NCBI GenBank assembly: GCA_964016885.1
Contig: CAXHJY010001009.1
Location: forward strand, 1-60,680
Source of the DNA: Eledone cirrhosa
Lineage: Eukaryota
Direction: 5' to 3'
DNA length: 60,680 bases
Positions within the stretch are counted from its first letter, which is position 1; the number at the start of each line of letters is the position of its first letter. The notes beneath the pieces are model-generated. The model saw only the letters and a program-made list of their open reading frames with translations, had not been told where the DNA came from and did not search any database. A program made the position numbers and the translations under genes. Below are positions 1 through 60,680 of the stretch, piece by piece.

Positions 1-1042
1 GATCAACACTAATGCGTTTTTTTTTGCAAAATGACAATAATTTTTTAGCCAGATAGAAATACCTTAATTCAAGTACATGTAGTCCGTCTGTATCGATCTA
101 GAAAATATTAAATATTAAATCTATACTCACAGACGTAAAATGGCAACTGCCTGGTGCCTAGACATGTTTAAATTTCAAAATTCAAACCTTTTCAGCAGAT
201 CGGTCGGAACTTCAAAACATAAACCTGTTTCACAAGGGATGGTATACTAATGAAATAATTAATTAATTACGGAACAACTATTTATAAAATAATTATTAGT
301 GAAGTAATCAATTTTCTGTGATTTTCAATAGGCACCCAGATAAATTATAATTACTTCTCCTAAGATGAGAATCTTAAGACTGATCTGTCGCGAGCCTAAT
401 ACATGTGCTTTTGCACACGACCTTCTCAGCATTCTGGCTCATATCCATGGCGCTAGAAATAACAGCCGTAAATATGGGATTATGAATTCAGCTCTACCGA
501 AGAAGCAGATTTATTTCAATTTAGTAGTCAAATACAATTATTAAGCTCTAAGAAAATACTTCTGAGCATTACAGTACAATTTAAAAAATATGATCAACAC
601 TAATGTGTTTTTTTTTGCAAAATGACAATAATTTTTTAGCCAGATAGAAATACTTTAATTCAAGTACATATAGTCCGCGTGTATCGATCTAGAAAATATT
701 AAATATTAAATAAATAATATTAGTGAAGTAATCAATTTTCCGTAATTAACTAATTATTTCATACCATCCCTTGTGAAACAGGTTTATGATTTGAAGTTCC
801 GACCGATCTGCTGAAAAGGTTTGAATTTTAAAATTTAAACTTGTCTAGGCACCAGGCAGTTGCCATTTTACGTCTGTAAGTATAGATTTAATATTTAATA
901 TTTTCTAGATCGATACAGGCGGACTATATGTACTTGAATTAAGGTATTTCTATCTGGCTAAAAAATTATTGTCATTTTGCAAAAAAAACACATTAGTGTT
1001 GATCATATTTTTTAAATTGTACTGTAATGCTCAGAAGTATTT
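1..1042. repeat. Foldback/inverted-repeat element fragment (non-coding, probably derived from a DNA transposon)
   Basis: 1-272 is the reverse complement of ~738-1004, 592-711 is a direct copy of 1-120, and 554-710 pairs with ~887-1042. The structure is cut at 1043 by a LINE fragment. Confidence 0.75.
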
Positions 1043-1690
1043 GCGGGGATATAGGCATTATTTCCCTCACCAACAGATTGTATTTTGCACTGAACACAAA
1101 ACCCACTCCTCCCACTGCAGCATTTGTTGTGTTCTTCACTGCTGATGTAGTGATGTGCTGGCTCCTCTTCCCGATCATCACACTCCTCACGGGCTCATCG
1201 TGTAGGTCCTGTGTTCTTGGATCGCAAGTATCTGTATACCACTCTCCTCAAACAGATGTCCCAACTCCTCTCTCTTCTCCAGCGTCCGAATAGTCCTCAC
1301 ATTCAAAGTGCCCATTTTGATGGCTCTTCTGCAGGACAAAACTGCATTCTTTATATTTGTCTCAGAGACAGCTGATCCATCATCCACTGGCCCTCTCTGT
1401 GGCTCTAAGCCAGCAGAGTCATAACGACCAGGTTGCTCCTTGACAGTGTAATTAGGGGCTCTAACCCTAGTGCTGTTAGATCGACTCTCCATATTTCTTT
1501 TCAATGGCTGACAATACCTTACCGGCGCCACTCGAATAAGGTAGTTATTTAACCCATAAATGGAGCCCTAACCGGTACTACCACCCCGGGCCAGGGCAGA
1601 CCTGGGAGTCATGACAACTAAGGGGTAACTCCACATTCCCCACATCTCCTAAACTCCCGAACTGGAGCCTTGCCACTGGATGTAGTTTAA
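1043..1690 (-). mobile_element. RTE-like LINE 5' fragment (start of the APE endonuclease plus 5' UTR)
   Basis: ORF 1187-1531 contains IKMGTLNVRTI...GIQILAIQEHR (APE motifs I-II). The adjacent frame gives NAAVGGVGFVFS. Confidence 0.75.
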
Positions 1691-1694
1691 TGTC

Positions 1695-1726
<32 letters not shown>

Positions 1727-1929
1727 GTATATATATATATATGTATAAGACCTTATGCTATTGTTTTAGAGTAGTGACAGACTCACCTACTTTAATTTCA
1801 GCAAACAGGGGGAGATAAAGCTGACGAGGCCTTGTTTTGTATTTATTGATGCTTAACAAAGCCATAAAACAATAACATAAGGTCTTCGAAATGCTTTTAA
1901 TTAAGCATACAGTGTATTACAAAATACAC

Positions 1930-2113
1930 TATATATACATTCATATATATATAGCTATTTCAGAGCACCAATTATAATATATGTATATATATGTATATAT
2001 GTATATATGTGTGTATATGTATATATATATGTGTGTATATGTATATATATATATATGTGTATATGTATATATATATGTGTGTATATATATATATAAAAGT
2101 ATATATATATATA

Positions 2114-2168
<55 letters not shown>

Positions 2169-2290
2169 GTGTATATATGTATATATATGTGTATATATAT
2201 ATTCGTTCAGCGCATCGGTAGTTCTCCTACATGGATATAAAGTAGTGGCCGTACTCGAAAGCGAGTTGGCAGCCACCATATATATATATA

Positions 2291-2343
<53 letters not shown>

Positions 2344-2378
2344 ATATATATGAGTGTATATACATATATATACATGTG

Positions 2379-2417
<39 letters not shown>

Positions 2418-2478
2418 GTGTATATATATATATATATGTGTATATATATATATATGTGTATATATATATATATATGTG

Positions 2479-2533
<55 letters not shown>

Positions 2534-2843
2534 GTGTATATATATATATATGTGTATGTATATATATATATATGTGTGTGTATATATATATATATATGTG
2601 TATATGTATATATATATATGTGTATATATATATATATATGTGTATATATATATATATATATGTGTGTTTTATATATATATATAAAGTATATATATATATA
2701 TATATATGTGTATATATATGTATATATATATGTGTAGATATGTATATATATATGAGTGTATATATATATATGTGTATATATATATATATGTATATATATA
2801 TATGTGTATATATATATATGTATATATATATGTGTGTATATAT

Positions 2844-2907
<64 letters not shown>

Positions 2908-3225
2908 ATATATATATATATGTATATGTGTATATATATATATATGTATATGTGTATATATATATATATGTATATGTGTATATATATATGTATATGTGTA
3001 TATATATATATGTGTATATGTGTATATATATATATATGTATATGTGTATATATATATATGTGTATATATGTGTATATATATATATGTGTATATATGTGTA
3101 TATATATATATGTATATGTGTGTATATATATGTATATGTGTATATATATATATGTATATATTATATATATATATGTATAAATGTGTATATATATATGTAT
3201 ATTATATATATATATATAATATAAT
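1930..3225. repeat. (TA)n/(TG) microsatellite with a ~75-bp unique island at ~2203-2277
   Basis: Dinucleotide repeat read directly; it generates spurious Y/I-rich ORFs. Confidence 0.95.
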
Positions 3226-3378
3226 ATGTTGAAAAGGTAACACATTAGAGAGTACGCTATCAATAAAATAGGGAAAAACCACCAGTGTATGGAATCTATA
3301 ACCTATGAAAGGCAGACTATAGACACGATAATTAAAAATATAAATTAAAGCGTAAATAAATACCTCTATAACTATATA

Positions 3379-3460
3379 ACACACGTACAAATCCAAAGTT
3401 ATCTGTTTCGCCAGTAAGTTGTTGACAGAAATGGAATAACCTCGGTTCCTCAGCGTGTGT
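3379..3460 (-). ncRNA. Type I hammerhead ribozyme (solo)
   Basis: Minus strand reads ACACACG-CUGAGGA-[imperfect stem II]-GAAA-CAGAU(aacuuugg)AUUUG-UA^-CGUGUGU. Stem I is a perfect 7 bp, stem III is 5 bp plus the core A-U pair, and the cleavage triplet is GUA. Confidence 0.7.
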
Positions 3461-3759
3461 AAGGCTATACATTTCAGACAACACTAAGAGAATTTTAAAA
3501 GTGACTGTCCAGCTACACGTGGGAGAGAGAAGTCACAGCGTTTTTAAGGGCAGTGAACCAGTGGTCTCTGAGGGACGAGCTGCTAGAAAGGGCAGCCCAA
3601 AACCACTCAGAGAAGTGTACTCAACCAAACAGAGAGATAGGAAAGACTGTTATAAGGAGCGAAATATCACGATAAATAAACGGAGCCATAGACCCTCGCT
3701 ATTCCCTGTAAATAATGTGCTCAAAGGGGAAGAAATCCTGAGCTCTTTAAAATACAATA

Positions 3760-3950
3760 TGTTCACAGTGCGTTTCCAGTTTTCAGTCATAGATGGCCAT
3801 GGGAAGTACAAGCGCAGCTTAAAATACATGCTAATGGCTCTGCTTGACCAAATCTAGTGCATCTATTGGAACACCGCAGTCACCTTTTTAACCCTGCAGT
3901 TGATGTCCAGCTCAATGTTGCCACTGTTCCTCAGAATACTGCCAAGTATC
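3760..3950 (-). mobile_element. Degraded RTE RT fragment
   Basis: Minus-strand translation RYLGSILRNSGNIELDINCRVKK, with stops. Confidence 0.55.
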
Positions 3951-4173
3951 TATAGAGGATATATATATATTGTATATATTAGTTGTGATGACACAGGTAC
4001 CAAATAGTATCAGCCTTTGACCTCCCTTTGGATAACAATAGATTTTATGTATAGAATATATATACCGTATTTACTGGCGTTGAAGACGCTACTTTTTTAT
4101 AAAATATGTTGCAAAAATCTGCCATGTGTCCTGGAGGCCAAAGGTTGTTTATTATTTTTTTTCAAAGGGCGGT

Positions 4174-4360
4174 GGATTGGCAGTATCGGTAGAGGGTTGG
4201 ACGCCATGCTTTCCAGCAAAGAGCTACGGCCCTTTATGGTCTGAGTTCAAGTCCGGCCGAGGTTAACTTTGCCTTTCATCCTTATGAGGTCGACAAAATA
4301 AAGTACCAGTAATACACTGCGATAATTGCTGGCCTTGTGCCAAAAGTAGAAATAATTATT
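4174..4360 (+). mobile_element. tRNA-derived SINE, family 1
   Basis: A-box-like TGGCAGTATCGG, B-box-like GAGTTCAAGTCC, core GCCTTTCATCCTTA..GGTCGATAAAATAAAGTACCAG. Other full or partial copies at ~11383-11545(+), 14783-15040(-), 16616-16800(+), 18826-18985(+), 34146-34320(-), 48400-48567(-). Confidence 0.85.
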
Positions 4361-5139
4361 TATTTTTCAAATTTTTGATTGTCAACATTGAGGACGAAGT
4401 GTCTTTTATGCCGGGAAATACAATATATATATATGTAGTCTATATATATATATATATAGACTGTATAGTGCATATATATATATATGATAAATATTGGTGA
4501 TAGGAAGGGCATCCAGCTGTCAGAAACCTGCGAAAGAAAGGGTTGGGCAGACCCTTCTGATGTGTAAAGGACATGACAATCACTTTAGTATTGGTGCCAC
4601 AACAAAATACACCCAGTTGAATGAGTGACCATATGTAACTGAGGGGTGGACCCCAACCCTACCTTGGTCTTTGAAGTCAACCTGAAAAACCCTTGCTAGC
4701 AACGAAATTGGACATTAAAGGATGATGAGCTGTGACATCACAGTGTTCAACCTGTTTCAGCCATACCTTTGGACAGCATTATATATGGTCTATATATATT
4801 GGACAATATTTAATATTGTGTATATAGAAGTTTTGACAACGGGGTCATAAAATAAAGCACCAGTAATACACTGGGATAATTGCTGGCCTTGTGCCAAAAG
4901 TAGAAATAATTATATATACATATGTACACACACACACTGACAAACATGTATATTTATATACAATGTTCGGCTGAAGAGTTCATAGGCGGACCAAGTTACT
5001 CTCATGGAATGAGACAATGTATACACACAAATATATACTTATACATACGTATACAAACAAATATATATTTTAAAGTAAAGTCATACAGCGTAGTGTAATA
5101 TCATGTTTTCAATTCTTAGCAAGGGAGGTACATTGTGTC

Positions 5140-5615
5140 TATAGTAAGACGCCTTACGCCCCCCTGTCGGATAATGGACCAGGCCTAGTTGTCTCCCTCT
5201 GGTTGAGAACACTATTTAAGTAAGCAGCAGTATTACTTTCTCAGACAGCCACGGGAAAGCAGACGGTATACACGCCACAGAAAACAGCCTCTGTATCACG
5301 AAACGATAAACAGCCCTCGGGAACAGCAAACACCACAATACCTTTGTAATTGTAATACGCTCCCTTCACTACAACTGGATCACGTATATATTTGGTATGT
5401 TTCATTTGTAATATAATAAACACATATAAACAAAATAAACATCACCATTATTTACATTGTTAAATATAACTCTCGTTGTGGTTATTGTCTTGTTTACGGA
5501 CACACCCCACTCACTTTGTTATAATTCTCACTTACAAAAATGGTAAATAAACGAGGGACCTTCCCTCACGTCTATGTCGATAAACAATCCAACTAGGATA
5601 CATCATTTTACCACA
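5140..5615 (+). repeat. 5' LTR
   Basis: TATAGTAAGAC...TTTACCACA. About 7 substitutions and 2 single-base indels versus the 3' LTR (by-eye count). Confidence 0.95.
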
Positions 5616-5616
5616 C

Positions 5617-5629
5617 TGGTGACCGACGT
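5617..5629 (+). promoter_or_regulatory. Primer-binding site, tRNA-Trp-like
   Basis: TGGTGACCGACGT lies 1 nt after the LTR and matches the tRNA-Trp complement TGGTGACCCCGACGT with 2 C missing. Confidence 0.75.
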
Positions 5630-6268
5630 AAGAATTTTACGCAGCCTTTTTATTCAGTTGAACTTCACTGTTATTACCACGTTGCCAACCTTTTCGCAAC
5701 TTACGAAAATACAAAAAAAAAGACAGAGAAATATAAAGTGTTTATACCGTAGTGACAAGGTATACAAACCAGCCAAAAAATGTTCCAAGATGGCGTTGCT
5801 TTCCTTCCCCGTTTTGTAATTTTCCGCCAGGACAGGGACATTTTGAATTGCGTGTGTGTTCCATATTTGATCAAAGGAAAAAAAAATGTTTTGTGAACAT
5901 TACTGCCCCGCAGGGGATATACATGCCTTACTTTTTTTCTAAGGGATTTTTAGCCACAGGCTACCTATTGTTGATATCCAACGTGGATATATTCTAAGAC
6001 AAACATTTTTTTTTCTCTTTTTCACGGGTTATTTGATTTGGCCTGCCCATTGAAGCAACACAAGGGGACAGACGTTGAAGGAAAATTTTTCTTTTTTTTA
6101 AATATATATATGTATTTTATGTATTTTTCCTATTTCCTAATGTTTTGAATGTCTGTTTCTTTTTGACCTTTCATTTTTTTTCCATTTTGGGTGTTTGCTT
6201 TTCCCTGTACGAGGGAACATTAATTGCTGTTTATATATATATATTTTTTAAATTTTAAACGTTTCACA

Positions 6269-7037
6269 ATGAATACGCCACATTTGCCCGCCTTTACCGG
6301 AAACCCTAAGCTGTGGTTGGTTTGCCCAGCTACAGGTGTATTTTACGGTCTGTAAGACCGAGTCTGACCAGCGCCTCGCTGTCTTGATTAGCGGACTTCC
6401 CCCTAATCTAGCAGATTCGGTCCAAGCCCTAATTACAGACCCCCCCCCCTCTGACTTAACGTATGAGTCTTTAAAAGGCGAGATCTTGAGAAGGAACTGT
6501 AAGTCGGTAGAGAGTCGTTTTCGGTCATTGATCGAGGACGAACGACTAGGTGACTGGACCCCTACCGCTTTTCTCCAGCATTTGCGGGAATTGAGCGATT
6601 CCCAAGATCAGGATAGCCCTTTCCTGAAGCAATTGTTCTTCTCTCGCCTACCTCAAGAGGTACAGGCGATCCTAGTCCATATGCTAGAAGTAAATACCCT
6701 CGACCACATTGCTGTCTCTGCTGACAAAATTGTAGAAGTGACGAAGAGAGACACTTCGAAGCAAAGGTACATTGCTTCCTCTTCTCTTCCTCAATCACGC
6801 TCATCAGCGAGTGATGAGAAGTTGGTCAAAACTATGGAAGCCATGACTCGTCAAATGGCGGAGTTGTGCCAGGAACTCAGGTCTTTTGGACGGCAGAGGA
6901 GCCGCTCACGATCTTATTCAACTCCTCGCCGCCGTAGCCGTTCCAAATCGTTCTTACAAGGGAAACGACGACCAGAGTCACTAACGGCGGATAGTGCGCT
7001 CTGCGAAACATCATCCAACCGCCACTTTTTTTATTGA
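6269..7037 (+). pseudogene. Gypsy gag (frameshifted near the N-terminus)
   Basis: ATG 6269 MNTPHLPAFTGNPKLW joins FAQLQVYF across a frameshift and continues in ORF 6336-7037, ending in an RS-rich basic tail. Confidence 0.8.
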
Positions 7038-10000
7038 AGACCTGCTATCAGGTAGAGCCTTTCTCGTTGACACAGGTGCAGCTTGTTCAATATGGCCTGT
7101 GTGTTGTATGAAGGAGACTCCCCCTGAGTCACCTATTGAGTTGCAGGCAGTAAATTGTTCGCCGATTCGAACCTTCGGACAAATCTCGCTACCTTTGCAG
7201 TTCCGTAATCTGCGGCGTGAGTTTAAATGGATTTTTACTGTCGCTGCCTTGCCGTATCCGATTCTAGGCGCGGATTTTCTCCACCATTTTTCATTGACGG
7301 TGGACCTCCGTCGTAAACGCCTAATTGATGACATCACTGGTTTTTCTGTTGTTGGCAAGGCAGCAGGAGTTCCAACGGTTAGCTCGACCTTTGTTCTTGC
7401 TAACACCGGCGATACTTACCATGCGTTGTTGAACTCGTTCCCGCAACTGACTCAGGCAAATTTTCGAGTTGATGAGCCAACTCATACCACGGAGCACTTC
7501 ATAACTACAACTGGTGCTCCGTTTTTTCTCGTCCTCGTCGCTTGCCTCCGGACAAATCAAAGCAGCACGATCAGAGTTTGATTATATGCTGCAATTGGGG
7601 ATTATTCGTCCGGCCACGAGCCCGTGGGCGTCCCCATTACACATGGTACCGAAAGCGACTGGCGATTGGAGACCTACTGGAGATTATCGACGCTTAAATT
7701 CGATAACGGAACCGGACCGTTATCCTATCCCTCATCTGCAAGACTTTGCGTCTTCGTTGCAGGGATGCAAGATATTCTCCAAACTGGATTTAATTCGTGC
7801 GTACCATCAAATTCCTGTCCATAAAAATGACATTCCAAAAACGGCTATAGTTACGCCATTTGGGTCATTTGAGTTTTTTACCATGCCATTCGGATTAAGG
7901 AATGCCGCTAGTACGTTTCAGCGGTTTATGGATGAGGTTACTCGTGGCCTCGATTTCGTCTATACCTATATTGACGACCTGCTCATTGCTAGTTCTTCTC
8001 AAGAGCAACATACTCACCATTTGAATCTTCTTTTCCGCCGATTGAAGGCGTATAACGTGCAGATTAATGCACCCAAATGTGTTTTTGGTGTTGAGTCACT
8101 GACTTTCTTGGGTCACGTCATCGATGCTGATGGTATTCGACCCCGGCCTGAGCGAGTTAAGGTCATAGAGGATTTGCCTCCACCGACCTCACTACGTCAG
8201 TTACGCCAGTTCTTAGGCCTGATTAACTTTTATAGGCGTTTCGTGCCAAATTGTGCAAGATTGCTTTTCTCCCTGACGGAGATTTAAAAAAATTGTCGGA
8301 AGAAGAATGCACCCATTTCTTTGACAGACACTCAACTTGCTGATTTTCAGCACGCCAAAACTGCTTTGGCTAATGCTTCGTTACTGGCTCACCCGGTACC
8401 CGGTGCAAAGCTAATGCTTTGTATTGATGCATCGGATATCGCTGTGGGCGCAGTGCTACAGCAAAACACCAATGGTTACCAGCAACCGCTGGAGTTCTTT
8501 TCCAGAAAGATGAAACCTGCTGAGACGCGCTACAGCACCTTTGGAAGGGAGCTTTTGGCCATCTATTTAGCCGTGAAACATTTTTCACATATGCTAGAGG
8601 GTAGACTATTTACTATCCTCACTGACCATAAACCATTGACTTTTGCGTTGAGAGCGAAGGCTGATAAATACTCGCCCAGAGAGACGAGACACCTTGATTT
8701 CATCTCGCAATATACGAATGATATCCAACACATTCCGGGTTCACTAAATACACTGGCTGATGCTTTGTCCCGCTTACCCGTGACAGCGATCTCGTCACCC
8801 TCTGACATAGATCTGACTCGTTTGGCTGCGGATCAGCCTCCCCTTGAGTCATTGGATGTCACATCGCCCGAGTTTGCGAATTGCGAGATGAAATACTTAC
8901 CTCTGTCGACTGCAGTTGGCCAAATTCTCTGCGACGTCTCTTTGGACGTGCCTAGGCCCTTCGTTCCAGAGAATCATCGTCGGACCGTGTTTTGGCATTA
9001 CATGGTTTCTCGCATCCAGGATCTTCTGCCACAGCAAACCTCATATCAGCTAGATTTTTCTGGCCAAATATGAGGCGTGAAATTGCTGCTTGGTGCCGTT
9101 CCTGCGTCGCTTGCCAGAAATCAAAGGTCCATCGATACGTCAAGGCTCCCCTGGGTACCTTTACTAACCCAGATGCGCGTTTTTCGCACATTCATATTGA
9201 TATAGTGGGACCTTGGCCTGTCAGCGATGGTTATTCTTATCTGCTGACCATAATTGACCGTTTTTCGAGATGGCTTGAAGCCATCCCCTTGAAAAACATC
9301 ACCGCTGAGACAACAGCGCGTGCTCTCGTGTCTGGATGGATCTCTCGTTATGGAGTTCCATCCACAGTAACTACCGACCGTGGACGACAGTTCAAGTCGA
9401 GCCTTTTCCTCGAACTGTCAAAATTAATTGGTGCTAAACGCATCAGAACTACAGCGTACCATCCCGCTTCGAATGGTATGGTGGAGCGTTTTCACCGACA
9501 ACTGAAGGCCTCCTTAATAGCCTCAATGGACTCGGCGCATTGGAGCGAGTACCTCCCTATTGTGCTACTAGGGATTCGGTCAACGGTGAAGGTCGACTTT
9601 GGATTTTCACCGGCCGAAGTACTGTACGGTGCCCCTCTGACGTTGCCCGGGCAAATGCTTGCCCCTATCGATCTTGATGCCCAAGATCACGCTTCCTACT
9701 TGTCCCGTTTGCGCTCCTATTTCCAGGATTTGCCGCCAATGGACACTAGGAAACAAACTGTCAAGACTGCTGTCCCGAGGGATGTTGCCTCGTGGACGCA
9801 TGTCTTTGTAAGGAAAGATTCTGTGAAGCCCCGCTCACACAGCCTTACACTGGACCTTACCGTGTCTTAGCGCGCTTGGTTCAGCATTTCACTTTAGATA
9901 TTAAAGGGTCCAGGGAGACAGTTACAATAGACAGGATTAAGCAGGCACACCTTGACACGGACCCTGTGGTTCCTGATCCACGAACCCCTTCGTATTTGCC

Positions 10001-10139
10001 TGTTGAGCGAACGCCTGTTCCTGAACCACCATCATCGCCTGTCCCTACACCACCACCATCGCCACATTACAAGACCACGACCCGTTCAGGTCGTAGGGTC
10101 CACTGGCCCAAAAAAATTTGCAGCACCGTCTATATTTAG
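6994..10139 (+). pseudogene. Gypsy pol (protease, RT, RNase H, integrase with GPY/F) split by frameshifts
   Basis: FLVDTGA; [24 protein letters not shown]; DAS...RELLA...TDHKPL; HGFSHPG...CVAC; [23 protein letters not shown]; PYTGPY. Confidence 0.95.
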
Positions 10140-10363
10140 ACTGTGTCAGCTGCACCTTTTTTTTTGCTTCTGTGTTTTCCTCTTTTTTCTTTGCCTGTTT
10201 TTTATGCATGCAGGTTGTTTTTTTTAACATTTTTCAAATCCTTATTTTGGATTTAATGATTGGTAGAGCGAATAGCTCCCCCTTGTTGCATTGTTCGCCA
10301 TCTTACACCACGTGTGAGTAATAACATCGATTTTCGATGATTTGAAAATCTGGCAGGGGATAC

Positions 10364-10839
10364 TGTAGTAAGACGCCTTACGCCCCCCCTGTCGGATAAT
10401 GGACCAGGCCTAGTTGTCTCCCCCTGGTTGAGAACACTATTTAAGTAAGCAGCAGTATTACTTTCTCAGACAGCCACGGGAAAGCAGACGGTATACACGC
10501 CACAGAAAACAGCCTCTGTACCACGAAACGATAAACAGCCTCGGGAACAGCAAACACCACAATACCTTTGTAATTGTAATACGCTCCCTTCACTACAACT
10601 GGATCACGTATATATTTGGTATGTTTCATTTGTAATATAATAAACACATATAAACAAAATAAACATCACCATTATTTACATTGTTAAATATAACTCTCGT
10701 TGTGGTTATTGTCTTGTTTACGCACACACCCCACTCACTTTGTTATAATTCTCACTTACAAAAATGGTAAATAGACGAGGGACCTTCCCTCACGTCTATA
10801 TCGATAAACAATCCAACTAGGATACCTCATTTTACCACA
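10364..10839 (+). repeat. 3' LTR
   Basis: TGTAGTAAGAC...TTTACCACA, preceded by the purine-rich PPT GGCAGGGGA (10352-10360). Confidence 0.95.
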
Positions 10840-10843
10840 TGTC

Positions 10844-12506
10844 CTTAAGCAAGACACATCATTCCACATGTCTCTAATATCCACAGCTGAAAAAGACAAG
10901 TAACTGAATTAGTTGTAGGTTTAGCATGGGTTGGATCATTCTCTGCCTCCAACCTTTTCTCTGCGTCCACAAACCCAGGCTTTACTACCTGCAGTAGAGA
11001 GAAGAGGAAGATATTTAAATACCGGGGCCTGACTAACCACTACCTCTTTGTCCCCACACTTCTGATTTCCCCCTCAAAATTAGAAAGACAACAGCCCACT
11101 TCAGAAAGGAGTTCCATGAAGTGGGGTGTATGTTGTAGTGGGTGTCTCTGGCTATTCTCTATGGTAACACCATTTATGTCTGTAAGGTGGGGCTGAATCA
11201 CAGCTCAGACTGGAATATAGTGTCTGTGCCTCTCCCTCTCTCCCATTATTGCGTTTCATCCTTACGGGGTCGATAAAATAAAGTACCAGTAATGTACTGG
11301 ATAATTGCTGGCCTTGTGCCTAAAATAGAAACAATTATTTTCGTTGCTTGATACGTTTTCATTTTTCTTCTTTACATTTCCATGGATTGGCAGTATCAGT
11401 CGGACGCCATGTTTTACAGCAAAGAGTTCAAATTCCGGCGAGGTTAGCTTTACCTTTCATCCTTACGGGGCCGATAATATAAATTACCAATAATACACTA
11501 GGATAATTACTGGCCTTGTGCCAAAAGCAGAAACACTTATTTTCGTTGCTTGATTCGTTTTCGTTTTTCTTCTTTACATTTACATTTCTTAAATATTTTA
11601 TTACTTTTAATAATATGTTTTGTTTTAATATAAATAGTCATGTAAAATTAACATTATTTTACACAAATCTGAATAAAGAACTAACATATTGATTGAACGT
11701 AGGAATTAATATAACTGAAGGTCTTTCTGAATGTATTAAAATATGTAGGGGACTTTTAAGTCAGGACACCGGCTTCAAGTGGCCAATAGAAAATTATCAT
11801 CTACATCGGCTCCATTGTTTCATGTTATACATAATCTAATTTTATATTTTATGGTGATTATTTCATATTAAGGTGACATTATTGGTTGTAAATAACCAAA
11901 AGTACGTATTATTTCGTTTTCCATTACAGCACAAACATTGTGAACTTTTCTACTAACTGAATTGAAATATCTTGATTTATTACAACACGTACACACATAT
12001 TTCTACACACGCACGCACGTCTATTTATTTCTCTCTCTCATAGGTACACACTCTATGTATGTATATATATTAACCTTTTGAAATTATGATTATTAATTCT
12101 CTTGTGAACAGAATTGTCACCAATAACAAGAACCTTTACTTTCGAAGTCTTATTCCTCTGTTTTATGAGCTGAGGATTTTAGTGTGAATAAAGGTTCTCT
12201 CACCTTAACAAAAATAATTGTGGAATACTCCACAATAATCACACACACACATATATATATATATGTGTGTGTGTGAGCACTTTCTTTTTCTTCACCCAAG
12301 ATCAGTCTTACGCTCTCATACGTCTTATTACTTGTACCAACTGAATGCTACATTACAACTTTGTAGAAGAAGAAAGCCGAGTGTTCTGCAGTCTTTTATG
12401 GACACTGTATATTAGACGACACAGCATATACTAACGATATGTACATTTCTTAATATATGGTTAAAAGTGGTGAGAATCCATTATGTAAAGATCACTAGCT
12501 AGAAAT
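10844..12506 (+). repeat. Shared upstream module of the ZNF duplication unit (putative promoter/5'UTR/intron)
   Basis: Homologous to ~18430-20053, ~35450-36264 (partial), ~44735-46218 and ~23230-23680 (partial). Carries a conserved acceptor-like TATTTCGTTTTCCATYACAG (~11910-11929 and paralogs). Confidence 0.75.
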
Positions 12507-13874
12507 ATGTCTGAATATAGCTGTGAGATTTGCAGGAAAACTTTCTCTTCAAAACTGAAACTATCCTCGCATGGGAAATTACACAGTGGAGAAAAACCCT
12601 TCCACTGTGAAATATGTGGTAAATCTTTTCTCTTCAACAGTGACTTGAAAAGGCATATAAGAACACACACTGGAGAAAAACCTTATTCATGTGAAATATG
12701 TGGGAAATCATTTTCTCGTGGTTCTCATCTTGTACGTCACAAGAGAACACACACAGGAGAAAAACCTTATTCATGTGAAATATGTGGGAAATCTTTTTCT
12801 GATGGTTCTGACCTTATAAAACACAAAAGAATACACACAGGAGAAAAACCCATTCATTGTGAAATATGTGGGAAATCTTTTGTCTCCAAGGACTTGAAAA
12901 CGCATATAAGAACACACACTGGAGAAAAACCTTATTCATGTGAAATATGTGGGAAATCCTTTTCTCATTGTTCTATTCTTATAGTTCACAAAAGAATACA
13001 CACAGGAGAAAAACCTTATTCATGTGAAATATGTGGGAAATCTTTTTCTCGTAATTCTACTCTTGTCATCCATATACGAAGTCACACTGGTGAAAAACTT
13101 CTTCACTGTGAAATATGTGGGAAATCTTTTGTCTGCAACAGTGGCTTGAAAAGACATAGAACAACACACGATGAAGAAAAGCCCTGCCACTGTGAAACAT
13201 GTGGTAAATCTTTCTGCAATAATTCTACTCTTGTCATCCACATACGAGGTCACACTGGAGAGAAACCCTTCCATTGTGAAATATGTGGGAAATCATTTGC
13301 CTCCAACAGTGACTTGAAAAGACATACCACAACACACACAGGAGAAAAATCTTATTCATGTGAAATATGTGGGAAATCTTTTTCTGAAGGTTCTACACTT
13401 GTACGTCACAAAAGAATACACACAGGAGAAAAACCTTATTCATGTGAAATATGTGGGAAATCTTTTTCTGATGGTTCTAGTCTTGTAAAACACAAGAGAA
13501 TACACACAGGAGAAAAACCCTTCCATTGTGAAATATGTGGGAAATCTTTTTCTAGAAATTCTACACTTGTAGATCACAAAAGAATACACACTGGTGAAAA
13601 ACACTTCCATTGTGAAATATGTGGGAAATCTTTTTCTCAAGGTTCTCATCTTGTAGATCACAAAAGAATACACACAGGAGAAAAACCTTATTCATGTGAA
13701 ATATGTGGGAAATCTTTTTCTCAAGGTTCTACTCTTGTACGGCACAAAAGAATACACACAGGTGAAAAACCCTTCGATTGTGAAATATGTGGGAAATCTT
13801 TTACTCGGAAGGTCCGACTTGAAGATCACAAAACAATACATACTGGTGAAAAACACTTCCAATGTGAAATATGA
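12507..13874 (+). CDS. Poly-C2H2 zinc-finger protein, paralog 1 (16 complete fingers; TGA in finger 17)
   Basis: 455-aa ORF of CEICGKSF...H...HTGEKP repeats. Finger-like sequence continues past the stop to ~14010. Confidence 0.85.
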   Translation: MSEYSCEICRKTFSSKLKLSSHGKLHSGEKPFHCEICGKSFLFNSDLKRHIRTHTGEKPYSCEICGKSFSRGSHLVRHKRTHTGEKPYSCEICGKSFSDGSDLIKHKRIHTGEKPIHCEICGKSFVSKDLKTHIRTHTGEKPYSCEICGKSFSHCSILIVHKRIHTGEKPYSCEICGKSFSRNSTLVIHIRSHTGEKLLHCEICGKSFVCNSGLKRHRTTHDEEKPCHCETCGKSFCNNSTLVIHIRGHTGEKPFHCEICGKSFASNSDLKRHTTTHTGEKSYSCEICGKSFSEGSTLVRHKRIHTGEKPYSCEICGKSFSDGSSLVKHKRIHTGEKPFHCEICGKSFSRNSTLVDHKRIHTGEKHFHCEICGKSFSQGSHLVDHKRIHTGEKPYSCEICGKSFSQGSTLVRHKRIHTGEKPFDCEICGKSFTRKVRLEDHKTIHTGEKHFQCEI

Positions 13875-14039
<165 letters not shown>

Positions 14040-14155
14040 TGAAACAAATATACAGACACTGCATAAGAAAATATGGAGCTTGAGAAATCCTTCTCTTATA
14101 CATCTCAACATATGTATATATATATATATGTGTGTGTATATATATATATATATAT

Positions 14156-14435
14156 ATGTTCAATTCTCAGACAGGGTGATGTGTTGTTTCCTTGAGCAAG
14201 ACACTTTATTTCACATTGCTCCAGTTTACTCAGCTGTAGAAATGAGATGATAGGGACTGGGGTCCATATCATTCCACTACAAAGTGGTCGTGTAGGCGCC
14301 ACGGAAAAAAATCACCCAGCACTCACTGTAAATGAGGTTGGTGTTAGGAAGGGCATCCAGCTGTAGAAATCAAGCCAGAATCAGTTTCCGTCCCACCCTT
14401 GCAAGCATGGAAAAGTGGACGTAAAATGATGATGA
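14156..14435 (+). mobile_element. SINE family 2 (CORE-like centre, RTE-type 3' tail), 5'-truncated
   Basis: CCTTGAGCAAGACACTT core and tail CCCACCCTTGCAAGCATGGAAAAGTGGACGTAAAATGATGATGAT. A full copy lies at 29901-30239(-). Confidence 0.75.
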
Positions 14436-14492
14436 TATATATTATATATGTGTATATATGTTTTTTTAATATATATATATTACTCCCTCAAA

Positions 14493-14776
14493 TGGAAGAA
14501 ATATACTCCCATATATCGAAGATTACCACAATAACTAGGGAGAAGAGGACAAGATATGCTGGACATTGCTACTGAAGAATGGATGACCTGATTCGCTGGC
14601 TACTGTGGTGGATACCGAAACATAGTAAGGCCCTATTGGGATGACTGAGATTGACCTACATAGATCAGATGTCTTTGGATGTCCAGCTGGAGATTAATGA
14701 TCTCAGGAATGCCATGGAAGATCATGACATCTAAAAGAGAAGAGTATAATAGTTCTGGCCAATCCACCTGACCTAA
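14493..14776 (+). mobile_element. Old RTE 3'-end relic downstream of each ZNF paralog
   Basis: Translates to RRRTRYAGHC...LTYIDQ...DLRNAMED. Copies at ~20879-21160, ~37754-37945 and ~48108-48390. Confidence 0.65.
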
Positions 14777-16274
14777 TTATTAATAATTGTTTCTGCTTTT
14801 GGCACAAGGCCAGCAATTATTCCAGTGTATTACTGGTACTTTATTTTATTGACCGTGTAAGGATGAAAGACAAAGTTAACCTCAGCGGGATTTGAACTCA
14901 GATCATAAAGGGCCGTAACTCTTTGCTGCAGTAATAATTGTTTCTACTTTTGGCACAAGGCCAGCAAATATCCAGTACATTACTGGTACTTTATTTTATC
15001 AACCCTGTAAAGATGAAAGGCAAAGTTGACCTCGGCGGGGGCAATAATAATGATAATAATATATATTAATGAAAATTAATTATGGTGAAATCTGTTGGAA
15101 ATCATTCTCAGAGGTTTTCTATTGTAATCCACAAATACACTCTGTAGAAGGTTCCACTTCATATTATTTGTCATTGAGGGTGGTGGATAGGCAGAATCGG
15201 TAGAGTGTCAGACAACATACTTTGTCATATAGTTACAGCCCTTTACGTTCTGTGTTAAAATCTTGCAGAGGTTAGCTTTACTTTTCTACCTTCACAGGTT
15301 CAGTAAAACAAAGTACCAGCAATGCACTGATTTAATCAACTTTCTCCTTCCCTTCAAATTACTGGCCTTGTGTCAAAAGTAGAAATATTTATTTAATTTC
15401 TATAAAACAATGGATAGAATGCTTTGTACCATATTTGTTCTTATTTTCTGCTCACTGAGCTTAAAATCCTGCTGAGGTCAACTTTGCCTTTTGTCCATTC
15501 AAGGTTAAGGAAAAAGTACCTGTCTACCACTAGGGTCTGTTCTTCCTCTCTCTCCTTCTCTGGAAGAAATCAATTGTTCTAACCTGGAGAGGGAAGGGTT
15601 CCACCAAGCTTCAAATGCCCACAGTGGCACCCCTGTGACTCCATCAGTTCAAGAAAAATAAAACAAAAGATTTATGTGTTTCTTTTAAAAACCCTGACTG
15701 GTTTATGTTTCTGTTTGTGACAAAATATCCACATTTATGTGTAAATAAAATCAGTTTTATAACTTTAATATTTGTTGGATGGTACTTTCATGACAGTTCA
15801 AATTATGACTTTTTGAAAAAATAATTAACAATTAAAATTACTTTACAAGTTTCTTCTCTTGCCAAATGCAGGTTTGGTAGGACCCTTCAATTCTGTCAAA
15901 GACATGACAACCTCTTTAGTACTGGTGTCACAATAAAATACACTCAGTAGAATGTGGTACCATATGTAAGAGAGATGTGGTCTCACATCCCACCCTTATC
16001 TGTGAAGACCTTTAATGATGATCTATGATGTCATTGTTGCCAAGCTGTTTCAGATATTCCCTTGGACAACATTATATATAATGCATAGGTAGTATATATA
16101 TAGTTTATATATTGTCTATATGTAGCATGTACTCTATATACGTAGTATTTATATATATATAGCATATATATTGTGCATATGTAGCATATATAGATCGTGT
16201 ATATATTGTGTATATGTAGCACATACACTATATATATAGTATTTATATATATATACACTGTATATTTTGTGTAT

Positions 16275-16615
16275 CATTATCATTACATCTACTTTTCCAT
16301 GCTTGCATGGGTTGGACGGGTCCTTCTCAGCACAGCATCTTTCCTTTACCATAGATGCATTCCTTTGTCATCTCTTCCAGTTTTAGTGATTTGACTCAAG
16401 CTCACACATTTACCCGTGACTTTCTTGGTCATCTTCTGCGGCTTCCTTCCACTGGGATTTCCTCAGCTTTTCTCACACATTTACAATGCACATCCAACAA
16501 AACATGGTTGCTTCATTTCTCTCCAGTCTAATCGCATCCTCTGCAGTCACAGCCCATGTCTCTCTACCTTGCAGTATCACACTCTTCACTCAGACATCAT
16601 ATACCATTCCTTTCA
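16275..16615 (-). mobile_element. RTE 3' fragment
   Basis: Minus-strand RTE tail and C-terminal RT remnant. A longer homologue lies in the same flanking context at ~39140-39790. Confidence 0.65.
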
Positions 16616-17346
16616 GATTGGCAGTATCGGTAGAGGGTCGAATGCCATGCTTTTCAGCAAAGAGCTACGGCCCTTTATGGTCTGAGTTCAAGTCCTGCCG
16701 AGGTTAACTTTGCCTTTCATCCTTATGAGGTCGATAAAATAAAGTACCAGTAATGCACTGCGATAATTGCTGGCCTTGTGCCAAAAGTAAAAATAATTTT
16801 TTTTTTTCAAATTTTTGATTGTCAACATTAGGGTGTGTCCTTGAGGACAAAGCGTCTTTTATGCCGGGAAATACATATATATATATATATATATATATGT
16901 AGTGTATATATATATATATAGACTGTATAGTGCATATATATATATATATGATAAATATTGGTGATAGGAAGGGCATCCAGCTATCAAAAACCTGCGAAAG
17001 AAAGTTGGGCAGACCCTTTTGATGTGTAAAGGACATGACAATCACTTTAGTATTGGTGCCACAACAAAATACACCCAGTAGAATGTGTGACCATATGTAA
17101 CTGAGAGGAGGACCCCAACCCTACGAAATTGGACATTAAAGGATGATGAGCTGTGACATCACAGGGGTCAACCTGTTTCAGCCATACCTTTGGACAGCAT
17201 TATATATGGTCTATATATATTGGACAATATTTAATATCGTGTATATAGAAGTTTTGACAACGATTTCGATAAAATAAAGCACCAGTAATACATTGGGATA
17301 ATTGCTGGCCTTGTGCCAAAAGTAGAAACAATTATATATATACATA

Positions 17347-18224
17347 CTAGCAGTGGTACCCGGCGTTGCACGGGATAAGGTATTTTGGAACGCGGCTGCC
17401 AACAGACCTAATCATGGAAAAACTGCATGCGTGGACAATATGTAAAGAAAATAAACTGGATAATCTAAGATTTTCCTCGATTAAGCAGGAAAAATGCAGG
17501 CTTTCACCTAATGCGGGCCCTAGGGGATCAAGAAAATGAATTTTTTTTATGTGCATAATATGCCTTGAAATTTCGGGAAAATCGGCTAGACGTAACACCT
17601 CAAAGAGGCCCTAAAAAGCTGAAAAAATGAAGTTTTTCACTTAATGCAGGCTCTAGGCCATAAAAAAGTTGGATTTTATTGCTCACCATATGAAGAAGAG
17701 ACTGACTAATACATAGTTACAATTTCAAGGAAATCAGTCCTGACTTTACGACTCTAAAAACCCGAAAAAACGCAGTTTTTACACTAATGCGGGCCCTAGG
17801 GGATCAAAAAGTTGAATTTTATGTGCATAACACTCCCTGAAACATACGTAATACACATGTAAAGTTTGAAAAAAGTTGGTTGGGTACTTCTCGAGTTTTA
17901 GGGATTCAAACTCACACACATACAGACAGACATCCTCAGGGAAGTGACGTAATGCAGGCAGTCAGACATACAGACAGATATTATAAGGGTGCGACGTTAT
18001 ATGTATCTATCTATAAAGAGAAAGACTAAGAATTATAGAGAGAGATCGCTAAATCGCCTAATGCGGTCCCTAGGGCATTACAAATTTGAAATGCTCAGAA
18101 CACTCTCTGAAACATAATTATTACATGTGTAAAGTTTGAAAACAGTCGGTTGTGTGGTTCTCGAGTTTTAGGGATTTAAACTCACACACACACAGACAGA
18201 CATCCTCAGTTTTATATATATAGA
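17347..18224 (-). mobile_element. Non-autonomous Helitron
   Basis: Minus strand starts TCTATATAT and ends CTAG after the hairpin CCCGTGCAACGCCGGG. It is inserted at A^T without a TSD, and the empty site TACATA^TGTACAC is at ~4917-4929. Internal repeats CTAATGCGGGCCCTAGGG. Confidence 0.9.
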
Positions 18225-19813
18225 TGTACACACACTGACAAACATGTATATTTATATACGATGTTCGGCTGAAGAGTTCATAGGCTGACCAAGTTACTCT
18301 CATGTAATATGACGATGTATACACACAAATATATATTTATACATATGTATACAAACAAATATATATTTTAAAGTAAAGTCATACAGCGTATTGCAATATC
18401 ATGTTTTCAACTCTTAGCGAGGTAGGTACAAGTAGCAGAATTAGTTGGAAGTTTAGCATGGGTTGGATTATTCTCTGCCTCCAACCCTTTCACTGCAGCC
18501 ACAAACCCAGGCTTTACTACCTGCAGTAGAGAGAAGAGGAAAATATTTAAATACCGGGGCCTGACTAACCACTTCCTCTTTGACCCCCCACACTGCTGAT
18601 TTCCTCCTCAAAATTAGAAAGACAACAGCCCACTTCAGAAAGGAGTTCCATGAGGTGGGGTGTATGATGTAGTGGGTCTATGACTATTCTCATTCTGTCT
18701 GTAAGGTGGGGCTGAATCACAGCTCAGACTGGAATATAGTGTCTGTCCCTCTCCCATTATTTTCGTTGCTTGATACGTTTTCGTTTTTCTTCTTTACATT
18801 TCCATGGATTGGCAGTATCAGTCGGACGCCATGCTTTGCAGCAAAGAGTTACGGCCCTTTATGGTCTGAGTTCAAATCCCGCCGAAGTTAACTTTACCTT
18901 TCATCCTTATGGGGTCGATAAAATATAGTACCAGTAATACACTGTGATAATTGCTGGCCTTGTGCCAAAAGTAGAAACAATTATTTTCGTTGCTTGATTC
19001 GTTTTCGTTTTTCTTTACATTTCCATTTCTTAAATATTTTATTACTTTTAATAATGTGTTTTGTTTTAATATGAACAGTTATGTAAAATTATGAATTAAT
19101 ATGACGTAAGGTTTTTCTGAATATTTTAAATTATGTAAGGAACTTTTAAGTCATGACACCGGCTTCTAGTAGCCAGCAGTAAATTATCCACATCGGCTCC
19201 TTCGTGACAACTTAAACCTCATCTAATTTTATCTTTTATGGTGATTATTTCATATTAAGGTGAACGTTATTGTTTGTAAATAACAGAAGGTGACTTATTT
19301 ACCTTATAATTGTTTTATCACCTGTATTATTAAATATTTCATTTCATCACAAACAACACCCAACATCGTGAAGTGGTTGTTCAACATTTTACAGGACAGG
19401 AAAATATTATTTTAATCAGAAATCAGTGAACAATTAGTTTTTACTAAATTTTCTTGACTTTATATTTGGTCTTGAAAACTAAAGTACGTATTATTTCTTT
19501 TTCCATCACAGCACGGACATTGTGAACTTTTCTACTATCTGAAGTGAAATATCTTGATTTATTACAACATATTTCTACACACACACACACACACCTATTT
19601 CTCTCATACATACACACTGTATATATATATATATATATTAACCTTCGTCTTTTGAAATTATGAATATTAATTCTCTTGTGACCTGTACTGTCCTCAATAA
19701 CAAGAACCTTAACTTTCGAAGTCCTATTCGTCTGTTTTATGAGCTGAGGATTTTAGTGTGAATAGAGCTTCTCTCACCTTACCAAAAATAATAGTGGAAT
19801 ACTCCACAAGAAT

Positions 19814-19847
<34 letters not shown>

Positions 19848-20035
19848 CACTTACTTTTTCTTCATCCAAGATTAGTTTAACGCTGTCATACGTCTTATTA
19901 CGTGTACTTACTTTGTAGAAGAAAGTCGAGTTCTGCAGTCTTTTATGGACACTGTATATTAGGCTACATGGTATCTATTAACGATATCTAAATTTATTAA
20001 TATATGAGTAAAAGTGGTGAGAATCCTTTATGTAA

Positions 20036-20722
<687 letters not shown>

Positions 20723-21173
20723 TAAACCCCATCACTGAAATGTGAAACACAAATATACAGGGACACTCCGGATTGAAGAAGATAAAATGTGAAGGTTGAG
20801 AGATCCTTCTGTTATACATCTCAAAATATATGTCTGTGTGTCTGTATATGTATATATATTTATATTATATATACTCACGGAAGAAATATACTCCCATATA
20901 TCGAAGATTACCACAATAACTAGGGAACAGAGGAAAATATATGCTGGACATTGCTACTGAAGAATGAATGACCTGATGCGCTGGCTACTGTGGTGGATAT
21001 CTAAACATAGTAAGACCCTAGTGGGATGACTGAGATTGACCTACATAGATCAGATGTCTCTGGATGTCCAGCTGGGGATTAATGATCTCAGGAATGCCAT
21101 GGAAGAATGTGACATCTAAAAGAGAGAGTAGAATTGTTCTGGCCAATCCAGCTGACCTAATTAATAATAATGG

Positions 21174-21892
21174 TCTCTCTCTATATAAAATCCTTTGTCT
21201 GTCTCTTCCTTTACCTTCTCAAACAGCTGGAGCAAATCAAATCAAATCAAATTCTACAAGGTCTTAGGCCCTGGGAGTGTCAACATGTCATTTTTATTTT
21301 CATTTGGATTAAAACAATATGACATTTTATCTAAAATAATATTTCTATAGTGAACTATACTAAAGTACCATGACGATGACGTCACATTGTGTATGTGTCT
21401 GTCTGTCTGTCTGTGAGTGAGTGTGTGTGTGTTTGTGAGTTGGTTACATATGTTTGGCCCCAGAGAACTAAACACACATCTACACATACAGATACATATG
21501 TGATGACAGACAGGTGTGTGTGAATGTATGTCTGTCTCAGTATATGTATGAGTGTACGTGTGTGTGATAATTTTTATTTTCATTTGGTGTAGCGAATGTA
21601 AAAAAATTTAGGTGGAAATCTATGTGTGTGTCTGTCTTAGTTTATGTATGTGAGAGTGTATGTGCGTAGCAACAATTTATTTATTTTGACACCAACAAAA
21701 AATGACATAATGAATATTGTTTACCCTAAGGTGCTTCAAGATTTACAGATTTTCCTTTCTAAATGTTATTATCATTGCAATTTTGATATTTTTTTTATAA
21801 AATAATTATGAGAAAAAAAAACCTTCATATTCATTGTTTACTAATCTGAATAAAACAGCAGTAACATGGGCAACGCCAGGTAATTCTGCTAG
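21174..21892 (+). mobile_element. Non-autonomous Helitron (degenerate)
   Basis: TCTCTCTCTATATAAAA start, GGGCAACGCCAGG hairpin remnant, then CTAG^T. Absent from the paralogous downstream modules. Confidence 0.7.
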
Positions 21893-23689
21893 TAATAATA
21901 TATATTAATGAAAATTAATTATGGTGAAATATGTTAGAAATCATTCTCAGCGGTTTTGTATTGTAATCCACGAATACACCCTGTAGAAATTTCCACTGCA
22001 TATTATTTGTCATTAAGGTTTCTTACAGAGACACAATCACATTTCATTGATGAGGGTGGTGGGTTGGCAGAATCAGTAGAGCGTCAAACAACATACTTTC
22101 TGTCATATAGTTATAGTCCTTTACATTCTGTGTTAAAATCCTGCTGAGGTTAGCTTTACTTTTCTTCCTCACAGGTTCAGTAAAATAAAGTACCAGTAAT
22201 GCACTGGGGTTGATTTAATCAACTTTCTCCTTTCCTTCCAAATGCTGGCCTTGAGTTAAAAGTAGAAACATTTATTTAACATCTATAAAACGATGGATAT
22301 AATACTTTCTGCCATATTTTTTCTGGTTCTCTGCTCTCTGAGCTTAAATGTCGACTTTGCCTTTTCCCCATTCAATGTTGATAAAAAAAAAAGGAACAAG
22401 TCTAGCGCTGGGGTCTGTTCTGCCTCTATATTGCCATTCTGTCATTGTCTCTCCTTCTCTGGAAGAAATCAACTGTTCAAACCTGGTGAGTGAAGGGCTC
22501 CACCAAGCTTCAAATGACCACAGTGGCACCCTTATGACTACATCATTTAAAAAAACAAAACAAAAGATTTATGTGTTTATTTTATAAACCTTGACTGGTT
22601 TATATTTATATTTATGACAAAATATCCATGTGTATTATGTGTAAATAAAACCAATTTTATAACTTTAATATTTGTTGGATGGTACTTTCATGACAGTTAA
22701 AATTATTAACATTTGAAAATACTTTACAACTTTCTTCTTTTTCTTCACCCATTTATTCCTCAGCGTTGTAGGGGGTTGAGTCCTCACACACCCCTTCTAG
22801 GTCCTATGTGTGTAAAATTTCCTCTATACACTACACACACATCCTGCCACACCACATTCAACACACATACAAACCAGGTAGTTATAGCAACTCAGTATCT
22901 TGGTTTTAATGATTTTTTTTTTTTGTAACAAATCTCAACATCACAGACCTTACCAAGTGGAGTGGAACTCATCAGATTGGACCAAGGAAACAATGTTTCC
23001 ATTGGTCTTTCCAATTGATGATATAATCTACAATCTACCAGTTGTAACTCCTGGTAGGTAGAACAAGGTGAAATAAAGTGTCATCTAGTCTAGGAATTGA
23101 ACTCAGAACCTCATGATTGTCAATCCAACTCTCTTACCACTAAGCCACATGTCTTCCTAAGTTTCAGTGATAGTGGACAGAAAATGATGATGATGGTCAT
23201 TTTATTTGATAGATTGACTAGTTGGTAATCTCAGTGCCTGATTTTCTCCTCAAAATTAGAAAGACAATAGCCCACTTCAGGAATGAGTCCCATAAGGTGG
23301 AGTGGATGTTACAGTGGGTGTCTCTGGCTATTCTCTGTGGTAACACCTTTGCATTTTGTCTGTAGGGTGGGGCTGAGTTACAGCTCAGACAGGAGTATAG
23401 TGTCTGTCCCTCTCCCATTAGGTGGATTGGCAGTATGAGTAGAGGGTCGGACGCCATGCTTTGCAGCATAGAGTCACGTCCCTTTAATAGGTGGAACACA
23501 CTAATAAATAGACGCACTCTGAAAGGAAGAATATATGTGAAGCTTGAAAAATCCGGTAAATCCGATAAATATTTCATTTAATCACAAATAACCACCAACA
23601 TCTGAAGTGATTGTTCAACATTTTACAGGACAGGAAAATGTTTTTTTAATCAGAAATCAGTGAACAATTAGTTCTTCCTAACTTATCTC

Positions 23690-24510
23690 AGAGGGCTCTG
23701 TAGAAACAGTAGATATCTCCTACTACTTAGGTGACCGAATTAGCAGCGGTGTTGGGTGTTCTGAAAGTACAGTAGCCAGAGGAAGTTCAGGGAGCTACTG
23801 CCACAGCTGGCTACGAAAGGCTTCTCCCCCAGATGAAAGACAGACTATATGATGCGTGTGTATGTACAGTTATTATACATGGTAGTGAGACTTGGGCGCT
23901 GTGTGCAGAAGACTTGTGTAGATTGGAAAGAAATGAAGCCTGCATGCTCCGATGGATGTGTAATAGTAATATGCGAGAATGCCAAAGCATAATGAACTGA
24001 GAGAGAAACTAGGCATAAAAGAAATGAAATGCTGTGTGCAGGAGAGGAGATTGCATGGTATGGACATATGTTGCATATGAAGGATGACAGCTGCATAAAA
24101 AAGGGCAGAACGCCCAAAGTCATTGGAAAACTTGGCTTGGGGAGACCTGGGATGAGGTGATAAATACCAACCTTGCCCAATTGCACCTCTCAGAAGAGAT
24201 GACACATGACCAGGATCTCTGGAGATGTGCAGTAATACAGAAGACCCGACTTCCCACTAGCACAAGCTGAAGCATATGTACAGCATGCCACGCCCGCAAC
24301 ACCCCCCAGCTGTAGAGTGGACGTGTAAAAGACATGGCAAAAAGCACCCAGCCCACACTGTCAATGTGGTCGGTATTAGGAAGCCAGCCAGAAACACCCC
24401 TATATGTGTGGTCACGGTCACCCGACAAAACTTGCCTCAAAATAGGACCCGTCTAACCCATGCTATCGTGCAAGATGGATGTTAATTGAGGATGGTGATG
24501 ATGATGATAT
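23690..24510 (+). mobile_element. RTE 3' fragment (degraded)
   Basis: YLGDRISSG..., HGSETWA, RNEACMLRWMC and a (GAT)n tail; similar to 51100-52160. Confidence 0.8.
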
Positions 24511-24539
24511 ATTTGTAGTGTATACATAGTATGTATAGT

Positions 24540-25051
24540 GCATATATGTATATATATATATACACATACATATGATAAATGCTGGGGTCAAGCTCTTTCA
24601 GACCTTCCTCTGGACAACATTGTGTATAATGTATGTATATATGTAGTATATGTATATATATATATATGTATGTATATTATATATATATGTATTTTATATA
24701 TGTATATATAAATTTGTTTGTATATATATATTTTATATATATATATATTTTATATATATATATATTTTATATATATATAAATCTTATATATATATAAATC
24801 TTATATATATAATTGTTATACTTTGGGATTATATATATAAATCTTATATATATAATTGTTATATATATAATTGTTATACTTATATATATAATTCAGAAAC
24901 GAAATTATATATATAAATTATATATATATATAAATTTTATATATATAAATTATATATATAAATTATATAAATTATATATATAAATTATATAAATTATATA
25001 TATATATATATATAAATTTTATATATATATATATAAATTATATATATATAT

Positions 25052-25094
<43 letters not shown>

Positions 25095-25109
25095 TATATA
25101 TATATATAT

Positions 25110-25140
<31 letters not shown>

Positions 25141-25666
25141 AAATTTTATATATATATATATATATAAATTTTATATATATATATATATATAAATTTTATA
25201 TATATATATATATATAAATTTTATATATATATATATAAAAATTTTATATATATATATATAAAAATTTTATATATATATATATAAAAATTTTATATATATA
25301 TATATAAATTTTATATATATATATATATATAAAAATTTTATATATATATATATAAAAATTTTATATATATATATATAAATTTTATATATATATATATATA
25401 TAAAAATTTTATATATATATATATAAATTTTATATATATATATATATATATATAAATTTTATATATATATATATATATATATAAATTTTATATATATATA
25501 TATATATATAAATTTTATATATATATATATATATAAATTTTATATATATATATATATATATAAATTTTATATATATATATATATATATAAATTTTATATA
25601 TATATATATTTATATAAATTTTATATATATATATATATAAATTTTATATATATATATATATATATA

Positions 25667-25697
<31 letters not shown>

Positions 25698-25778
25698 AAT
25701 TTTATATATATATATATATATAAATTTTATATATATATATATATATATAAATTTTATATATATATATATATATATATA

Positions 25779-25809
<31 letters not shown>

Positions 25810-25942
25810 AATTTTATATATATATATATATATAAATTTTATATATATATATATATAAATTTTATATATATATATATATATATAAATTTTATATATATAT
25901 ATATATATATATAAATTTTATATATATATATATATATATATA

Positions 25943-25975
<33 letters not shown>

Positions 25976-26210
25976 ATGTATAATCAGTTGTTACTTCTTC
26001 AGAGATATTGGATAAATTGAATTTATCCAATATCTCTGAAGAAGTGACAACTGATTATACTTTGCTATCGAATACTTGCTAACATTATATGATTACGCAA
26101 GCAGCGATACATTGGTATTCCGTCTGTTACCGTATGTCAATACCTAATAAATTCCTTTATAAAAGCACTTTCATTTTATATTCATCTTTTCTATATATAT
26201 ATATATATGT

Positions 26211-26305
<95 letters not shown>

Positions 26306-26307
26306 GT

Positions 26308-26345
<38 letters not shown>

Positions 26346-26377
26346 GTTATATATATATATATGTTATATATATATGT

Positions 26378-26415
<38 letters not shown>

Positions 26416-26434
26416 GTTATATATATATATATGT

Positions 26435-26474
<40 letters not shown>

Positions 26475-26546
26475 GTTATATATATATATATATGTTATAT
26501 ATATATATATGTTATATATATATATATGTTATATATATATATATGT

Positions 26547-26580
<34 letters not shown>

Positions 26581-26861
26581 GTTATATATATATATGTTAT
26601 ATATATATATATGTTATATATATATATGTTATATATATATATATGTTATATATATATATATGTTATATATATATATATGTTATATATATATATTATATAT
26701 ATATATTATATATATATATATGTTATATATATATATATGTTATATATATATATATGTTATATATATATATATGTTATATATATATATATATATGTTATAT
26801 ATATATATATATATGTTATATATATATATATATAATATATATATATATATATGTTATATAT

Positions 26862-26939
<78 letters not shown>

Positions 26940-28593
26940 ATATATATATATATGTTATATATATATATATGTTATATATATATATATGTTATATATATAT
27001 ATATGTTATATATATATATATGTTATATATATATATGTTATATATATATATATATGTTATATATATATATATATGTTATATATATATATATATGTTATAT
27101 ATATATATATATGTTATATATATATATATGTTATATATATATATATGTTATATATATATATATGTTATATATATATATATGTTATATATATATATATGTT
27201 ATATATATATATATGTTATATATATATATATGTTATATATATATGTTATATATATATGTTATATATATATATATATGTTATATATATATATATATGTTAT
27301 ATATATATATATATGTTATATATATATATATATGTTATATATATATATATATATATGTTATATATATATATATATATATGTTATATATATATATATATAT
27401 ATATGTTATATATATATATATATATATGTTATATATATATATATATATATGTTATATATATATATATATATATGTTATATATATATATATATATATGTTA
27501 TATATATATATATATATATGTTATATATATATATGTTATATATATATATATATGTTATATATATATATATATGTTATATATATATATGTTATATATATAT
27601 ATGTTATATATATATATGTTATATATATATATGTTATATATATATATGTTATATATATATATGTTATATATATATATGTTATATATATATATGTTATATA
27701 TATATATGTTATATATATATATGTTATATATATATATGTTATATATATATATGTTATATATATATATGTTATATATATATATGTTATATATATATATGTT
27801 ATATATATATATGTTATATATATATATGTTATATATATATATGTTATATATATATATGTTATATATATATATAACATATATATATATATAACATATATAT
27901 ATATATAACATATATATATATATAACATATATATATATATAACATATATATATATATAACATATATATATATATAACATATATATATATATAACATATAT
28001 ATATATATAACATATATATATATATAACATATATATATATATAACATATATATATATATAACATATATATATATATATAACATATATATATATATATAAC
28101 ATATATATATATATATAACATATATATATATATATAACATATATATATATAACATATATATATATATATAACATATATATATATATATAACATATATATA
28201 TATATATAATATATATATATATATAACATATATATATATATATAATATATATATATATATAACATATATATATATATATATAACATATATATATATATAA
28301 CATATATATATATATATAACATATATATATATATATAACATATATATATATATAACATATATATATATATATATATAACATATATATATATATAACATAT
28401 ATATATATATAACATATATATATATATATATATATAACATATATATATATATGTTATATATATATATATATATATATGTTATATATATATATATATATAT
28501 GTTATATATATATATATATATATGTTATATATATATATATATATATGTTATATATATATATATATATATGTTATATATATATATATATATATG

Positions 28594-28632
<39 letters not shown>

Positions 28633-28757
28633 ATATATATATATATATATGTTATATATATATATATATATGTTATATATATATATATATATGTTATATA
28701 TATATATATATATGTTATATATATATATATATATGTTATATATATATATATGTTATA
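24540..28757. repeat. ~4.2-kb compound TA microsatellite/minisatellite
   Basis: Blocks of AAATT(TA)n, AAATTTT(AT)n, GTT(AT)n and inverted AAC(AT)n, with a unique island at ~25978-26190. Confidence 0.95.
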
Positions 28758-29646
28758 CTAGCATTAAAGCCCGGCGTTGCTCGGGGTCATTAAGTTACCA
28801 AAGTTAGGTTGCAGTACTTTTTTGTCTGTCAGGCACTGGGTGAATGAATTGCAGATCTGGACTGCCAAAGCATGAGCTGCGCCAGCAGTGACAATTGTAG
28901 TTTCGCCTATGGATATTATCTCTGTGCAAAAAAGTGTTGAAATTTATTGTTTGACAGTACTTGCGCAACACACGCGTAGATGATGCCAGCCGAACAACAG
29001 AGCTGCGATGGAGTTGTTCTGCATTGTTGTCTGTGTGTTTTCTAAATTTAAGACAGTAGGGAGGGTTGTGATATGAGGGAGAGTTAGCTGTTGTTTCTAG
29101 TAGGTTTAGTGACCTCATAGAGGATATGTGTTTTCTAAATTTAAGACAGTAGGGAGGGGTGTGATATGGGGGAGAGTTAGCTGCTGTTTCTAGCAGGTTT
29201 AGTAACCTCATAGAGGATATGTGTTTTCTAAATTTAAGACAGTAGGGAGGGGTGTGATATGGGGGAGAGTTAGCTGCTGTTTCTAGCAGGTTTAGTAACC
29301 TCATAGAGGATATGTATTTTCTAAATTTAAGACAGTAGGGAGTGGTGTGAACGGTCAGTATTACCATCAAGCTTGGAAAGAGAGAGTAGTAGAAAGTATG
29401 AAGTTGTATAGATTTTGAATGGTAGTAGAAAGAGTTCAGCAGTTTAAATGAGAGAGAAAAATCGTAAAATATTGAGTTTTATCTATTTTTTGCGTAATTG
29501 TGGGTGAAATTGAAAAAATTATCTGCGTCATGACGCAATCGAAACTATTTCGAATCCTGAATTGTAAATTTCAATTGAAGAAATTGTATATCGTAGATTT
29601 CTATAACGAAGGAGCATGACCACACACTGAGCTTTATAGATTATGA
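28758..29646 (-). mobile_element. Non-autonomous Helitron with a ~93-bp internal tandem repeat
   Basis: CTAG at 28758-28761 next to hairpin CCCGGCGTTGCTCGGG; TC-type start near 29646; ~93-bp unit repeated about 3.3 times at ~29036-29345. Confidence 0.8.
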
Positions 29647-29900
29647 TATATATATATATGTTATATATATATATATGTTATATATATATGTTATATATAT
29701 ACATATGTTATATATATATATACATATGTTATATATATATATACATATGTTATATATATATATATGTTATATGTTATATATATATACAAATGTTATATAT
29801 ATATATATATGTTATATATATATATATATGTTATATATATATATATATGTTATATATATATATATATGTTATATATATATATATATGTTATATATATATA

Positions 29901-30239
29901 TCATCATCATCATCATTTCATTTTACGTCCACTTTTCCCTGCTTGCAAGGGTGGGACGGGAACTGATTCTGGCTTGATTTCTACAGCTGGATGCCCTTCC
30001 TAACACCAACCTCATTTACAGTGAGTGCTGGGTGCTTTTTTGCTGTGGCACCTCCACGACCACTTTGCGGTGGAATGATAGGGACCACAGTCCCTATAAT
30101 CTCATTTCTACAGCTGAGTAAACTGGAGCAACGTGAAATAAAGTGTCTTGCTCAAGGAATCAACACATCACCCGGTCTGAGAATTGAACTCACAACCTTT
30201 CGATTGCAAGGCTCTAACCACTAAGCCATGTGCCTCCAC
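29901..30239 (-). mobile_element. SINE family 2, full length
   Basis: tRNA-like head GGAGGCACATGGCTTAGTGGTTAGAG...GAGTTCAATTC, CORE-like centre and RTE-type tail with (GAT)n. Confidence 0.85.
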
Positions 30240-30380
30240 TATATATGTTATATATATATATACAAATATTATATATATATATATATGTTATATATATATA
30301 TATGTTATATATATATACAAATGTTATATATATATATATATGTTATATATATATATATATGTTATATATATATACAAATG

Positions 30381-30417
<37 letters not shown>

Positions 30418-30418
<1 letters not shown>

Positions 30419-31450
30419 CCATAACAGAGGAGTTTAAGACTGGCTGTCAATGGGAACTTCTCTATGCTGACGATCTGGTTCTTATAGCAGAATCAGTAGA
30501 GGAGCTAGAGAATAAATTCTGGTTATGGAAACAGCAGTTGGAAGCAAGAGGACTGAGAGTGAACCTAGCTAAGACAAAAGTGTTGATGAGTAGAAAAGAG
30601 GACAAAACCCTGATTCCATCAGGGAAATGGCCATGTGCGATATGCAGAAAAGGAACTGGCATAAATTCTATAAAATGCACACAATGCAGATCCTGGGTAC
30701 ACAAGAGATGTAGCGGGATAGCAGGCAAACTAACAGGTAGGGAGAAATATGTATGCAGTAGATGTACAGGGAAATTAGACAGTAGAAGTCACATTGATAG
30801 ACACATTTTTCAAATGCAGGAGGGCGCTATAGAAGTGGTGGATAGCTTCCGGTACCTAGGAGATCAGATTAGCACGGGAGGAGGGTGTTCCGAGGCCATA
30901 GTATCTAGAATAAGGACGGGTTGGAAGAAGTTTAGGGAGCTGCTTCCTCTGTTGAAGAAGGGTTTCTCCCTGCGTACGAAAGGCCGGTTGTACGATGCCT
31001 GTGTGTGGAGCGCGATGCTGCATGGTAGTGAGACATGGGCAGCAACTGCAGAGGATATGCGACGGCTGGAGAGAAATGAGGCAAGCATGCTCCGTTGGAT
31101 GTGCAGTGTAAATGTGCGTGAACGACCCAGAATAAATGTGTTGAGAGAGAAACTGTGTCTGAGAGGGATAGAATGTAATGTGCGGGAGAGGAGACTGAGG
31201 TGGTATGGACATGTGATGCGCATGGAGTGCGATGGGTGAAGAAGTGCCAGGAAATGCCAGTTGAAGGAAGACGTGGTAGAGGTAGACCACGAAAAACATG
31301 GGCGGAGGTGGTGAGAACAGACCTCAGATCATTGAAGCTCACGGTGGAGATGACGAAGGACCGTGACGAGTGGAGAGATGCTGTGCTAAATAAGACCCAT
31401 CCCACCCTTGCAAGCAGGGAAAAGCGGACGTAAAATGATGATGATGATGA
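30418..31450 (+). mobile_element. 5'-truncated RTE LINE (RT C-half with PHD-like insert)
   Basis: WELLYADDL, FRYLGD, HGSETWA, RRLRWYGHVMR, GRGRPRKTW and a (GAT)n tail. Confidence 0.92.
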
Positions 31451-31526
31451 TATGTTATATATATATACAAATATTATATATATATATATATAAATGTTAT
31501 ATATATATATATATTTATATACATTT

Positions 31527-31578
<52 letters not shown>

Positions 31579-32129
31579 AGTCAGTAAACAGATATGTTGG
31601 TTAGCTGTGATGCAGCTTTACAGGCAGGATTGTTTATAGGAAATCCTGCCTGTAAAGCTGCACCACAGCTGACTCCTGCTTACAAGCTCTCATACTCTGC
31701 CTGTAAATCATGTATTTGCACTGCTTGTGAATTGATGTGTCTATGTTTGGTTTGTTTTTTAATCATGCTGAGTAACACCCTCATTCATTTCTTGCTCTCC
31801 TCTCTCAACCTCCTTATTATCTATTGCACCATTTATGTGATGAACTTTTGATGTAATTTTTTGACATTATATGTATCATGTATTGTGTGCTGTTCTATAC
31901 AGCGCTGGCTTGGGACCCCACTACTTGTCCTTGTTCTGGTGACTAGGCTCGATGGAGCCTGCAACCTTTGATATATTTTTGTTTATAGGCTCCTGATGAT
32001 TCCTGCCATAGGGGATGGATGAAACACTGTTAGCAAATAAAATAATGTATTTCTAAGCACTCTTTGGTTATTCCTAAACTTATATATATATATATGTATA
32101 TATTTTATATATATATATATATATATTTT

Positions 32130-34065
32130 ATGTAACTTTAACTTTGATAACATTGATAGGTTTCGGCCAGTATTGGCCCAGGCCATGTCTAACTTAATAG
32201 CACCATCTGGCGAAGTCTTACAAATCAGTGTTTGGGCACCATGGCCCACTCGAGCGGAGAGTTATTGTTTACGGAGGCATATCCGGGTGTAGGAGGCTTA
32301 TCCAGGATTTCTTGAAGGAATTTATCCAAAGACTTCATGAATTTGATGGGGTCTGTCTCTGCTTTGATGTGTTTTGGTGTAATATTAAAGAGAGCAGGGT
32401 CAATTGAGGTAAAATAATTGTGCCATATTGTTTTTATGAGATGCGAGTGAGATTTTTGTTGTGGGCGGATAGCACAGGGCCCAAGCCTTGGGTGTACATT
32501 AAAGGTGATGCCAACATCATTTTGGCAAAGCTGATGGAATATTTTCCACATCATGCAGATAATATAGCGCTCACGGCGACGTTGGAGAGAATAAAGGTTG
32601 AGCTTTTCTAATCGACTCCAATAGTCAAGGCCTGTCATGCCATCAATCTTTTTTGTAATTGACCTTTGGGGTGCTTCAACTTTCATGATACGTTGTTTCG
32701 TGTGGGGTGACCACAGAGGACAACAGTATTCAAGGTGGGGTCGGGCAAAAGTGGAGAAGAGAAGGATAACAGTGTGGATATCTCTCGACTGGAATGTTCT
32801 GAGAATCCAGGAACACATTCTGCGGGCCATATCAACTTTGCTGTTTATATGAGTGGCCCAGCTTATGCTGTTGTCCACAATTACTCCCAGGTCTCTGATG
32901 TTGTTGGATGCGACTAGAGTTTCACCCGAAGGAAGAGAGTATGGTAGTTTCAGGGCATCCTTTTTTCCAAAGTGGATTAATTCAAACTTATCCTCATTCA
33001 ACAGCATATTATTCATTTCTGCCCATTGGATAACAGCCAGTAAGTCTGACTGAAGGCAAGTTCGGTCACCTACCTCATTGATGACCCTTTGGAGTTTGGA
33101 ATCATCTGCGAAGATTCTTATGTTGCTGTGCTTGATGATGTCAGTAATGTCATTAATGTAGATGATGAAAAGAAGTGGGCCCAACACAGTGCCTTGTGGG
33201 ACGCCACTGCTGACTTTGGCAGGGCTTGATTTTACACCTTCGACTACAACATGCTTGGTTCTGTCTGTCAGGAAACAGTTGATCCACTATAGTAACCTTC
33301 CAGAGACATCAGCATTGGATAGTTTTTTCAGTAGAATCTTATGATCAACCCTGTCAAAGGCCTTGCTGAAATCAAGGTAGATGACATCAGTGTTTGAGCC
33401 CTCTCCCAAGGCTCTCAAAACATTGTCAAAGTGATGCAGGAGATGCGTTAGGCAGTTCCTTCCATTACGGAACCCATGTTGGTTGGAGTTCAGCAGACCA
33501 TTGCTTTCAAGAAAGTGGGTTATTCGTGATCTCACCACCCTCTCAATACCTTGATAATATGAGAGGTGAGTGAGATCGGACGGTAGTTCACTGCAAGGGA
33601 CTTATTTCTCTTTTTGAAGACTGGGACAGAAAGTTTTCAGGAATATAGCCGGTGTCCAGTGAGTTCCTCCACAGATTAGCAAAAGGAGATGCAAGTTGGT
33701 GTCGACACACCTCCAGGACACAAGCAGGAAACCTGTCGAGGCCTACTGCTGCATTGTGTTTAATTTTGTTTATTGCTGCTAAGACATCAGGGGTGCCAAA
33801 CGTTATGTCTGATATAGTGTGTTGGGGATTAACATCACTGATACAGCCCAGATCGGCCATATCAGGATTGCTGAAAACAGAGCAGTATTGTTTCTGCAGT
33901 ATCTTGCCCATGGTTTTGGCATTGTCTTGGAGTGTGCTATTTTCATCAACTAGAGGGCCAACAGTGGAGACGGTGACCTTGTGTTTTTTAGCAAATGAAA
34001 AGAACACTTTGGGGTTGAGTTTGATTTTCTAAATGGCCCACCTCTCTTCAGCTATTCTCTGAATT
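32130..34065 (-). mobile_element. 5'-truncated CR1/L2-group LINE (RT)
   Basis: QHGFRNGRNC, YLDFSKAFDRVDH, GVPQGTVLGPLLFIIYIND, FADDSK, LEYCCPLWSP, LYSLQRRRER; frameshifted. Confidence 0.9.
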
Positions 34066-34407
34066 TTTAGAATAAATATTTATTAAAATATTAACAGAGA
34101 AAATTAGATTTTTGATTTATTTTTTGAACAATGAAAGTAAATATTTGTTTCTACTTTAGGCACAAGGCCAGCAATAACCCAGTTCATTACTGGTACTTTA
34201 TTTTATCGACCCCATAAGGATGAAAGGCAAAGTCAACCTCGGCGGGATTTGAACTCAGATCGTAAAGGGACGTAACTATGCTGGAAAGCATGGCGTCCGA
34301 CCCTCTACCGATACTGCCAAGTAAATATTGAAAGTAATATTTAGTTAGGCCAGAAGTTGTGGTGCACGTGGTCTTCCGGACATAACTAACTAAATATCGA
34401 AAGAAAC

Positions 34408-35284
34408 ATGGCTGGAAGACCGCATGCAGCACAATTTATTGTTGAGAATATTAATTCACCAGAAGAAACTTTAAATATATTTAACATACCGTGAAATGCA
34501 TTTAATTACCGCAAATAATCGTTCTACTCGGGAATTTCTGGCTAGCAACTGGTTAATTTCAAATACTGTTAATTGTACTGCCTGCAATATTTTATGTTTG
34601 TTTGTGACTTTGAAAGACGGGATTGATGGCTTTAGATGGAAATATAAGGCATGCAACTTTACGCAATCGATTCGTTGTGGATCCTTTTTTACTAGAAGTC
34701 ATTTGAATCTACAACAAATTCTCGATTTTATCTACTATTGGTGTTTTAACACCGAAGATGTTGTTATTTCAAATCAAATTCGCTGTAACAATACAACTAC
34801 CGTTACCGACTGGTGCAATTTTATGCGTGATGTATGTAGTGAATGGGTTGAGCAAAATCCGGCGATACTCGGTGGTCTTGATTCCAACGGAATACCAATA
34901 ACTGTACAAATTGATGAGAGCAAATATTTTCATCGTAAATATGCTCGTGGGCTCTGGCATGAAGGACATTGGGTCATTGGCGGAATTGATACCAATAATC
35001 CCCACAATATTTTTCTCCATGAAATCCCTGATCGTACTGCTGAGACTCTGCTGCCTATTATTGAAAGGCACTGTGCAAATGGATCTATGATCCATACAGA
35101 TGAGTGGCAGGCATACAATCAAATACCAAATTTGTCTGGTCGTTATACCATATCAAGTACACACACGCAAAATATTGAGGGGATGTGGTCTCATGCTAAA
35201 AAGAAACTAAAACGCAAAAGTGGTACCAGCCAACCACTATTTCAGTCGTATTTAAGGGAGTTTGAGTTGGCGAGAAGCATGTAA
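34408..35284 (+). mobile_element. Merlin (IS1595/ISXO2-like) DDE transposase, probably defective
   Basis: ORF 34496-35284 contains an N-terminal CxxC, VQIDES, WVIGGID, DRTAETLLPII, IHTDEWQAY, HTQNIEGMW and YLREF. A probable upstream ATG at 34408 is out of frame, and the usual VNH segment is missing. Confidence 0.88.
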
Positions 35285-36264
35285 GAAAATGAACATGTAA
35301 AAATGAAGCAGCTGATGATGTGTCGTGACGTGTCGTGTAGTGGGTGGAGCTAATAATTGAATGTCGATGATGATAATTTAGGAAACTAAAACCAAGTAAC
35401 TCAATGCGTCAAAGCATGGCGTCCGACCTTCTACCGATACTGCCAATCCAATGGAAGTTGTTTCTGAATGTATTAAATTATGTAAGGGACTTTTAAGTCA
35501 TGTCACCGGTCTCAACTAGACGGAGGAAAATTACAATTTATATCGACTCCATCGTTACAACTTAAACCTTATCCAATTTTATCTTTTATTTCATATTAAG
35601 GTGAACGTTAATGTTTGTAAATAACAAAAAGTGACTTATTTACCTTATAGTTGTTGTTTTATCACCTGTATTATTACATATTTCATATCATCACAAACAA
35701 CGCACTACATCGGGAAGTGGTTGTTCAACATTTTACGGGTCAGGAAAATGTTTATTTAATCAGAAATCAGTGAACAATTAGTTCTTCCTATTTTTCTTCA
35801 CTTTATATTTGGTCTTCAAAACTAAAGTACGTATTATTTCGTTTTCCATCACAGCACACACATTGTGAACTTTTCTACTATCTGAAGTGAAAAGTCTTGA
35901 TTTATTACAACACGTACATACATATTTCTACTCACACACACACGCCTATTTATCTCTCTCTTCCCCTGGCACATGTACACACTATAAAAGATATATGCAT
36001 ACATCTTGTAATTTGAATGATAAATATATATAATATACGCTTCAACTTTCTTCGTCGAAAATCAGTCTTACGCTGTCATATCTCTTATTACTGGTACCAA
36101 CTGAATGCTACATTACAACTTTCTAGAAGAAGAAAGCCGAGTTTTGCAGTCTTTTATAGAAACTGTATTTTAGAATACAAATCATCTATTTACGATATCT
36201 ACATTATTTAATGTATAAGTAGAAGTGGTGAGAATCCTTTATGTAAAGATCACTAGCTAGAAAT

Positions 36265-37446
36265 ATGTCTGAATATAGCTGTGAGATTTGCAGAAAAACT
36301 TTCCCTTCAAAACTGAAACTATCCCTACACGAGAAAATAAACAATGGAGAAAAACCTTCCCGCTGTGAAATATGTGGAAAATCTTTTGTCTGTTGCGGTA
36401 ACTTCAAAAGTCATATGAGAATACACACTGGAGAAAAACCCTACCACTGTGAAATATGTGGGAAATCTTTTTCTCAACGTTCTCATCTTGTAGATCACAA
36501 AAGAATACACACAGGAGAAAAACCTTATTCATGTGAAATATGTGGGAAATCTTTTTCTCAAGGTTCTACACTTGTACTTCACAAAAGAGTACACACAGGA
36601 GAAAAACCTTATTCATGTGAAATATGTCAAAAGTCTTTTTCTCAAGGTTCTCATCTTGTACGTCACAAAATATTACACACAGGAGAAAAACCTTATTCAT
36701 GCGAAATATGTGGGAAATCTTTTTCTAATAATTTTGCACTTGTACTTCACAAAAGAATACATACAGGGGAAAAACCTTATTCATGTGAAATATGTGGGAA
36801 CTCTTTTTCTCAAGATTCTACACTTGTAGATCACAAAAGAATACACACAGGAGAAAAACCTTATTCATGTGAAATATGTGGGAAATCTTTTTCTCATGGT
36901 TCTATTCTTGTAAAACACATAAGAATACACACAGGAGAAAAACCTTATTCATGTGAAATATGTGGGAAATCTTTTTCTCAAAGTTCTGCTCTTTTACGTC
37001 ACGAAAGAATACACACAGGAGAAAAACCTTATTCATGTGAAATATGTGGGAAATCTTTTTCTCGTGGTTCTTATCTTGTAGAGCACAAAAGAATACACAC
37101 AGGAGACACACTTTATTCATGTGATATATGTGGGAAATCTTTTTCTAAAGGTTCGCATCTTGTAAATCACAGAAGAATACACACTGGTGAAAAACCCTTC
37201 CATTGTGACATATGTGGGAAATCTTTCGCTCAGAAGGTCCATCTTGTCTGTCACAAAAGAACACATACTGGAGAAAAACCCTTCCAATGTGAAATATGTG
37301 GGAAATCTTTTTTACGTTTTGCTAACCTTGTAACACACAAAAGAATACACACAGGAGAAAAACCTTTTTCATGTGAAATATGTGGGAAATCTTTCACCCA
37401 GAATTCCTCACTGGTTGTTCACCTACGTAAACAACACTTGCAATAA
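36265..37446 (+). CDS. Poly-C2H2 zinc-finger protein, paralog 3 (14 fingers; the first lacks its final His)
   Basis: Intact 393-aa single-exon ORF. Confidence 0.9.
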
Positions 37447-37577
37447 ACCCCATTACTGTGAAATGTGAAACACTAATAAATAGACATACTCTGGAAGGAA
37501 GATTATAAAATGTGAAGCTTGAAATATCCTTATCTAATACATCTCAACATATATATATATATATATGTGTTTTTGTG

Positions 37578-37611
<34 letters not shown>

Positions 37612-37704
37612 ATGTATAATAAACAATACAATATAATTACCTCATTACCAGAGGTTTCCCGAATAAGACGAATACAAAAACGTCCCCATTCGTTTCTCAC
37701 AAGG

Positions 37705-37740
<36 letters not shown>

Positions 37741-39139
37741 CTCAATCAAACGTAAGAAATATACTGGCATATATCGAAGATTACCACAATAACTACGGAG
37801 CGCAGGACAAGATATGCTGAATATGCCTACCGAAGAATGGATGACCTAATGAACTGGCTCCTCTGGTGGACACCTAAATATAATGGGATGACTGAAAATG
37901 ACCTACGGATGTTCAGCTAGGGATTAATGATCTCAAGAATAGCACAAAATAATTATATATATTGATGTACATTTATTATGGTGAAATATGTTAGAAAGCA
38001 TTCTCAGAAGTTTTGTATTGTAATCCACAAATACACTCTGTAGAAAGTTCCACTTTATATTATTTGTTATTAAGGTTTCTTACAGAGACACAATCTCACT
38101 TCATTGGCAGAATCAGTAGAGTGGCAGACATGCTTTGTGTCATATAGTTACAGCCCTTTACTTTTGCTCCTCACAGGTTCAATAAATTAAATTACCAGTA
38201 ATGCACAGGGGTCAATTTAATCAACTTTCTCCTTCCTTTGAATTGCTGGCCTTGAGTTAAAAGTAGAAACATCTATTTAAAGTCTATAAAACAATTGTGT
38301 TTTGCTATATTTGTTCTGGTTCTCTGCTCTCTGAGTTTAAATCCTGCTGAGGTCAACTTTGCCTTTCATCGATTCAAGATTGATAAGAATAAGGTACCTG
38401 TGTACCACAGGGGTCTGTTCTTCCTCTGTATATTTATTTCTCAATTCGTCTCTCTCATTCTCTCTCCTCTGGAAGAAACCAATTGTTGTAACCTGGTGAG
38501 TGAAGGGCTCCACCAAGCTACAAATGTTCACAGTGGCACAATGGCACCCTTATGACTGCATCAGAAAAATAAAACAAAATATCTCTGTTTATATGTGTTT
38601 ATTTTATAAACCCTAACTGGTTTGTGATAAAATATCCACATTTATGTGTAAATAAAAACAATTTTATAACTTTAATATTTGTTGGGTGGTACTTTCATGA
38701 CAGTTCATATTAAGACTTTTTAAAAAATAATTAACATTTAAAAATACATTACATGTTTCTTCTGTTGCTAAACAAAGGTTTGGTAGGACGTTTCAGTTCT
38801 GTCAAAGACATGACAAACTCTTTAGTACCGGTGCCACAATAAAATACACTCAGTAGAATGTGGGACCATATGTAAGAGAGATGTGGTCTCCCACCTCACC
38901 CTGGTCTGTGAAGACCTGTCCTACCCTTGCTAGCAGGGAGAGTAGTTGTTAAATGATGATCTATGATGTAATTTGTGCCAAGCTATTTCAGCTATTCCCT
39001 TGGATAACATTATATATAATGCGTATTTAATGTATATATTGTCTATATGTAGCATATACACTATATATATATAGTGTATATGTTGTGTAAATATACATAT
39101 ACACAATGTACATAGCATTCATATAGTGTATATTTTCTG

Positions 39140-39790
39140 TATCATCATCATTACATCTGTTTTCTCTTGCTTGCATGGGTTGTACAGGCCCTTCTCAGCA
39201 TGGCATCTCTCCAATTGATGCGTTCCTTCGTCATCTTCACTTCCAGTCTTAGTCATTTGAGTTCAGCTCTCATAACATTTGCCCAGGTCTTTCTTGTTCG
39301 TCCTCTACTACGGCTTCCTTCCACTGGAATTTTCTGGCATTTCATCACCCATCGGTCATTGTCCATATGCATCACATATCCATACCACTGCAGTCATGTC
39401 TCCCACCTCTAATCTCGGACTCCCCATAAACCCAGCTCCTCCCTCAGCTAATCCAAGCTCTGCCTTTCTCTAACATATATGTTGCACATCCAACAAAACA
39501 TGGTTGCTTCATTTCTCTCCAGTCTAATCATGTCCTCTACAGTCACAGCCCATGTTTCTCTACCATGCAGTATTGCACACTTCACACAGGCATCATATAC
39601 CCTTCCTTTTGTGTGTAGGGAGAAACCTTATGTTATCAGCAGTAGGAGTAGTTCACTAAACTTCCATCCTATCCTTATTCAAGCCACTCTACACTTGGCA
39701 CACCCTCCTCTGCTGCTAATTAGGTCACCTAGATAGCAGAAGCTATCAACCACATCTATAGATCCTTCCTGTGACTGGACAGGAAGGATC
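39140..39790 (-). mobile_element. RTE 3' fragment (degraded)
   Basis: Minus-strand DSFCYLGD..., HGRETWA and RTE tail. Confidence 0.7.
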
Positions 39791-39932
39791 TATAGACGTT
39801 TATAACAGTAGCACTGTACCACTCAATTTCTGCTGTGCCTCGTCTACATGCAAAGATCTCTCTTCCTGTTAGACTACTCATTTTCCCATTACTTCTTTTG
39901 TGTACTATATATGTATATATATATACCATATA

Positions 39933-40786
39933 CAGGGTGCGGACGATATTTGTTCGCAAGATTACTGTCTAGGAAAAAATAACACAGTTTTATTTTTTAA
40001 GATATATTTATCAACTTGGGTCAGTTTGTCTTCATGACTTGTTCTTTCGATTTCACTCAATAAATCCGCCATTGGATTTGATGACGGCTTGAAGGGGGCC
40101 TCGGAACCGGCTACAGGCCTTCGTCACTGTCCCCCTGACTTAGGCCCCTAAAGGCACTTGTGATCCTGGCCTTCAGATCGTCTTTCGTATTGCAGTTAGA
40201 TCTGTTGGTGTCTTGTTCCACTGCGCCCTACACAAAGAAGTCAAGAGGGTTGCAGTCAGGCGAGCTGGGAGGCCAGATGTCAGGTTAAGTGGGGTCGACA
40301 AAGTTCTCTGACAGCCAGGCTTGGGTCTTTCGGCTGGTATGGCAGGGCGCTGAGTCTTGCTGCCACACGTATGGCCTACCTGCAGCTACCTAGTCGATCC
40401 AGGGCTTTACTGCCTCGCTCAGAACGCGGATGTAGCCATCGGTGTTCAGCTTGAGGCCCTCAGGGAAGAAGTGAGGTGGCATGACGACACCTAAGACCAA
40501 TGTTGTCGCTTGAAACTTTGTCTGCATGACTCTGGGCACATCTTAGGATGAGACAGCGAGCCACCTGTTGATCTTCTGGTCTTGTCCTCTCGGCGCGGAT
40601 TCCAAAAAGAACTCTGTGTCTCTTCCACAAATTTGGAGGTTCAAAATTATTCATAATCAATTATTCTGAAAATAAATAATGGAAATATAGTCACTGTTTT
40701 TATGAAGACAAGAGTGACAACGGAAGTAAAAAAATTTGCATAAGATTAGCAGTTGAAAATTGCGAACAAATATCGTCCACACCCTG
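39933..40786 (-). mobile_element. Tc1/mariner DD37D (maT-type) deletion derivative
   Basis: 27-bp TIRs CAGGGTG(C/T)GGACGATATTTGTTCGCAA with TA on both sides. Remnant WQQDSAPCH...WPPSSPDCNPLD has 37 residues between the second and third Asp, with in-frame stops. Confidence 0.92.
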
Positions 40787-41528
40787 TATATATATATGCA
40801 TATGTGTAGCGAAATCTGTCCACACGTTGATCCCTGGGTTACATTTAATGGTCATTTTCTGGGTTATCTCCTTTTTGGGCATCAACTGGTCTGAGATCAG
40901 GCCTTGGAGACAGAGGAAGAGACATAGATAAATAGTCTTCAATCAGGCCAAGCAGTTTGGAGCATTTCTTGGAGTAAACATGTAAACTATTGCTTTCCAC
41001 GGACTCGTTTGGTCTCACTAACTCTTTCTTTCTCTCAATCTCTATCCCTTGGTTTCTCTCTCAACCCAGCCAGTGAAGTTCATGAAGCTTTCTTAATAAA
41101 TACGACTTCAACTGTACTTTTACAAACAAACAAATAAGGTCCATACTTCCTGTGTATTTTTCATATAGCTTCGGTGTAAGCTATTTTCAATAAATTAATA
41201 ATATAGTGGTTTTGTGTTATTGTGGTTCATTTATATATATTCCTTTTCTGCATGATCAAGGAACTATCATATCATCATCATCTTAATGAACACTTACTCA
41301 CTTACCTTCACACATGCAACCTGTGGTCATACTATCACACAACAGTGACCACATCACACAGCAACAAATGAACCAACACTACAACACAATCAACTACCAA
41401 CATGACCCTCAAATTATTGCTATATATGTACACAGGCACATATGATGGCTGCTCCCTCGTTATCGAGTATGACCATTGTACGAAAAAAAAAAAAATTTAT
41501 TAAAAACAACAACAATAATAATAATAAG

Positions 41529-41562
<34 letters not shown>

Positions 41563-41619
41563 CAGACGCACACACATATACATACACACACACAAATATA
41601 CACAATAACAATTAACGGT

Positions 41620-44575
41620 GCTGCAATCGAATGTGGCTTTTTAGCCCAGCCAATGATCTAAAATGTCTTACACAGAGTTGGCAACCAAAACATTTACTGG
41701 CACTAGCTGGATGTGGTTGGATTTCATGTAGTTTTGCATGTCGTTTGAGCCCTCCTGTTGATCTACACTATCTACCACATGCTTGACAAGCATGATGAGT
41801 AGCATCTCCAACAGCAGCCTCGTAGTCAACCACTGGTCTCACTTTATGACTGCGAAGATGACTTTCGAGTCCAGCTTTGTTGAGGCAGATTACGCACAGA
41901 CGCTACATGTCAGCGCCATAGGAGGACCTTTGCTGTCTGGAAATGCAACAGCAATGCCCTTCCTCACATCCCTTTTCACTTTCTCGTATGCTATTCGAGA
42001 TGCTTCAAAAGCAACTTTCCCCTCATGTACAGTCTTTCTCCATTTATTACGATCAGCAGCAATATTTTCCCATGTATCAGCAGAGATGTTAGCATCTTTC
42101 AAAGAGGCTTTCAAGGAATCCTTATACCTCTTTTTTGGTTTATGTGGAGGTCGTTTTCCTTTAACCAACTCTCCATAGAAGAGTTGTTTCAGTATTCTAG
42201 AATCCTTCATCCTGGCAATGTGACCACTCCATCGGAGTCTTTGCTTAAGCACAAGAGCTTCTATACTTTCACACAGAGAGCTTTCCAAAATCTCGACATC
42301 ACTGATATGGTCCCTCCAGTGAACGCCATGGATCCGCCTGAGACAATCTGATGGAAATGCTCTAATTGTTTAAAGTGGTCTCGATATGTGACCCAGGTCT
42401 TGCAGGCATAAAGAAAAGAAGAGAGCACACATGCCTTCTACAACTTTACCTTTGTCTTCTTGCATATGTCTCGCCGACCCCAGAGGGCCTTTCTAGCTTT
42501 CCGACAGGATCACTTGCTTACCTAATCCTGAGTGGAATTTCATTATCAAGGTTGCTGTATCAATTGACAGTGCTTCTCATGTAGACAAACTGATCAACCA
42601 CTCCAAGTCGTTTGCCATACACATAGATATTTGGTTCACTGTACTGCTTACAAGGGACAGGTTAGTATATGACGACGGATTTCTTGAGACTCGCAATTCC
42701 TGAATGCAATATAGAAAACCATTGTAAAGTATATGGCAAACAGGGTTGGCGCTGGAATATCCCTTTGTTTCACTCCATTATTTACTGAGATAGGCTCCGA
42801 CATGTTACCTCTGACATTAACCCAAGCCTTCATGTTGTCCTGGATAGACCTAACCAAAGCAAGGAACTTATCAGGGCAACCAAGTTTCTCAAGAACCTTC
42901 CACAATGCATTTCTGTTAACAGTATCGAAAGCTTTTGTCAGGTCGAAAAAAACTTGATATAGATCCAAACCTTGTTCCATGCACTTCTCTCGGAGCTGTC
43001 TAGCTGAAAAGATCATATCAGTAGTGTCATGTCCAGCACAAAAACCAAATTGACTTTCAGGAAGAACACAATCTCCAATGTGTCAGTAGACGGTGCAGAA
43101 GAACACTACATAAAATTTTTCCTACGACAGAAAGCAATGATATACCACAATCATTCTTGTTACCCTTCCCCTTGTACAAAACTACCATTACTGCATCCCT
43201 CCAGTCCTCAGGTACGGATTCACTAGCCCATATGGTGCCAAACAAAGAGTGAAGATGTCACAGAAGTCTCTTACCACCATATTGTAAGAGCTCTGCATGT
43301 ATGCTATCCATACCTGGAGACCTTCTACTGTTCAGCCTCGAGATAACTACTGCAACCTCCACAAGGTTTTTCAGGAATAAGATTGAGGAAATCTTCATTG
43401 ACAACAGAGGGCTGATTCAAAAGTTCATCAAAGTGCTCTTGTCACCTTTGCAGAATTCCTTGTGAGTCACGAAGAAGTTCCTTGCCATCCTTGCTGAGAA
43501 GGAGTGTCACCAGAGAAGAAGATGATCCATAAACTTCATGCAAGAGACTGTACAACAGCTTTGTGTTATTGGAATCTGATGCTGCTTGTATCTCATCAGC
43601 CTTCTCACTCCACCACTTATCCTTCATCTGAGAAAGCCTCTGCCTCACATGGGATTTCACATCCTTGAATTCTTTATGCAACATATTCTTCTGTGGTTTT
43701 GCTGCCAAGTGACAGAGCATGCATCTTATCAGCCAACAATTCATCTATATGTTCACCATTTTCATTAAACCAGTCTCACATGCTTTCTCTGCACCAATCC
43801 CAGAACATGCCTGCCTACATCATAAACTGACTTTTTAAGGGTCGGCAAATCCTCACCAAAATCAGCAACATGCATCTCTTCTCGCAATGTCCTCTTCACA
43901 CTATTATCTCTAAGACGAGCAGCATTCAGTCTCCTAGACAGGGTTACACCAGGAGCCTGGATTTTACGTTTAGTGATAAGTTTCACTTTTGCACGTACGA
44001 AGCCGTGGTCCGTCCAACACTCAGCCCCATGAAGAACACGGACACACTGCACATCCCGTCTGTCACGCACCCTGACAAGGATTTAGTCCGAAAGATGCCA
44101 TTTCTGAGATGCAGGATACATCCATGTGGTCTTAAATTTGTTCTTTTGCTAGAACATAGCGTTGGTAACACACAGATCCAGCTCCTCACACATCTGCAGC
44201 AGGAGCATAGCATAAGATTCCTGTTACACTTTCCCACCCTATGCCTTCCGATTACATTCCATGTGTTAAAATCCCTACCCACTCTAGCATTAAAGTCACC
44301 AAGTACGATGACCTTGTCTGCCTGAGGGATATTTCTTAACACCTTTCATGGTAGAAAGACACTTTTTCTTCATCAACAGAATTCATAGTTGGAGCATACA
44401 CACTCACCAGGGCTGCATAACATCCTTTGCCCAGCGGAATTCTCATGGACATAAGACGCTCACTAATCCCCACCGAGAATTCTTCCAATTTATCCACAAG
44501 AGCAGTCTTAACAGCAAATGTTACCCCAGCTTCTCTTCCTTTCCAGAAGAATATATATTTTCCACAGCCAATATT
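41620..44575 (-). mobile_element. Degraded RTE (BovB-like) LINE: APE, RT and C-terminal C2H2 fingers
   Basis: VSVYAPT, LGDFNARVG, WTDH, MIFSARQLREK, FFDLTKAFD, RLRWSGHIARM; many frameshifts and deletions. Confidence 0.9.
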
Positions 44576-46218
44576 AAATGCTTTGTTTGGTTCATATATA
44601 TGGCACATATGTATGCATATGTACACACACACACACACACACACATATAAATGTCTATACACACACACATATATATATAGTGAAATCATACAGCATATTG
44701 TGTGTTCAATTCTCATCCAGGGAGGTACATTGTGTCCTTAAGCAAGATACATCATTCCACATGTCTCTAATCTCCACAGCTGAAAAAGACAAGTAGCAGA
44801 ATTAGTTGGAGATTTAGCATGGGCTGGAATATTCTCCGCCTCCAGCCTTTTCACTGCAGCCACAAACCCAGGCTTCACTGCCTGTAATAGAGAAAAGAGG
44901 AAAGGAGTTAAATAGCGGGGCCTGACTAGCCACTACCTCTTTGTCCCCACACTACTGATTTCCACCTCAAAATTAAAAAGACAACAGTCCACTTGAGAAA
45001 GTAGTTACGTGAGGTGGAGTGGATGTTGCAGTGGGTGTCTCTGACTATTCTCCCTGGTAACACCTTTGACATTTTGTCTATTGGATGGGGCTGAATCACA
45101 GCTCAGATTGAAATATAACACCTGTCCCTCTTCCTCTCTCCCAACATATTCGTTGCTTGATACGTATTCTTTTTTTTTTCTTTACTTTTCCATTTCTTAA
45201 ATATTTTATTTGTTTTGTTTTAATATAAACAGTTATGTAAAATCTGAGTAACGAATATCAGTGAAGGTTTTTCTAAATGTATTAAATTATGTAGGGGACT
45301 TTTAAGTCATGACACCGGCTGCAAGTAACCAATAGAAAATTATCATCTACATCGGCTCCATTGTTACAACTTATACCTAATCTAATTTTATCTTTTATGG
45401 TGATTATTTCATATTAAGGTGAACGTTAATGTTTATAAATATCATAAGGTGAATTAATTACCTTATAGTTGTTGTTTTATCACCTGTATTATTAAATATT
45501 TCATTTCATCACAAACAACCCCAACATCGTGAAGTGGTTTGTTCAACATTTTACAGGACAGGAAAATATTATTTTAATCAGAAATGAGTGAACATTTAGT
45601 TTTTACTAAATTTTCTTGACTTTATATTTCGTCTTGAAAACTAAAGTACATATTATTTCGTTTTCCATCACAGCACACACATTGTGAACTCCTACTATCT
45701 GAAGTGAAATATCTTGATTTATTACAACACGTACACATATTTCTACACACACACACGTCTATTTATTTCTCTCTCTCTCATACGTACACACTGTATGTCT
45801 ATATATATATATATTAACTTTCGTCTTATGTAATTATGAATATTAATTCTCTTGTGACCTGAATTGTCCTCAATAACAAGGACCTTAACTTTCGAAGCCT
45901 TATTCGTTGTTTAATGAGCTGAGGATTTTAGTGTGAATAGAACTTCTCTCACCTTAACAAAAATAATCACACGTATGTATATATATATATATATATTTAA
46001 GACTACCTTTTTCTTCACCCAAGATCAACTTTACGCTCTCGTACGTCTTATTATTGTACCAATTGAGTGTTACATTACAATTTTGTAAAAGAAAGCCGTG
46101 TCTTTTATGGACTCTGTTGTATATTAGACTACATGGTATCTATTAACGATATCTACATTTCTTAATATATGAGTAAAAGTGGTGAGAATCCTTTATGTAA
46201 AGATCAGTAGCTAGAAAT

Positions 46219-47935
<1,717 letters not shown>

Positions 47936-48681
47936 AACCCCATTATTGAGAAATTTAAAAAACACATATATAGACACCCTGCAAGCAAGAATATATAATG
48001 TGAAGCTTGAGAAATCCTTCTTTTATACATCTCAAAATATATATGTGTGTGTATATATATATATATATGTACATTTTATTTTTATTTTTTAATATATTAC
48101 TCAAAGGGAAGAAATATACTCCCATATAGCGATGCTTGCCGCAATAACTAGGGAGTGGAAGACAATATATGCTGGACATTGCTACTGAAGGTAGGATGAC
48201 CTGATGCACTGGCTCCTGTGGTGGATACCTAAACATAGTAAGGCCCTAGTGGGATGACGGAGATCGTCCTTCATAGATCAGATGTCTCTTGATGTCCAGC
48301 TGGAGATTAATGATCTCAGGAATGCCATGGAAGATCTTGATATCTAAAAGAGAAGAGTAGAATTGTTCTGGCAAATCCACCTGACCTCATAAATAATATT
48401 GTTTCTTCTATTGGCACAAGGCCAGCAATTGCCCAGTGCATTACTGGTACTTTATTTTATCGACCCCGTAAGGATGAAAGGCAAAGTTAACCTCGGCGGG
48501 ATTTGAACTGAGAATGGCAAGGGCCGTAACTCTATGCGTCGAAGCCTGGCGTCCGACCCTCTACCGTGACAATAATAAATAATATTAATATATATTAATG
48601 AAAAGTAATTATGGTGAAATATTTCAGAAATTATTTTCAGAGGTTTTGTTATGTAATCCACAAATACACTCTGTAGAAAGT

Positions 48682-51600
48682 TGGTACCATGAACGTAGGC
48701 ACCTTATAAGGCCGCTCTAACAAGGTTGTAGAATTGCTTGAACGTAAGGAGGTTGATGTTTGCTGTATCCAAGGGACCAGGTGGAGGGGCGGGTCTGCTA
48801 GATTCATTGTGGGTAAAAAACGTTGCTATAAGCTTTTCTGGGTGGGAAATGACAATGGGATAGGTGGGGTAGGAATCATGTTAGCAGAAAAATGGGTGGA
48901 TAAGATAGTAGATGTAAATAGAGTGAATGACAGAATAATTAAAATAAGACTTGTTCTAAACAGAACTACTGTGACAGTAATATCTGCATACGCGCCCCAA
49001 TCCGGTCTGCCTGGCGCTATAAAAGACAGATTCTATGAGACACTGATGCTCACTACCTCCCAAATAACCAACAGTGACTATATAATTATTGCTGGCGACC
49101 TAAATGGCCACGTTGGACAACATTGTGACGGCTATGACGGAATCCACGAAGGCTATGGGTTTGGTACTAGAAACGAGGAAGGCTCCTGGAATTCTGTGAT
49201 GCAAACAACCTAACTATCTGTAACACTAACTTCAAAAAACGAGACAATCACTTGATCACCTACAGATCAGGGGAACATACCAGCCAGGTAGATTATATCC
49301 TTACCAGAAGACGTGACAGAGTGTCTGTTGTAAACACTAAATCCCTCCCCCATGAAGAATGCACCTCCCAACATAGACTGATAATTAGCGACCTCATAGT
49401 CAGGATGAGACGTACTAGACAACAGAAGAGGACTATCCTCAGGAGAAAAATATGGAAGCTAAAGGATCCCACAGCCAGAAATAAATTTCAAAGCATATTA
49501 CTTGATGCTTTCGACAGTAAGGAAGAGCAATTAGAGTCGTACAAGGTAGAGGAACAGTGGGAATTACTGAAAGCAAACCTGATGATGGCGGCAGACGAAT
49601 TCTGTAGGCCGGAGGAGAGTAACATGGTGGTGGAACAGTAAGGTGGAGGGGTCAATCAAGGCCAAAATGCAGGCTTGGGAAGCATGGGGGAAGTAGAGAA
49701 GACTATCAAGTGGCCAGGAGGGAAGCTAGGAGACAAGTGTACTTCGCAAGAAGGGAAGCAGAGGAAAGAAAGTTCAAGCATGTTCTACAACGCGAGGACC
49801 AAAAACGTGAGGTGTTCAGGATTGCTAGGCAATGTGTCAAGGAAAACCATGATATTGTCGGGGAGAAGTGTGTGCTTAACGATGATGGCATACTTGCCAT
49901 CACCGACGCTGATAAGAAGGTAGCTTGGAAGTGTCACTACGAAAGGCTACTAAATGAGAATAAATCGGAGAAAGACAGTCTCCCCCACATCGACCCAATA
50001 GAGGGACCAGTAGTGTTAGTCGAAGGTAGTATAATAAGTAAGGCAATCAAAGATATGAAGACGGGTAAGGCGGCTGGGCCTTCGGAAATAGTTGCTGAGA
50101 TGCTGAAAGCCTCTGGAACAGTGGGACACACCATGGTCACCCGGATAGTTAACCAAGTCATACAGAATCGGGTTGTTCCGAAGGACTGGCGTAGCAGCAT
50201 CATCGTTAACTGCTACAAGGGTAAAGGAGATGCCCTAGATAGGAGTAACTATAGAGGCATTAAATTAATCGACCAGGTCATGAAGGTCACGGAAAAAGTA
50301 ATAGCGCAACTAATCAGAGAGAGAATTGATGTAGATGAAATGCAGTTCGGGTTTGTGTCAGGCAAAAGTACCACAGACGCTCTTTTCATTGTACGACAAC
50401 TACAGGAGAAGTACCTAGCTAAAAGTAAACCCCTATACTTAGCTTTTGTCGACTTGGAGAAAGCCTTGGACAGAGTCCCCCGTTCCATTATCTGGTGGGC
50501 TCTTAGAAAACTAGGTGTTGACGAATGGCTTGTGAGAGCTATACAAGCCATGTATAAAGAAACAGTCAGCAAGGTTAGAATTAACAACGAATATAGTGAA
50601 GAGTTTAGCCTAAAAGTTGGTGTCCATCAGGGCTCTGTTATTAGCCCCCTACTATTTATTGCCCTTCAGGCTATAACAGAGGAGTTCAAGACCAGCTGCC
50701 CATGGGAACTCCTATACGCAGATGATCTAATGCTCATAGCTGAATCAATGGCCGAGCTAGAGAAGAAATTCCAAACATGGAAGCACGGCCTAGAATCAAA
50801 AGGACTTAAAATTAACCTGGCTAAGACTAAAGTTCTAGTTTGTAGGAAAGAAAATAAGGCGCCGGTCCCTTCCAGGAAATGGCCATGCTCAGTGTGTAGG
50901 AAAGGCGTAGGTAGAAACTCCATTTTATGTCCCAAATGCAAAGTATGGGTACATAAAAGATGTAGTGGGATCACAGGTAAGCTAACTAAGAACACAGATT
51001 TTACATGTGGCCGGTGCTCTGGTGCAATAAGTAGCAGCAAGTGCCCACAAAATACTAGCTCTTTCAATTGCGCAGAGGGTTCTATAGAAATAGTGGACAG
51101 CTTCCGTTACCTGGGTGACAAAATCAGCAGTGGTGGAGGGTGCTCTGAAAGTACAGTAGCTAGAGTCAGAACTGGATGGAAAAAGTTCAGAGAGCTTATA
51201 CCACTATTAGCCGCTAAAGGGTTCTCCCTAAAAATGAAAGGCAGGTTGTATGATGCCTGCATCGAACAGCAATGTTGCATGGCAGTGAGACCTGGGCATT
51301 GTGTGCAGAGGATATACGCAGACTAGAGAGGAACGAAGCTTGCATGCTCCGCTGGATGTGTAATAGTAATATACGTGAACGGCAAAGCATAAACGAACTA
51401 AGGAAAAAATTAGAAATAAGAGGGATCAGATGTTGTTTACTCGAGAGAAGGCTACGTTGGTATGGTCACGTGATGCGCATGAAAGCCGACAGCTGTATAA
51501 CAAAGTGCAGGGCAATAAAGATAGATGGTAGCCACGGAGTAGGCAGACCCAGAAAAACCTGGGACTAGCTGATAAATTCCGACCTCACACACACCTCTCC

Positions 51601-52160
51601 AAGACAATATCACTGGACCGAGACCTTTGGCGGTACTCAATAATAGAGAAGACCCGCCTTACCTAAATACAAAGTAAAACCTACTACAGTCAGTAGGCAT
51701 CTCTAACAAAATACACCCCCGTCACACCACCCCCACCCCATCCACACCGCCCCTTTCAATGTAAAGTTATGTTGGTGCCACAACATCCAGGCCGAAACAA
51801 ATGAGATCGTGTAGGTGTCACGACAAAAAACACACAGTCCATGCTGTAATGTGGCCGTGTAGGCAACACGGTAAAAACCTCCCAGTCCCACACTGTAAAT
51901 GTGGTTGGTGTTAGGAAGGGCATCCGGCTGTAGAAAACCCGCCAGACAGTCCATGCTGTAATGTGGCCGTGTAGGCAACACGGTAAAAACCTCCCAGCCC
52001 CACACTGTAAATGTGGTTGGTGTTAGGAAGGGCATCCAGCTGTAGAAAACCCGCCAGACAGTCCTATGCGAGCAAGACAACCACTCTTGCCTCAAGTGGG
52101 AAAACTCCCGTCCAAACCCATGCAAGCGTGGAACATGGACGTTAAACGATGATGATGATA
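48682..52160 (+). mobile_element. Near full-length RTE LINE (APE + RT with PHD-like insert), frameshifted
   Basis: GTMNVG, SAYAPQ, GDLNGHVG, QVDYIL, SQHRL, NYRGIKL, QFGF, AFVDLEKA, VHQGSVISP, YADD. The 3' UTR has a ~111-bp tandem duplication (~51835-52060) and a (GAT)n tail. Confidence 0.95.
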
Positions 52161-52288
52161 TATAATTTCTATATATATATATATATATTAATTTCTCTAT
52201 ATATATATATATAATTTATATATATATATATTTCTATATATATATATATATATTTCTCTCTATATATATATATTTCTATATATATATA

Positions 52289-54207
52289 CTAGCAGAAGTG
52301 CTCGGGGCTCGGCCTCTTCATTTTCCACCAATGGCAGCAAACGTGTTGTTACAAAAGTTCATGCTTTGTGAAAACAGAGGGGGCTAAAATCATTAGGCCT
52401 CGTCATGAAGCGGTATGAGTACAAAGCCATACATGAAACAGTTTTAGATGTCGCAGCAGTGGGCTCGTTTGGTTTGCACTGAGGAATGCCGAAATGGTAG
52501 CCGTCTTTTCCGTATGCAAAAAGAAGGGGATACTGCAGGGCGTCGTAGGAACGATGTGTCTCATTAATACGTTGAAGACCACTGTCACGGCTTTGAAGAA
52601 CTATGTCTCGCTTATTGTGCTGTTCACCATGGAGAAATACAGCCACTTTATTGCACGAAGGAGCGTTATAACGGCGTGCGTGCTCTCCAGAAGGTCTTTT
52701 GTCAGCATCGATGACAATGGTGAAGTTTGGTGAAGGAGCTGTTGTGCTCATGAAGCATGTTTTGCAGACTGAGCAGCACGTCCCTGTCAAAGTTGTCAGC
52801 GTCATTGTTTGCAGGTGGTGGAATAACGCCAAACCGCACATCAACTTGCCTACTGTAGTTCGAAATAAAGTAAATTTGAAGGAACGAAGGCTTGCAATTT
52901 TGTAGTGGCTGGAGCGACCCAATAAGATGGTACACCTGCCCCTGGACCTTGAAAGTAGGCATCCAACCACTTTCTCTGACAACGTTAGCCCCGAAAGAAG
53001 TCATCTGAAACGCACAATTGTATTTCCCGATGATCTGAAGGAATTTGGATGACCTTGAGGTATAACCAGTCAGTAGTTCCTTCAAAGGCTCTGGCGGTTC
53101 CGGAAGAGGGGGCAAGGTGACCTTACCATTTAAGCAGCACATTGCAGGTGGCTCCCCAGCCCACTTTGTAGCATAGCAATTGAAGCGCATCTCGCCTATA
53201 TTTATGTCAGAGCGCATCGAGTAATTAACGTTTTGCTCATACTTGAAAGCCCGTAGGTGCCAGTAAGGGCTGTTGGGGCTCGTCACACCGCGTGCAGCTT
53301 CTTGCCGTCGACTGTTACGCTTGAACGTAGAACATTGGTCGTGTGGTTGGTGGGAAGGTCTGGCAGCAATAGCAGAAGCAACATTTGCAATGCTAATGGA
53401 CCGCCCGTCTGCATCTTCAGAAGCCATGGAAGTAGTCATAGCCGCAGCGTTCGTAGGAAGGCGAGCCGTCCGTTGTTTTAAACGTTCCAAAGACCTGGAA
53501 GCAGCATTAGTCGCAGCGTTTCTAGCCAGGCGCTTCGACCTTTGTTCACGGCTCTCTGAAGCCCTGGAAGAAGCCTGGTATAAAGCCATTTTGGCTAGGC
53601 GTGCGGTGCTCTGTTGGAAACTTTCAGCGGCTCGACATTCTGCTGAACGTAAGGCTGTCTGTGAAAGTCTTGAAGCATTTTCCTCAGAGGACTCGTTTGC
53701 TATAGTAGCCTTTTGCGCCACTGCTGACGCGGTATGTCGACTGAAGCGACTTCTCTTTTTAGGTGGCATTTTATGTCCAAAAGAAAGGGTGAAAGTTACT
53801 TCTACAGAAAAATTGACTTTGAAAGTCTACTGTCTGTTTATGAATATTGTTATTGTTGTTGTTATACAAATGTTAGTAAGTAAATGGGTATCGAAAAATA
53901 AAGGGTGAAAGTTACTTCAACATAAAAATTGATTTTGAAAGTATAAGGCTGATAATTGAATGTAAAAAGATTGATAAGAAAGCCCCCCCCCCCCCCCCCC
54001 CAAAAAAAAAATGTACAGGTATTTGTATGTATGTGTGTATTTTTATGTCGAAAAGAAAGGGTTAAAGTTACTTCTACAGAAAAATATAGTTTGAAAGTGT
54101 AAGGCCGATGTGTGTGTAAATTAAGTGACAGGTATTTGTATGTATGTGTGTATGAAAGTGTAAGGCCGATGTGTGTGTAAATTAAGTGACATGTATTTGT
54201 ATGTATG

Positions 54208-54239
<32 letters not shown>

Positions 54240-54888
54240 TGTATGTATGTATGTATGTATGTATTAAAGGTTGAAAGTTACTTCAACATAAAAATTGACT
54301 TTGAAAGTATAAGGCTGATAATTGAATGTAAAAAGATTGATAAGAAAAGCCCCCCAAAAAAATTTACAGGTATTTATATGTATGTGTGTATTTTCATGTC
54401 GAAAATAAAGGGTTAAAGTTAGTTATACAGAAAAATTTAGTTTATGCTATTGTTATTTCTAAAACAAACTGTGTATGCGTTGATTGATTGAAATTCCCGC
54501 GTTCCTGTTTCTATGACGTCAATCGTAACCATACCAACATATATGTGTGTGTATGCACCCACATATATGTGTGTATATGTTTTTTTTTTAATGTTTCTCT
54601 TTTTCACAAACACTTATAAGAGAAGGTAGCAATTTTAAGGGGAGGTGATGAATCGGAGTAGATATAGGAAACGCATATCATATGAGAGAGGAGAAATCAT
54701 CGATTGTTGAAATAAATCGATTTTTCCGTAATTGTGGCATTTTTTACCCAATAAGATCGCACATGACACAAGTTAGAATATTTGTAAACATTCTGCTTAA
54801 TTATTCATTCAATATTTTTGGAATTGTGTAAATGTATAAAATTGAAATATACATACAGACACAAAAATCTACCTTTTATACATAATGA
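52289..54888 (-). mobile_element. Helitron internal-deletion derivative carrying the N-terminal part of RepHel
   Basis: CTAG end at 52289 and TC start near 54888. ORFs 52702-53769 and 52359-52982 give CCLNGKV, YNCAFQMTSFG, FKVQGQVYHLIGSL, HARRYNAP and HRSYDALQYPLLF. No HUH or helicase motifs are seen. Confidence 0.9.
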
Positions 54889-55139
54889 TAATTTCTCTCT
54901 CTATTTCTATATATATTATTTCTCTATATATATATATAATTTATATATATATATATATAATTTATATATATATATATATATAATTTATATATATATATAT
55001 ATATATAATTTACATATATATATATATAATTCTATATATATATATACATGTATATATATATATATTTCTCTCTATATATATACATATATGTATATATATA
55101 TATATATTATTATTATGTAATAAACAACATAAGGCAATT

Positions 55140-55201
55140 ATTCCATTTACCAGTGGTTTCTTAAAAGCAAAAGGTTTTGCTTTCAATCCTCAGAATGAAA
55201 A
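55140..55201 (-). ncRNA. Type I hammerhead ribozyme (downstream pLTR)
   Basis: UUUUCAUU-CUGAGGA-UUGAAAGCAAAA(cc)UUUUGCUUUUAA-GAAA-CC(acu)GG-UA^-AAUGGAA. Predicted cleavage between 55148 and 55147. Confidence 0.85.
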
Positions 55202-55409
55202 ATCCTGGTTTGTTTATTGAATATGGATTCTAAAAACGAAAATGCAATCTATATGAAAGTGAGGCTGGAAAAGGGAGAAGGAAAGGAAAAATAAAATAAA
55301 ATAAAACTACACATGCAAACACACACAAAAAAACCCAAAAGCATACTTACACACACACACATATATACACATATAATTTGCACGCATACACATATACACA
55401 TACACATAC

Positions 55410-55466
<57 letters not shown>

Positions 55467-55567
55467 CACATACATACACATATATATATATAAAGAGCGT
55501 ACACCTACACACACATACACATATATATACACACATATACACATACATATATTCATACATACACACG

Positions 55568-55601
<34 letters not shown>

Positions 55602-55623
55602 TATACATACACATGTACATATC

Positions 55624-55663
<40 letters not shown>

Positions 55664-56108
55664 CATATACACACATATACACATATACATACACACACAC
55701 ACACATGTGTGTGTACAAGCCTACACATACACACACACATATATATACACACACATATACATACATTCACACAAACATACAACGTACATACATACATACA
55801 CATACATGAATGCACTCCACTACATATTAACACACGCAAATAAATATAAGAAAAAAATATATAAATAATATTAACAAATATTTGACAGCGATACATGCCC
55901 CAGCTAACAGGACAGACACGCGTGGTAAGTAATACACACATAAGCGCATATACATACGTTCGAAATAGTAAACACATACACACACTCTCACACATAAATA
56001 TACATATACAAATACATAAACACGTACATACACATACATACGCAAACACGTACACGTATACAATATAAACACACACATGTATATGTAATTATATACACAC
56101 ACACACAC

Positions 56109-56153
<45 letters not shown>

Positions 56154-56433
56154 CAAAATATAAAAATATAAACGCACACACACATATAAATACGTAAACA
56201 CACATATACATACATAGCTAAACAATTATACACATGCAAATACGTATATATCAAAAGAACGCACAACCAAATACAAACACACACACATATATACACACAC
56301 ACACACCCACACACAAACCCACACATACATAAAAATAAATAAAAACACACGCAACATATACATACATACACATACATATACATATATACATATATACATA
56401 TACATATATATATATACACATACATATACACAA

Positions 56434-56467
<34 letters not shown>

Positions 56468-56607
56468 ACGTACACATACACACATGCATACACATACACA
56501 CACACATATACATGTGTGTATGTGTAAAGCTCAGTATTAGATAAGACAAATGAACCTTACATAAACGTATATATAGTAGTAAAGTAATAAAGCCATACAA
56601 GGCAATT

Positions 56608-56669
56608 AATCCATTCACCAGAGGTTTCTTAAAAGCAAAAAAAGTTTCCTTCAATCTTCAGAATGAAAT
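56608..56669 (-). ncRNA. Diverged hammerhead copy (GUG at the cleavage site)
   Basis: UUUCAUU-CUGAAGA-weakened stem II-GAAA-CC(ucu)GG-UG-AAUGGA. Confidence 0.6.
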
Positions 56670-57062
56670 ATACAAATATATACACACATACAGACACGCA
56701 CACACACATATATATATATACATATATATATATATATGTACATATATATATATATATATATATACAGACATATATACATACACACATATATACACACACA
56801 TACATATACATACATACATACACATATATATACATACACAAACATACACGTACGCATATACATATATACACACAAAAATACATACACATACACATAGGTA
56901 TGTGAAGGGCAAAACAAAAAGAATATATGGGGTGGGGGGCCTAGAGGAGGTAAAAATATAAAGGGAGGTAAGGGAGAAAAAAATATTTTTTAAAAACAAG
57001 AGTACAGAAGGTAGAAGCAGCAAAATAAAAGCCGTAGCAAAAGTAAAGAGCAGAGAAGGAGT

Positions 57063-59196
57063 TCAAGGCGGTTGATTTATCGTAGGAGTGTCAATCCAGT
57101 TACAGATCAGATGCGATTTCAGATGAGGACAGCATCTGAAGATCTCAGTCTTAGAGTTAAGGCAAGCGGAAGTGTCTCTCAAGTTTAGCAAAATCCTATA
57201 CTTTTCTGTGGTACACAAAGAACAATTCTTTGTGCCCCTTTGGTACTCCCTCGAATGGTCTAATATAGACCAATCAATAGAGTACGGGATATTACTATCC
57301 TTGAGATCCCATACCTTACTTGCGAGGGCCGTTGATGTTCGTTTATCTGAGTGTTTAAAAGAAGCGACATGTGAGTAAAATCTGGTTTTAAACCTGTCCT
57401 GGGTCATACCGACATATCGCTCGCTTCTGGCTGGCTGGTTGTTGATAACTGGCGTTATTTTAGCCTCATAAACGACAGATTTTGTTTTACATTTACCCTG
57501 CAATGGGCATTCATCCGGCTTCCTGCAACTGCATCCTGGATTTATCCTCGTACGGTTTGAACTGGTGATTTTGGATTTCATGGATGGACAACAAGAGTAG
57601 CTGATCTTAACTACATTCCTATTAAAAATCTTATAATATCTATGAATAGGAGGAAAATGTTTGTCTAATAGTTCAAGGAATTTCCTTCCTACATTAGTTT
57701 TGACATTTAGAGAGAAGGGGGGTGTGAACCAAATAATCTTCCTTTTCCTGTTATTATGGTTAGTTTTAGGGGGGGGGAATAGGTAAATAAGAAATATTTT
57801 CTGTAAAACCGCTGTTCTTAAGGGCTTTATTATAATAAGGGGCGGCTTTATTAAAAATGTCTATAGACGAAGATAAAGTAGAAATCCTACGGCTAATGTT
57901 AGGAATAAGATTATTAAAAACTATAGGGGGATGGCAAGACTCTTTGTGTATATACCTAAGATTTTCATTAGGTTTATGATAGGGTTTAAAAGAGGCAGTA
58001 AGTAGATCAAGATTAATATCAAGAAAGTTAGCATTAGTAAGGTTCGTATCTATAGTAATTTTAAGGTTAAGATTAGCAAAGGTACTAATTAAATCTTTAC
58101 GGAATTTATCAAGATTATGGCCATTGGTGGTATGAGAAACTGCTAATCCGTCATCACGGTATAAACCGATATTATGGGACGGAAATTTCTCTTTGAGTGT
58201 GTGGAGAAGGAATAATCCTACTAAGTCGCACACATCCGCACTGTCATAAGAACCCATTGCAACATCGAAAGAGTTTTCAGGGTTTGACTTTTTAACCCAA
58301 ATCTTATCATTAGTAAAAAGTAAAGTTTTTCTGGCATGAAAGATAATGTCCTCTTCTAATTTGGAGATATTAATGAAGGGTCTTGCAAAATCTAAGGCTT
58401 TAGTTAATAAGGAAACGGTAATAGAAGGGTAAAAATCGACAATATCAAATTGCGTAAATCTACACTTATTTTTACCTTGTATATTATTGAACCAAGAAAT
58501 AACAGAGGAAGTATTTAGCCACTGTGAAAGGACAGTGTTAGTTCTAATTTGGATAATTATTTTTCTTAAGATTTTCTTACTAGCAAGGCCAACCTCGGAT
58601 TTAGCCGGGTTAATCAGTCTACAACTAGGTCGATTAGTAAAGTCCAATTTATGGTCTTTAAGGGTAATATATGCTTTACGCTTAGCTAAGCTTTCAATCC
58701 GGTTATCTATTTGTAAAGAACTAGCTAGTTCTTTAGCTTCTTTATTGATAGTATTGTAGCTATTATTATTAGTTAATTGATATTTATTGGTAATACTATT
58801 AGTTAAAAGTTGGTTATACAAATTACTATTAACTTCAAAGAGGTTTTTGGTTTTATCAGAAAGAACAAAAGTGTTTGTAGAATTTCTAAAATTAGAGATA
58901 TCGTGAGAAAGTTTAGTTTGAAAATTATTATTGTACTTACGAAATTTGATATCACTAATTAGATTAACGAGGTCTAATTCGAAGTTGGCCATGTCTTTAA
59001 TTCTAGGTGGATATTTACGGGATTTAATGTCAAAATTATCTTTAGTATCAGCACTGAATAGTCCATCGTAAACCATTGCCTTCCATCTCATTCTTTTAAC
59101 GACTTGCTCGATTTTATCAATGAGGATTTTGGTGTATGTTGTGTTGGAAGGAGTGGGTATGTTTTTGATAGAATAATCCAAATCATAAAGGTCCAT
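57063..59196 (-). CDS. Penelope-like RT + GIY-YIG endonuclease (710 aa if one base is removed from the homopolymer at ~57769-57777)
   Basis: KDHK, CRLINPAKSE, FDIVDFYPSI, MGSYD, YRDDGL, FLDI, linker WFTPP, CSCRKPDECP, SVVY...YVGMT...RFYSH, CSLCTTEK. Confidence 0.9.
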
Positions 59197-59414
59197 GGTG
59201 TATGTTGGTTAAATTCCTGAAAACTGTAGAGTGCTCAACTAATCGGGCTGGAAAGTGCCAATCGTATATGTAATATCGAATATGCTGCGATCAATCCCGG
59301 TTGGAGCTGTATAAATGAAGTAATTCCATCGGAAAAGTCCAGGAAAAAAGAGTGCTCTATGTAAGCAACAGAGCTTAATTATTATTATTATGTAATAAAC
59401 AACATAAGGCAATT

Positions 59415-59476
59415 ATTCCATTTACCAGTGGTTTCTTAAAAGCAAAAGGTTTTGCTTTCAATCCTCAGAATGAAAA
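59415..59476 (-). ncRNA. Type I hammerhead ribozyme (upstream pLTR)
   Basis: Identical to 55140-55201 and 4275 bp away. Predicted cleavage between 59423 and 59422, about 225 nt before the ATG at 59196. Confidence 0.85.
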
Positions 59477-59684
59477 ATCCTGGTTTGTTTATTGAATATG
59501 GATTCTAAAAACGAAAATGCAATCTATATGAAAGTGAGGCTGGAAAAGGGAGAAGGAAAGGAAAAATAAAATAAAATAAAACTACACATGCAAACACACA
59601 CAAAAAAACCCAAAAGCATACTTACACACACACACATATATACACATATAATTTGCACGCATACACATATACACATACACATAC

Positions 59685-59757
<73 letters not shown>

Positions 59758-59858
59758 CACATACATACACATATATATATATAAAGAGCGTACACCTACA
59801 CACACATACACATATATATACACACATATACACATACATATATTCATACATACACACG

Positions 59859-59894
<36 letters not shown>

Positions 59895-60401
59895 TATACA
59901 TACACATGTACATATCCATACATATATATATATATATAGATATATATATACACATACATATACACACATATACACATATACATACACACACACACACATG
60001 TGTGTGTACAAGCCTACACATACACACACACATATATATACACACACATATACATACATTCACACAAACATACAACGTACATACATACATACACATACAT
60101 GAATGCACTCCACTACATATTAACACACGCAAATAAATATAAGAAAAAAATATATAAATAATATTAACAAATATTTGACAGCGATACATGCCCCAGCTAA
60201 CAGGACAGACACGCGTGGTAAGTAATACACACATAAGCGCATATACATACGTTCGAAATAGTAAACACATACACACACTCTCACACATAAATATACATAT
60301 ACAAATACATAAACACGTACATACACATACATACGCAAACACGTACACGTATACAATATAAACACACACATGTATATGTAATTATATACACACACACACA
60401 C

Positions 60402-60446
<45 letters not shown>

Positions 60447-60680
60447 CAAAATATAAAAATATAAACGCACACACACATATAAATACGTAAACACACATAT
60501 ACATACATAGCTAAACAATTATACACATGCAAATACGTATATATCAAAAGAACGCACAACCAAATACAAACACACACACATATATACACACACACACACC
60601 CACACACAAACCCACACATACATAAAAATAAATAAAAACACACGCAACATATACATACATACACATACATATACATATAT

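Follow-up and report, generated by a model that had tools for sequence, protein, structure and literature searches.

The closest described systems to the element reported here are Penelope-like elements (PLEs) that carry hammerhead ribozymes. Cervera and de la Pena (2014; PMC4209133) described PLEs with hammerheads in both flanking repeats, a short palindromic helix III and a dimer mode of cleavage, and proposed, tentatively and without in vivo evidence, that ligation of the excised RNA to a circle allows more-than-unit copying. According to Craig et al. (2021; PMC8557442), PLEs of the Hydra clade are generally shorter than 3 kb, a tendency rather than a defining trait, while Naiad PLEs form the same tandem, tail and inverted structures without canonical hammerheads; the role of hammerheads in PLEs and the renewal of their pseudo-LTRs are presented there as open questions. 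For PAc, a Poseidon PLE of Anolis carolinensis, Frangieh et al. (2024; PMC11167929) report that ribozyme-dead RNA was inserted normally in vitro, that RNA-seq ends were absent from the cut site and that cleavage was protein-assisted and dispensable in vitro. Non-LTR retrozymes, for which circular intermediates and a relation to PLE pseudo-LTRs have been proposed, are likewise units delimited by type I hammerheads, as in the element below (bioRxiv 10.64898/2026.07.22.740005). A literature search that took in few subscription papers found no study testing whether the repeats are homogeneous or whether a full-length PLE forms a circle.

Here we describe an element in Eledone cirrhosa, lying on the minus strand at the end of contig CAXHJY010001009.1, of which the whole analyzed stretch of 60,680 nt is called the window. 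By its sequence it is a PLE with Hydra-clade protein motifs, in an arrangement that is textbook for PLEs. Pseudo-LTR ribozymes, dimer cleavage and the circle model were published in 2014; what is new here is the large number of young copies. Its copies number in the thousands, about 40 gene-bearing insertions are near-identical and at least 10 frames are intact, which makes the family a good test bed; its microsatellites serve as barcodes for insertions. Comparison of the copies at the sequence level establishes the anatomy of the element, two classes of insertion ends, a (TA)n target, read-through of the ribozyme cut site and near-identical repeats within an insertion.

In the window the coding region is split. 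A reverse transcriptase (RT) part of 476 aa begins at the ATG at 59196 (57766..59196; RWK, DKT and YRDD motifs), and a linker plus endonuclease part spans 265 aa from stop to stop (57063..57860; CxCX5C, GIY-YIG-like, CxxC...E and N...CxH). The break lies at a run of nine C residues (57769..57777), so that an initial reading made from the sequence alone, which placed a whole Penelope ORF in the unit, does not hold for this copy as assembled. At the same homopolymer 37 of 46 genomic copies have C8, which gives a single 710-aa frame, and the error is strand-biased in the assembly (9/24 reverse versus 0/22 forward, p=0.0016); the frame split is probably an assembly error. A frame of 710-711 aa was intact in half of the loci checked (10/20). 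One sister-copy protein (P0001, 710 aa) carries RWK at residues 37-39, DKT rather than DKG at 114-116 and, as read by eye, a C-terminal endonuclease with the linker CSCRKPDEC, CSLC..E and N..CPH but without CCHH. Pfam and PDB sequence searches with the element protein gave no match; a homolog gave a weak Pfam match to GIY-YIG, and the homolog search scored 7,998 sequences, 1,342 of which matched, with 41-58% identity in the best 120. The coding of RT plus GIY-YIG proposed in the sequence-only reading is borne out by motifs that, by eye, match published Hydra alignments, and across the family the sequences indicate a single ORF joining RT and GIY-YIG endonuclease, as in EN+ PLEs.

RWK, DKT, the C-terminal endonuclease with CxCX5C, CxxC and CxH but no CCHH, the pseudo-LTR hammerhead and insertion into (TA)n are all Hydra-clade traits, whereas the N-terminal endonuclease, DKA and absence of a canonical hammerhead that mark Naiad/Chlamys are not found here. 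The nearest named family is Hydra-1_Obim of Octopus bimaculoides, whose N-terminus and RT motifs match by eye; it is listed as having "no pLTR," while the Eledone element has clear pseudo-LTR copies (Craig et al., 2021; PMC8557442). As described for the clade in the same source, the hammerhead has a palindromic 4-bp stem III and lacks a G10.1-C11.1 pair, but the unit of 4.3 kb (4275 nt, outside the tendency to less than 3 kb), the microsatellite-rich 1.9-kb 3' UTR, an internal GUG hammerhead and a longer stem II set the Eledone element apart. The excess length over described Hydra elements is due to this 3' UTR (55201..57062, about 1.9 kb, rich in (TA)n and (TG)n). The element is not a retrozyme: retrozymes are described as short, non-coding and non-autonomous (bioRxiv 10.64898/2026.07.22.740005), in contrast to a 4.3-kb unit with a 710-aa ORF coding its own enzyme.

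Each repeat carries a type I hammerhead, termed A, in the minus strand: one upstream (59416..59475; core CUGAGGA with C3 at 59468, predicted cut 59423/59422) and an identical one downstream (55141..55200; C3 at 55193, predicted cut 55148/55147). Both comprise a 7-bp stem I, CUGAGGA, an 11-12-bp stem II, GAAA, and the near-palindrome ACCACUGGU as stem III, followed by the triplet GUA; the positions C3-A9, G12-A15.1, U16.1 and H17 and three helices conform to type I. Sequence and folding thus agree with the two identical motifs first noticed, including a stem II of about 12 bp and a tiny stem III, and the predicted cuts delimit a unit of 4275 nt (55148..59422), exactly the spacing first proposed. 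A scan for core, stem II and GAAA on both strands of the 60.7-kb window gave three matches, all inside the element, and a 24-mer spanning stem III and the cut site of hammerhead A has 4,026 exact genomic matches versus 0 for the reversed control, which argues against chance. Rfam scans, a check initially suggested, matched no hammerhead model and returned microsatellite-driven miRNA matches only, so the call is based on the motif itself, on how it folds and on its likeness to hammerheads published for the Hydra clade. The suggestion that such pseudo-LTR hammerheads fold as dimers is supported by prediction: an A:A double hammerhead is the minimum-energy cofold (-32.8 kcal/mol), and the exact active fold of the monomer has a probability of 0.017; hammerhead A is predicted to act in dimeric form. 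Folded as single strands, the motifs have weak z-scores (-1.6 for hammerhead A, -0.1 for the internal motif described next). Across subfamilies the fold is kept, with 95.7% of cells pairing, N7 and loop II vary, and stem changes are mostly U-G/U-A and G-U/G-C; covariation is slight, with two pairs showing two-sided change.

The two hammerheads A do stand at both ends of the unit, but they are not alone: a third, diverged motif, hammerhead B, lies inside it, in the 3' UTR (56610..56667, minus strand). Its core CUGAAGA...GAAA is intact at 56661, and its triplet is GUG, which places G at position 17 instead of H17 and presumably makes it uncleavable. Hammerhead B has 267 exact genomic matches, and internal copies are mostly GUG. 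A B:A double hammerhead with a 9-bp stem I was modeled at -25.3 kcal/mol, 4.7 kcal/mol above the cofold minimum. By our estimate, changes in the core of hammerhead B are too few to show selection. Its cleavable triplet may have been lost since cleavage at this internal position would break the RNA in two, and the silencing of this motif in nature offers a slight indication that cleavage matters in vivo.

The upstream pseudo-LTR is a partial second lap of at least 1,301 nt (59380..60680, minus strand) that runs off the contig end; the matching part of the downstream one lies at 55105..56387, where 43 nt separate the cut from the end of the insertion, next to a (TA)n-rich flank that is the target (54900..55104). 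The two repeats are identical for 358 nt from the 3' end and 98.5% identical over at least 1,301 nt, differing by one mismatch and two microsatellite gaps. Each holds a candidate 86-nt intron with a GTAAGT donor, pyrimidine tract and CAG acceptor (59540..59625, minus strand, repeated at 55265-55350). Insertions of the family end about 35-43 or about 107-115 nt past the cut site, and the segment between the short and long ends, the tail (59310..59379, minus strand), is present in the window copy only behind the upstream hammerhead. Young two-arm insertions had one short and one long end in 29 of 31 cases (binomial p=5e-7), and TA repeats adjoin 46 of 53 sampled insertion ends. Family copies show partial tandem pseudo-LTRs, an inverted 5'-truncated arm and a tail at one end, as is characteristic of PLEs; the inverted arm of the window copy is not visible because the contig ends at 60680 inside the repeat. 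At about 70 nt the tail is longer than the 30-40 nt given for the Hydra clade (PMC8557442). This layout recalls PAc, where the tail is defined by a pair of RT start sites a short way past the hammerhead, the target is AT-rich and both strands are extended (Frangieh et al., 2024; PMC11167929); PAc belongs to a different clade and its ORF starts inside the ribozyme, while the Eledone ATG lies 226 nt beyond the cut.

What RNA served as template can be asked of the genomic copies, which we located by k-mer anchoring. The upstream cut site was passed by 60 of the 61 gene-bearing copies that reach so far, all sampled 3' ends lie beyond the cut, and 5' ends do not pile up there genome-wide (44 matches versus 27 and 123 in flanking control windows). 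A doubly cut, unjoined linear 4275-nt monomer, analogous to RNA processed by the 5' ribozyme of R2 elements, is therefore largely refuted as the insertion template and is highly improbable in spite of one older gene-bearing copy (L158/L119) whose start is no more than 2 nt from the cut. For rotifer PLEs the template has been suggested to be antisense RNA, transcribed from a bidirectional promoter in the pseudo-LTR, so that neither ribozyme nor intron would be read (PMC3846280); such a template would fit retention of the candidate intron (0 spliced-junction versus 2,444 unspliced copies). It seems quite improbable here, since the in vitro template of PAc was sense RNA whose two start sites matched the genomic tail (PMC11167929) and genomic insertions of our family show the same two-end pattern. 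The repeats themselves are informative. Within an arm they differ in 2 of 160 unique blocks, compared with 14-18% between insertions, and in 17 of 124 microsatellite blocks, compared with 49-50%; a single unit is thus copied twice in each insertion. Alleles private to one insertion yet present in both its repeats number 6 unique and 20 microsatellite, and of the 11 arms that have variable blocks, 7 have a second lap to which the arm's own first lap is closer than any other piece. Of 12 older loci, nine were usable, the other 3 being left out since the two motifs paired there were not true partners. At the nine, the two repeats are 0-12 of 160 nt apart, in every case a smaller distance than the median to other loci and in six the smallest of all. 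This likeness could also stem from long homogeneous tandem masters, later gene conversion or assembly, which we regard as unlikely. The strand-biased homopolymer error means that the assembly is not error-free, and the window contig ends inside a repeat; however, no array of three was seen among 46 ORF marker matches, at least five insertions have different private alleles each in both repeats, older pairs have drifted by up to 12 of 160 nt, so that conversion is not efficient, and polishing would be expected to favor common alleles over private ones.

Repeat homogeneity is compatible with a circular RNA and with an uncut linear RNA copied with template switching, the latter being slightly more likely. 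Our leading, still tentative reading is that the window copy is a recent insertion of a young, abundant PLE with Hydra-clade motifs whose copies derive from uncut read-through RNA, RT switching between the repeated ends. The endonuclease would nick (TA)n on both strands, and RT would enter the RNA shortly after the ribozyme and, through such switching, copy it for more than a unit length. By analogy with the anole PLE, synthesis may start near +43 for one strand and near +113 for the other, yielding two head-to-head arms, one with the tail and one without. Homology-guided switching would re-copy the same unit and so renew the pseudo-LTR each generation; the ribozyme might cut only part of the RNA, as a dimer and perhaps with protein assistance, and might trim or regulate transcripts without defining the template. 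The circle of Cervera and de la Pena (2014), put forward in the initial reading as well, is a serious but less probable contender; here the dimer cuts out the 4275-nt unit, its ends are joined and RT, entering at +43 or +113, goes round for as many as about two laps. Of 13 more-than-unit arms, 8, the window's included, finish at the short site and have no long start site at their 3' end; to pass on the gene, these arms need a switch or a circle, which counts against the leading reading. Switching rather than a circle is suggested by about nine short copies with, as judged by eye, a jump back to +203 to +274, and by one insertion (L042) in which a private SNP and two microsatellite alleles are common to the upstream repeat and the inverted arm but absent from the downstream repeat; this signal amounts to a single SNP, which polishing or conversion might have produced as an artefact, and differences confined to the upstream repeat are not enriched (2 "lap2 odd" in 209 three-way block comparisons). 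In the window copy, four other pieces match the upstream repeat no less closely than does the downstream repeat of the same insertion, which speaks against a circle. The dispensability of cleavage in PAc (PMC11167929), the Naiads that do without canonical hammerheads (PMC8557442) and the weak in vitro cleavage described for metazoan PLE hammerheads (PMC4209133) point the same way, although the work on PAc concerns another clade, Poseidon. For the circle speak the seamless passage of the cut site, the private alleles in both repeats, the proximity of each second lap to its own first lap and the likeness of older pairs, together with the conserved fold, the A:A cofold minimum and the mostly GUG internal hammerhead; the slight covariation weakens this case. 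Second-lap ends of young copies are spread over the whole unit, as would come naturally from a circle, and the 5' ends form no wall that would reveal where transcription starts, which counts for a circle and against switching. Six second-lap ends do cluster at -122 to -129, yet 2,188 of 2,444 copies genome-wide run past, and a start there is not supported. In a circle the region where RT enters would also follow the ORF, an arrangement that none of the linear copies found offers twice. None of the 13 more-than-unit arms reached a third hammerhead A, a weak argument against the circle given that the longest is about 1.9 units and only three come near enough.

A more specific version of the circle is possible but doubtful: an autonomous animal retrotransposon moving via a 4.3-kb ribozyme-made circle, with the internal GUG hammerhead as an uncuttable partner lending its catalytic strand to the downstream site. 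If so, reverse transcription of the circle for up to two laps would renew identical pseudo-LTRs each generation, and the 2014 model would gain from this young family its first genomic support at the level of copies; the account of that model, in the portions available, contains no copy-level test of repeat homogeneity (PMC4209133). The junction of such a circle would have the same sequence as the tandem in the genome. No parent-child pair was identified among the sampled insertions. Two candidates for retrozyme-like mini families, a 183-bp five-copy array without ribozyme (L084) and a 331-nt unit with two motifs (L068), each look like the product of a single jump-back event.

We scanned both strands of the window, the whole contig from a 3.0-Gb genome, for a hammerhead core with stem II and GAAA, and obtained three matches, at 59468, 56661 and 55193. 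The sequence-only reading had proposed two identical hammerheads bracketing a 4275-nt unit, and that pair is real: the motifs at 59468 and 55193 (hammerhead A) are identical, carry GUA at the cut and lie 4275 nt apart, cut to cut. It had overlooked a third motif inside the unit (hammerhead B, 56661), and the Rfam scans it had suggested matched none of the three. The direct repeats holding the A motifs are at least 1301 nt long, with the contig end cutting the repeat off, and 98.5% identical. The element's hammerheads share the build of those described for the Hydra clade (PMC8557442 supplement), with a palindromic 4-bp stem III and a stem II often lacking its closing G-C pair. The proposed dimer folding was supported by folding models: at -32.8 kcal/mol an A:A double hammerhead is the lowest-energy cofold, and A's active monomer fold reaches -11.9 kcal/mol with a probability of 0.017. 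When 47 distinct A variants are compared, pairing holds in 95.7% of cells versus 95.4% in shuffles, N7 and loop II are free to vary, the 10.1-11.1 pair is broken in eight and two-sided changes are few; the fold is conserved among variants, and covariation is weak evidence. Hammerheads in both repeats, dimers and a proposed circle have already been described (PMC4209133), as have octopus Hydra elements with hammerheads (PMC8557442 supplement), and the element is mainly of value as a test system.

A 141-nt query returned 1181 genomic candidates, all 40 scored ones being 100% identical, and a 24-mer over the cut site occurs 4026 times in the genome. The insertions that we mapped are built of two arms arranged head to head. 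Counted from the predicted cut (+1 = 59422), their 3' ends form two classes, at about +35 to +43 (30/53 sampled ends, one traced only to +8) and at +107 to +115 (23/53), with TA repeats beyond 46 of the 53; loose ends also lie at 59388 and 59310. One end of each class is present in 29 of 31 young two-arm insertions, a count excluding seven older insertions that also fit this pattern. These classes agree with the two RT start sites reported for the PLE of Anolis carolinensis (PMC11167929). In older subfamilies a further class of 3' ends lies at about +169, with TA repeats behind most of them (loci L075, L077, L098, L147, L156, L165, L179, L181 and L103), which suggests that the start site of reverse transcription has moved over time. 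The two inverted arms often stop near the same unit position (loci L020, L022, L026, L029, L045 and L061; e.g., 1792/1802, 1444/1448 and 561/569). The pseudo-LTR also contains a candidate 86-nt intron (59540-59625 and 55265-55350, minus strand) whose pyrimidine tract remains pyrimidine across subfamilies; no spliced copy of it was found in the genome.

The unit had been said to contain the whole Penelope ORF. The RT/endonuclease gene does lie inside, but in the window a C9 run splits the frame into parts of 476 and 265 aa. This break is probably an assembly error, because the run is C8 in 37 of 46 genomic matches (C9 in eight, C10 in one), the long runs all fall on contig minus strands (9/24 vs 0/22, p=0.0016) and deep short-read contigs span it one base shorter, without mismatch. 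The strand-biased G/C-run overcall affects window 57769-57777 and eight other loci, leaving false-looking frameshifts in the assembly. A sister copy encodes 710 aa, and a 710-711-aa frame is present in 10 of 20 loci checked. The 710-aa protein carries RWK, DKT, CxCX5C, CxxC and CxH, listed as Hydra diagnostics in PMC8557442 (section 11), and, compared by eye only, follows octopus Hydra-1_Obim (PMC8557442); a Pfam search did not recognize it.

Thirteen arms, the window's among them, are longer than one unit (the longest ~1.9 units), and none of the 13 holds three A motifs. Cut-site passage was examined in 100 of the 214 loci with the +96 to +120 marker. Seventy-two of these extend into the ORF; 11 of them start at +17 to +96, one starts at -2 and 60 run through the cut site, and ends do not pile up at the cut site genome-wide (44 there, vs 27 on its upstream side and 123 on its downstream side). 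Because these 60 copies pass the site and ends do not accumulate there, the insertion template has an intact junction, uncut or re-joined. One older gene-bearing copy, L158 (G000:C4 near 175143220), starts at most 2 nt from the predicted cut.

Allele comparisons indicate that one unit is copied twice per insertion. The laps of one arm (lap 1 being its 3'-most unit and lap 2 the next repeat in the upstream direction) differ at 2/160 unique and 17/124 microsatellite blocks, figures that rise to 11/514 and 81/451 between opposite arms of one insertion and to 14-18% and 49-50% between separate insertions. Private alleles, meaning those absent from all other insertions within ~38 sampled, number six unique and 20 microsatellite ones present in both laps, against two and 17 that are lap-specific. 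Lap 2's strictly nearest relative is its own lap 1 in 7/11 arms, the window's copy being outside those seven, and older lap pairs (9/12 usable) are aged yet closer than the median to other loci. Since shared alleles differ from insertion to insertion, we infer that re-copying must be frequent. Our literature searches turned up no such copy-level test.

How the second lap arises can be read in two ways. Jumps back to +203 to +274 in about nine short copies, read by eye, indicate that the element's enzyme switches template, and switching on an uncut linear RNA is our tentative choice, at slightly under an even chance. A hammerhead-excised 4275-nt unit whose ends are joined, so that the RT rolls round it, would directly account for the intact junction and for one unit copied twice; nor is there a start-site wall, since a cluster of six ends at -122 to -129 is passed by 2188/2444 copies. 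We rate such a circle somewhat less likely than switching. At locus L042, a private SNP and two microsatellite alleles are common to lap 2 and the inverted arm but missing from lap 1. A linear RNA whose two repeats differ slightly would give this pattern, although the SNP is single and could be an artefact. In three-way comparisons 184 blocks agree, the odd one out being the opposite arm in 14, lap 1 in six and lap 2 in two, and all differ in three. Further against the circle, cleavage is reported as dispensable in the anole PLE, where RNA ends at the site were not seen (PMC11167929), and Naiads are described as building the same structures without canonical hammerheads (PMC8557442). As to possible translation of a cut or circular RNA, ribozyme-linked cap-independent initiation has been reported for viral UTRs (PMC13725137). 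At locus L084 (4422-5446, minus strand), a 183-bp piece that lacks the ribozyme (+24 to +213) is repeated in tandem five and a half times, apparently one short stretch re-copied repeatedly.

Hammerhead B (56610-56667, minus strand) lies in the 3' UTR with an intact core and a GUG triplet, and has 267 exact genomic matches. It sits ~300-500 nt past the stop codon in subfamilies with at least 91% ORF identity and was not seen behind the stop codon in the 11 arms with at most 90.9%; the triplet is GUG in all arms except three older ones. TA repeats begin ~40 nt past the B site, and B resembles a short copy inserted into the element's own 3' UTR. Its lost cleavable triplet hints that cutting happens in vivo but may reflect a single event; B may be either a passenger that has been silenced or a dimer partner that cannot be cut.

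Two further, more distant hammerhead-like motifs, with a different stem II and in inverted arrangement, lie at L030:5821-6023, another sampled locus, and probably belong to another PLE family. Elsewhere in the window, RVT_1 and a PHD finger mark the remnant of a separate non-LTR retrotransposon at 49623-51568 (plus strand), and 52359-53826 (minus strand) holds two interrupted reading frames with a match to an STPR repeat, whose downstream motifs we take to resemble the beginning of a Helitron replicase-helicase. These frames are followed, at 53733-54443, by short direct repeats 60-110 nt in length.
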